From Eledone cirrhosa (taxonomy: Eukaryota): a stretch of DNA of 64,000 nt. Position 1 is the stretch's first letter. Each line of letters starts with the position of its first letter. Both the position numbers and the translations under genes were made by a program. This document shows positions 1 to 64,000 of this stretch, one piece after another. The stretch is taken from NCBI GenBank assembly GCA_964016885.1, contig OZ024753.1, forward strand, positions 4,650,001-4,714,000, in the 5' to 3' direction. The notes beneath the pieces are model-generated. The model was given only the letters and a program-made list of their open reading frames with translations, searched no databases and was not told the origin of the DNA.

Positions 1-498
1 GCCAGTGCGCCTTTTGATAACTGTGTATTAATAATTATATCCTTCAATCTGTATTTATAAGAGGAATAGTAATGTAGAAAATATTCGAAAAAATATATAG
101 AATATTTAAATGGTTAATTTTCTTTCCACTAATTGACTTGATGTTTAATTAATTACTATCATAACTCAAATAAATGTGGGCATTAATCAATCAATAACAA
201 TTAATCTTACATCTATTTTCGATGATTTCTGTGGTTAATTTCGTTTCAATATAAGAAAGGAAATATTTTGTTTCTTTGAGTACTTTCAATGTTTTCCATT
301 AAATACATGTTTACTTGTAAACGACAAAACAAATTTAGCTTCCTATTTTCTACTTATTTAATAAACTTTTCTATTATTCCTTTTTTTTTTCATTTGGTTC
401 TACATCAAATATTTTTTTAATTAAGTATTGTATAGATGTTTTTTCTTACATACACACATAAATATCTATATCTATATACATATATATATATATATACA

Positions 499-876
<378 letters not shown>

Positions 877-881
877 CTCCT

Positions 882-914
<33 letters not shown>

Positions 915-1020
915 CTACATACGTATATACATTGACATATCATACGTACATTTATGTATGGGTATCTATGTATCTCTCTCACTCTTTCTCACTTTCTCTC
1001 TCTCTATATATATATATATA

Positions 1021-1170
1021 TAACGAAGGAAATGTGGTAAGGAACCAGGTGGACTATAACGCACCAAAGTATTCAATACTTAGGGTAGTAGAGTGGGTAA
1101 TAGGAACGAGTAGGACCCCGACGGCTGAGCTCAAGCCATTTCGACGGCTAATTCTGGACTAAAAGTTTTA
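1021..1170 (-). mobile_element. Family B short (TA)n-flanked element, 5'-truncated (putative PLE terminal-repeat remnant)
   Basis: Homologous to 1275-1473, 6272-6405, 21245-21431 and 53517-53647 (shared GCCGTCGGGGTC...TATTACCCACTCTACT...GAGTACTCTGGT...TGGTCCACCTGGTT). Confidence 0.75.
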
Positions 1171-1181
1171 GTTCCTATATA

Positions 1182-1274
<93 letters not shown>

Positions 1275-1277
<3 letters not shown>

Positions 1278-1473
1278 AAAATTTCAAGACCCCGACGGCA
1301 GAACTCGAGCCGTTTCGACGGTTATTTCTGCACTCGAGAAATAGCCGTCGAAACGGCTCGAGCTCTGCCGTCAGTGTCTTGAACATTTTCCTATTACCCA
1401 CTCTACTACTCTAAATATTGAGTACTCTGGTGCGTTATGGTCCACCTGGTTCCTTACCACACTTCTTTCGTTA
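1275..1473 (+). mobile_element. Family B element with fold-back hairpin
   Basis: GACGGCAGAACTCGAGCCGTTTCGACGGTTATTTCT-loop-AGAAATAGCCGTCGAAACGGCTCGAGCTCTGCCGTC palindrome followed by the family tail into (TA)n. Confidence 0.8.
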
Positions 1474-1477
1474 TATA

Positions 1478-1568
<91 letters not shown>

Positions 1569-1569
<1 letters not shown>

Positions 1570-2208
1570 AAAATGAAGAATTAGAAATTGAAGCCAGGAC
1601 TATCCATCATCAGTGGTCTACTAGCCATCATAGCTATTTCTTCGCATTAAAGACAAGATACCTCAGGCTAGTGCGATGCAATAACTAAAATAAGTTATTG
1701 GGATAAAAAGAGTTGGGTGGAGAAAGAGAGACAGGTAAAAAAACACGAATGGTGAGGCAACGTAAAGAGAGAGAAAAATGAGTAAATCAAGTCAATGATT
1801 CATTTGAACATAAGAACTTGCGAGTATTGACGAGAAGACGAAAGTTATATCTTAACCGTGCGAAAGTAACCGAGGAAAGAATTTCGCACGGTGTGGGACG
1901 ATGGAGGAAGTGAGAGAGAGGGTGAGTAGCAGAGAGTGAGTGTGTGAAAGTGTGAGGAAGAGGCTAGCCGAGAGAGGGTGACTAGCAGAGGGGTGAACGA
2001 AAGTAAGAGAGAGAAGGGGGAGAGAGAAAGGGAATAGCAGTGGAGGAAGAGAAAAAGACAGGTCACAGCGAAGGGGAAAGCATATATGAATGAAAAATGG
2101 CGTGCTGTGTTGTTGCAATTGTGATATACAAATTAAAATGAAGAATTAGAAATAGAAGCCAGTACTATCCATCATCAGTGGTCTACTAGCCATCATTGAT
2201 ATTTCTTC
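1569..2208. mobile_element. ~640-bp unclassified element bounded by ~75-bp direct repeats
   Basis: TTAAAATGAAGAATTAGAAAT...CCATCATCAGTGGTCTACTAGCCATCAT...TATTTCTTC at ~1569-1643 and ~2133-2208, adjacent to (TA)n. Confidence 0.6.
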
Positions 2209-2985
2209 ATATATATTAAACGTAAGGCAAAACAAAAACTCTGTTTAGGGGAGTATAAGACAGACACATTTAAATAAGTTAGTCTCACTCATATAAGCAA
2301 CTCCCGACCATGATATCGAACACAAAAAAAACAACAGATGTTATTACAAATTATTGGAATAACCAATATTGGAAGAATCTTTGATTCCTTTCCGCGGTGT
2401 ATTCTTAGGAATAAGAGGATATATTAATCATTAAATATAAAGACCGTTTTATTGTTGAAAGTACATGCTGCCAAACACGTTACATTGTTGAACTAGTAAA
2501 TGAATAAATCTCTCTTAATATATTAGCACTATGAGACAGGTTTATAATAATGCTAGAAACAGCAGCCAAAATTACTGCGTCTCAGCGTGCTAACCAAATG
2601 TATATTCGTAATGTGTCTCAGACTTCATATACTTAACTTGTCAAATTGCCCCAAGGAAATAATGCTTCCATTATTCTTTCCATTACTGATATTATCCACC
2701 GGTGTTAAATTCTGGCAGAAAAAGCTATTTAAAATAATTTTCTTTCTCAAAGACATAACGCATCGCCCGGTCCAGATACAGCTGACACTTACTCACATTA
2801 TATATAGAGATATACAAATGTTTCCGTCCCCAAAGTTTATATGACTAACTCATTAGACTATCTTTCATAGCCAAAGTTGATGCTTCTAACTATCCGATTC
2901 AAATATTTACTATCACCCAATGGTTCTAAAAATAGATTGTTTATATATTTATAATCTATCATCTCCGCTCATGAATACACCATTC

Positions 2986-3051
<66 letters not shown>

Positions 3052-3115
3052 TATATACATATATATACATATATGTATATATATATATATATAAATATAT
3101 ATACATATATATACA

Positions 3116-3178
<63 letters not shown>

Positions 3179-3188
3179 AAATATATAT

Positions 3189-3273
<85 letters not shown>

Positions 3274-4024
3274 TATTAAATGAATTAGACAATTTGATAA
3301 TGTGTCTGTGCTATATTTATATATGCATTTCAGACCGCGCTCTTTATATCTAAATTAATTCCAATTATTTGAACTTCAAGTAATGCGTCGGCAAAACAAA
3401 GATTTTTGGGTCAAATTCTTGACGATTTTAGATTCATTAAGGCATCTATCGAAGCGTTCAGAAAAATCATATCCTATGAAGCAGCACTAATTTCATATAT
3501 CGCCCCAAATCGTAACACGCCTCAGTTACCACCAAATGTACAAAATATCAGTCGCATCTCTCAAATTGTCAGACTTTGCATTTCCAGATTTTTAGACAAA
3601 TTAATAACAAAAGAAACTTTTGGATATGTTGTCGATAGTGGTAACGACGTGGCTATTTTACTTCTGTTTTTTATGTTAGTTGTTCTTAATTTCTTACAGA
3701 CGACGGTACATCTTCAATTATTTTTATCTACATCATTCGTGGTTTATGTTTCAAATCCTATACGAATAAACGTTGCTATTTTTTTTCCATAATCTTATTA
3801 TAAATCAATCTATAGCATATATGTTTCACGTGTACAGATTTAAAGGTATAATGTATTTTTTACTGTCGATCAGAGTAATTTAAAGATCTATGCAGTGTAG
3901 CAGTCAAACATTGCAACTTAGTGGAATCATGGAATGACAGAATGTTTGGAGACACGGGAAATAAAAGAAGTTTGTGTTATTTTTTTAAGTTGGTTCCGAT
4001 GATATATAGTGTTATTATTATATC

Positions 4025-4550
4025 GCGGTGGATTGGCAGTATCGGTAGAGGGTCGGACGCCATGCTTTCCAGCATATTTACGTCCCTTAACGATCTGAGT
4101 TCAAATCCCGCCGAGGTTGACTTTGCCTTACATCCTTACGGGGTCGATAAAATAAAGTATCAGTAATGCACTGGGTAATTGCTGGCCTTGTGCCTAAAGT
4201 AGAAACAATTATTATTATATCGGGGTCGATAAAATAAAGTACCAGTAATACACTGGGATAATTGCTGGCCTTGTTCCAAAAGTAGAAACAATTATTATCA
4301 TTATTATTATTATTATTATTATTAAGGGCGGTGGTTTGGCAGTATAGGTAGAGCATCAGACACCATACTTTGCAGCATAGGAGTTATGGCCCTTTACGTT
4401 CTAAATTAAAATCCTACCAGGTTAACTTTGCCTTTCATCCTTATGGGGTCGATGAAATACACACCAGTAACGTACTGGGGTCAATTTAATCGACTTTTCC
4501 CTCCCACAAAATTTCTGGCCTTGTGCCTATATAAAGAAACCATTATTATT
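4025..4550 (+). mobile_element. Cluster of tRNA-derived SINE family A: full copy 4025-4218, duplicated 3' part 4220-4292, diverged copy 4325-4550
   Basis: A box TGGCAGTATCGG, B box GAGTTCAAATCC, central GCCTT(T/A)CATCCTTACGGGGTCGATAAAATAAAGTA(C/T)CAG, tail GTAGAAACAATT(ATT)n. Confidence 0.9.
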
Positions 4551-4904
4551 ATCAGTAGTAGCAGTAGTGTATGTTTCTTCCAGCCACATTTTCCCTTCCG
4601 TAATATATCTGTATAGATATCCATTACACCATCCTTCACTCCTATAGTTAACAACTCACCACGTGGTGAGTCTAAGCCTATTGTTCCTCCTACGCTGAAA
4701 AACCGCCAGTTGTTTCTTTAAAATGTAACTCAACAGTGATATTTACATGATGGAAGATCATTAACGAGAAATTTCGTACAGTTTTTCATATATGTTGTCC
4801 TACTCTTCTGCAGCACTGAATATATTTTTTTTGTCTTCTAATTCGCGTCTGGTGAACTCACAATTACTAATTGAAATAAATGGACCTCTATCCATTTGTT
4901 GTTG

Positions 4905-5230
4905 TGTTCCAGTTGTTCCATCGACGGAACAGCTTGCTCAGGAAATCATCGTGTAGTGGGTGTGCTTTCCAGAGATTACCTGTACAGTTACCGTAATTCT
5001 TAAGGAGATTTAGTGTGACTCAGTGTGTGACAAAGCTGGTCATTTGAATTACATGTACAGTCCATCCGATTGGTTTACAAACTGGTCCCGTCTACGCAAT
5101 TGCACTAAGAAAGCATGGTCCCGCCTGAGGCTATGTTGAATAATAGTTTCCCCTACAAATCACACAAAGGGATTAAACGCAGGATCTAATGATTGGGAAT
5201 TCAACTAGTTAACCATTTGGCCATGCTGCG
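4905..5230 (-). mobile_element. Second SINE family (CORE-like), diverged
   Basis: Homologous to 27430-27680 (GGAACAGC..GCTC..GAAAT; GAGATT.AG.GTGAC.CAG.G.GTGACAA); decayed tRNA-like head near 5170-5230. Confidence 0.6.
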
Positions 5231-5550
5231 CCCACACATTAACATATAATATTATATACATTAACCAGTGTGAACAAAATGTAACCAACATTTCAATTGA
5301 ATACAGTTTGTTGTTAGCTTAGCTTTGCGTCATTGTAAATACAGTGAGGTACTATGTACCTTGTCAATCCGAATTCCTGCACATGGTTTAGCATATAAAA
5401 CCTCAGAAGAAATATTTTCATCACAATTTTTAAAGACGTTGGTGACTATGTTATATTTGATTGTATCGCTTTTCAAAAATATTATTAGTAAGTGAAGCAA
5501 GTAAAATTTACTTTTCAAGAGCAAACATAAAAACAACAAACATCTGAAGA

Positions 5551-5748
5551 TGGCAGTATCGGAAGAGGGTCGGACGCCATGCTTTGAAGCATAGAGTTAC
5601 CTCCCTAGCATAGTTACGTCCCTTTTCGGTCTGAGTTCAAATTCCGCCGAGATTAACTTTGCCTTTCATCCTTACGGGGTCGATAAAATAAAGTACCAGT
5701 AATGCACTGGGTAATTGCTGGCCTTGTGCCAAAAGTAGAAACAATTAT
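5551..5748 (+). mobile_element. SINE family A
   Basis: TGGCAGTATCGG, GAGTTCAAATTCC, core and GTAGAAACAATT tail. Confidence 0.9.
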
Positions 5749-6216
5749 GATGATGAAGATAATGATAAACCAATAAGTATCGAAAGGAAACAACTAAAGC
5801 AGAAATTCTGAATTATCGGGAAAATCGTTTTGAGTAGGAATAGAAAAAGAGAAAAATATAAATGTTTTAAATAGTTTAAAAATAGTAAACTAAAATGAAT
5901 TGATATGGTAATTTAAGATATAATTAAATAGATGATAACAATTTAATTTGTCTAATATAATAATGAAAGCTTATAAAAGCAAACGAATATTAAGGTAAAA
6001 ATATGAATGTTGAAACAAATGAAAACATATAAATATGAGAAACGTTACGATAATATAATAAATATAAAGAAACGAATAGGGTAAGTCAGCATTTAATAGA
6101 AACAATAGTCAACTTTTGAAATATAATGTGAATTAAATCTGAAGAGGAAGACAATATATGAAAATAAGTCATATGTATGCCTACACATATTCATATACAT
6201 ATATGTATGTTTATAT

Positions 6217-6271
<55 letters not shown>

Positions 6272-6276
<5 letters not shown>

Positions 6277-6402
6277 CAAATGAATTGTGGTACCATAACG
6301 CACCAGAGTACTCAATACTTAGGGTAGTAGAGTGGGAAATAGTAAAAAGTATGACCCCGACGGCAGAACGGCTTGAGCTCTGCCGTCGGGGTCATACTTT
6401 TT

Positions 6403-6405
<3 letters not shown>
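6272..6405 (-). mobile_element. Family B element with fold-back
   Basis: Family tail plus AAAAAGTATGACCCCGACGGCAGA/TCTGCCGTCGGGGTCATACTTTTT palindrome, between (TA)n tracts. Confidence 0.8.
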
Positions 6406-6450
<45 letters not shown>

Positions 6451-6869
6451 ATGTATTATGATATAGCTTAATTAGTTTTTCAAAAACATCACATTTATAT
6501 TATCTATTCAAAGGTTAATTTATATGATTGTAGTGCATCTGCACTCTATTTCCGTTTCCTTTACGTTTCGCCCTCTCACAATATATATGTTTACTTCTCT
6601 TAACTACATTCTCTTTCGTTTTGTATATATATATATCAGCAAAGTCTACAACAATGGGCGGCGTTTCTTTCACTAAATCTAAATTACAAATAGGTGAATT
6701 TCAGTTTAATTTCATTCTACAACTTATTTAAAATACAAATTAGTCAGCCTTCTTTTTGTTATAGATGTCTATTTTCGCGCGCACACGAACATATATATGT
6801 GGCTGACTGAATATGCAGGAGTTTTTTTCTACTTATTCCTTTCCTTCCTCTTCTCATTCGTTATCTTTC

Positions 6870-7005
6870 TATTTCATCTTTTATTTCTTATTCTGTCTAC
6901 TGATGAAGGACTAGTGTCCCCAAATTTAAGGATCTTTTCTTACTATTTCAAGCTTTAAACTAATATATTTATTCATTGTACTGTGTCGTTATTTCTGTTT
7001 ACAAT
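6870..7005 (+). mobile_element. Family E PLE-terminus-like remnant with decayed hammerhead
   Basis: CTGATGA-A-GGAC-TAGT-GTCC at 6900 with the GAAA box lost; flanks homologous to 56100-56245 (-). Confidence 0.65.
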
Positions 7006-8104
7006 TTAATTAGCAGTATGACTGACACTGTCCGCAATTGATCATATAGGTATAAACCTAATATATTATAAGGAAACACACAAAATAGTCACGTATCCAC
7101 ATATAAAAATGACACAAGCAAATACATAGACATAAAAATGACACACACGCATACGTAAACCTACACACACATACATATATAAACGCACTCAATCTAATTT
7201 CTCATGTATTCACCTTTCATACACACGTACCAAACACATATAGACAAACTCTTACACTCACACACATTTAGCGGATACATAGAAACAATTACACGCCCAC
7301 CAAAGGCAGACATATACAAATACGCCAAGGCTCGTATATAGCCAAAGAATTAACTTACTCAGGCATTTCCATGGAAAGATCATTGTTTCAAATCATAAAA
7401 AGTAGGTTTCAAACTTCATAACGTTCATCACCCTACGGAAGCATTATATAATTTTAAATTTGTTAAGTCTTGAGTATTGTAGTTTACTTTGTATGTGAAA
7501 GTTCAATCCTTGGGTCATTTTACCGAAGTATATACTAGTTTACTGGAACCAGCGAAGTACTATCTCTAGCAACAAATAACAAATGAAAAACGGACAGAGA
7601 AAAACATAAATCGTTTGTTTCCACCTCTTAAACAGTTACTGAATACGACAGACACCAGAAGACGACTGAAGGATAAACCAGAGGAAATATTGTGCTTTTA
7701 TCTACTATGATATAGACATGAGTGCGGGTATATCCATGTATAGTTATCATAATTCATCACCTATATATTAGAAAGCTTTATGCAAAATATTTTGGCCTCT
7801 GAATCTTTTCAAATAAAATTCTATCAGGTTGAATAATCATTTTTGACGTTTTGAAGTTTATCATTATATATACAATCGTATATAATATATTAATCAACTA
7901 CCAATTTAAAAATTGATATGTGTATTACTTTTAAACTACTTCTGTATATATGCATATGCGTTCATAAATATATTTGCGCATAGTGAATTCTAAAGACTGT
8001 AACGAGTTATATATATATATATGTGTGTGTGTGTGTGCATGTGTGTGTGTGTATGTATATGATTATGTATATATGTATTCACCATATATATATATATACT
8101 AGAG

Positions 8105-8179
<75 letters not shown>

Positions 8180-8181
8180 TT

Positions 8182-8225
<44 letters not shown>

Positions 8226-9089
8226 TTTAACATATATTTATATATACGTGTGTACATACATATATCCATATATGTACATATATACGTACATATACATGAT
8301 TATATGTATAAATATATATAAGTGTGTGTGTGTGTGTGTGCGTGTGTGGGGGGGGGGGTGTTTACACATATAAGCTTTCTGCTGGAATATTTAATAATGT
8401 AGTATGTAGGACTAAACTGTTCGTATATGTATGTCGGTTACAAATAATCTGGGCTGTACGGAGGGGAAATTGAACGACATAACTAATAAAATAAGATCAC
8501 CTATATCACACTAAAGGAATATGAAATTAAAGGAAATTCTGTTATATATTTAGAACGTGTCTATTAAATATATGTATACTGGTGAATATATTGCAGCAGC
8601 ACATTGAGAAACTCTTGTGGTTAATATAGAGTAGTTAGTTGCAGCAGGAATATTTTCCGTGGTTTGCGTATAGCTTTTAAAAGTCTGTTAGTGAGCTATT
8701 TGCTGTAACGGTGTAAATGTTTTAAGCGTTATGCATGTAAGCATGATGTTTTGGGCGGTGTCGATATGTTGTTTTTATTACATTTCTAGCTGACTACGTT
8801 GTATGTTTTTTTCTGCTTAGATCAGACGTGATGTAAGAAACTTATGGAAAAGATATTGAATCGTCACATCCAGTTATGATTTCGAGTTAAACTTCTTTGT
8901 ATTTTAGAGGTTCCTTTCTTGGTTTTATATCAGTTTGTCTCGACCATTGGAAGTATCCCATTCACCTGAAAAGTATTTTAAATTGGTAGGCTTTGAGGGA
9001 TTTATTTGCTGGTTCCCAGTTATCTCTTACGAAGTTAAATCATTCACGGCAAAGTTGTACTAAAGAACGGATCACAGATAGTGAATAAT

Positions 9090-9330
9090 TATTGCACGAA
9101 CGATGGAATACTCTACTCGTAAACACATCCTACAACTGACTCAGCATTTCTCTGTCACATAGACCCTTAGCCAATTCCTTGGGGTGTTTCAGTGTGAAGC
9201 AGTGTGTGACAGGGTTGGCCAAGTGTATTTAAGATCAACCCATTTTTTCCATGGCAAAACGTATCGACGGAAATCGAACTCACGAATTTAAGATTAATGA
9301 AATTCATAGCATAGAGTGGCCACCGGTGAG
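9090..9330 (-). mobile_element. Diverged CORE-like SINE fragment
   Basis: CAGTGTGTGACAGGGTTGGCC and GGAAATCGAACTC (reverse B box) resemble the 4905/27430 copies. Confidence 0.4.
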
Positions 9331-9522
9331 CAGTGAATGATGAAATATTATTCATGTATTTGCGCTCATCAGTTATCCTCATGTTTACCAATATTTTCCT
9401 CTACTCCATGCCTTGATTCTGCTTATTCATTTCCATTTCGATCTCGTGGTGCTGCTACTGTACGCTCCCTTAATGCAATGGAGTAGAATCACTAAGACCA
9501 ATCGTGTGTAGCCAAATCCACA

Positions 9523-9762
9523 GTGTATAAGCCTGTAGTTCTCCCATTACTGTTGTACGGAACTGAGACGTCCCCCATGCATGTTCACCACATATACAAC
9601 TTAGAAGCCTTCTCTCAACCATCTTTGCACCATATACTTAAGTGATTGTGGCACAACAGGACATTACAGACATTCTATTCCGTACAAAGCTAACTGCAGT
9701 CGTTATGATCTAGCTTCTAGATCTGACACCCAGGAATGCGCTGGGAGGACTGCATTAAAGAA
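9523..9762 (+). pseudogene. Decayed RTE-clade LINE ORF C-terminal fragment
   Basis: Translates VYKPVVLPLLLYGTETSPMHVHHIYNLEAFSQPSLHHILK*LW and later PGMRWEDCIKE, matching the RTE 'LLYG.E.W' and 'GRP..RW.D' motifs. Confidence 0.7.
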
Positions 9763-10080
9763 CATCAGAAACGGTACATTGGGTAGTTTTGCCTATTTTT
9801 CAGGCAATACCAACATTGCCGACGTTATTTACATGATATCACGTCAAGTGCAACACGTTCCAAATAAATAACGTCTGCTATCGCGGTAATGCCTGAAAGA
9901 TAAGCAACACGAACAGATATACTGTCTCTAAAACCTATACAAGAGTAGGCTTTGAAACATTAGTGTGCAGCAGTGCTCAGAACGTATTTATAATAATTAT
10001 ACGTTAGCTTTGTATCTAGCATGGTGCAACGTTTTTCCTCTAACTCGTCTACAGAAACACTTGATTCTCTCTCTCTCTCT

Positions 10081-10135
<55 letters not shown>

Positions 10136-10483
10136 TGATTATATATATAATATATATAGATGATTATATATACATATGTGTATAAATATATACATACATA
10201 GGGCATATACATGTGTATCCCTATGATCTATATAAATAACAACACCAAGCCATTAGAAACAGAACAAAACATCATAACGCCACAAATAGGTACCGTACAT
10301 ACGATGCGATGTATTCAGGCATCACATCTGTTTCGATTTAAAGATCGAAGTATACCCAAAACTAAACAGATTAGGTATCTACCTGTAGTTGAAATATATG
10401 TGTTGAAATGGAACGAAACAGTCCTTTTGAAGAAACAATTCCATGCCTGGAATGATTAAACATGTGTGTTTACATAGAAATTA

Positions 10484-10519
10484 TCTGTCGAACGTCCCCT
10501 TAGTATACATAACAAGTTA

Positions 10520-10577
<58 letters not shown>

Positions 10578-10686
10578 ATATATATGTATATATTTATATA
10601 TATACATAACAAATTATGCATATATATATATATATTCTATATATATGTATATATTTATATATATATATATTGTATATATATATTTA

Positions 10687-10748
<62 letters not shown>

Positions 10749-10787
10749 ATATATATGTATATATTTATATATATACATAACAAATTA

Positions 10788-10839
<52 letters not shown>

Positions 10840-10992
10840 ATATATATGTATATATGTATATATTTATATATATACATAACAAATTATGCATATATATATA
10901 TATATTCTATATATATGTATATATTTATATATATATATATGCATAACAAGTTATGCATATATATATATATATATATTGTATATATATATTTA

Positions 10993-11068
<76 letters not shown>

Positions 11069-11143
11069 ATATATATTATATGCGTGTTGATATAGTTATG
11101 CATGTATACCTATGTGTCTGTCTAACGTCCCCTTAGTATACAA
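10484..11143. repeat. Compound (TA)n satellite with reiterated CATAACAA(A/G)TTATGCA unit, bounded by a direct repeat
   Basis: TCTGTC(G/T)AACGTCCCCTTAGTATACA at both ends; about five internal ~100-140 bp higher-order units. Confidence 0.8.
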
Positions 11144-11483
11144 CAATTTTACCCGGACAAAATCTTCTTTCATCATTTCAACACTTGATGGTCTTCAACT
11201 TTGATTTAGATGTTTCACGTGTGTTATTGTAATTTTTTCCCCAAAACATTCAGATACATTAAAGATAGAAATGCTTTTTCGCTCATTGATCTCTCTTTCA
11301 TGATAATTTGACACAGCTATATGATGAACAATGCTGTTATGTTTCTACTTTTTTCTCTCTAATGGTGTTAGAACTCGGGGGATTTTCTATGGATATTGAT
11401 ATGAAATTATATAGGCACACACATATACACTCACGGAAGCAAACAAATGGAAAGTAAGATATAAACACACACGCACGAACACA

Positions 11484-11534
<51 letters not shown>

Positions 11535-12256
11535 ATATATATATATAAATACATACACACATATATATACATGTATGTGCATAAGTATGAATATATGTGT
11601 GTCTATATATGTATATATATGTGTGCGTGTGTGTGTCTGAGTGTATGAATGAATGTATGTACGTAGGTATCTATGTATGTGTGTATGTGTGTATGTATGT
11701 GTGCATGTGTGTTGGTATGTATGCATGAATGAATGAATATATGAATGGATGTGTGTGTATTAAACTCATCGAAACAAATATTGATGTATATCGTTGTATG
11801 AGGATCAAAACATAGTGCTTATCCTAATACTCAAACTTCAGCTCATATTTATATATAAATATGTGTGTGTGTGTGTAGTTATTCATATATATATGTATAT
11901 ATATATATATATATATATTTACGTACATGAATATATCCCTGCATATATAGTTTGCATGTGTATAGTGTGCCTACGCATATGTATATCTGTACGTTTATTC
12001 ATATCTATCTATCTTCTATCTTCTTCTGTGTGTAAATGCTTTAAAAGAATCCATTTATTTGCTGCAGTAATCCCCAATGTAATACTTTGAAAATAAAAGA
12101 ACCATTAATATTTCGGTACGGGTAGTGGCTGGAAATGAGGGACTTAGATTCATTAGAGGCCTTGTTGTACATTCCTCATACATACATAACTACATACATA
12201 TATACATATTACGTACATATATACATACATATATTTATAAATACACACACACACAT

Positions 12257-12356
<100 letters not shown>

Positions 12357-13224
12357 GTGTATGTAAGTCTGTGTGTATTGAATAAGGATCAATGAAATAT
12401 GTATATACAGATGATCGAACAGATGCATGGTGAGCTACTAAATATCATTCTTGGTTTCCAGTAGGGATATAAACGAAAATGTAATACGCTTACTTAGGGA
12501 ATTATGTTTTTATCCTTTTATTATTTTCATGCTTTGAATTATTGGACTGCGTCTTTGATGAGGCATCAACACGAATACTTCTGTAGATTCCACCAACAAT
12601 ATTCGTTATTCTAGTCTGGTCCTTGTTCTATCAATCCATATTTATGTGCGCTCGTATAATTTGATCCTGACGAGGAGTTATGTAATTCATAATATGACAC
12701 TAAATAATGTTCCTTAGATAATTGTTGCGAAAGTTTAATGAGATGTACGGAGCAAAGATCAGATGTGGCGGAAACCACATATGCGTATCGCATACTAAAA
12801 TATGTATATATATATATATATGACTATATATAGAGAGAGAGGGATGGAGAAGGAGAGAGAGAGGGGAGAGAGAGGTGTAAAAACCGACCGCGGTAGGATA
12901 CAAGCTGAAACCACTTGACTCCGGGTTCTGGATTTGACATATCTCTATACCTACACTGCATCTTCCCATGAATTTTTGAGTACTCCCAATATTAGTGGTC
13001 TCCTCGGTCTCTGCCCTACAGACTCACTGTGTTTGTGTGTGTGTGTCTGTATATGCGTGTGTGCGTATGCTCATATATCCATGTAAAAATTGCACTTTAC
13101 TTCGATCTCGAATATGTGGAGTAGGGCGGAAAGAATACGGAATTACTTAATCCCACGTTCTGACGACGGCCAGTTCACCTTCTTCAACGATACCTATAGA
13201 GAAATAAAGACGTACATATACAGA

Positions 13225-13600
13225 ATAATTGTTTCTACTTTCGGCACAAGGCCAGCAATGCACCAGTACATTACTAGTACTTTATTTTATCGACCCCGTA
13301 AGGACGTATATATACAGAATAATTGTTTATATTTTAGGCACAAGACCAGCAATTACCCAGTACATTACTGGTACTTTATTTTATCGACCCCGTAAGGATG
13401 TACATATACAGAATAATTGTTTCTATGTTAGGCACAAGGCCAGCAATTACCCAGTACATTACTGGTACTTTATTTTATCGACCCCGTAAGGATGAAAGTT
13501 AACCTCGACGGGATTTGAACTCAGATCATAAAGGGACGTAACTCTATGCTTCAAAGCATGGTGTCCGACTCTCTACCGATACTGCCAATCCACCGCCCTT
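13225..13600 (-). mobile_element. SINE family A full copy with the 3' half triplicated (~92-bp period)
   Basis: Reverse A/B boxes at 13511-13590; three ATAATTGTTT...TTTTATCGACCCCGTAAGGA units; ATATACAGA at both flanks (possible TSD). Confidence 0.9.
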
Positions 13601-14454
13601 ATATACAGACATATACAGAATAACTGGGTGTAAAGATGACAATATTAGTAAGTAGAATTAAATAACATGTATTTCCCTCTGAATCGCTGTTCAGTGTTCT
13701 CGTGTATTCTATATGCAGTCTTAGTTAAATTTTCAGTTTGGATACTATATATAATGCAAGGTCATGTACATAAGATTTACTGCATCGTATTAATATTTTG
13801 ACGAGTGTCTGCTGGTAATATGGCTGTCTACCAAAATACTGATATCTTAAGATGTTATAATATTATTCATGAGTAAATATCTCACCTAGTTTTGTAAAGA
13901 TAGATTTTTGGAATTTGGTATTTGGTATTTGATATTTGGTAAACAGGAAGAAGCTACAAACTGAGAGTCGAATTCTTTCCGCTAACATAAGGTTACAATC
14001 AAACAAGATAACTAACAACAGCTTAACTCTTTGACACTATATACATAACTTTTTAGTGTTCACTTAACCATTTACTATCTAAACTAATGTAATCCCAGCT
14101 CACCTGTATACATAAGTAAATATTATCGAATTAATTCATTCTTAGTTATATTGTAATTTTAGAAAAAGTTGCAAGATTTTTGTATCAATATTACGTGTTT
14201 TCATAGATGTGAAATCTATGCAAGTAAACAGAATTTTGATTTCCTTTTCATTTGAAAAACGATTTATGATTTGCCAGCTTGATATATTTGAGCTTGTTCC
14301 TTATATGATTAATAAAAGTTGATGCAACTAATGGAACAACCTTCTCGTAAATTAACATCCCGATTGCTGAGCGTTCCAATGCGATTTTGCGTGACAAATT
14401 TTGTTAAAAGGCTGTCTATTCGAATGGAAAATACAACTCATTTCCGCCAGCCGA

Positions 14455-14842
14455 ATAAGGTTAACTAACTCTAATACACCTTATTGAAAGGATAAATTAT
14501 CTACTCAGAGAAGTAATAAAATATATTTAATCTCTTTGAATTTCCGATGATGCTTCTTGAGTTCCAGAAACCATGGTAGGGAATTATAAGTAAAAACCGA
14601 CTTATTTTAGCCAATCTAGCTTTTATCTCCGCAAAATGAGATTTTGACTTAAATTTAATATATTTTGTTACTTCTCTGAATAAGTAATCTATTAATATCT
14701 TATCTTTTCGTTGAGATATTTATCTATTAGAGACAGTTAACCTTATAAAATTATAAATTAATATTGGCTGCTCTATCATGGTTGAGATGAAAAAACCGAC
14801 TTATTTTAGCCGATCTAGTTTATATTTCTCCAAAATGAAATA
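14455..14842. repeat. Imperfect inverted repeat (14455-14530 / 14655-14746) with an overlapping ~50-bp direct repeat; MITE-like
   Basis: ATAAGGTTAACT/AGTTAACCTTAT and CAGAGAAGTAA.AAAATATATT/AATATATTTT.TTACTTCTCTG; AAAAACCGACTTATTTTAGCC.ATCTAG occurs twice. Confidence 0.55.
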
Positions 14843-16363
14843 TTATATATATATATGTATAAAGAATGAAAAATATAGAGATAGAGAGAAAGAGATGGAG
14901 TGGGAGAGGGAAAAGGAAGAGAGAGACAGAGAGAGAGAGATATATTAACTGATTTTTTTAAAGTCATTTTCAAAATAATTATTAATTGATAGATGGAAAT
15001 GTTTAAGTTTTCGTTGATGATCTCAAAATCTGTTTCTGTGAAAAATATAAAAAGTGAAACGAAACATGTAGAGGAAGCACTCGAAATATCAATTCCATTC
15101 CATTAGTTCAAATTGATTTATGACATTTAGCTTTCCTAATCAAAAATATAATTTTTCATGCGTTTAAACGAGTACGTTTGTTTGATGTTGTATGATCTTC
15201 TTTTTGAAAGAATGTATAACTTCTGATAGATAATTTTGTGTTATCAAATAATATCTATTTCACATTTATGCTGACATTTTTCATATAAAACCCACGCTGA
15301 AATAATACTATGATATAACACTGAAATCATGCTTTCATATACCGCACTGAAATGGTGCTATGATCATCTATAAATTCCTGCAAGGAAATTCCGTGAAATT
15401 TATGATGGCAACTCTTTATGTAATCTACATTGCAGCAAACATTCGGGTCAAATATGACTAGTCTCGCAGATATCTGAAAAGAGTCATGTACTAAAACGAT
15501 AAATATATGTAATTACTTCAAACATGAACAAATTCAGTTCCAAATGGGATTTACACATGGTGAAGGAGACATCTGTATTCGATAGCAAGTGATATTCTAT
15601 ACTTAGATATGTAATGTAGTCGCTGAAAACGCCATCAGTATCTTCGTTGGATTGATTTAGATACGCTGGAAATATATTTTAGTTAAAACATCGGAGGAAT
15701 TTAAAGTAGCCAACGTGGTGTTCTAGATGGTTATTTAGTTAGTGATACCTAAAAAGATTTACCAACTTTTGCCAGTTTTCAAACCATTAATTTTATCGAA
15801 ATTATCTACACATGTTTCTAACATATTTCTGATATAATATATTATAAAATCAATTATATTCTTTTTCTAACACATCCTATATATTTCTGTATATTATATG
15901 TATATGCAATCAACACATCCTACATATTTGTTTTATCTTTAAATTGCAATAAGTTTTGCAGCACATTTTGACAAAAAAATTGCAGTTTATATTTGTGGTA
16001 CACAAATAGCTAACCTCACTTTATGTTATCAAAACATACAATTTCATATTTCTTAAAAAATGTTTTCCTCTATTTCAGTATCAAGTTATTCCCACGCAGA
16101 ATACAAAATAGAAATGAAAACAAAATAGAAAGGAAATCATTAACATAAGGGTTAAACATTAATTTGAAAAATAATGTGCAACAAGAATACATTTTAGAGT
16201 ATTCATCAGTTATATCAACCAATCATTCCATATTTTCATGAGGAGATAAACAAATAAAAATTATTTTATATATCAAAATAGTTACAATTTTGAAATCAGG
16301 TATGAAAATAGAATAACTAATGATCTAATATATATATTAGATAAATATGCTGGGCCCGTCAAC

Positions 16364-16411
<48 letters not shown>

Positions 16412-16614
16412 GTGTATGTGGGAGGGGGAGGGGGATTTATGTTCACAACAAAGTAATTTCTTGAATAATTTTATGATGTAATGTTTAAAGCATAGTAAAA
16501 TTGTGGAAAACGACAAACATCACATTTATTATTTCATCACGTGAGATAATCAAAATTCATGTGTTGTCAAAATTTAATATGAAAAATGTGTGAATATGAA
16601 TGTCGAGTAAATGA

Positions 16615-16745
16615 AGGTTTCTAATATAGGCACGACAAGACCAGCAACCCATGAGCATGCGAAATTCGATTACACCAAACCCATCCTTGGTTGGTACTTT
16701 ATGTTATTGATACTAGGAGGGTAAAAGGCAAATTTCATTTCGACA
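16615..16745 (-). mobile_element. Old SINE family A-related fragment
   Basis: TTTCTAATATAGGCAC...CCAGCAA...TGGTACTTTATGTTATTGA...GGTAAAAGGCAAA resembles the reverse tail and core. Confidence 0.5.
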
Positions 16746-18742
16746 AGAGATGCACGCGTAAATAAATATTTACGAATAAAACCTCTATGAAGGATACATA
16801 CTTCTTTAGTATTTACGTTAATGGGCAAGGTCTTACATACAAAATAATGCGGGAAAAAGAAAGGGGGTCAAAATGAAATGTTTTACAAGAATTTTATCTT
16901 GTATATGCATGGTAATGATAAAGATGATATTTAGTTTTTCGCTTCTTTTATACATTAATAGAATATGTTCCTTTCTTATGGTTGACAGCTATATGTTTGT
17001 GATTTGCTATAATTCTTTTGAGTTGTTCCATTTGCCCTCTTCTGACAATGTTTGCAAATTTCTAATAAACTATTGTCTGCATTAGAAATACGTTATTTCC
17101 ATCATGAACGATTGGTAGCTTGCAGTCGGAATTTTGACTACCAGTTGTTCTGTAATATAGCATATATTTTTCAACAGAATTTGAATAATGTGTTTCTACT
17201 TTGTAGGAACGTACGGAGGATTATAACAGGAGTGTATGAAATTGTTATGGTGTCTAGATCGGCAAAACTGAAATACAGATGCATAGAAGTGTAACGGTTG
17301 TTCTGTTGAGCTTACACACCATCTTCTAGCTATCACTCACAACTTTTCATGATTAAAGAATTTGGTTAAGAGAGTTACACAGTTATGTAGTTTCGACACA
17401 AATTTTAATCTTGTTAAAGATGTAAAGAAAATATGTACCAGCTATCTTGAACTTTCTTCTTTGAAGTCAGTATAGTTAATGCGACATTGATATATATCGA
17501 TGAATAGGAGTATCTTTCTACTGATTTTCCGTGTTTGGGATAATGGGGTAAACAGATGTATCGTAGCTACATTACTTGAAATATTTTGGTGATGGACTTT
17601 TCAGATTTTAATTCAAATCTTCTTCATATAAATCGTAATTATTTTTTATCATTATTATTATTATTATTTAGGGTCACATCAATCTTTAGTGGGCAGAAGT
17701 AAGATCAAAGACGTTCGAGCAATGATACTTCTATCATTTTGTTTGTGATGAGGAGCATTGTGTATCAAGAACTACATAATCAAAGTGTAATTTATTTTTT
17801 ACCTCAGCAATGTGTGCTATCAAGTAGATTTGGCTGCTATTTCTTGAATGTGAAGCTACTATGCAGAGATTCTCCTATATAGCTTACGTAACACTACTAA
17901 ATGAAGGTTTGATTTGATAACATCAGACTTTCGTTTTTCAACAGATAGCTTTGTGTCTAGGTAATTTAATTTACAGGGGAGAATTATGTTATAAATGTTC
18001 CGTGTGGTATTGAGTAAAAGTAAGCCAATACTATTCTTCTAAATAGGATAAGAAATTTAACATGCGTTTAATTTCTATGTTAAATAGCTTGAGATGGACT
18101 TCAGCATTTAATAGTAGTCATTGCGCACAAAACTGAGGCAATAGTAATCGTATTACATCTTTAAGATTTCAAACATCCGATAGTAAGCCTTGATGTCCAT
18201 CTCGTCATTTTAAACATAACACGCATTCGTAATATACTGTAGTAACAAAAATACTGCTACAAACTTCACAATATAATAATGTCTAAAGGAAAATAAAAGC
18301 AAGTCTACTATGTTCTGGGATATTTTTGCTAATCAATTCAAAATATACATAACGTGCTTGCAAATACCGTTTGGAATCTGATTATTTCGACTTAACATCC
18401 CCTGAGGAAATATTTGGCAACATAGAATAGATTATGAGAAATTGAAAGTAAGAAATGTCCATTATTGTTCCTTTATCAAAATATCTTCTGATGTTTTATG
18501 AACAAATTTACCATTGATTGGATAAAGAGAAGAAAATGAGAAATAAATCGTGGAAAACGTTTATGAAAAACGAAAAAAGAAAACAAAGGCAGTATACAGC
18601 GAAGACATTAATAAAAAAAATATTATTTACAACAATTTCATCAGCAGCAAAAAAAGAAGCAACATCATCAACAACAACAACAGTAGGAGCAGCAGCAGTA
18701 ATATCAATAATAATAAAAAACAAATAATAGTAATAACTATTA

Positions 18743-18743
<1 letters not shown>

Positions 18744-18812
<69 letters not shown>
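18744..18812. repeat. (TAG)n microsatellite
   Basis: Direct inspection. Confidence 0.95.
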
Positions 18813-18813
<1 letters not shown>

Positions 18814-19577
18814 TGTTTTTATTTCTTTATATTCGAACAAGAATAATTTTTCTGATAGCAGAATGTCATTAATAATGTAATAGAGTCTAGCATAGCTTTT
18901 GTAGAGGACAAACCTGTATGAGGCATTAAACACCCAAGTGTGTTCAATAGTAGAAGAGAAATATTTCAAGGACATGATGCAATTATCGATGGTCTTACGC
19001 AATAAGGATATTGGCTATCACATCGAAAACAGAGGACCTAAGTTCATGTATAATCTGTAGCTCTTTGGTAGGAATGAACCTCAAGTTGACTCACTGGTAA
19101 AAGCTGCCCACTGGTGTTGCCGGGAATTGGAGTGGTATTTCATATTGCAAGCTCTGAATATGAAGAGTTGTAAGCATGTACATAGCGTATTTTCTATGTA
19201 ACAAAGCGCGTTAAATCTAACTGTTTTATATGATAGTATGTTTTACTTGTAGTATTTACCAGCAAAAGGCTTCGAAATTTTTTATAAATTTTCCTTAATA
19301 TATAAATTGAATAATCGGTATCTCTCTCTCTATATATATATTTTTTACCAATATATATATATATATATTGTTATACTTGGGGAGGGTCATATTTGCATAA
19401 TATTGCCAGAATTAATAACAGAACACACTCACTGTTTGGTTGGTTTTCGCTTCTCGCTGTCTTTTATATCTGCGATCTAACTTACTCGGTCCTCAATGTT
19501 GCCATTGACTGACCGACGGTCAAAAATAATACAGATACAATATAGACACAAACACATATATATAGTTTACATAATTT

Positions 19578-19617
19578 ACATAAATCTTTCGTTGTACATC
19601 TGCAACATCGTCAGTGG
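19578..19617 (-). ncRNA. Minimal PLE-type hammerhead motif
   Basis: CCA-CUGACGA-U-GUUG-CAGAUGUA-CAAC-GAAA-GAUUUA-UG; core boxes and stem II intact, stems I and III weak. Confidence 0.65.
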
Positions 19618-19906
19618 TGTTATATTCTTTGTTCCTCCTGTTGTGTTGTATGTCTACGCCATTTTTTTTATTCAGTCTGTCTATATATTTATTTATTTAT
19701 TTGCTTGTTTGTTTATCTTATTTTATTTTGTCTTCTTTGCGCATGCATTTGCGTGTGTGTATAGTGTTATGTGTGCTGTGTGACTAGTGTGTATAGTGTT
19801 GTGTCTGCTGGGTGACTAGTGTGTGTTTATGTGCTTGTTGTTATTGTGCTTGTGTATGTATTTATTTATCTTATTTTATTTTATTTTATTTACTTATTTA
19901 TACTTC

Positions 19907-20227
19907 TCATAGGTCAGTGTTGTTTGTTTGGGTGTTGTTGTTCCACTCATTCTTTCTGTTTAGCTTTGGTCTTCTAATTTCTATTTCACTGGCCTCTCTG
20001 ATTTGCCTATCTGCTGGGTCATTCCTATGTTTAGATATTATTCTAATTTCTATGTTGTCTATGTTACCGTCATGTTGTTGTCTAGCATGTTCGTATAGTA
20101 CTGACCCGTTTTTTCGTCCTTTTAGTTCCCCCCAGTGTTGGTCTATCCTTTCACCTATGCTATGAGCTGTCTCACCTATGTATGTTGTTGTCATGTTTCT
20201 GCAAGTACCTCTTATGCTATATATATA
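19907..20227 (-). pseudogene. GIY-YIG endonuclease domain of a Penelope-like retroelement (5'-truncated, no RT)
   Basis: YIYSIRGTCRNMTTTYIGETAHSIGERIDQH...SVLYEHARQQH...RQIREASEIEIRRPKLNRKNE fits IY-x-YIGET, R..xH, R.I.E and P.LN of PLE endonucleases. Confidence 0.9.
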
Positions 20228-20454
20228 GAGAGAGAGAGGGAGAGAAAGAGATAGAGAGAGAGAGAGAGATACCGAGATATATATATGTATATATATATAT
20301 TAGAATTGGTGCTCTAAAATAACGATATATATATAAATGTATATATAGTGTATTTTGTAATACACTGTATGCTTAATTAAAAACATTTTGAAGACCTTAC
20401 GCTATTGTTTTAAAGTAGTGACTGTCACTTCTCTTTTCAGCAAACAAAGGGAGA

Positions 20455-20502
20455 TAAGCTGACAGATCTCTGTTTCGTACTGTTGGTACTCCTCAGAGCT
20501 TA
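20455..20502 (-). ncRNA. Type I hammerhead ribozyme (canonical)
   Basis: UAAGCU-CUGAGGA-GUAC(CAACA)GUAC-GAA-ACAGA(GA)UCUGU-C^AGCUUA; stem I extends ~20 bp past an internal loop (20434-20525); predicted cut between 20461 and 20460. Confidence 0.92.
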
Positions 20503-20771
20503 ACACTCCCTTTGCCTGCTGAAAATTATGAATGTTTGATTCTTATAGAATTCCAGTAATAATCAGGAACTGTTTATACAGAGCGGTTGCCGGTCCAGCA
20601 AAAATTGAAAATTAGAATTGGTGCTCTGAAATAGCGATATATATATGAATGTATATATAGTGTATTTGCAATACACTGTATGCTTAATTAAAAGCATATT
20701 GAAGACCTTACGCTATTGTTTTAAAGTAGTGACTATGGCACGTACTTCTTTCTTCAGCAAACAAAGGGAGA

Positions 20772-20819
20772 TAAGCTGATAGATCTCTGTTTCGTACTGT
20801 TGGTACTCCTCAGAGCTTA
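20772..20819 (-). ncRNA. Type I hammerhead ribozyme, second tandem copy
   Basis: Same fold; AUC cleavage triplet creates a C-A mismatch in stem III. Confidence 0.85.
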
Positions 20820-21082
20820 ACACTCCCTTTGACTGCTGAAAATTATGAATATTGGAAAATACACTATATATACATTCATATATATACTCTATATATACAT
20901 TCATGTATATATCATATATATATATACACTATATATACATTCATATATATATCGCTATTTCAGAGCACCAATTCTAATTTTCAATTTTTGCTGGACCGGC
21001 AACCGCTCTGTATAATCAGTTCCTGATTATTACTGGAATTCTATAAGAATCCAACATTCATAATTTTCAGTAGGCAAAGTGG

Positions 21083-21130
21083 TAAACTCTGAAGAGTACC
21101 AACAGTACGAAACAGAGGTATGTCAGCTTA
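21083..21130 (+). ncRNA. Type I hammerhead ribozyme, inverted copy
   Basis: UAAACU-CUGAAGA-GUAC(CAACA)GUAC-GAA-ACA(GAGGUA)UGU-C^AGCUUA. Confidence 0.85.
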
Positions 21131-21244
21131 TCTCCCTTTGTTTTCTACTTTAAAACAATAGCGTAAGGTCTTCAAAATGCTTCTAATAAAGCATAGTGTA
21201 TTTCAAAATACACTATATATATACATTCATATATATATATATAT

Positions 21245-21431
21245 GAACAGATTCAGGACCCCGACGGCTGAGCTCCGGCCGTGTCGAGTTCGGATCTAGC
21301 TGTCGAAACGGCCGGAGCTTAGAGGTCAGCCGTCGGGGTCCTGAATCGTTTCATATTACCCACTCTACTGCCCCAACTATCGAGTACTCTGGTGGGTTCT
21401 GGCTTAGCTGGTTTTTACCAGACTCTGCCTG
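21245..21431 (+). mobile_element. Family B element with fold-back
   Basis: ATTCAGGACCCCGACGGCTG.../...CAGCCGTCGGGGTCCTGAAT palindrome plus the family tail into (TA)n. Confidence 0.8.
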
Positions 21432-21473
<42 letters not shown>

Positions 21474-21604
21474 GGGGAGAGAGAGGGGGAGAGAGAGGGG
21501 GAATTATAGAGAGGCACAGACACACACAAATATATATATATACATATATGTCTGTGTGTGTGTTTTGTGTATATATATGTGTGTGTGTGTGGATATATGT
21601 TTGT

Positions 21605-21650
<46 letters not shown>

Positions 21651-21926
21651 GATCGAGAGGAAATGAGCGAGGGGTTAGTAGATACATAGATAGATATCCA
21701 GGCATATCATATGTGTGTATTTATATATACGCATTTAAATAAATAAATAAATATATGAGGGTGTTAAATATATGATTTAACCCAATTGGTCAGTAGCTTT
21801 TGCCACAGCCTATCACGCGCACGCGCATTCTTTCCCTCGTTTGAATTTTCCCCATAACGGCATTCCTAAGTTTTAACGACACTACAACTTTCTCCGGTTT
21901 AGCCTGTTCCCCCCCTTTTGGAACTT

Positions 21927-21962
21927 TCCCCCGTTGATGGGCGTGAGCCCGAAATATTGGGA
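21927..21962 (+). ncRNA. Decayed minimal hammerhead in a (TA)n-terminated PLE-terminus-like segment (~21770-22095)
   Basis: UCCC-CCGUUGA(for CUGAUGA)-U-GGGC(GUGA)GCCC-GAAA-UAUU-GGGA: stem I, stem II and palindromic stem III present; two core substitutions. Confidence 0.55.
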
Positions 21963-22093
21963 TTAAATCTCCACTACGGTAACCCTTCTACCTTTGTTTT
22001 GTTTTCATTTTCATTTTCACTTTTCTCCTATTTCTCACTCACTTCTTACCTCGAGATTTCCCATCTGCATTGTTGTGGCTTTCTAAACTACAA

Positions 22094-22179
<86 letters not shown>

Positions 22180-22569
22180 TTATGTATACATGCATGCGCG
22201 CCCGCATTGCGTGCTTACGTGTTTCTGTGGATGTGGTTCTTGCTAATGTTCATACCTTCTAATCTAGAAAGTAGGTACGAAAACTCTATTGCAAGATCTA
22301 TGGTTTGTGACACAAAGCAATTTTTCTTTATTATATCTGAATGTTAGAAGCTTAACGTGAAACTAACAAGATAATTATTTTTACAAATGAAAATGATGTT
22401 CTTGTGGTGTTCCTAATTCTTTTCGTATCAGTATTCTAGAGCAATACATCTAAGAGAAAGAATATATTATGTTAGCCATAGGTGTAAGGCAGTAATGCGT
22501 TTTTTATTTAACTTTTTTACGCACACGGCCACGCACCCACAAAAACACAAACACACGCACAAACACACA

Positions 22570-22614
<45 letters not shown>

Positions 22615-22625
22615 GCGCGCGCACT

Positions 22626-22738
<113 letters not shown>

Positions 22739-22758
22739 ATATATATATATATTCATGG

Positions 22759-22791
<33 letters not shown>

Positions 22792-23705
22792 TGTATGTAT
22801 GTATGTATGTATGTATGTATATGCCGTTAACGAATGGAATTGTGTTCACATCTATTTCGAAGGCCGATATGCGCTTAGTTTTTGTGCCTGAAACCAATTT
22901 TTCAATATGATCTATCACGAACACGACTCATCTTCCACTTATTCATTAGCGTTCCATTCTACTCGTATTATACAGCGATCATACTATTCTCCTATCATGG
23001 GACTATCTTCCTGTTTTTTGGCTCATTGCTTTTCACACCGTCCAGTTGCGTTCTCCTACCACCTAACATTCATTCTTTGCGTGTCACACTATTTTTTCGG
23101 ACGCCTGTGTTAAAAAATATGATGATGTCTGGTAGTAAAAGTTATAAGTGATGCGCTTCATCTAAAAAGCTCAGTATCTACCAAACACCTCGATGGTTTC
23201 CTTCAATATAGAATCAGCCGAATGTCCACAGGATGGAAGACCCAAAATTCACAACACAATAGCATCAGCCGCAACAGCATCAACAGCAACAACAGCAACA
23301 AAAGCAACACTGCACGAGAATATTATGAAATAAATTTCCTGCATTCAAAAAATTCAACACCGCTTTCACATTCACAATAACAACAAAATAAAATGAACGC
23401 AACAAAAAATAACAACAATACCACAAACACTATCATACCCCTACCACCTCCAACACAATCACCACCATTGCAACAACAACAAATATAACTTCGTCGTATA
23501 TTTTAATATTTCTTCGTAACTTTGGGGAATTGATTATTATCTAATTTTTTTAATCCAGCTAAGGTAAATACATTTATTGATAAACATAAACACAGTTCCC
23601 TTTAATTTAAATCTATAAAATATGAAGCTGTATAAGTTGGCACAGGGGAACAGGCATTCGCTTCATGAACATCGTGTTTGTCCGTTCCCTTTTTCACTTC
23701 AATTT

Positions 23706-23947
23706 TGGATTACCTCCTTATTGTAGCCTTATTATGCAAGAAGCTGCCTGATGAGATCATGGCACTGGGTACTACGTGGAATCGCGTAGCCATTGTTGTC
23801 ATCAAAATATGTATCACGGCCTTATCAATAAAGGACTTTAATATCTAAACCACTTGGTATTTCCTTATTCTAAAAATACTCCGTCATTCCTTCGTGGATG
23901 GAAAAATGCACGTTGAGTTCTCGAACTGAATTGCATCAATGTTTACC

Positions 23948-23950
<3 letters not shown>
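23706..23950 (+). mobile_element. Family D PLE-terminus-like remnant with long-stem-II hammerhead (23743-23820)
   Basis: GCTGC-CTGATGA-GAT...ATC-AAAA(for GAAA)-TATGTATC-ACGGC; homologous to 31800-31950; ends in (TA)n. Confidence 0.6.
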
Positions 23951-24032
<82 letters not shown>

Positions 24033-24039
24033 TTATTTT

Positions 24040-24163
24040 TTTTATTTTATAGAAGGAGCTTCTATAAAATAAAAGCTCCTTCTATAAAATAAAAAAATTT
24101 TACTCTGCCATGTATTGAGTACCTTACTTACTGTGGTTATCCCCGACTCAACCCGGGACCTAC

Positions 24164-24165
<2 letters not shown>
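24040..24165 (+). mobile_element. Family C element tail with fold-back
   Basis: TTTATTTTATAGAAGGAGCTT/AAGCTCCTTCTATAAAATAAA palindrome plus GTATTGAGTACCTTACTTACTGTGGTTATCCCCGA shared with 55755-55815 (-). Confidence 0.7.
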
Positions 24166-24204
<39 letters not shown>

Positions 24205-24609
24205 CGATGTTTTTCTATGCAATGTATATTTTCCCTGAGAAATTAAGCTAACAGGAGATATATAAGCAACGAAATCAAAATGAACCCAGAAACATGTGAG
24301 TGTGAAGCATATTTCGTACCCACCTACCTATATAGTTTCTTTTATCAAAGATATTATGTATTAGTATTGTTCTGTCTATTGTTAATTGCCTTATCGTTAT
24401 CTGTGAAATTTCACATCAAATGATCTTATTTAAATCGTATTATATGACCATATTGAGTAAGATAATTATCAGATAATATATATCTCTCTACTACTGTCTA
24501 TCTGTTGTCCACCTCCCTCTCACTATCTCGTTCTAAAATGTAAAAGTAATTTGTTTCATATTACATTGAGAAAGTATAGATATCTTCAATAATAATATTC
24601 TGACAAATA

Positions 24610-24668
24610 GTTATTGTTTCTACGCTAGGCACAAGGCCAGCAATTACCCAGTGCATTACTGGTACTTT
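24610..24668 (-). mobile_element. SINE family A 3' fragment
   Basis: TTGTTTCTAC...AGGCACAAGGCCAGCAATTACCCAGTGCATTACTGGTACTTT. Confidence 0.85.
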
Positions 24669-24768
24669 TAGTAATGTTACATATTTCAGGTAGATTACGT
24701 TACAAGTTTTGAAAATATTAACTAAACATCTACTAACTCTATACATGTATATACATACATGTGTATAT

Positions 24769-24979
<211 letters not shown>

Positions 24980-24984
24980 ATATA

Positions 24985-25125
24985 ATCGACGATTGAATCG
25001 CGATCGTAAAGGACCACAGTTAAACAGGTACTCAATGTAATTAGTCTATAGGCATCTTTATTATATACAGAAATGATTTCTACAGGAATAGTACTGTTTC
25101 ATTCATTTGAAATCATCAGCAATAT
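24985..25125 (-). mobile_element. Family C element with hammerhead core
   Basis: CTGATGA-T-TTC(AAAT)GAA-T-GAAACAG...TCCTGTAGAA...ATTGAGTACCT...ACTGTGGT on the minus strand. Confidence 0.65.
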
Positions 25126-25663
25126 ACATGAGTGTACAAAAGTGTTGATGGAGCTATTCCTGATGGATTGACATGTTTTTTCCTCGTGAAAATGTTATTG
25201 GTAAATACCTAATATATATACCCACACATAAATATACATATATATTATGTGTATTAGTGGAGATGTATATATAATATATATATATTATATATGTGTGTGT
25301 GTGATTTTTGTGTGGGAATGTGTGTGTGTCTGATTGTTGCGTCGGAATATGTGTCTGTTTGCGTGTGCGTGTGTATGAAAGAGTAGTTATATATTACAAG
25401 CGACATTTAATTAACTACTCAAGCCAGTTTTAGGTGATGTAACTCATCCATGACTTAGACATATAGACATATACGTTAGTGATGCCCACGTGTTGTGGTG
25501 TTCACAAGATTCGTTGGAAAGCTCTGTCAAAGAGCAGAACATTTGTACATCTGTAAGGAGGCATATTTATTCTAATGTAATACACAAGACATATATGTCT
25601 GTGTACGTTTATGTGTGAGTGTGTCCAATTATTCGTGTGTATCTGTTTGTATGGGTGTATTTA

Positions 25664-25698
<35 letters not shown>

Positions 25699-25743
25699 GT
25701 GGGTGTATGTGTGTGCATATGTGTGTGTGCTTGTATATGTGTT

Positions 25744-25774
<31 letters not shown>

Positions 25775-27429
25775 GTGTGTGTATGCGTGTGTGTGTGTCA
25801 TCGCGTCCGTATTTGTCTGAGTTTAGAAGTTATATTTACATTTGTTTCGCTTTTCATTTGTCAATTGAGATTACAGTAGAGAAAATTAAATTACATAAGT
25901 AAATTGACAAAAGACGACAGTACCTCCGATGTCTTCATATGATGATAGTGACCCCGGGCGAAAAAAGGAAACGTTTAGCCTAGATTTGTTTTAATCAAAC
26001 GGTAGGGTTAACAACTGAAAATATTCAGATCTGTGATTTGTGATTATCGTTTCGAATGTCTTCCATCCAGGACCATCACTCATATGTTCACACATTGTAT
26101 TCAATGCATCGATTTTAATAGGTTAATTGCTATTTCTAGGATGTCTTCCAGAACTTATATCTTTAAACTGGTTTAAGTGAGAGAGTAAATCATTCTCTCA
26201 TATAAATGTGATAATTATGCAATTTTTCACTGGCGTTGTTAATGCTGTTCTTATTGTTGTTAGGTATGTTTTTGTTTATGATGTTGTTAATCCATTGATG
26301 AATGAAAGCATGAATATGTCGTTGTAGTATTTGACTTCACTCTCTTGTTGTTGGCATTTGAATCCTTCTTGTTTCACCTTGTCTTTTTTGTTACTGTTTT
26401 TACTGACGTTAATGTTGTTGTTTTTGTTGTTGTTAATTCATTCATGAGTGTCAGCCGGAGTATATCGTTGCAATATATTTGGGCACCCGATAATGTTGAC
26501 TGTTGACACTATTCCAATGTTTCTACAGCTCATCACGTCATCTTTCTCCTGGTCTTTTTATTCTACTTTTTCTCATTTCTGACATTCTTCGCGATTCCGT
26601 ATTGATTTTACCATGACCATTGTCTGTCCTTTACCTGATGTCTGCTACTGTCCGTATCCAATTTTTATTTCATACAGTAATATGAATATATTCTACCTAT
26701 GTCCGTTCTCTTATCCGTTTATTTGTTTTACTCTCTTTGTGTTGTGTCTAGCGTTGATCTTTCCTTTTCTTTTCACGTTGGCACGCTGCCTACTTCCTAT
26801 CCATTGCTGCTGACTAGACGTAACAATAGCTCTTTGAAATATGAAGAAAGGTAAACACGGGTACATGAATATACATGGGCTAATTTGAAGAGGCGAATAT
26901 TAAATATCCGTTCCAAAAAAAGTTTGTTTATTTCCATCCCTCTGGAGTCGTTGAAAAAATGATTATATAGTCGATTTATATATTGGATTTCAGTTTACAC
27001 TCTTCTCCTTTGTCAACACCTCATCGTAGCGAAGCTACAAAACACAATTACCATCATGATCATCTTCATCATCATCACCTGTTTCGTCATCATGATCATC
27101 GTCATCATCAATTATGTTTACCACTGTAGTTTCATATATTTGCGTGCTTTCACAATCAGCCAAGTGTATTGGGAACGTACGGTATATTTCTTATGATTTC
27201 ATTAAGTTTAAACTACTCCATGTAACTAGTGGGCAGTGCCTAGTAGCGCTCTGTTCTTTAAGTAGTATTTTTAATGTTATTTTACTGTGTGCATAGTACG
27301 TGTATATATGCATTTATTTTTTGCCAGACTTCAAATCAATTTGCTTTTTGTTCGATTTCAATACTAATATTCTGAATAAAGCTATTTCTATATGTAGACC
27401 AAGCCTGAATATGTCATTCTGACAACGAG

Positions 27430-27680
27430 TATTCCAGTTAATACGATCAACGGAACAACCTACTTGTGAAATTATCCTGTAGGTCACTGTGAGTTTCACA
27501 GAAACCTGTACTTTTAACTTAGTTTTCAGTGAGATTCAGCATGACACAGGGCGTGACAAGAGTAATGATTTAAATTACAGTTATAACTCATTTTGCAACG
27601 TGAAATAAAGTGTGTTACTCACGGAGAAAACTAATCGACGTTACGATCGTCAGCCCAACACCTTAACCACCAAGCCTTCA
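27430..27680 (-). mobile_element. CORE-like tRNA SINE
   Basis: GTGAAATAAAGTGTGTTACTCACGG resembles the reverse CORE-domain motif; CCTTAACCACCAAGCC is a reverse A-box-like head. Confidence 0.65.
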
Positions 27681-28573
27681 TTTATATGTAGGGATGAATA
27701 TTCGACTGATTAACCCTGTTCTACTTGACGTTGATGACATGGATTATCAAGCAATATATGATATTTGTCATTCTCTGGTGTCGGGTGTATATATACCACG
27801 TTTTTCCTGTTGTTATTTGTGAATGTTGATATTTCTAATTCATGAATGTCCAAATGCAATTCCAATTGGTTAAGATCGGCATCGACATTATCATTATCAA
27901 CATCGCTGTTGTGATCATCATCATCATCATCATCTTAAAATACGTTTATGGGAGACTCGACTACGTAACTATATGTTTGGCCGATGTGAAATGCATTTAG
28001 TACTAACTTATGTTATGTCGTTCTTTGGTTTTTGTTCCACAAGAAATAAATGTGGGGAAAAGACCAACAGTGCATTTCACCACTCTCTCTCACTCTCTCT
28101 CTCTCTCTCTCTCTCGCATCTCTTCTCCTTTCTCTTCTTCGCTCTTTCTCATCTCCCTCACATGTTTTTAGTTTTTCTTATTCCCTCCACTTTCTATCCT
28201 TCTAACTCTCGCATCTTAGCTCACTCCTCCCATCTCCTTGTACTTCTAGAAACAACATTATGAACACGAATAACAAACATATATTTACGCAATGTCACTT
28301 TAAATTCCCTTGGGACTGAGAATGAATAAGAAAGGCAAAAACCTGGATTGGAACTCGTCTCGTTGAAGTTCTTAAGGGGTCGTAATGTATATTACCGTGA
28401 TAAAATATTCTCCAGGAGGACCATGAATACATATACGAGAAGAGGACAGCTAGAATTGTTTCATGTCTGTTAAGTCATCTGAAAAAGTCTTTTGATTTCA
28501 AATGAATGAGATCTAGTACCGTAGAAGTCATTAGTAAGTATATGAAATAACTCACACATATATATATATATAC

Positions 28574-28625
<52 letters not shown>

Positions 28626-29714
28626 GTGTGTGGCAATGTATGTGTGTCTAAATATATATATAGAGATACTTATTTATTTGTATGGATAGATATGTATTGG
28701 AAGATAAAACATCGTGAAATTCGTTTTTTAATGCAGACAATTTGAATTTTTTTCTTTGTTTTCCATGAATAAATGTAAAAACAGAAACGATATTAAAATT
28801 GTCTGCACAAACAAAACTAACTTCAAAACATATTATTTGTCTCTCTACTTGAATAACCAGTGGTTTTGAAAAAAGATTTCTATTGGAATTGAATATATAT
28901 ACATGTATAGATACACATATATATATATATATGTTTGTGTGTACGTATGTGTGTGTATGTGTGTGTGTGTGTGTGTATGCGTATATATATATATATATAT
29001 ATATTTACTTTATAAATATATACGTATATGTAATTGGCATACATGCGGTTACAATTTTTATCATGATGTTACTTCCTAATATCGTAAATGAGTCTAATCT
29101 AATGCCAGGAATTTATTTCACGCAACATCGACTGTATAAGGTCTACGTCAAACATTTCGTCTATATATATATATTATATATATATATGTATATGTATATA
29201 CATATATAGAGATAGCTCGCTATGTAGATTGATACGAGTGTAATACACAAGGTTTATTTCTCACAAATTCCAATGATATATCATTCCTCACTCCAACGTA
29301 ATAGTAGAAATCAAATTCACAAAATGCCTCGCAATATGCTGTAACCGGACTTCAAGAAGTTGAAATCATCACTGAGAGCTAGAGGGCAATATTTACAGAC
29401 TCTGGAGGTGCAACTATCTGGAACATGAACTTGTCTATAGTTATGGAAAAATTTGTTAGTGTCATTCCAGGTTTACTTGAATATCGTATATATAGTATCA
29501 ATTATATTTGCGTTGATAGACAGATTCTTTAATTGTCTTTTAATTAAACAACACCTGTATTTCTATAGATTATCTACTCACCCCACAATAAATTATCCGG
29601 AACGTTGTATCTCAATATCGATTATAAATTCAGAATTTTCATTTTTAAAGTCAGAGTAATTTTATGTTATCCGATAGTCTACCTGCACGCTAAATCTCCT
29701 ATCAAACCATTATT

Positions 29715-30140
29715 ATTGCTATTGCTTTTTCCCTCAACTGCTAACGCCTGAGATGTATTACAGAGTTAGCTCTTCACTGCTAGTGAACTGAGGTAACAGC
29801 TTATATTTTTCGAGTAATCTATGGAGTATTCGAGCTGTTCCAAGCAATGCTGTTTGTTTTTGTTTTTGTTTTTTTTTGTAAGTGTTCCATCCATATTGTA
29901 ATCTCTATTTGTACTTCTGAAGACTCAGGATATTTACTCACAGCTCCTAAGACTCCAACTATTATTGGTATCACCACCACCTTTTCCAGAGACTACATCT
30001 GCTTAACCCCGCAAGCTACCCTGCCATATCTATCAATATTTTCCTTCTTTATCACATAACTTGTTATCACCTGGAGAGACTATAAGTATGATTCAACAAT
30101 ATTTGCTTTCTTTCTCAATTAATACCCAATTTTCTCTGGC
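29715..30140 (-). pseudogene. R4/Dong-clade LINE 3' fragment (restriction-like endonuclease C-terminus), decayed
   Basis: Minus translation KVVVIPIIVGVLGAVSK...MEHLQK...ALLGTARILHRLLE; same motif as 59613-59798; (TAA)n-type tail. Confidence 0.75.
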
Positions 30141-31755
30141 TGTCCTGTCTTCAACATTTTTATGGTATTGTCCATACATTCTTTTTTTCTGTCCATCTAC
30201 ATTTAGTTTCATTCATTTTAATTCATTGTACTCTGTTGCTTCTTTACAATTTTCTATTTTACACAGCCCTGACCTTCTTACTTCCAGCAACAGCAGTTCT
30301 GTTGATTTTATTGTGTACCACGCCATGTGTACCACGCCATCAGATGCCATAGGGACACAAACAACAGTAAATATATTTGCAAAGTTTTTTTAAAATTGAT
30401 AATGCCCTTCTCAGGACAAAAGCAATGTCAGTCAGCACTATTTTCTGTATCTCTTGCAGAGATGGCTTTCCAGGTATCCCGTCTAAATATTGGAGACATT
30501 AGTAATGCATGAGGTTATATCTAAAGAAACGACAGAACGGGTATAGATCGAATGCTAGAATTCATAGATGTGATTACCCAGCATTTATCTGGAAGTAAAC
30601 AACATGTAATAAATGTATACGATGGAAAATGAATATCAAATAATTTTCGTTCAATCGTCTACATGACAAACACAATTTGAAACAGGGATACACAATAATC
30701 TTGTCAAACCACTAGCTTGAGTTCTACTGCGGTTGTCATGCAATCACTTATAGAATATTGGCATAGAATATATTTATTGTTAATTTAATTATATTAAGTT
30801 GGTATAATGTGTAATGTTTTGCATGTTTACTTCGGTTTTCATATATCATCAACAAATTTTATGTATATTTGATGCTCGTTCCAAAACCTATATAATACTT
30901 TTAAGAATGATTTTGTTTAATATATATGCATAAAGTACACATCAACAATGTTTTACGATACAAGCGATCAAATATTCCTGTGATTACTCTATTCCATAAA
31001 TATGTAAATAATAACTTAACTTTAACTAACAAAGAAAGCAAACCGATATGTAATCTATGAATTCAGATAAGATACCAACTAATTCAGTTAAATTCAATGA
31101 AAACATAATTTTTTTATTAGATTTATAATTATTGATATTTGAAAGTTTACAATGCTGTCTCGCATTATTACAATGAACGTATGCGTGTGCATGTGACTAC
31201 TTATATACATATATAAATATTCATTATACCATATGAAATTTGAATATATATAAACTACATTAATATTCTAATAGAGCAATAACGTACTTTATCTCTTTAT
31301 GGAATATGTAGACTCTTCCCATCTTTCATTTGTGAGCTGCAGATTCAAACCTCGAAAGTGGTTCAGAACTACTGGATAGGAGAACAATTCACTGTCTCAA
31401 ATAACTGTCTAACCCGAATAGTTAAGCAGAGCCGACGTGATAGAAATAGGAGTAAAATCGCGCTATACCTTCTTACACAGGAAAATCATATTGGATAATG
31501 GTGTTGTAAATACGAGGGTAACCTGAATTGTATGGAATGGACACTAAACAGACGCCGTGGATCGTGTGTTTTTTCAACCATAGGTGAGGCGGAATTTTAA
31601 ATAAATTATTGTATTTGGGAATTCATAGACAAATTCACACAGACACACAGAAAAACAGACGCACATATGCGCACTTACACACACATACACACACACAAAC
31701 ATACACACATGAATAGTGTTGTCAATGAAACATCGATTTTACCTGTAGCAGGAAT

Positions 31756-31960
31756 GTTACGTTTCTAAGGCAATCCAAACTAAAGATGGAATACTTTAGA
31801 CTGGATTGCCTCGGAAACGTAACCTTATCACAGAACGATGCTGTCCGATGTGATCATGTGACTGGTTACATGATTGAACAATCACGTAACCGTGATTGTT
31901 TTTGAAATATGTATCACAGGTTTGTTAGTAAAGGAGTTTTTAACATCTACATGGAATTTC
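31756..31960 (+). mobile_element. Family D copy with 5' fold-back (31756-31823) and decayed hammerhead (31840-31920)
   Basis: CTGT-CCGATGT(for CTGATGA)-...GGTTACATGATTG/CAATCACGTAACC...-GAAATATGTATC-ACAG. Confidence 0.6.
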
Positions 31961-31961
31961 G

Positions 31962-32113
<152 letters not shown>

Positions 32114-32835
32114 GTTAGGAACTGCCTCAGTACAAATCTTGAGAAGCCGGGCTTCACAGAACCGGAAAGAACACGACTAGTTAGGTTCTTCATCATCGTC
32201 AACATCATCATTATCATAGTCACCATTATCATAGTCATCACCATCATCTTCATCACATCTTGGCTTTAGACGTCTGTTACTGTTTGCGCATGGTTCTGGC
32301 ATCTTATTGTTATATTCCTTATTCCTTAATAAATGCAATTAAATAATTCATGTCCATGGCTTTTCAGAATGGAAATGAAAGAGAATGAAATGTAAATATA
32401 TTTATATGAAAATAAAATAAATAAAATAGAAATAAAATTAAATAAAATTGAGATAAAATAAAATAGAAATAAAATAAAATAAAATAAGCAAAGCAATATT
32501 TAATAGTAGAGATTAGATCTCAAAGGACATAATGTAGTTTTTGTTAACCCTATATTGTATTTCTGGCTGAAAAGAGAGATAATATAATTTGTTTCATGAA
32601 AATACAATGTGTAAGTCTACAATCAATACGTGTAGCGAGTTGAATGATGTGTCGTGAAACTTCTATGGCGATTTCCAAGCATCCAGTATCTGTATCTAAG
32701 CATAATCTCTCTTATGGCACGTAAGTAAGTATATGTTGGTTGTTTTTGATGCTGATATCGTTATTGACGTTATTGATAGTATTATTGTTGTTTTTGTTGT
32801 TGTTGTTGATGTCATTATTCATCGACGCCGTCAAC

Positions 32836-32836
<1 letters not shown>

Positions 32837-32915
<79 letters not shown>

Positions 32916-33016
32916 CGCAGTCGCAGTAGTAGTGAGGGTTCTTGTGATAGTGGTGATATTGATGTAAGTGATGGTTGTATTAGCAGCATTAGTAGCAGTA
33001 GCAGCAGCTGTACTAC

Positions 33017-33095
<79 letters not shown>
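32837..33095. repeat. Two (TAG)n microsatellites
   Basis: Direct inspection. Confidence 0.95.
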
Positions 33096-33096
<1 letters not shown>

Positions 33097-34790
33097 ACAA
33101 TGTGATGCGTCCTTCAGGGATAGAGCCTAAATAATAGATGACGATGCATATTGATACAAAGAATTTTCGAGAAAAACAAACTAAATTGAGAAAGAAGTAA
33201 AATAAACTAATACACATAATAAATGGCGAAGAAAACAATGATGGAAGTAAGAAATAGAGTAGATAGTATTTGGAACATATTTCCATTTCCATCTGCGAAC
33301 ATGAGAGACTTGATGAATTTCTGCTGAAGTCAGAGTTCAGTGAAATGTCAAAAGTCGAACTGTCCCTTCTTCAATACCCTTCTTTCTCCCATCAGCGATC
33401 ATGGAGTGAATATTGATCACAACTATAGTTTGGTGCGTGATGTAGAATATTTTAGAAATAGTTGTATTTAATTTTTGATAAATCGATGACGCTTAGAATG
33501 GAGTGTTATGTAGGACAGATAGATAGATGAATTAATGATTCATAGTTTTTCTGTCAATGCATATTAAGGTTCATGTCAGTACGTAGCAGAGTTCCATATA
33601 TGTAATGAATTCTGAGAAGAGGATTTACAGAATGCATTTATTAAATAATAATAACCTTTAGTTTTCTACTTCATTTCTTCTTTTTTCTTTCGGCTATTTT
33701 CATAACGAAATGTAACTGAGCAGTGTCAAAGATTATATTTTAGAATATTGAGAATTGTATTGAGATTTGCTATCTGATAATACTTTTGTTCGCCGATTGA
33801 TTTGTTTTTAGATTGCATGCAGAAACCAACAGGTGTATATATAAAACAATATGTTGGCATTTCTAGATGGAATAAATATTATGAAATGATTGCAGCACTT
33901 TCTTACGCTTGTGCATTAATTCATTTTTGTATCTGAAGAGAAAAGATGTAACCAAAATATTAATCCGTGAGCAAGATATTTTCGATAGATCAATAGCTCT
34001 ACAAAAGTTGAAGAGATCAAATATATCACAACAGTTTGATCAATGTTCAATGTTCAACATTTGTTAGTGGTTCGTCTTTGAAAAAATATATATAACGCGT
34101 TCTTTATAAAATTGTTTATGTCGTAAGTCCATATTTCATACGTTTTGATTATAAGTAAATACGGAAAGAGAAATGTTATGTCAATTATAAGAAAATATCT
34201 TTATATATTGATTATATTCCACTCAGTTCTTAACAAGAGAAGGGCTTAGTACAAATATATATTTTGTTTGGTAATTGAAGGTAATCCCAAATGGAATGGA
34301 TATAGTAGTAAAGACTGATCGATTTCCTTGTTAACCAAAAATGAAAGACATGTTATTAAAATGCCTACAATATAGTAAAGGTTTTTGAAATATATTCACT
34401 CTGCTCTGAATTCATGAAGATATATTCGTATAAGAAACATTGTAGTACTGAATGGTAATATGATGAAAAGTCTATGAGTTGTGTACACCCTTTACCTGCT
34501 AAAGTACGGAAATAACTGTCAAGAGCCCTGGCCAATTCTATCTACCAACGATATCATTAATACTTTCAAAGCCTGTTAGTCCTTTATACAGAAAAGACTA
34601 AATACACCCTTAGGGACAATAGAGTGCGTAGGATAGGATATCATGTTAAATAGTCTGTAGCTTTGTAAATCAAGTATCCCGAATAAGATTAATACGGAAG
34701 CCATATATTATGTTAATATTTGCTTTTTCCTATTCACATGATCCTCTGCATTTATAGTCCTATTTTGTACCCATTATCATCTCTCTATTG

Positions 34791-34985
34791 AGTGGCGATG
34801 GATTGGCAGATCCGGTAGAGGGTCGGACGCCATATTTTACAGCATAAAGTTACGGCCCTTTACGGTCTGAGTTCAAATCCCGCCGAAGTTAACTTTGCCT
34901 GTCATCCTTACGGGGTCGATAAAATAAAGTACCAGTAATGCAATGGGATAATTGCTGGCCTTGTGCCAAAAGTAGAAACAATTAT
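34791..34985 (+). mobile_element. SINE family A
   Basis: A box, B box, core and tail all present. Confidence 0.9.
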
Positions 34986-36256
34986 CATCTTTCTTTTGAC
35001 CTATTATATATGTCTGCTTCGTCGCCTCAAATACACATAGCTTGATAATTATTAAAATACATCCAATACTTTTTAGGAAATTTGAAAGGTTAGTAAATAA
35101 ATTCCGTGAAAGTCTACCGATTACTACTTGAAACTAATTCCTTTCACTCATTCTACAGCTGCCTTCAACATATAATAATGCTATCCGTTTTGATTTTATC
35201 CTATAAAGCGTTCGTCTGTTTCCATGTGAAAAATTGCTTTAACTTTAATATATATTTCACAGGTTGGCCAATACTATCATGCTTTGCTGCTTTAAAGCTA
35301 ATATTCCCAGTGGGAATGATTTGCCCCAAGCTGACACGCATTGACAGATTTTACATCAGATATGCAATCGATAAAAAACAACAAACAAGCTCCTATTTAC
35401 GCCAAGGTTTTCTCTATTCCTATTATCTCTTTCCAGTTACGTAGTAGCGGTTTTTGAGAATAGCTTCTTTTAAGATCATGTAAAGCAGTAATATCATATA
35501 TGCTTAATTTTGTAAAATATATGCTATTTATGGCGATCTATCATTATTATTTTTTTGCTTAAATTCTGTACTTATGAATAACAGATATTGGTTTCTATAC
35601 ACAACAGGTTCCATTGAATTTCAGAAATCAAGTCATTATTAATCTTTCATAAATCACTTAAGCCACGTATTTCAATACTGGATATATTGAAAAGAGGAAA
35701 TATATTCCTTTCATATTGCGAAACTATGTATATTTTCTATCTCACTTTAAATTATTCATATAAAATTAAAAACACTCTTTTGTCAAGTACAACGAGGAAA
35801 CAATTCTGGCGATTGATATAATAAGTCCATATGATATGCTTTCATGTCCGTTTGTGTATTTTCTATCGTAAATATTAATAAATATAGATGTATCATGCCC
35901 TGGTTTTAGTGCAACATTAACATATCATCAAATTGAATTCTGCTTCTTCAGTTTCAATATGTCTTATTTCTGGTTGACACTGTTTAACTTGAGGCTTTTA
36001 CACTACCGTTTCTAAATTTGTAATTTACGAACAATTCACTGAACCCAGTAACTGATTTAGATTTTAGTGTAAATTTCTATTTATTTATCAGATTGAAATT
36101 GCTTTTATTTTAATAGAAAGTACAACGAAAAGATATTCAATATCAATCCTAAATGTATATTAGTGGTAATTATTTCATGATTGCCAAACGATTGCCTATG
36201 AATGTATATACATTGGCAAATTGTATTGAGGATGTTCGATATTATAAAGTATAACA

Positions 36257-36561
36257 ATGGAGCTAAAGGCGAACGAGGCACTGCCCCCCGGAGCAGATAC
36301 AAACTATGCAGTGTGGAAATTTCTCAATAGATTAAGATCTGGTGCAAAATGGGGATATTTCATTGATGTGGACATTGTCTGTGACTGCAGCATCGAACGA
36401 TAGACAACGCAGCACTTCCTGATATGCCCTCTCCTGGAACACGCCTGCACAGCATTGGACTTGGCAGAGTTTTATGAGAAAAGACAGAAATATGTTCAGC
36501 TATAGCGGAAACACATCTAGCCGAACTTTGTAGCTGACACTCTTGTGAACACGATAATAAC
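36257..36561 (+). pseudogene. Vingi/Ingi-like LINE 3' end (CCHC zinc knuckle), with stops
   Basis: LPPGADTNYAVWKFLNRLRSGAKWGY...CDCSIER*TTQHFLICPLLEHACTALDL; ends GAACACGATAATAA. Confidence 0.75.
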
Positions 36562-36691
36562 AAGCGTAATTTAGAAAGGTGCACTTTTAGAATGTATATC
36601 TATTAAAGAATTACTGTGAAATCTATATATCACACGTTAGAAAGTTTTCTTCCGACTAAAGGTAGCAGGATAATATGCGTATTTATATATA

Positions 36692-36730
<39 letters not shown>

Positions 36731-36848
36731 GTATATATAGTATATTTGGCAATATGCTGCATGCTTAATTAAAAACATTTTGAAGACCTTACGCTATTGT
36801 TTTAAAGTAGTGACTATGTCACTTCTTTTTTCAACAAGCAAAGGGAGA

Positions 36849-36896
36849 TAAGCTGACATATCTCTGTTTCATACTGTTGATAATCATCAGAGCTTA
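36849..36896 (-). ncRNA. Type I hammerhead (stem II weakened)
   Basis: UAAGCU-CUGAUGA-UUAU(CAACA)GUAU-GAA-ACA(GAGAUA)UGU-C^AGCUUA; U-U at the stem II base. Confidence 0.75.
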
Positions 36897-37366
36897 GCAC
36901 TCGCCTTTGTCTGTTGAAAATTCTAAATGTTGGATTCTTATAGAATTCCAGTAATAATCAAGAACTGCTAATACAGAGCGGTTGCCGGTCCAGCAAACAT
37001 TAAAAATTAGAATTGGTGCTATGAAATAGCGATGCATATATGAATGTATATATAGTATATTTGGCAATATACTGTATGCTTAATTAAAAACATTTATCTC
37101 CCTTTGTTTGTTGAAAATCGAAGTAAGTAACATAGTCACTACTTTAAAACAATATCGTAAGGTCTTCAAAAGGTTTTTAATTAAGCATACAGTATATTGC
37201 CAAATATACTATATATGCATTCATATATACATCGCTATTTCAGAGCACCAATTCTAATTTTCAATTTTTGCTGGACCGGCAACCGCTTTGTATAATCAGT
37301 TCCTGATTATTACTGGAATTCTATAAGAATCCAACATCCATAATTTTCAGCAGGCAAAAGGAGTGT

Positions 37367-37414
37367 TAAGCTCTGATGATTACCAAGAGTATGAAACAGG
37401 GGTATGTCAGTTTA
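37367..37414 (+). ncRNA. Type I hammerhead (stem II base U-U)
   Basis: UAAGCU-CUGAUGA-UUAC(CAAGA)GUAU-GAA-ACA(GGGGUA)UGU-C^AGUUUA. Confidence 0.78.
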
Positions 37415-40251
37415 TCTCCCTTTGTTTGTTGAAATCAGAAGTAAGTGACATAGTCACTACTTTAAAACAATAGCGGAAGGTCTTCAAAATGTTTTTAATT
37501 AAGCATACAGTATATTGCCAAATATACTATATATACATTCATATATACATCGCTATTTCAGAGCACCAATTCTAATATATATATATATATACTGTCGGAA
37601 ATTTTTATTTTACTACCTGAATATACGTCAAATTTGTTTTCTTTTTCTAGTATCTAGTCAAGAGAAAAATTGGTTTTCTATCAGAGAAGTCAGACAGTTT
37701 TAGTGGTTGGTGAAATGAAGTTTGTTGACATCTAGGCCATTACTCGTGCAATATAGTTCAGTGTAAAGGGAATCGGTTGCAAATGTAAAATGAGTAACAA
37801 AATATATCTTCAAGATGAATATAATTTTACTTTCATTAACTATAATGCACGTTTCGTTGGAAGAACATAGTACTGTTGTATTTATAATTCATTCTACCAA
37901 AAAGGATATACGTAGGCCAAATACAGCGAATCTTGCATTGTATATGGCGAAACGAGTTTAAACTGCCTTACATTCACACCGGTGACAGTAAATATTATCA
38001 ACTCATTTCTATAAACACACATATTTCGGGAGTGTTTATGTTTCGATCGATCTGCTAGAAACAAGAGGGAAATTTCCCTCGAATCCCATTTTCTCCATCG
38101 TAAAACGGAAATACTATACAATGTGTTTCTGAGAAATAAAATCAAGACAAGATGCTATCGACATGAATGTATTCGGACCAAGGATCTACACAATAAGCTC
38201 AGTACATCGACAATGTTGTTATTGCTTTCTCATGTGTAATTGGATGCGTTCAAGATCCTCAAAGTTTTATTTTATAGAACTGGTAAGATTAAAGCAGTAG
38301 ATATTCAGTCTCAACATCTTAGGTACAATACTACAAATATAGGACACATTTTGACGTTCATATCTTTTCTCGGGGGTGTTTACATATATTATTTGCAATG
38401 TTTCAAACTGTGAAAGGAATCTAAAAACATTGGTATTTTGCATATAATTTATTCTCCTTAACTCTACTTACATCTTTGAAATAATAAATCACCTTTAACG
38501 TTAAAGATACTGGGGAATGCATCAATCTATACGAGAAGAATATGGCTATCATAAATAAGATAATGATAGCCCAGAAAACAATGCTCTGTGTACACAATTT
38601 GTCACTTAAGAAATAGATCTTAACTCGTTCTCAACACTTAAATTCTGTTCTCCCCGTTTTGGAGAAAAATAATTTCAGAGCACAATGTTACTTTTCCACA
38701 TTTACGTTATTGTTATTTTATAACTTCTAATCTCGAATGACATTTCTATTTGTTTTTCTTTGGTAATATATCACTCTTATTGTTAGCCCAAATCGTGTTA
38801 CAATACTTGACATGTTTCTCACATTTTAGCTCATCTATCATTGAAAGTGTTATGGTAAACATGATGCAAAATTACATAATGTATAATTTAGTTGAGATAT
38901 CACGCTAAGTTAATCTTTAAAACTAAAGAACACTGAAATCTTTCCTCTTATGTTACGATATACATATGGTTACTGTTAAACTCAGTATAACTTTTCGGTG
39001 TTCGCTATTCAGCAATACTGCATATGTTTAGATAAATTATAAATTAATGTTTACAATTTTCATTTTCAATTAAGAATACCTTTGTTTAGACAACACATGT
39101 TACGAAAGTAGCATCAAACGCCATACATTTGCTTCTACATAGTATTAGTGAAATGCATCTCGTAATAATAAATTTATTACACTGATACAAGACCCCCACG
39201 TAGTTAGGGGAATACTGATAATTAAATCATCTGGTATTATTTCTCTAACCAGGCAAACACGCAAGGCTATTTGAAGAAAGAAGAACTGAAGCGGTAGTGA
39301 GGGACAATTAAATATTATTCATTTACTGTCATCAAGCCTGTTGTTAGCAACACGCCATTATTATGCAATCATAATTTTCGATCTGGGCAAGTCTACGAGT
39401 GATTCGCTATAATTTTCACGTTATGCCACAGCAATAATATACACGATATTAAAATGTTATAGATCCATTTGTTTCTATGTATACATGTATATATGCATGT
39501 ATATAAGCACATGTGCATTATTGTGTGTATCTATGTATGTATACATGAATGTATGTATATATGTATATATGTATGTACGCATATATGTATGTATGTATCT
39601 AGCCATTAGAAAAAGCAAAATGAATTATACACCTTTGGTTACAGATACAAAACAGGACACAATGCGCTACTGGTTATTGAACCTGTAAGCTGGTGATTAC
39701 AAGCTGAACACCTAAACCACAAAGTCGATATAGAGAATACGATGACTAACATAATTCAACGGAAATGCCATATGATTGATACATCATTGTGTTTATTGCG
39801 GCCCTTCTGTACACCCATAACAATCATTTTGATCCGAAATTTGAATATAATATAAACTTCCAAGCTGGATTACATATGTTGTCTATATAGGATGTAGTTT
39901 ATTACAATGTATATGCAATTACTGAAAACGGTTATGTGGTCGTAGCTGCGAAAGTTTACATAACACTATAAACTAGCTCTCCTTATTTCGTGAATAGAAC
40001 ATGGTACGTTATTTTAATGAATATAGAAGATTTATGCTCGATATAAAGCCTGAAACACTTTCATTGTGATCTAATATTAATAGGTACTCAACTTATTATA
40101 TTAGACATGCAGTCACTATATACTGATGTATATCAATCTACCTACATTGACCACACCTTTTTATAATGAAAACATGTACAATTACGTTGACTCTATTCAC
40201 TATTGTTTTCGATTTTTATATGTCAATTTTCACTCAAGCATATATATATAT

Positions 40252-40717
40252 ATGAGATGCGCAATGCTGCATGGTAGTGACGCATGGGCAGCAACTTCAG
40301 AGGATATGCGACGGCTGGAGAGAAATGAAGCAAGCATACTTCGTTGGATGTGTAATGTCAATGTGCGTGAACGACCAAGCATAGATGAGTTGAGAGGGAA
40401 ACTGTGTATAAGAGGGATAAGTTGTAGTGTGCGGGAGAGAAGACTGCGATGGTATTGACATGTGATGCGCATGGAGGATGACCGCTGGGTAAAGAAGTGC
40501 CAGGAAATCCCAGTAGAAGCAAGACGTAGTAGAGGAAGACCACGAAATACATGGGCGGAGGTGGTGAGAGCGGACCTCAGATCGCTGAAGCTGATGGAGG
40601 AGATGACGAAGGACCGTGATACGTGGAGAGATGCTGTGCTGAATAGGACCCGTCCCACCCTTGCAAGCATGGAAAAGCGGACATAAAATGATGATTATGA
40701 TGATGATGATGATGATG

Positions 40718-40718
<1 letters not shown>
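40252..40718 (+). pseudogene. RTE-clade LINE 3' end, 5'-truncated, one in-frame stop, (TGA)n tail, inserted in (TA)n
   Basis: MLHGSDAW...LERNEASILRWMC...RRLRWY*HVMRM...RSRGRPRNTWAEVV...DRDTWR; ORFs 40126-40458 and 40462-40686 share one frame. Confidence 0.92.
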
Positions 40719-40802
<84 letters not shown>

Positions 40803-40951
40803 TATGTGTGTGTGTGTGATGTGTAATTACATAAACATGATAATTTAAACCGTTTTTTCCAACTGTCCTTTTTCCACAAACTTGTGACGCACCCTCGTAT
40901 ATGTCAGTTGTATATGTCAATCTTCACTCAGGCATTATTATTTATTCTTAT

Positions 40952-41145
40952 GAGGGCGGTGAATTGGCAGTATCGGTAGAGGGTCGGACACCATGCTTTC
41001 CAGCATAGTTACGTCCCTTTACGATCTGAGTTCAAATCCCGCCGAGGTTGACTTTGCCTTTCATCCTTACGGGGTCGATAAAATAAAGTACCAGTAATGC
41101 ACTGGGTAATTGCTGGCCTTGTGCCTAAAGTAGAAACAATTATTA
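40952..41145 (+). mobile_element. SINE family A, near-consensus copy
   Basis: GGGCGGTGAATTGGCAGTATCGG...GAGTTCAAATCC...GTAGAAACAATTATT. Confidence 0.92.
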
Positions 41146-41299
41146 TTTATTCTTTCATTTCTACACACGTTTCAATACGGCTAAACTATTACATCCTTTT
41201 GCAGAACAACTGAAAATGATCAGTTAACAATAATCCACATCATGGGTGCTTTATCTCAACCGTATATCTTCAGGAAATCTTATTCAGAACAAAATAACA

Positions 41300-41487
41300 A
41301 TAATAGTTTCTGATTTAGGCACAAGGGAACGTCGAGATTATATCGACACCAGTGTATTGCTGGTAATTTATTTTATCGACCCCGTAAGGATGAATGCAAA
41401 CCTAATCTCGGCAGAAACTCACATCGTAATGAGGTATAATCATATGCAGTAAAACATGTTGCCCGTCGATCTAACCATACTGCCCTT
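41300..41487 (-). mobile_element. Diverged SINE family A relative
   Basis: TTTATTTTATCGACCCCGTAAGGATGAA core and TTTAGGCACAAGG tail reversed. Confidence 0.7.
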
Positions 41488-41634
41488 ATATCGCATCCAG
41501 TAATACCTGAATATCTATTGTATATTCCCACTCATTTATGCAAAATGTCACCCGTTTCTTAACGACACACTGAAATATATGCAAGAAATACTATAGCTTG
41601 TTACATAAAAACATATACATCATATACATATTAT

Positions 41635-41828
41635 TCGAGCGTCCGCTGAAAGGTTCATGGACTGATTATGAAAGATTGAATCTAGTGAAATCTGACATGT
41701 ATTAATTTCAACTCTTTTTATTAGTAACTGTATTATTTCTTTCCAGAGATTATGCTGAAAACAACCTCATTTACTCATTCCATCGGAGTGTTTTGGTCAG
41801 TCTATTAACCTTTCAGCTGACCCTTGTA
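41635..41828. mobile_element. Tc1/mariner-type MITE
   Basis: Imperfect ~30-bp TIRs CGAGCGTCCGCTGAAAGGTTCATGGACTGA / TCAGTCTATTAACCTTTCAGCTGACCCTTG, followed by TA. Confidence 0.7.
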
Positions 41829-42874
41829 TATATTTGTCTCTCACATTATATTTGTTTTTGTCTATAACTCAGCTGGCGAGGGTATAGCTTTTGAATTACA
41901 CAATCCGGAGGGTAAATGTGTCTTGCATGATGACAAAGTGTTATGTCGATGACATAATGATTTCTCTTACTAATCCAGAAGAAATACGATAAAATATTTA
42001 CATTTATCATGTCAAGTATGTGGTATAAACAATGTCACGATTGAAAATGCAATAGCGAACACACTGACTCTTCAAATGTATATAGAATAACTATTTATTC
42101 ATATTAGTCTATTCCTGATTTAGATACTGAAGTGCAATTCCTGTCCAAAAAGATTAACTGAACATAGCTTTCTGACACTCTCTTCCTGACACTTACATAA
42201 TGCGAGAATTTTAAATATATTTGTGGTATGATTTAATGCAGTTTTCTTGAGTGTTTGAGAGAGTGTGTGTGCGATTTAGTGTATGTGTAAATAGATGTAT
42301 GTGTATGTGAACTTTGTGTATGTGTGTGTGTGCTTGTGTGTATGTATGTGTGGGTTCGCGTATTTCTATCTAAGTAGCATTGTGTTATGGAAGGTTGCAT
42401 CTAGTTCAAGTAATCCATAATACACTGGGAATAACTAATATTAACAAACATAAACTAGAAGCTATGAATTATACATGAAATGAAGTCATTCCTTCTGAAA
42501 TATTTTAGTACTCTCATAATCTGAATTGAGTGCTGTCGTTAAACCGTTAGATATTCTACTATTTGCGCGTTTGCACAATTGTAATATTAAACAGTACCTC
42601 TTCTGTATAAGAGACATATATTTAGCATTTACGTTATTAGATAATTAATGATGGCTCTAATCACAGATCAATTGTTAAAGAAAACTAAAGAGGAACACTC
42701 AACCAATACAGGGAGGTAACTATACCTGCATTTATTATGAGCCAAAATGTTGTATACTTTCTTCTACTTTTGTTAGGTTTCCAGATAAAAGAATGATGAA
42801 AGACGGGATGGATTAGGGTGTATAATAACCATATAATTATTATCATTATTATTACAAACAGACAAACACACACT

Positions 42875-43005
<131 letters not shown>

Positions 43006-43784
43006 ATGGGTGTGTGAGAGTGTCAATCTTCCTTTACACTTATTTTTTATTGCCTTAAAATAGGGGTTGATAAAAGAGTTCGTTGAAATGGTTTCATGTG
43101 ATCAGGTAAATCCCTTCAAGACATTTATCTGACATACCTGCAGTTTAATTATTGAAATAAAAATAAAAGAATGAAAACTAAAATCACTCCTAATCATCAC
43201 CAAGATATTTGAACAGTGTCGTTTAATTTCCTTATAAAAGCTTTGCCTATTAGCTTCAATCCTCCCTCGTTTCTTAGGTTCGATTCGTTCTGGTAGATTA
43301 TCGTCACTTCTGCTGGTGGAAATGCATTTGATCAATTCTCCATAGAATCATACTGCACCCTGTAGAAACGATATGTAACACATTGTGTAACCACCTGTGT
43401 CCACACTGTATGTTATGGTAGAACACAGTACATTCCACATCATATTACAAGAAGGCACTTAGCATATCTCACACTTATACCTGCCCACTTCCGATATTTG
43501 CAATGAATGTTTGAGCGACATCACGAATAACTTAATATCATTTCCACATTTTTCATCTTTTCTTCAATATTTTTAGCAAACGACTTCATACACGATACTT
43601 TTAACCTCGACCTTTTCCCTTGCGACGTAATGCCTTGCGAGTTTGCTATGATCATTCATCCATCACAATTGTAGGTTTTACTTTCCCCGATGCCGACCAA
43701 AACCTACGCAGCGTAACCCATGTAAAGTTGTTTATCAAGCACTCCTTCATCCGAGCATTCGCGTCCGTGATTTTGAAAGTACAA

Positions 43785-43821
<37 letters not shown>

Positions 43822-45221
43822 TATATACAGAGAGAGAGGGGGAGAGAGAGAGGGTGGAGACAGAGAGAGAACAATATCCCTCCCTCAATCTCTCTCTATA
43901 TAGGTGTGCGTGTGTCTCTGTGTATGAATATATATATATAAATATATATATATATGTGTGTGTGTGTGTTTACATTCAATTATATATATTTATTTATATA
44001 GAGAGAGTGGAAGGGAAGAGAGAAAAAGAGATGGGGAGAAACAGGCTGATAGTCAGTCAAAAATAAGTAGTAGGTAGATAAATATATTTTGTTTCGCATT
44101 TCTGGCGTGTATAACAAATGTTTAGTACATATATGTATGTATATATGTGAATATTCCGGATGCTTGTCTATCTATGCGTGTATGTATGTACTCCTGTCAT
44201 AAAGAAAGAAATATTGAACAACATATAGCAAAGTCTAGCTTTCATAAAAAGATGAATGCAGCCAGGACATACGATTAATCAGTTTGAAGAAAAATATATA
44301 AAATCGTCGAATTGTATGTTTTACACAATTCTGCTCTTCATAAAAATCTATTCTCTTCTATTCTTAAACACAATATTGAAATGATTTTTTACCTTTTCTT
44401 ACGATGAATGTTTTTTCATGATACGATAACTTTTACGTGAACAGACAAATGCGCCTATCAAATAGCCCAATGAACAGAAGGTAAATTGCCGTTCCCTTCT
44501 GACATTTTATGTAAAGATAGATTTTGTTTTGCTTTGTTAACTCTTACTATGAAACCATTTTTCTTTTCCCTTCAATCTAAAAAGAAGTCTATTGGCATCA
44601 TCATTAGCTCTGCTTGTTCCCTCTTTTTAGTAACCAGGGGAAACAGCCAGTAGACGTATATCTTGGAAGGTTGTATGTTCGTTTATATTTATTAGTTTTA
44701 ATTTAATGTATATTTTTGCTATTTTATCTTCCTGTCTGAAGGCAACATTTTACATAGCAGAGTTGAAGTTAGTCACCAATCAAATTTTAGTTCTGCTCAT
44801 TGAAATACAAGAAATACAAAGATTTTTGAAAACTCAATTTCTTTTTTTAACCTCAGCCTTCATAAATGGTAAATGTCACTTCTACCTACATCTCTGCTTT
44901 CAGCAAAGAATTGTGAAGGAAAATAGCTAGCATTAAAAATTATCGCTTTATTGAAGCATTCAATAATAATATAACAAATAAGAGGAACTTCTTTAATCAA
45001 GAATATATTATACTATATAAGCAGACATACAGACATACAGACACACACACACAAACAAACACACACGTGTGTGTGTGTACCTGTCAGTACTAGTAAGAAT
45101 GATATATACATACATACACCTACACACACTCAAATATATACGGGTACGACGAAATAAGTAAATACATATGATTATATATATGTATACATATATATATATA
45201 TATATACATATATGTATCTCC

Positions 45222-45274
<53 letters not shown>

Positions 45275-46369
45275 CATGGCATGTTGCTAATACGACTTTG
45301 ATTTGAACAATAAAACTGTAGATTTGAACAATATATCTCAAATGTTCTTTGTATCGACTATATCCATATATGTTAACGATCTGAAATAATAATTCCCGCG
45401 GTCTTATATAGCTATTATATACACACCCAAACTCCTCCCCATATATGTGTATATATATATAAATCTGGGTGGGTAATGTATGGCACACGAAAGCACCTCA
45501 CAATCTACTACATGGTAAACAAATGTGGTTAGACTGAAGCACTAAAAGTAAACATTTTATTTAACATTTCTGAAAGTTTGAGAGATGTAGAAGAAAAACT
45601 ACAAGTGTCACGCATGAGGAATACATCAAATAAAACACGCCTGTATGTCAGGATAGGGGAAAATGCTGTTACGTTTAAAGGAAGGTGAGGGGGGAGGTAA
45701 CTGTAAAACAGTCTATATGTGTGTTTTTATGGTGTAGTCAGGCCAGGCATGCGTGTGTATGTTTAAATGTTTGGACTATGTATTTTATGGTTTCAGGGTA
45801 TTGGTTATGATGTAAGAGTGTTTGAAACCAGAATTTTTAATGGGTTTTAAATTGTCTTTTATGGAGTTTCGGGAGTGTGTATGTTTCTGTTATTATATGC
45901 TGTGTGTATGGGGGGGAGTAGTGTCTATGTGTGCAGTTTTACACCTATGTATGTGTGAGTGTGTAGTAGTCTTTAGTGTGCGTTTGTTTCGTTGTTATGG
46001 GTTTATCGTATTTTTAAATTCCGTGATTACAGAATGCTACCATACAGCATATAAACGCAATCGGAAAACGAGAACGAAGAAAAAATATAGAGAGTAATAA
46101 CGGGAATGTGGGAAGTTAGTGGAAAATTCTACACCTCTGTCTATGCGGTAAATCTCAGCCGCATCTCGCAGCAAAAATGTCGAAACTTTTGCCGAGGGTT
46201 GCTTCAGCATCTCTACGTCACGTGACTATTTCCTCATGTGGGATGCACCACTCCCAATATTGGGAGCGAGGTTTCTTAACAGGTTCATGGTTCTTCTGGG
46301 TGACTTGTTGGCCTTCCGCAGAATTGTCACATGATGGGCTGCCATTTTGGCGACTAGCCGACAGGTAGT

Positions 46370-46515
46370 AGATCACTGTTGGTCTGGAACCTCCCAGGGA
46401 GACCGGCCAACCTAGCGTAGCCCTACAAGGAGCAAAGTTCCAGGTGGTAACGCTCTCTTGAATTTACGGAACACACAAGCGCCCTCGCCACGATAAGGTC
46501 AGATCCAGCGAGGAC
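46370..46515 (-). mobile_element. RTE/BovB-like LINE 5' UTR with HDV-like ribozyme fold (decayed)
   Basis: CCTTATCGTGGCGAGGGCGCTTG...GTAGGGCTAC...CCAGACCAACAGTGATC resembles RTE 5' ends as recalled; P1 GUCCUC/GAGGGC, P2 GGAUC/GAUCU. Confidence 0.6.
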
Positions 46516-46629
46516 TCCAGCGATTTCGGAGGTGACCAGCTCGAAATGGAAGCATTCGGCTACCGTCACCATGCAAATAATGGAAAGAGGAATGTAACAA
46601 TGTAGAGAATTTGGGGTTTGAAACACATA

Positions 46630-46940
46630 CCATGGATTACAATGGGAAGGTAGTAATGTTACTTTCATTGACATCAAATTAAATTAATGGCCCATGTAAT
46701 ATATTATTTAAAGATGTGAACAGATTTAGAATTTAGTGTTTGCTTGGGTTGTAATCAGATATTATTGATGAAGAGTGGTTATCTATTCAAAACAAAATGT
46801 AAGAAAGAAATTTAAAAAGTGAGTTCAATGAAAACAGTTCTAGTGAACCTGAAAGCATTCCTGGTTGTCTGAAAGATAAATGTAGAAGATTTGCTCCCAA
46901 ATACTATATGTAATCAATGCATTAATTCATATTGTTAAAT
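46630..46940 (+). pseudogene. Possible highly decayed piggyBac-like transposase C-terminus
   Basis: Frameshifted pieces FIDI / IN-HVIY / LEF and Cys-rich CLKDKC...ICNQCINSYC. Confidence 0.3.
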
Positions 46941-49457
46941 ACCAAATCAATCAGACAAATTATTAGGGATCATTAAAATTGCTGATGCAAAGTTCTACCG
47001 TTCTCACCCTTTTCTAAGTTCTTTTGTCTTGTTTTCTCTAATTCATATTAACTTGGCACTTATAATCCCACTCGCACTGTCGGGCTTCCAAATAATTAAA
47101 CGTATTACCTATTTCTTATTCAACAACGCCCAATGCAAACTCCAACACTTTGCTAGACAAATATGTTTTTAATAACTTAATTTCAAACATGATACTAATA
47201 TTGGAAACAACCATAACAAATTGTCAAATTCCAGATGTGGACTATAATCATTATATTCATTCAGTCACCTTAGAAATATGCATTTTGAAATGAAGCATGC
47301 AGCTTCAAAACAAGAATCTTAGAAGTTTCGTAATAAATAATAACTTACTGCGTGAATGGGTGGTGCTAAAGTTGCGTACAATAACAAAACATTTTAGAGA
47401 TATTTACAACTAGAAGCAAATCTACAAAGCAAACAGATTTGAATAGTTGAAACTTTGTGTTCTAATAGTTAGAAAGGGGACGGTTCCATAGCCAAAATAT
47501 AACAGAAACGGAGATAATTTCCCAGATGTAAGATTCACGTCTAATTGATTTATTTTGCTTGGAAAATTGTTATCAATGGATTTTCCCTCTGTCTATCACT
47601 ATCAAAACCATTTTGTCATTTTGTGACAAGCTGAAAGAATTCAAATTGTATTCCCCATTTCTGTCCACGTCTTTCTATTATAATATATACTATACTTTCC
47701 TTGTATTTAATCTAATCTTTATGTTGTATATATGCTTAACTTTGTATGTTGTATATATGCTTAACTTTGTATGTTGTAACTTCACTTCTTTTATATTGAA
47801 TAAACTACAATGTCCTTTGTAGGAGGTAATCCTCATGACTGGAATTTGTAATTTTCACAAAATAAATATAATTCCTGGTTGTGCCAATAACAAGGTGGCA
47901 AGAAAAGAAAGACAAAGGGAAGATGAATGTTGTAAGGAACAAATGAAATATGAGGGTTAAGAAGAAATCTAAACTAGAAATTCCAAACTAAAATTGAATA
48001 TGTGGTTGAGTAAAGAAATCTTTCTCACCAAATAGGATACTAGCAAAATAGTTTCAGATAGATATATAGATTTATTCCAGAAATTATAAAAGTGGAAATA
48101 TAAAAGGGTATGATGACGGACATGCAATGTTTGGTTGGCAAAAGTAAAGCAACCAACGACTAATACGTGAGGAGCAGAAAGGTAACTATAATTCCTATTT
48201 GTTAGCATTTCCAATTGAATAGAATGGAAATTCTGTTTTCTTCCAATCTTATTTGCTAAGCGGCTTTTATTATCTTCACATTTTTCATTTGAAACAAGTG
48301 CCCTTGAAGTACATCTTGAGGTATTATATTTAGATTTTAGATTATTCAGTTAGAGCATTTAAGTATTATCAGATATATTATACAAACAAATGCTAATTAA
48401 TACCTTCAAATTAAATATAATATACTTCACTGAAGAAACATAATCTACTATTATCTCACTTATGTCGAAATCTATTTTTTTATAATCCTCCAGAATATAC
48501 TTCAAAGTGGGGTATATTGTGCCTGAAGTAGAAACAATTATTTTATAAATGACATACAGTGATATGGAGTAGTAGCGTTATGGAATTGTTAAAATACATA
48601 ATCTGTAGCGAATGAAAATATATGAAACCCAAACCCATTCCAAACATTCAGAATTCGAAAACATCATGTATTATAATCTATACTAATTATGGTATAGCTT
48701 TTCTTATAAGGGGGAACAAAAGTAATATAAAATAATTAAAGATAGATGACATTATTTTTCTGTCTGGTTTGGATATTGATTAAAAAAAACAAATAGTAAA
48801 GTATCATTTGGGATGATGTAATAACATTTGAAGCAATTACAAATAGGGTTTCAACGAAAGTGACGATTCCATCTTTACAGTGTCATGATATTCAATCAGC
48901 TATAACAATATAAGCAAGAAAACAGTATTAAGCAATAGTTTGATCGTCATAAAATAAAACAAAGTTGATACTTTGATATATATTGCGGCGGTCTTAAGTG
49001 GCAAAACAACACATGACAGATAAGAAAATAATCTCTCATCAAGTTGAGGTATCTTTGCCATACATGAAATTTAGTGATAGGTGATCTGACATTAAAAACA
49101 ATGAGATCTTTGAGAGAACATTAGAAATCAATCCCAATGAGAATTAATGGGGAGATTACAAGACAATAATTTATCTATCAATCAAAAACCTTAAAGTCAT
49201 AAATTTTAGTGATCAAAGAAGCACTGAATGGTGTATTGTAAAAGTTAAGTACCCAAAAAGCCGAATGTAAGATAATGTTTTCAATTTTCGGTTAAAACGC
49301 CATCAGCTATGCTATTAACCGCATTTATATGTATATGTTTATATATATATATGTATGTATGTGTGTGTGTATGTGCGTGTGTGCGTGCGTGTCTGTGGCT
49401 GTGTGTGTGTCTGTTGTCCATATATGTGTGTATGTATATATGTATGTATATATATAC

Positions 49458-49499
<42 letters not shown>

Positions 49500-49764
49500 T
49501 CATCATCATCATCATCATATTTGATTCTCAATACACAAAGGATATCTCTTGGACCACTAAATGTACGGAAGGTTAATATGCTTTACGTATCATCTAGATT
49601 TTAATACAGTCACATAAACGAGTCACATAAGACAACGCACACACTCGTATACGCACTGCTGAACGAGCACACTTACACTAATATAAATGATAATAATACC
49701 TGTGTTTATGTATAAACACATACATACGTTACCCCTCTTTCTTACAGTACAAATGTATAAAGAC

Positions 49765-49850
<86 letters not shown>

Positions 49851-50713
49851 TGAGAGAAAGAGAGTATGTATGTTTGCGTATGTGTTTGTGTGTGTTTGAG
49901 TGAGCGTATTATGTATATTCTCGTCCCTTGATATATTTCCCATAATCGTTATGACAAAGCGAGACGTGTTTAATAGCCGCAATTAATTATATATGTTCAC
50001 TTCAATGTTAAACTCTTCAGAGTTTTAAAGACCGTCTCTGTTTAATGGGACTTATGTATTCTTCCCTAAACCATAATGATTTATCTTTCATTGAAACGTT
50101 ACTATAAATCAGAATAATAAAACAATTTGTGGCTACAATTTTCGTGAATAGAAATGATTCCATTAAATATATTCATTGTAATATCAGAACGAATGAAGAC
50201 TTTCATTGAGACATCACCACAAACATTATCTCGTAATAAATTATCGTACCAGATAGAATTCCAAATATATTCCGACGAGTTATTCTACGATAAACCTACA
50301 ATTCTATCTGCATTAAAAGTTCTATACACTATTGTTGTGAAGTGAGTCATGTCACCCTGATGATTGCATTACTTCTGTCGAACAATTTCTGTTCAATGAC
50401 ATTGAAGAACTATTCGCATTCGTGCCAGATAATGTACACAGTTCATAGCAAATATATTTACGGCAGTACCAATGTTTTGGTACAACATCTTTCTTTAATG
50501 CGAAAAGAGCAGCCAGCATTAATAGCTCGATTTACGACATGCTGCTAACCGTTCCAATAACACTTAAGCATGTATAACACTTTAGACGAATGAAGCAATT
50601 AGAGTCGCAAATTCGGAAAAATGAAACGAATAAAACACATTAACATCAAAAGAACTGATATATATAAACACTCACACACACACACATATATATGTGTGTG
50701 TGAGTGTGTGTAT

Positions 50714-50772
<59 letters not shown>

Positions 50773-50788
50773 TACATACATAAATACA

Positions 50789-50819
<31 letters not shown>

Positions 50820-50898
50820 TTACGTATGTATATATATATATGTATATATATATATGTATATATATATATATGTATATATATGTGTGTGCGCGTGTGTG

Positions 50899-50970
<72 letters not shown>

Positions 50971-51519
50971 TATACGTATATAAATATACGTATACCTATA
51001 TCGAAAGCGATGACAAAATAAACAATTAAAGTATTAAAGTAATCGAAAAACATAAGAAACAAACTCTTACTTCATATAAAGCCAAGTATAGACGCAAAGA
51101 TCACAAAGCTATATATAAAATAAATACAATCGTTTTAATAAAAATGAAAACGTAGAAAAGTAAACTTTTAAATCTATTCCATTAAAGCATTGATAAAATG
51201 GTTGCCGAAAGAAACGAAATTTTTTTTCGAATCCTTGTGGTTTGAAACGCAGATGTTTGAGATTTGTTTAATATTTTATTTTAGAATACCATTAATTTAT
51301 GATATTTATCATTGTTACTAATTTTATTATTCCTATTATTGGCATTAATGTTTCTTTGATAAAATTATTATTTCTATTTTTATTACTTTGTCATTCTAAG
51401 ATTATTGCTACTAAGTATAAATTTGTTAGTAATAAAAGACTTCCTGTTATTGTCAAATTTGTTGTTGATGTTCTTGTCCTATTTCTTCTCCTTCCTTCTC
51501 CTATCTTTCTTGTTGTTTT

Positions 51520-51591
51520 TTCTTCTTCTTCTTCTTCTTCTTCTTCTTCTTCTTCTTCTTCTTCTTCTTCTTCTTCTTCTTCTTCTTCTTC
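51520..51591. repeat. (TTC)n microsatellite
   Basis: Direct inspection. Confidence 0.95.
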
Positions 51592-52491
51592 GTTTTACTA
51601 TTATTACTTTATTATTATTATTATTATTTTTAGTATTGTTATTATCATTGTCGTTATTGTTATTATTATAACTATTATTATTGTTCTCATTATTGATAGT
51701 ATTATTATTCATATTATAAGTTCTTTCATTTCGAAGTTTGGACTTAACAAAATCTCCAGTTCTTAACGTCAAGCATGTAATGGCTGCATTGTTAAAGAGT
51801 GATAATTTCCGCCCAATTAAAATTTTGAAGAAAACAATCATAAAATTGTGTATCTTCCATTATTACTATCGATTTTCTCAGGTGTGAATATATAGATAGA
51901 TATATGTGTATGTGTGTAAATGTGAATATATATATATATATTTCTTTATATATGTATATATATATATGTATGTATACGTGTTTGTGTGCGTGTGTGATCT
52001 GTGTGTTTGCGTGTGTGTATTTATATTTAAATATATACATTCGAAATTATATGCATACATACACGAAATGGTATAAAAAGTGTCAGAAAGAACTGTCATG
52101 ATGAAGACAAATATTTCAAAAGAGACGCTTTAAAAAGGTATCTAAAGAAAATGATACAAAAATATATTCAGAAATATTTAAACAACAAAAATATTTCTTT
52201 TGCACCCACACTCAGGCACATATATAGGCGCGACCAGACAAGAAGAAATATCGGCATATAAAATATATATAGTGTATAAATGTTTGTGTGCAATTGCATT
52301 TCTATTTCGGGCTATATGTACACACATGTTTATATGTATGTATGTATACATACACACATATATTCAGACTGATACAATTGACATGCACCCTGCCACATCC
52401 AAATCTACACACACCTAGACACTCACACGCGCACACACACACACACACACACACATACACATACACACATGTATATATAGATATATAGATA

Positions 52492-52587
<96 letters not shown>

Positions 52588-52758
52588 CATATACATATAG
52601 ATACATATATATATATATACATATATGTATATACATATGTACATATATGAACATTTATATGTATATTTACATGTACACATATATAATTATTGATATATAT
52701 ACGCATATACATTTACGAATATATATATATATATATATAAATATATATATAAATATAA

Positions 52759-52838
<80 letters not shown>

Positions 52839-53346
52839 GTGTGTGTGTGTGTGTATGTGTGTGTGTATGTGTGTGTGTGTGCGGATGGATCGATAGATCT
52901 CTCTATGTGTGTGTATGTATACATTTGCATTCACATATAGTCGTGTATTTACGTATGTATACTTATTATACATATATAAGTTTACCGGTGTAAATATACA
53001 TATAAATATGTACTATTTACATATATGCATATACGTATATAAATATTTATGTATAGCAACATAAAATAGGTGTATTAAAAAAACTATGAAAAGCAGCAAA
53101 ATTTTAAAAGTAATACTAATGCCAAATTGAGTTGAAATTTAAATGAAATAGACTGCTTTATCTTTCAGTGTCATCACTTAATTGATTTCCAGTCTAATGT
53201 TTGTGCCACATGTTTATATTATAAAGTGAGCGTTACAGCGGATTTTAAGTAGAATGTTTCTTCACACAGATAACATATATATATATACGCACACACGTAT
53301 ACGAACAAACAATCCACGCACATACATACAAACAGATATATGTATA

Positions 53347-53414
<68 letters not shown>

Positions 53415-53516
53415 TGTATGTATGAGCGTACGTATGCGCCTGACTATTTATTTCTATTCCTATTGCTTATTTTTAAGTAATTTCGACCTGGTTTGTTGGA
53501 AAACTTATTTTATATA

Positions 53517-53647
53517 AGGACCGTTCGGATCTAGCCGTTGAAATGGCCGGAGCTTAGCCGTGGGGGTCCTAACTCTTTTCCTATTACCCTAAGTATCGAG
53601 TACTCTGGTACGTTATGGTCCACCTGGTTTCTTACCTTCTTTGTTTT
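53517..53647 (+). mobile_element. Family B element, 5'-truncated
   Basis: GTTCGGATCTAGCCGTTGAAATGGCCGGAGCTTAGCCGTGGGGGTCC...GAGTACTCTGGT...TGGTCCACCTGGTT, then (TA)n. Confidence 0.8.
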
Positions 53648-53694
53648 ATATATATATATATATGTGTATGTATGTGTGTGTGTGTGCGTGTGTG

Positions 53695-53815
<121 letters not shown>

Positions 53816-54067
53816 GTGCGTGTATGTGTGTGTGTGTGTTTGTTTGTGTCTGTGTGTCTGTGTGTTAATCCCCGGGTCTAATACTATTATCTTGTAAAAT
53901 TTGAATTGATTTAGTCGAGCTGTTTGAGAATGCATGAGGAAAAGACAGACAAATAAGTTTATATAGAGATAAACAATACGTATATTCATATGTTTATCGC
54001 TATTTCGGAGTACCAATACATACACACTCACTCACACACACACACAAACCCCCCCCCCCCCACACAT

Positions 54068-54106
<39 letters not shown>

Positions 54107-54242
54107 AAATAATGTCCCTGGAATTGCAAAATAAAACACGCCTTGTTGAGGGGGCTTTAGTATATTAATATCATACCCACATGAAGTCGTTTATTTTACT
54201 GATTAACGTATGAATGCACTCTGAGTAATGAATGTGTATACC

Positions 54243-54283
<41 letters not shown>

Positions 54284-54638
54284 ATTTATGTGTATGTGTA
54301 TATATATATAAATATCTGTGTGTGTAAATGTTTACCTGTCACTGGCTGAAGTGTTTATATCTGTATCCAAAATGTTCATAAACATATGCAATTTCAATAT
54401 TCCTCCACACACACCAATTTATGATTTTATATTCATATACACAAATATACACATCCGCATATAAATATATAATCTGTGTCTCTTATTATCTGGAGGTATG
54501 GTCAAATGTGGACCTTAAAACCTAGGGTAACATTTTTGTTCCGTGTATGTATGAACATGAATAAATAATATATTTCTGAGCTCTTTCCAATTAAGCACTG
54601 TTTTCCTTTTTCCTTTTATCCTTTTTACAGATATTGCT

Positions 54639-54698
<60 letters not shown>

Positions 54699-54792
54699 GG
54701 GGGGGGGAAGAAAGAGAAAGAGAGAGTAAAGAACGGAATAACAAGAGAGTAGTATATATGGATATATGAGCGTATTTAACACATACATGCTC

Positions 54793-54826
<34 letters not shown>

Positions 54827-55754
54827 ATATATATATACATATCTCTCTCTCTCTATATATATATATACACACATATATATATATATATGTATATATATAT
54901 ACATACATATATATATAGAGAGAGAGGGGGGAAGAGAGGGGGAGGTTTAAAAAAGAGAAAAAGAAGTATATGTGACTATGCGTATGAATTTATGTGCATG
55001 TATGTGTGTTTGTCTGCATATATACAAGGTAGTAAATGCTTTGTAGTCATAAGATGGTGATTCAAGCGTGGGTGGGTGCGCGTGTGTTTATAAACTTGCA
55101 CGTATATACGTAGGTTGCATTCTTTTTTATTGTGGTTGCTGTTGTTTGATGTTAAACTGTTCATTCTTAATTGTTAAGAGGTTTTCATTTTAAGTAATTT
55201 CTTCTAATTGAATGGAGATCAGAGGGAATTAAAGTAAAAATTTGTTAGAATAGACAGATTTAATTGAACAATGAAGGATGGGCGAAATGTAGTCAGCTGT
55301 AGGTCATTAAGTTTTCATTTACAAACAACAGCATCCCCATGAATAACAAAAACAACCAAAATGAAAATCAGTGAGGTGAAAACTAATTCAGCCGTCATAA
55401 AGAAAGTTATCAAAATGCTTTCAATCATGTATTATGGTTAAAATAACTTAACAGACCATGGAACATATAAATGTATTCTCTATAACAATCTATATTTATC
55501 TTAAATCGAAAATAAATTCGGGGAAATAACACATTGTGAGAACATACGGGACCGAAAAGCCAAGAACCGCGGCTTCGATCAATTTAATTTAGAGCCACGT
55601 TACATATCTATTGTCAAATATAATTAATATGACCATATTGATATCAAGCTTATTATCACATTGGTTTTAAAAATAGATGGTGTTCATCCTTGTACACACA
55701 GAAATAGTCTCTTGTGTGTATTTTTTTTGTGTGCTTATATATATATATGTGTGT

Positions 55755-55937
55755 GAGTCCCAGGTTCAATCGGGGATAACCACAGTAAGTAAGGTATTAT
55801 ATACATTAGTAGAGTGTATACAACAACTTTAATAGAGAAATGGCTTCTACAGGACTATAACTGTTTTATTCGAAGGAAATCACCTAATGATTTCCTTCGA
55901 ATGAAACAGCTGTAGTCCTGTAGAAGCCATCTCTATA
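55755..55937 (-). mobile_element. Family C element with ~45-bp fold-back centred on the hammerhead CUGAUGA box
   Basis: ATGGCTTCTACAGGACTA...GAAGGAAATCA / TGATTTCCTTCGAATGAAACAGCTGTAGTCCTGTAGAAGCCAT; the plus arm reads CTAATGA-T-TTC(CTTC)GAA-T-GAAACAGCTGTA. Confidence 0.75.
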
Positions 55938-55962
55938 TTATTAAGTCTGTTATATATATAAA

Positions 55963-56080
<118 letters not shown>

Positions 56081-56099
56081 GTATATATATATATATGTA

Positions 56100-56245
56100 T
56101 GTAAAAGGTAAAGGGAAATAACAACACAATCATTACAGTATATGGAAGGGGTATATTAGGTTAACGCTTGATATACCAGAAAGAGGGTCTTAACGTTTCG
56201 GACGCTAGTCCTTCATCAGAAGAAAGAATGAGAAATAAGTTAGAT
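56100..56245 (-). mobile_element. Family E PLE-terminus-like remnant
   Basis: Homologous to 6870-7005; ends in (TA)n. Confidence 0.7.
56188..56223 (-). ncRNA. Minimal PLE-type hammerhead, intact
   Basis: UCUU-CUGAUGA-A-GGAC(UAGC)GUCC-GAAAC-GUU^AAGA; loop-less palindromic ACGU stem III. Confidence 0.85.
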
Positions 56246-56648
56246 TGAGGGGACGGGCGGGATGGAATTGGAAAAAATGTTTTTAGATAAAATAACAGGT
56301 CAATTCATGTTGACATTTCTTGCAAAACTGTTGGTGCTGGCGTTTTGTGTATAATTTATTTTTTAGAAAAGTGGATGATGAAATGGAAAAAAAAAACATT
56401 TTGTAAAAAGAGCTATACTTGAGCACGTGCGTAAGCATGAGGTAATAGTTTGGTAAGAATATCGAAGGTATAGATCAATTCAAATCTGTAGGACGAGTTT
56501 TGCTATAATTATTAAGACCAGTTACTACAACGGAGCAATACCAGGAACGTACGTTGTATATAAACCGATGTATATAAACCGGAAAATGTTTACTTAAAAA
56601 AGAAAATAAAGATGGATCTCACTGGAGGATGTAATAAAGTTAGGATAA

Positions 56649-56696
<48 letters not shown>

Positions 56697-58049
56697 AGGA
56701 TATACATCTATATATGACTGACCCAGTGGTACTTTAGACGAATGCATGATAGAGATTTGAGAATCAAGTTTATAAATCATCACACGTTACATCTTTCTCT
56801 CAATCTTTTTTGTTTTTCCTTGTGAACCATGAGAGAAAATTACTTTCTAGAGATCAGGATATATCTACTTGTTCAAAGATACTAGCTGAAATAGATATTC
56901 AATATGTGATACAATCTTTTGATGTCTGACATTACTTTCATGTGTGTGAAATAAATAGATATGCTTGTTTCGCTGTAGTTTACTGTAACATATATTTTGT
57001 CTTAAAGCATGAGTTTTCCTCATTTTAACGAGATAAAACGCATCATATGTCGAAAAAAGAAAATGTATATTGTTGATATAAAGGATTATAGATAATGTTT
57101 ATGATGAAGCTGTTGTTAGAGAGTCGTCAGTCAGTTACAGAGAAGAAAACTTGTGAAAAGATATGATATGCTTCTCATAATTATAGCAAGGAACTGCATA
57201 GCTTTAAGGATTAAAGGATTTGATAAGTCATAAGCAATATCCGAATATTTCAGGAATTCTTAAGTTCAAATATCATGTATAAGCCTAATGAATATTAATT
57301 GAAGCTTACCAAGACAATACGTGTAACGAATAAAGAGATTATAAGAAATAGTCCAGAAGAAACTAAAGTGAAGAAGGAAAGAATCATACATACAATTTTG
57401 TTGAAAATAAGTGATTTACTTTGGCAAGAAATGTAAAGCAAAAATCAAACCAGTAGAATCGATTTTTATATATTTCTGTATACACTTCTTCAAACTGCTT
57501 AATAATATCATTTTATTTATTGTCTGTAGAATAGAGATATCCGTTACAAAATGTTGAAACCTTTATACAGTGATGATATCGATATGCCACATCTACAATC
57601 GTTAAGTCTGATATGTGGGGATTAGATCGAGTAAAGTATGAATAGATTTTTTACATATTTATTCTTCAGAGATCGACGTTTTCCTTTCATTGCCGAAGTC
57701 GGTAACATAAGTACCAGAGGTTTATTTAGGTCGATTAATTATAACAGTAGATAACGTTATCATAAAATGAATTAATTGATAGAAAAGGCAGACCACATTA
57801 GGTATGTTCAGTATCATTCTACAATCTTAAGATAATAGATTTTATAAATTTCAAGTGTCGTACATGATTTATAAGGATTCCAAGCGTCTTGGTTTTCAAG
57901 CCGTTAATCACTTCTAGTAAACCAAATATTTCTATGGTTATTTGTATTGTTAAACGCTACAGAATATGTCCATGATAATTTCAAGCAAACACCTCCGACG
58001 CCCATACCTTCCATATATTCCTGAGGTGAATAAACGATTCTCGGTTTGA

Positions 58050-58197
58050 ACATGCCCTACACCAATCTCAACCCCTATGTACTGTGACATGTCCTACACC
58101 AACCTTTAGTTCTATGGACTATAACATGTCCTACACCAACCTTTAGTTCTATGGACTATAACATGTCCTACACCAATCTCAACCCCTATATATTGTA
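58050..58197. repeat. 37-bp minisatellite x4 (ABBA variants)
   Basis: ACATG(C/T)CCTACACCAA at 58050, 58087, 58124 and 58161. Confidence 0.9.
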
Positions 58198-58368
58198 ACA
58201 CCCCCCTGCAACATGCTCTACCCCTATGGTGTGACTAGTTATTACTGTTGCTAGATGTCCAAAACAAAGCTTCACATTATTGAAAAAAAAACGATATCAG
58301 TAATATCAAATTTTCTCTCTTCTGCAAAATGGTGCAATATTCATACCTCGTTCCTACTCCTTATTATC

Positions 58369-58494
<126 letters not shown>

Positions 58495-58496
58495 CA

Positions 58497-58574
<78 letters not shown>

Positions 58575-59391
58575 ATGTATGTATGTGTATGTATGTATGT
58601 GTGTGTATGTATGTATGTATATATGAATGCGTACGAATATGTATGTATAAACGCAGAGAAAGTGTGAAGAGAAGAGGTGAATAGGTATTAATTCAGTAGT
58701 AATTGAACTGAATTTCTAGATAAATGAGGACTTATGAAAACTGAACAATACTGAGTGAGACGGCCGTGTTATGAATTTAATGTAGAGACATATCCCATAA
58801 ACTATTTTGCCGATTGACCCACAGCATTTTCTTTTTCATTTATAAGGTAAATTGATTTCTTGCATATTTACAAATCCTCGGAGATTGCAACCATTAATAA
58901 ATTCTGCCGATCTATATCTTGGAGACAGCATGTATTAAATTTAATCAGAGATCATATCATTTGACATCTCAATAATTTATCTCTGCTGAGGGCGTCTGTT
59001 TCTTGTGATATCTCTATTTGACATCATTGTGATGCATTTTTTATAATTGATAACTTCTTATTATGCCTGTCTAGTTTCCAATTACAGACTGTCTGAAAAA
59101 CTGACATCGTGTTTCTTTAAGCGCTGCTACGACTCATACACAAATAATGTAAAAATATATTCTGACTTCAGGGTAAATTTAGAAGAGTGAATTCTATTTT
59201 AGGCACCATGGCAGGAGAGATGATCTCACGCACACTCTCAATTCGTTGAACCTATTTCATATTAGTTATCATAATATATATTTTAACACTATATAACGTT
59301 CTGTCCTATGCGTTATTTTCACATACATACAATATCCAATATCAAATATCAAATATCAAATATCAAACAACGTCCAGTTATTATTATTATT

Positions 59392-59440
59392 AATGCACTG
59401 GGTAATTGCTGGCCTTGTGCCTAAAGTAGAAACAATTATT
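59392..59440 (+). mobile_element. SINE family A 3' fragment
   Basis: AATGCACTGGGTAATTGCTGGCCTTGTGCCTAAAGTAGAAACAATT. Confidence 0.85.
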
Positions 59441-59534
59441 ATTATTATTATTATCTCTCTTGAGGTCACTGGTTGTGACTTGGTGATAACTCGTATGAAC
59501 ATATTATTATTATTATTATTATTATTATTGTTGT

Positions 59535-59823
59535 TATTCCTTGAATCTCAGTCATTGATGTTGGTTAACTGGAAAGTCCGTTGGATTGAATATCAAGCCA
59601 CTACCTGCAGCCTCAGATATTCAGGACGTATCGGAGGGTTCTTGCTGTTCCAAGCAAGCATGCCTTTTGAAGCGTTCCAAAAAGCGTGAAGGGGCCGATT
59701 TTCTTTAACCATCCCTGGAAACTTTTGGAGATAGTCCCCAGTGCGCCTATGACAATCGGGATCACTTTGACTTCATGGCAGTTCCAAATCCTTTTCACCT
59801 CCCACTTTAGGTCCTGGTATCGG
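59535..59823 (-). pseudogene. R4/Dong-clade LINE 3' end inserted in (TAA)n
   Basis: YQDLKWEVKRIWNCHEVKVIPIVIGALGTISK...LQKACLLGTARTLRYVLNI*; TAA repeats on both sides. Confidence 0.88.
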
Positions 59824-59827
59824 TTAA

Positions 59828-59867
<40 letters not shown>

Positions 59868-59874
59868 TTATCGA

Positions 59875-60130
59875 TCCTTACGGGGTCGATAAAATAAAGT
59901 ACCAGTAATGCACTGGGTAATTGCTGGCCTTGTGTCAAAAGTAGAAACAATTATTATTATTATTATCATTATTTACGTCCCTTTACGGTCTGAGTTTACG
60001 TCCCTTTACGGTCTGAGTTCAAATCCCGCCGAGGTTGACTTTGCCTTTCATCCTTACGAGGTCGATAAAATAAAGTACCAGTAATGCACTGGGTATTTGC
60101 TGGCCTTGTGCCTAAAGTAGAAACAATTAT
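59875..60130 (+). mobile_element. Two 5'-truncated SINE family A copies
   Basis: Core plus tail at 59875-59955; B box, core and tail at 59973-60130. Confidence 0.88.
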
Positions 60131-60383
60131 TACTATCATTATTATTATTATTATCCCATTACACTAAGAATTCGATATCGCATAATCCATAGCAAGCCAT
60201 TCACTTTGTATCGGATACTAGTTTTTAATCGGGAGCAGCTTACGTATAAAGCAGGAGCTAAAATTTAGGGCGGCATGAAATACGAAAATGTCTAGCTAGA
60301 TCAAACTAACAAAACACAACACTTCCTATGTGTGTGAAGCAAAAGGGTGCATTAGACGCTCGCAAAGCTCCAGTGTTTACAGC

Positions 60384-60602
60384 GAGATTAAGTGGAATGT
60401 AAAAAGAAATATTTCGAGAACTGCTCTGATAATGGGGAAATTACCTCGATCTGCAAACATTTGCAACCAAATCTTCGAAAAGACAAAAATCTACTGACAT
60501 GCAAATGATATAGAACATATTAGATGTTTTAGTCCTAGATAACTAAAACAATAACCGGTAAATCATGTCTGGAATGTTTCTTTTTACATTCCACTTAATC
60601 TC
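60384..60602. repeat. 32-bp inverted repeat, MITE-like
   Basis: GAGATTAAGTGGAATGTAAAAAGAAA(T/C)ATT at 60384 and its reverse complement ending at 60602. Confidence 0.7.
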
Positions 60603-61319
60603 AAATGTTTAAACTTATATAAACCCAGATGATAAAAGGCCTACATTTACTAAAAAGGCTAAGTCTGGGAATGAATAATCACAAAGAAAGGTAACGATAT
60701 GTATGTTCTCAATCCTTCTCATTTGCTTTGTAAATATTTACCAAAATTTAAATTAACAGGTTTTATTCAAGACAAATCACCAGATCTCCTTACCTGTTAT
60801 TAACCACCTACGAGCAATATTTCAAATTGAATATTAACGATATGAAGTCACCATGTTATCCAATAAGTATAACATCATGGAAGGGTTTTAGGTGGATTTC
60901 TGGTTCATCAGGATTCAATCTAAATTCCATTTTATGTCATTTCTCCAGAACACACAGCATAGAAATTTGTACACTAAATACATAGTTTAATATACACACA
61001 AATACAATAATATACAATAATATTGGACGAAAAGGATTCTGACGTTTTGTTGTTGACAATTTGTTTGAAAAGCAGAATTGTGTAAACCTTTTTCCACGAC
61101 CAGCAAACGAAGGAACAGTTGTTAAACGACATGTGCCTCCCAAAGATATCACTCATTCGTCTGTACAATGTTTGCGACTACAAATCACAACACTTTCCTC
61201 GGAGACTGACTGTCTTGTTGTTTTACTTGTTACTAATTTCATGATGTTGGACGATCAGATTGGATCGAGCATTGAATAAAATGTAAGTGCAGTAGTTTTT
61301 CTAGATTTGTATATTCTCA

Positions 61320-61455
61320 GTTTAAATCACGCAGATTTCAAAATTGCCTTTCATCCTCCCAGACTCGATACGATAAAGTAACAGTCACGTACTGGAGTAC
61401 CTCTAATCAATTTTGCCCACTCCCAAACTAGTTGGCCTTGTTCCTAGGCTAGACG
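61320..61455 (+). mobile_element. Old SINE family A relative
   Basis: TTGCCTTTCATCC...TCGATA..ATAAAGTA.CAG...TGGCCTTGT. Confidence 0.55.
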
Positions 61456-61984
61456 CCAATATATATACAATTCTTTAACAGTGTAAATGTTTACCAAATG
61501 TTATGTTTAATTTTAATGTCTTGAAATATATAGAAAAATGTAATTGACTATTCATTCCTAGAAACATTTTCTTTTTAATCATTAACGATTTCAGAATACT
61601 GTTTGAAGTTTTATTGTCTCGTAAGCAATCTTTCGCTTTCATCTTCCGTTAAGAGTTTTTCTGAAAAATAAAGAAAGAAAATCAAAGCTAACCTACGTAA
61701 AAACGATTATTTATTTGCCATTGTGGTTTTAATTTGATTTTGTATTATAGATTCTTTAATATTTCTTTAAATCATTGATCTAATTTTTAGATCTAAATAA
61801 TTAGGAACATTTCTATATAATTAGACTTGACGGCGGTTTGAAGCTCTAAGTCTATCAAACAAGTAAGCTAGGACAATGACCCATTTCGTTTACCTTATGA
61901 TGAATAGACTTGAAAACGTTAAATATATTTCATTTCATAGTAGTGTATGTGATTATGAGTATTTGCATAACTATGATTATTCTT

Positions 61985-62192
61985 CCTAGCATTGGCACAG
62001 TATTAACAATATATGGGAAGGGGAGGAGAACGTCAATTATATCGACACCAGTAACAACCTTGGCGGACCGAATGCACGATCTTGAACGGTTACAAGGTGT
62101 AACAGTTCAGATTTGAACTCGGAACGTAAAGGACCATAGCTTCAAAGCATGGTGTCTGACGCTCTACTGATACTGCCAAACCACCGCCCTTT
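61985..62192 (-). mobile_element. SINE family A relative
   Basis: Reverse head GATTTGAACTC...ATACTGCCAAACCACCGCCCT. Confidence 0.75.
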
Positions 62193-62216
62193 ATTATTAT
62201 TACTAATAATAATAAT

Positions 62217-62702
62217 GGAATTTCGTATTTCTAAAGAAATATGGTATGTTTATCATAAACATTTCGAAAGCCGTAGCTATCCAAAACGCCCGCGGCTATC
62301 GCCACCTGGTGGTGTCCATCAGAAGCGAGGGGGACAATCGTTGATGCGCATTTCGAACTGAAATGGTTCTTAACAGGATGATCTCTCCTGTCCTGCTCTT
62401 CCACTGCTGGACTTTGAAAACAGGCAAGAATATATAGTTTTCTCGTGTGTGTAAATGAGGTGATTAATCTCATTTGCATATGAAGCTGTGTAAGCTGGCT
62501 CAACTTAGAATAGAATTAGAATTTAGCTTCGAGCATAGCTTTATACAGACATGTATCGGAATTTCGTATTTCTAAAGAAATACGGTATGTTTATAATAAA
62601 CATTTAGAAAGCCATAGCTATGCAAAAGCACCCGCGGCTATCGCCGCCTGGTGGTGTCCAGCAGAGGCAAAGGGGTTTATTATAAACATATCGTATTTCT
62701 TT
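62217..62702. repeat. 341-bp partial tandem unit (~1.35 copies) ending in a 27-bp fold-back
   Basis: GGAATTTCGTATTTCTAAAGAAATA at 62217 and 62558; AAAGAAATACGGTATGTTTATAATAAAC reversed at ~62674-62702. Confidence 0.8.
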
Positions 62703-64000
62703 ACCATATTTCTGGTTTTAAATGCCCAAACACAGTATATATGACGATGGCACCCCAAGTACTTCCTCGGGTGTTACAGCTAAATATGAACATATATGTT
62801 ACTGCAATATACTAGTTACTTCATTTTTATATTTACTAGATAATTACCTATATGAATACTAAGCCACAAATAAATGATCTTATTGAATTTTTTCGGAGAC
62901 AGTTAAGTAATGGAAGTAAGAAAGCACAGCATGAAATATCTATATAAAAATCAGTAAGCAGAATGTTGCTTGTTAATTATGATGTTTTTCACTAACCATT
63001 GTCATATCGACAGAATTGACGTTTACGAAATATTTTCACAACAAACTACATATTGCTTAAATATACAAATATACGACACAACGAGAGAGATTCCCCCAAT
63101 TTCTCCACCAACTAGAAATCCCCCCAAAGTGTCCGAAATAGGAGATAATATACTCCACCATGCCCCAAACAGAAGGAACCATCACGGCTGGGATACATTT
63201 GATTATAGCACTGCTCAATTACAGTTGACACCGGCGTAAAAATCAGCTTACCAAATAATACCACTTACCAAATAATATCACTACAGTTACATACGTATGC
63301 CATATATTTTATAAATCTTAATCTATGTTTAATTGTATCCATTATGATTTTACACCACTTTCGTAATCCAAGACACATCACATGAATCTGCAAGGAAACC
63401 ATCTTAAGCATCAAAGTCATCTTCTTCATTATGATCTTCGTTATCAGCAATGTGACGAATGTGAAGAATGAAACCGCAAACAGATTCTATATTAGCAGGT
63501 ACAGTAGAAAGGATTACGAAATATCTGTACAGATACACTACGACGAGTCAGGTATTTACAGATATGCACATCTTTCAGATGATAGCAATACTAGGAGCAC
63601 GTTGCATGTGAAGTGAAATATTACAACTAGAATAGGAAAGATAACAATGAACCTACCTAAGGCACACAGAGTTCTGCTCGGTAAAGCAGTAAAAGCACGC
63701 AAGAAAAAAATATAACTAAGTAATAATAATATTAATAACAACAATAATAGTCATAATTTATTTTTGTTTTGTTTTTCTACATTGAGGTTGTTTTGCTGTT
63801 GTTGTTTTTTTTTTATTTTTGCAAATCATATGCTTTGTTTTTTAGAAAATAAAAATCAATAAAGGTTAACAGCTGAAAAGAACACCTATACATCTAAAAA
63901 TGATAAATCACCAACTCAGTGTTGTTGTTGCTGCTGTTGTTGTTCCTGTTGTTGTTATACATTATCTCCTCTGCTTACTATTTCATGTTTTGTTATTGTT

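What the first reader, a model, noticed from the sequence alone, without database searches (positions are those of the whole stretch)
20300..21235. ~318-nt tandem unit with a canonical type I hammerhead: candidate retrozyme/circRNA element
Seen: five hammerheads over two loci. CUGANGA and GAAA are invariant while the free N7 varies (G, G, A, U, U). Stem I is 6 bp plus ~20 bp and has a compensatory G-C to A-U change at locus 2. Two same-strand hammerheads lie 317 nt apart, so a read-through transcript would excise one monomer. Established: non-LTR retrozymes in several animals are tandem units of a few hundred nt with type I hammerheads that yield circRNAs. Inference: this is such a family; whether it has been described in this lineage I cannot tell.
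Basis: partly seen in the sequence, partly recalled or inferred. Interest (0 to 1): 0.9.

Follow-up and report, generated by a model that had tools for sequence, protein, structure and literature searches.

The report
Penelope-copied hammerhead retrozyme, ageing copy
This is an ageing copy of an abundant 318-base, protein-free jumping repeat that carries a predicted self-cutting RNA motif; its kind (retrozymes) is known, but the shape of its insertions suggests that Penelope-type retrotransposon enzymes copy it from both sides of a DNA break, likely by running round a small RNA circle.

Summary
Observation confirmed, with a correction. Five type I hammerhead cores lie at two loci, two of them 317 nt apart, but only one of the five (20455-20502, minus strand) is fully canonical. 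The locus is not a plain tandem. It is a two-armed, back-to-back insertion in (TA)n, one of at least 2,000 in a 3.0-Gb genome. The arms end at two fixed points 26 nt apart, the 'tail' signature of Penelope-like elements (PLEs). No sampled copy runs into an ORF, so this is not the terminal repeat of a coding PLE. The hammerhead stems and the C3-G8/U3-A8 core pair covary across subfamilies. Arm 5' ends do not pile up at the cut site (8 of 248; 7 expected), whereas those of a coding PLE in the same genome stop dead at fixed RNA 5' ends. One insertion joins a retrozyme arm to a PLE arm. Best reading: a non-LTR retrozyme mobilised in trans by Neptune-like PLEs, likely from a circular monomer. Cleavage and circular RNA were not tested. 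This scan has reported the same anatomy for sister families on other DNA. A new member of a known kind, with useful mechanistic evidence.

The parts
20277..20298 (.). (TA)n target run at the tailed outer end of locus 1
   Evidence: 53 of 58 tailed ends in the positional sample abut (TA)n
20299..20610 (-). Full unit, subfamily A1, outermost unit of the left arm; ends at the tailed fixed end (unit position 319)
20299..20324 (-). 26-nt tail between the two fixed ends (unit 294-319); inferred to lie between two reverse-transcription start sites
   Evidence: tail meaning from PMC11167929
20325..20389 (-). Hairpin cluster just 5' of the tailless end; two hairpins keep pairing through double changes across subfamilies; candidate enzyme-recognition element (inferred)
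   Evidence: (helices 10 and 11)
20455..20502 (-). Canonical type I hammerhead (CUGAGGA, 4-bp stem II, GAAA, stem III, GUC; N17 at 20461); extended stem I reaches about 20434-20525
20611..20856 (-). 5'-truncated second unit of the left arm (unit 72-319)
20772..20819 (-). Second hammerhead, N17 at 20778 (317 nt from the first); C15.2-A16.2 mismatch
20857..20923 (.). 67-nt junction filler between the arms, made of repeated pieces of the unit's TA-rich hairpin
20924..21238 (+). Inverted right arm (unit 265-319, then 1-293), ending at the tailless fixed end
21083..21130 (+). Third hammerhead, degenerate (deletion in stem I, broken stem III); N17 at 21124
36717..37095 (-). Locus 2 left arm, subfamily A2 (unit 1-293 plus 230-319), tailless outer end; hammerhead at 36849-36896
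37093..37576 (+). Locus 2 right arm (unit 155-319 plus 1-319), tailed outer end at (TA)n; hammerhead at 37367-37414

Best explanation
The 318-nt unit is a non-coding, hammerhead-bearing repeat inserted as two back-to-back arms in (TA)n, and it is likely a non-LTR retrozyme whose RNA is predicted to self-cleave to a monomer, likely to be circularised, and likely to be reverse-transcribed in trans by Neptune-like Penelope elements. Shown: the unit, its copy number, the two fixed outer ends 26 nt apart, the (TA)n target, arms longer than one unit, hammerhead covariation, and coding RT plus GIY-YIG elements with the same end layout in this genome. Inferred: the PLE protein nicks both strands of (TA)n and starts cDNA from each nick at one of two internal sites of the RNA (unit 319 and 293); each cDNA runs a variable distance, across the cut site and the unit junction; the two cDNA ends are joined by short microhomology. 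Inferred, less firmly: the template is one circular monomer. The window's copies are about 3-5% decayed, and only one of five hammerheads there is likely still competent.
For: Ends: 58 of 119 arms end at unit 317-319 and 44 at 291-293 (70 loci); 62 of 98 two-armed loci have one end of each type and 9 have two of the same. PMC11167929 shows a PLE protein extending both strands from two internal start sites that define the tail. Non-autonomy: 0 of 59 exposed 5' ends run into an ORF, and none of 50 GIY-YIG loci carries the unit as its own 3' end. Ribozyme selection: 10 of 15 outer stem I pairs, 4 of 5 inner stem I pairs, 4 of 4 stem II pairs and the 3-8 core pair show double changes in 33 copies. 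Endless template: 85 of 119 arms cross a cut site and 48 exceed one unit; 8 of 248 arms end within 4 nt of the cut site against 7.0 expected. Control: 57 of 99 segments of coding family P5 stop in one 17-nt window and 9 at its own hammerhead cut site. One template per insertion: opposite arms share subfamily in 34 of 36 pairs, 13.5% by chance; rare alleles are shared at 1.1-1.6 per kb within loci against 0.13 between loci; in young sister family D, units differ by 0.06% within an arm, 0.10% between arms and 1.31% between loci. Partner: L076 joins a retrozyme arm to a 98.9%-identical P5 arm with no (TA)n between them.
Against: No cleavage, expression or circle was observed. [quoted passage not shown] Li et al. 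found cleavage in only 1 of 9 predicted Xenopus retrozyme dimers. Shared rare alleles number only 22 and could come from gene conversion. No A-to-G strand bias marks an RNA stage in dispersed copies (ratio 1.13, p = 0.15). The window's right arm has alleles tied between A0 and A1 while the left arm is A1, which does not fit one template cleanly. The chimera is a single site, and a chimera between two coding families (P3 and P5, L329) shows that cross-family joins occur, so P5 is not proven to be the carrier. Covariation counts are sequences, not events; the core swap is one event on the tree.
Confidence: 0.72

Rival explanations
1. The element is the same non-autonomous PLE passenger, but the template is an uncleaved linear multimer transcribed from homogeneous arrays; the hammerhead serves processing or expression and no circle is copied.
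For: In vitro a PLE protein prefers unprocessed RNA and ignores hammerhead mutations. Long arrays exist (17 units in L106, at least 7 in L137). Read-through transcripts would have no fixed 5' end either.
Against: The old arrays sampled are heterogeneous (7-17% between adjacent units), yet successive units in one arm are no more divergent than opposite arms (5.6% and 5.6%). In family D, insertions of up to 17 pieces carry one haplotype in both arms, which needs ever longer homogeneous sources. A self-promoted linear RNA should give a hard 5' stop as P5 does; none is seen. Maintained catalysis would cut a multimer.
Confidence: 0.2
2. The unit is only the pseudo-LTR of a coding PLE, and the copies are 5'-truncated insertions of that element.
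For: Identical end layout; hammerheads are normal in pseudo-LTRs; retrozymes are homologous to pseudo-LTRs in Xenopus; coding family P1 shares the last 7 nt before (TA)n.
Against: Arms that pass the unit start continue into the previous unit, never into coding sequence. None of 50 GIY-YIG loci has the unit as its 3' end. A rare or extinct coding parent is not excluded: only the top 150 of 10,596 GIY-YIG candidates were scored.
Confidence: 0.05
3. The repeat is a satellite or foldback DNA element spread by DNA recombination, with a fossil hammerhead.
For: Some tandem arrays exist; no editing scar.
Against: Dispersed copies with two fixed ends at (TA)n, variable 5' truncation, and compensatory changes concentrated in the hammerhead.
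Confidence: 0.03

Closest known systems
Metazoan non-LTR retrozymes (Cervera and de la Pena 2020, PMC7229834, parts 2-4 of 6 read; Li, Clavereau and Pollet 2026, 10.64898/2026.07.22.740005, parts 1-3 of 5 read)
   Same: Type I hammerhead once per unit, unit within 150-450 bp, low GC, no ORF, no LTR/PBS/PPT, head-to-tail copies, PLEs in the same genome, circular monomer predicted to be highly paired.
   Different: Most A/B/C insertions are 1-2 partial units in two opposed arms rather than long arrays. The ends carry the PLE tail in (TA)n, with no discernible target duplication. The dominant sampled subfamily has a U3-A8 core. Circular RNA is shown there and untested here. The parts read describe no cephalopod family and no two-armed layout.
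Insertion unit of EN+ Penelope-like elements, Neptune-type (Craig et al. 2021, PMC8557442, passages read; Frangieh et al. 2024, PMC11167929, parts 1-2 of 4 read)
   Same: 5' truncation, partial tandem, inverted 5'-truncated copy, tail at one end, microsatellite targeting, two internal start sites.
   Different: No RT or EN; the tail is 26 nt rather than 30-40; arms show no hard 5' stop, unlike coding family P5 here.
PLE hammerheads with a U3-A8 core (Schistosoma Cercyon; Cervera and de la Pena 2014, PMC4209133, parts 1-2 of 4 read)
   Same: C3-G8 replaced by U3-A8; palindromic stem III that favours dimeric cleavage (perfect in subfamily B).
   Different: Here the swap sits in a canonical-size hammerhead with a 4-bp stem II and a long stem I, inside one non-coding family that holds both versions.
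Non-autonomous Chlamys elements such as MRC1 (PMC8557442, passage read)
   Same: Non-coding PLE passengers that form pseudo-LTRs and multicopy head-to-tail insertions.
   Different: They resemble their autonomous partner at the 3' end and mostly lack hammerheads; no such 3' homology was found here.

Membership tests
Non-LTR retrozyme | Type I hammerhead in each unit | tested here: met
   Rfam Hammerhead_1 only at E = 9.5
Non-LTR retrozyme | Unit of 150-450 bp in head-to-tail copies | tested here: met
   40 full units of 300-322 nt; arrays L106, L137, L154; most insertions are only partial tandems
Non-LTR retrozyme | No coding capacity, no LTR/PBS/PPT | tested here: met
   no ORF of 120 aa or more over the unit; 0 of 59 exposed 5' ends run into an ORF; PBS/PPT judged by eye only
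Non-LTR retrozyme | Two consecutive intact hammerheads at this locus (the 'active' criterion of Li et al.) | tested here: inconclusive
   both cores present 317 nt apart, but the second has a 15.2-16.2 mismatch
Non-LTR retrozyme | Self-cleavage of the transcript | not testable with these tools
   needs an in vitro assay; covariation supports selection on the fold
Non-LTR retrozyme | Monomeric circular RNA in vivo | not testable with these tools
   no RNA data available for this stretch; indirect genomic support only
PLE-mobilised insertion | Partial tandem, inverted 5' copy, tail at one end, microsatellite target | tested here: met
Autonomous PLE | ORF with RT and GIY-YIG endonuclease | tested here: not met
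Non-autonomous derivative of a named PLE family | End homology with a coding family | tested here: inconclusive
   only 7 terminal nt shared with P1; one chimera with P5; search not exhaustive

The most novel reading that the evidence does not exclude
Each two-armed insertion is a direct DNA record of a Neptune PLE enzyme, such as family P5, running round one circular ribozyme RNA from both nicked strands, guided by a conserved hairpin cluster at the two start sites rather than by sequence homology with the PLE. The lineage (A, B, C, D; about 20,000 units) would then be a circular-RNA parasite that evolved its ribozyme, including the core pair, while keeping the enzyme-docking structure, and gives a ready substrate-enzyme pair for reconstituting circle-templated retrotransposition.
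Probability: 0.45. Interest if true: 0.75.

Novelty: new member of a known kind. Interest (0 to 1): 0.5.

Why it matters
Papers on animal retrozymes propose that PLE enzymes copy their RNA circles, but the ones read here offer co-occurrence and pseudo-LTR homology rather than a mechanism, and the one in vitro PLE study found cleavage unnecessary. This family gives genome-level tests: two fixed start sites matching the PLE tail, a built-in control (a coding PLE whose arms stop at fixed RNA 5' ends while the retrozyme's do not), a retrozyme-PLE chimera that names a candidate enzyme, and subfamilies that differ in the catalytic core pair. It makes the circle-versus-multimer question directly testable. 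The window's own copies are ordinary, decayed members.

Tried and rejected
Rfam at gathering scores: nothing in the window; the E-value scan gave hairpin look-alikes only. Sequencing runs: no RNA holder listed; no reads were laid. Coding parent: none among 50 GIY-YIG loci (30 top-scoring and 20 chosen for long frames, of 150 listed); unit hits there (L047, L186, L200) are separate neighbouring insertions. More retrozyme-P5 chimeras: none beyond L076 (= L286) in 64 loci examined. A four-way junction closed by a long-range stem at the 3' domain: the closing stem and third hairpin show little covariation (helices 8, 9, 12) and RNAalifold does not predict them; only two hairpins are supported. The Fisher test on C3-G8 against U3-A8 is not used, because the swap is one phylogenetic event. 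The GC-rich hairpin at 21241-21356 was considered as a sixth hammerhead and rejected: no CUGAnGA core, and it is a separate repeat family. The GIY-YIG fragment at 19910-20218 was considered as the coding part and rejected: it lies 3' of the tailed end, beyond a microsatellite, and shares no sequence with the unit. Scan look-up by sequence returned nothing. Literature searches for this family or lineage listed no paper describing it; supplements were not read.

Full report
Observation. The window holds the unit at two loci. Locus 1 has a full unit at 20299-20610 and a truncated one at 20611-20856, both on the minus strand, then a 67-nt filler and an inverted arm at 20924-21238. Locus 2 spans 36717-37576 with the same back-to-back layout. 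All five hammerhead cores exist, with N7 = G, G, A, U, U, and the two minus-strand cut sites of locus 1 are 317 nt apart. Only the copy at 20455-20502 is fully canonical. The others have a 15.2-16.2 mismatch, a stem I deletion, or a U-U at the base of stem II with a stem III mismatch. The fold is far from chance (z = -5.75; a strict descriptor hits once in the window and in none of 60 shuffles). Rfam misses it at the gathering score.

Family. The host genome has 3.0 Gb. It is probably a cephalopod, from recalled repeat style and earlier scan notes; I did not verify this. A search with the unit gave 3,187 candidates, of which 40 were scored. A 26-nt end motif has 2,004 exact matches, and a 16-nt motif shared with sister subfamilies has 19,618. 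Full units measure 300-322 nt (40 units). A tree of 150 segments splits subfamily A (C3-G8 core, both window loci) from B (U3-A8 core). In the positional sample, 57 of 85 hammerhead segments are U3-A8 and 19 are C3-G8; that sample was chosen by an exact end motif that leaves out subfamilies C and D. Copies lie 2.5-4.8% from their subfamily consensus, 6.6% in one long array. Subfamily C has a shorter stem III. Family D has 310-311-nt units, about 68% identical to C, and is very young.

Selection on the RNA. On 33 real copies, 24 of 65 proposed pairs show a change on both sides; slid controls give 8-14. They concentrate in the hammerhead: 10 of 15 outer stem I pairs, 4 of 5 inner stem I pairs, 4 of 4 stem II pairs and the 3-8 core pair. 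Stem III does not covary. Two hairpins just 5' of the tailless end also show double changes. The structure was drawn from these sequences and the counts are sequences, not events, so the evidence is the recurrence across subfamilies. The U3-A8 core is in print for Schistosoma PLEs (PMC4209133).

Insertion anatomy. I took the first 100 end-motif matches on the largest contig, 77 loci after merging. Seven were set aside as arrays, complex cases or a duplicate. Of the other 70, 49 are two-armed; 58 of 119 arms end at unit 317-319 and 44 at 291-293. Over all samples, 62 of 98 two-armed loci have one end of each type, 9 have two of the same, and 27 have one eroded end; 53 of 58 tailed and 37 of 46 tailless ends in the positional sample abut (TA)n. 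This is the PLE layout of partial tandem, inverted copy and tail (PMC8557442, passages). PMC11167929 shows a PLE protein cutting and extending both strands and starting at two internal RNA sites, with the tail between them.

Not a coding element. No ORF covers the unit. None of 59 exposed 5' ends runs into an ORF. None of 50 GIY-YIG loci carries the unit as its own end. Several coding families with RT, a CxxC linker and C-terminal GIY-YIG are present, with their own hammerheads, tails and (TA)n ends. The linker places them with Neptune or Nematis. The search for a parent was not exhaustive.

Template. A cleaved linear monomer would stop arms at unit 152. Instead 85 of 119 arms cross a cut site and 48 exceed one unit. 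Only 8 of 248 arms end within 4 nt of it, against 7.0 expected. Coding family P5 is the control: 57 of 99 segments stop in one 17-nt window, probably a transcription start (inferred), and 9 stop at its hammerhead cut site, where a small palindrome may help. Opposite arms share the major subfamily in 36 of 36 pairs and the minor one in 34 of 36. Rare alleles are shared within loci about ten times more often than between close loci, at similar rates for successive units (7 in 5,660 sites) and opposite arms (12 in 7,431). In family D, units differ by 0.06% within an arm, 0.10% across arms and 1.31% between loci. A circular monomer explains all of this. Against it: PMC11167929 found cleavage dispensable and unprocessed RNA preferred in vitro; homogeneous source arrays could supply multimers; no editing scar was found; and the window's right arm is ambiguous between A0 and A1.

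Partner. Locus L076 reads (TA)n, a 278-nt P5 arm (98.9% identical to coding copies), a 28-nt P5 fold-back, a 3-nt microhomology, retrozyme B positions 17-319, then (TA)n. Both P5 pieces stop at P5's usual 5' stop. This suggests one integration event using both RNAs. It is 1 of 59 exposed ends, and no second case appeared in 64 P5 loci. A P3-P5 chimera (L329) shows that cross-family joins occur, and later deletion between neighbours is possible. P5 is a candidate, not a proven carrier.

Comparison. It works like, and meets the testable criteria of, the non-LTR retrozymes (PMC7229834, parts 2-4 of 6 read; preprint 10.64898/2026.07.22.740005, parts 1-3 of 5 read). Those papers propose PLE mobilisation from co-occurrence and pseudo-LTR homology, and PMC4209133 (parts 1-2 of 4 read) already proposed circular templates for more-than-unit copies. 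Searches listed no paper on this family. I did not read any supplement, and those of PMC7229834 and the preprint list further species. Earlier notes of this scan report the same anatomy for locus 2 of this window and for 310-, 422- and 467-nt families elsewhere in this genome; they are unchecked leads, and I tested the D-family claim myself.

Verdict. A real, ordinary member of a known kind at this locus; the family-level anatomy is good evidence for PLE mobilisation (about 0.9) and fair evidence for a circular template (about 0.7). Interest 0.5.

Noticed in passing
window 21241-21432 (+): GC-rich 107-nt hairpin (z = -11.9) with a 75-nt extension. A separate repeat family (2,853 candidates) at (TA)n, with two fixed ends and arms of near-constant length; probably a short fold-back PLE-type insertion whose two arms run off at one RNA 5' end.
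   Followed up: partly
window 19361-20218 (-): 5'-truncated PLE: C-terminal GIY-YIG-like fragment (19910-20218; no Pfam GIY-YIG hit) and about 550 nt of 3' region ending at (TA)n. Three PLE-type elements are stacked at one microsatellite cluster (19.4-21.4 kb).
   Followed up: partly
L076 (G000:C1:4921785-4924810): Chimeric two-armed insertion: coding PLE family P5 arm joined to a retrozyme B arm.
   Followed up: yes
L329 (G000:C1:63562800-63564500): Chimeric two-armed insertion between two coding PLE families (P3 and P5).
   Followed up: partly
L283-L352 (family P5): Most P5 insertions are short run-off copies from a fixed 5' point about 75 nt upstream of its hammerhead cut site, and 9 of 99 segments start at the cut site: a hint that a PLE hammerhead cuts in vivo.
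   Followed up: partly
L181:1700-3032; L266-L273: Young sister family D (310-311 nt, minimal stem III) forms two-armed arrays of up to 17 pieces with one haplotype per insertion; in L181 it landed at the tailless end of an A copy.
   Followed up: yes
L186, L187, L191, L195, L197: Young coding PLE family P1 (up to 938-aa frame, RT plus GIY-YIG) has a U3-A8 minimal hammerhead with a UA triplet and ends in the same last 7 nt as the retrozyme.
   Followed up: partly
L106 (G000:C1:82388000-82397900): 17-unit array of subfamily B with 7-17% divergence between adjacent units and many damaged cores, more decayed than dispersed copies.
   Followed up: partly
L105:~900-1530: Tandem of an internally deleted 163-nt unit that lacks the hammerhead (unit 1-51 joined to 206-319), repeated about four times and still ending at the tailed end in (TA)n.
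   Followed up: no
window 4139-4298 and 13205-13492: Short tandem arrays (83- and 94-nt periods) of a common interspersed repeat, recalled as a cephalopod SINE-like element; not checked.
   Followed up: no

Follow-up and report, generated by a model that had tools for sequence, protein, structure and literature searches.

Two head-to-head insertions of a 317-nt repeat

The window, i.e., the whole 64-kb stretch of DNA that we analysed, is AT-rich (31.8% GC) with abundant microsatellites, and it holds two insertions, locus A (20299–21238) and locus B (36717–37576), each of which is a head-to-head pair of partial tandem arrays of one non-coding 317-nt monomer (Table 1). We defined this monomer cut to cut from the long arm of locus A and aligned every arm to it; the resulting maps confirmed the head-to-head layout that a first-pass annotation had proposed for both loci, with the 5′ ends of the arms meeting at the centre and the 3′ ends pointing outward into (TA)n (four of four ends). 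The long arms end at a site referred to here as L, and the short, inverted arms at a site referred to as S. No TSD was readable at either locus, all four ends lying in (TA)n. The TTT at 37093–37095 fits both arms of locus B, so the start of its long arm, earlier placed about 3 nt past the predicted hammerhead cut, has been corrected to 2–4 nt past it. At locus A there are three S motifs within 20864–20944, and the extra copies at its centre could have arisen through repeated re-initiation at S or through slippage.

Table 1. Coordinates of the arms, hammerhead motifs, tail and target tracts of the two insertions, numbered from the first nucleotide of the window.
Feature	Coordinates	Strand	Description
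Locus A, long arm	20299..20856	-	monomer positions 239 to 167; 1.78 monomers; 3′ end at L with tail, then (TA)n
Type I hammerhead, locus A long arm (sole intact copy)	20451..20505	-	CUGAGGA core at 20496; predicted cut after 20461
Second hammerhead, locus A long arm	20768..20822	-	one mismatch beside the cleavage triplet
Locus A, centre	20853..20923	+	two additional 25–30-nt S-motif copies
Locus A, short (inverted) arm	20924..21238	+	monomer positions 113 to 141; 28-nt internal deletion; 3′ end at S, then (TA)n
Hammerhead, locus A short arm	21080..21134	+	helices I and III partly broken
(TA)n target left of locus B	36680..36724		
Locus B, short (inverted) arm	36717..37095	-	1.19 monomers; monomer positions 79/81 to 141; 3′ end at S, without tail
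Type I hammerhead, locus B short arm	36846..36900	-	core at 36890; predicted cut after 36855; helix II closing pair U-U, helix III decayed
Locus B, long arm	37093..37576	+	1.52 monomers; monomer positions 3/4 to 167; 3′ end at L
Type I hammerhead, locus B long arm	37363..37417	+	core at 37373; predicted cut after 37408; helix II closing pair U-U, helix III decayed
One-sided tail of locus B	37541..37576	+	S to L; 26–35 nt depending on the placement of S
(TA)n target right of locus B	37576..37591		

The monomer and its hammerhead motifs

The monomer has a GC content of 35% and no evident coding capacity, its longest stop-free frame on either strand being 49 aa; neither insertion contains an ORF, and the arm maps of loci A and B show no LTR pair. 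Its computed circular fold is far more stable than those of 100 shuffled sequences (MFE −79.8 versus −53.8 ± 5.7 kcal/mol, z = −4.5). A type I hammerhead motif is present in all five of the units that span its region, with the core and all three helices intact in one of the five; a motif scan recovered three of these five copies, and an Rfam scan of the window at the gathering score gave 0 matches. The intact copy, with its core at 20496, has a helix I of 6 bp, a helix II of 4 bp and a short, near-palindromic helix III, and computed folding gave −8.5 kcal/mol for its active fold versus −9.7 kcal/mol for a competing fold. Two consecutive hammerheads, which mark a retrozyme as "active" in Li 2026 when both are complete, occur in the long arm of locus A only, one of them with the triplet-adjacent mismatch, and locus B has one per arm, both of which have a U10.1–U11.1 mismatch in helix II. 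Given this shared mismatch, the earlier proposal of working hammerheads on both strands is not supported. The repeat has sequence features by which animal non-LTR retrozymes are recognized (a tandem unit of ~150–400 nt, GC below 45–50%, a canonical hammerhead motif and no coding sequence); the defining feature of an autonomous PLE, an RT and GIY-YIG ORF between pLTRs, was found at neither insertion.

Copies in public sequence data

We compared the monomer (20400–20716) at 85% likeness with four of the eight public runs listed, namely X1, X4, X5 and X6. The search for runs turned up no RNA data set with the repeat, a result that says nothing about its expression. There were matches in 3687 contigs of X1, which may be the window's own sample, and in 27 contigs of X4 and 12 of X5, these being two other organisms. 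Helix II is of interest in these copies, as its closing pair G10.1–C11.1 is replaced by A–U in some: the two substitutions were seen in 35 and 21 contigs of X1, and both are present in X4 and X5, each at one-contig depth. This covariation suggests, on the basis of sequence, that the ribozyme is or was under selection. In addition, a variant with a perfectly palindromic helix III is frequent among the other copies.

In these contigs and reads, (TA)n junctions at both L and S recur in other copies, among 24 of 342 loose ends. The largest of the six X1 loose ends listed is L (20611), with 46 contigs and a (TA)n consensus, and the raw DNA (RAD) reads of X6 have a (TA)n loose end at S (20637) with 427 reads, which count reads and not loci (agreement 0.63); 96% of the X6 reads continue into dissimilar sequence. 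The joint between tandem monomers was also found in DNA (111 reads, 24 starts). Among 15 of 20 joints, at least eight in other copies link opposite strands at scattered positions, the joint table giving no head or tail orientation; of the 13 non-edge ends of the opposite-strand joints listed, three lie in the S zone and none within 10 nt of the cut. In one X5 contig, an antisense arm with its end at position 171 is fused to monomer sequence of the sense strand, i.e., a head-to-head arrangement in another organism.

Further observations concern possible relatives. At position ~172 (window 20606), 946 molecules of run X6 end and 1264 reads exit the monomer into mixed sequence, which may represent the natural 5′ limit of the unit immediately past the tail, or else a related but diverged family. 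Elsewhere in the window, at 53969–54017 (+), a 49-nt stretch matches monomer positions 110–158 (S and most of the tail) at 82% and is followed by a CA/TA microsatellite; judging from this match, it is probably an old remnant of this family or of a related one. A search with the 21-nt tail motif gave 0 loci in viral sequences and nine in metagenomes, all of which we rejected as relatives, the matches being limited to 24 nt or TA-rich and hence attributable to chance.

Neighbouring elements

Locus A adjoins, across a (TA)n/(GA)n tract, a 5′-truncated PLE that ends in a GIY-YIG endonuclease frame (19907–20217, minus strand; 3′ UTR to ~19370). This frame had an Atlas score of 0.95, the nearest cluster being mostly Mollusca, and a Pfam search of the fragment gave no significant family. 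The PLE fragment has a decayed hammerhead-like core with a bulged PLE-type helix II at ~19612–19580, and its 3′ end likewise lies in (TA)n. As it is of a different family and its 3′ region has no match to the monomer, we rejected it as the direct parent of the 317-nt repeat; no autonomous PLE that shares the monomer was found in the window. A (TA)n-(GA)n tract ending in one shared short unique motif flanks the fragment in inverted orientation (19315–19345 and 20218–20277), and is possibly the fragment's own inverted 3′ stump.

To the right of locus A, next to (TA)n, is a 108-nt, very stable hairpin (21245–21352; −78 kcal/mol) that is MITE-like or a fold-back and has diverged relatives at 1105–1150, 1283–1337 and 53523–53580. 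Repeated units of 83–94 nt occur at 4139–4298, 13205–13492 and similar places, and presumably resemble the 3′ part of an octopus SINE-like repeat. Together with the Atlas neighbours of the GIY-YIG fragment, this resemblance tentatively places the animal-like window in a mollusc, probably an octopus.

The 3′ ends, the tail and the target sites

Site L lies at monomer position 166–167 and is the long-arm 3′ end at both loci (20300 and 37575), in agreement to the base. Site S lies inside a 10-nt TA run at monomer positions 132–141, the longest alternating TA run of the monomer. The earlier claim that the two loci share both outer breakpoints is thus exact for L, and for S good to ~10 nt, as the ends float within the TA run. 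Both start sites had also been described as UA-rich, which is true of S; L has just 2 alternating nt in common with (TA)n, and (UA)n homology at both sites was therefore rejected. S and L are 26–35 nt apart, and the interval forms a one-sided tail at two of two loci. Under uniform breakpoints the chance of this agreement is ~0.01 for L alone and 0.0003 for L and S together, the figure for S being overstated, as this site coincides with the longest TA run in the monomer. As for the target, positions no more than 3 nt from a TA run of at least 10 nt make up 6.8% of the window, so that two insertions would both fall in such runs with a probability of ~0.005, counted per insertion rather than per end since the two ends of one insertion are not independent.

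These features have counterparts in the literature on PLEs. PLE insertions are described as partial tandems, often with an adjacent inverted 5′-truncated copy, a tail of 30–40 bp that is frequently confined to one end, and a preference for (TA)n (Craig 2021, PMC8557442); a 31-bp tail was found on one of two inverted pLTRs, head-to-head being the commonest arrangement (Arkhipova 2013, PMC3846280), and a curation guide describes inverted pLTRs with short extensions (PMC8969392). The biochemical account is that of the Anolis PLE protein, which nicks AT-rich DNA on both strands, extends each of them and initiates RT internally at two adjacent sites, the interval between them being the tail (Frangieh 2024, PMC11167929). 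Two preferred start sites on the RNA, as previously proposed, are supported by the 3′ ends at L and S and match this published mechanism and tail (PMC11167929, PMC8557442, PMC3846280), and the proposed priming on both target strands, likewise supported, would be the published PLE mechanism and no new one. Because the agreement extends feature by feature, the first-pass annotation had in effect rediscovered the PLE signature; by our comparison, the tail, inversion and (TA)n anatomy is a known pattern.

Probable PLE-type integration of a non-coding repeat

With good confidence, we interpret loci A and B as independent insertions of a high-copy, non-coding 317-nt hammerhead repeat family, an animal non-LTR retrozyme (effectively a parasite made up of a pLTR only) for which an EN+ PLE supplied the integrating enzyme. 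By extrapolation from the characterised Anolis PLE, the PLE protein would bind a multimeric retrozyme transcript, its GIY-YIG domain would nick both strands of the AT-rich target, and each nick would prime internal reverse transcription, at L in one case and at S in the other. Both cDNAs would extend toward the RNA 5′ end, stop at variable points and be joined via 1–3 nt of microhomology, so that a long, tailed arm would lie on one side and a tail-less arm in inverted orientation opposite it; the 5′ ends would not be set by hammerhead cleavage.

The likeness to EN+ PLEs (Penelope/Poseidon, Neptune, Naiad) covers the partial tandems, the inverted 5′-truncated head-to-head copy, the one-ended tail, the (TA)n or AT-rich target, a type I hammerhead upstream of the start sites, and opposite-strand hammerheads a few hundred bp apart; hammerheads on opposite strands 100–700 bp apart had already been noted in a paper that also describes the canonical metazoan type I hammerhead, to which the motif of the 317-nt unit corresponds (PMC4209133). 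It could accordingly be asked whether the arrays are heavily truncated ends of an autonomous PLE, i.e., pLTR stumps joined by template jumps, with no self-standing non-autonomous family. The pLTR-like anatomy of the monomer, with its hammerhead upstream of the tail, would suit such an origin, as would the many X6 reads that leave the monomer at ~172 and the fact that 5′-truncated partial tandems are described as typical of PLEs (PMC8557442, PMC8969392). However, the four internal tail-to-next-monomer junctions are all identical and in register, unlike variably truncated coding copies; coding sequence is absent from both insertions; the hammerhead is of the canonical retrozyme type, without the bulge after A9 of the minimal PLE type; and the matching X1 contigs number in the thousands. 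We consider this origin unlikely, although it is the alternative that fares best.

Somewhat less probable still is that both arms start at L and that S is secondary, either because slippage or a microhomology deletion involving the internal TA run and the adjoining (TA)n removed the tail, or because S was used merely through pairing with the nicked (TA)n. The position of S in the longest TA run means that S ends could indeed come from target pairing or later tail loss, and the S end cannot be placed to the base; yet the S–L distance is that of the PLE tail, which two RT start sites produced in vitro, there is exactly one tailed and one tail-less end at each of the two loci, and the additional S motifs in the middle of locus A hint that S was used more than once. 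Priming at S with the help of such pairing is also in keeping with PLE-type integration from two start sites.

Twin priming in LINE-1 offers a further comparison. There, both target strands prime cDNA and an inverted 5′ piece is joined by microhomology; L1 inverts an upstream, non-overlapping segment, and its first priming is on poly(A). The 317-nt family would resemble LINE-1 in its both-strand priming and microhomology-joined inverted piece, but both of its arms begin close to one another on the unit, each at one of two fixed internal positions, and poly(A) is absent.

The template and the 5′ ends

The earlier model had one cDNA running off a self-cleaved 5′ end. In its full form, a circular or cleaved RNA made by the hammerhead would serve as template in a rolling-circle reverse transcription, and there are observations in its favour: the long arm of locus B begins close to the predicted cut, the monomer is strongly self-paired in computed folds, the helix II covariation in relatives suggests present or former selection on the ribozyme, and animal retrozymes form circRNAs (PMC7229834). 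Against this, the long arm of locus B is the only one of the four in-window 5′ ends near a predicted cut (p ~0.09–0.13), none of the 13 non-edge inversion-joint ends listed for other copies lies near the cleavage site, where clustering had been predicted, and locus B was inserted with both of its ribozymes sharing a broken helix II pair. In addition, the hammerhead is dispensable for PLE insertion in vitro: in the Anolis system, mutating the hammerhead left insertion normal, and none of the RNA reads ended at the cut (Frangieh 2024, PMC11167929). As the near-cut start is unrepeated among the joint ends listed for other copies, we rejected ribozyme cleavage as what sets the 5′ ends.

The composition of the arms bears on the form of the template. 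Neighbouring monomers inside one arm differ by 4.8–5.1%, which age alone could give, and the long and short forms of a 4-nt indel variant occur inside both loci. From this indel polymorphism, the sequences point to a mixed or multimeric template; recurrent slippage is also possible, the indel being a short tandem. Of the circular or multimeric RNA proposed earlier, the multimeric form is retained and a single circular monomer is disfavoured, since one circle would be expected to give neither the within-arm differences nor the indel in both loci unless slippage recurred. Taken together, these points make the run-off model improbable.

Two insertions or one duplication

Diagnostic bases favour the view that the loci are two separate insertions rather than a simple duplication. 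Among 303 four-way columns, six group the arms by locus (five distinct positions), none by arm type and two crosswise, a small test with p = 0.03, or 0.06 counting distinct positions. The 1-kb flanks of the two loci, where a duplication of one locus might have been apparent, are unrelated and have only simple repeats in common. Compared with each other, the long arm of locus A is 82 nt longer and the short arm of locus B ~30 nt longer; as these differences run in opposite directions, neither centre can be derived from the other by one deletion. On these three grounds we rejected simple duplication. Divergence within a locus (2.2–12%) overlaps that between loci (3.6–15%), and arm-to-arm conversion could mimic the signal, so that independence is favoured by the sequence comparison and not proven. 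A ready-made inverted composite that was duplicated or moved whole, its unstable centre deleted differently at each locus and its arms homogenised by conversion, would account for the identical overall layout and outer ends and for the overlapping divergence, but is very improbable in view of the diagnostic sites, flanks and centres just described and of the many different inversion joints in other copies.

Relation to known retrozymes

The family is close to the animal non-LTR retrozymes as described by Cervera & de la Pena 2020 (PMC7229834) and Li, Clavereau & Pollet 2026 (bioRxiv 10.64898/2026.07.22.740005; Li 2026): these share with it a tandem monomer of ~300 nt with 35% GC that is strongly self-paired, non-coding, of high copy number and found alongside PLEs, and a canonical type I hammerhead with a short, near-palindromic helix III. 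It differs in that its arrays are short (1.1–1.8 monomers), inverted and bear PLE tails. PLEs were called "a strong candidate" mover of animal non-LTR retrozymes (PMC7229834), a hypothesis repeated in a review (PMC11722881); Li 2026 links animal retrozymes to pLTRs by co-occurrence or distribution and by phylogeny without settling the mechanism; and butterflies have been mentioned as having short non-autonomous Penelope elements (PMC6685494). In the main texts, the word "tail" is absent from Li 2026 and "inverted" from PMC7229834, and term searches of the two found neither inverted arms nor a tail. Our search, which covered the main texts of openly readable papers, found no report of a tail-plus-inversion scar on a retrozyme, or of the 317-nt family.

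The 317-nt repeat is a new member of the retrozymes with a known, PLE-type integration. The layout alone is textbook PLE; what is new is the occurrence of the PLE-specific tail, the inversion and the (TA)n targeting on an ORF-less tandem unit, which supports the proposed mobilisation of animal non-LTR retrozymes by PLE enzymes. Insertion scars are more direct evidence on the enzyme that moves retrozymes than co-occurrence or phylogeny. We lean slightly toward the broader proposition that a canonical-hammerhead retrozyme carries the PLE tail-plus-inversion footprint genome-wide, with a PLE protein acting in trans on multimeric RNA and each of the two protomers of a dimer starting at its own site, one at L and the other at S, on opposite strands. 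If true, this would be mechanistic, and not just phylogenetic, evidence that retrozymes are reverse transcribed and integrated in trans by a PLE protein. In that case the 317-nt repeat would serve as a minimal, naturally occurring cis-substrate on which to study PLE mobilisation, and its thousands of copies would allow the pairing rule to be counted. Its value lies in this use as a test system: the copies could show whether inverted pairs as a rule have one end with a tail and one without, and whether the template was circular or a linear multimer.
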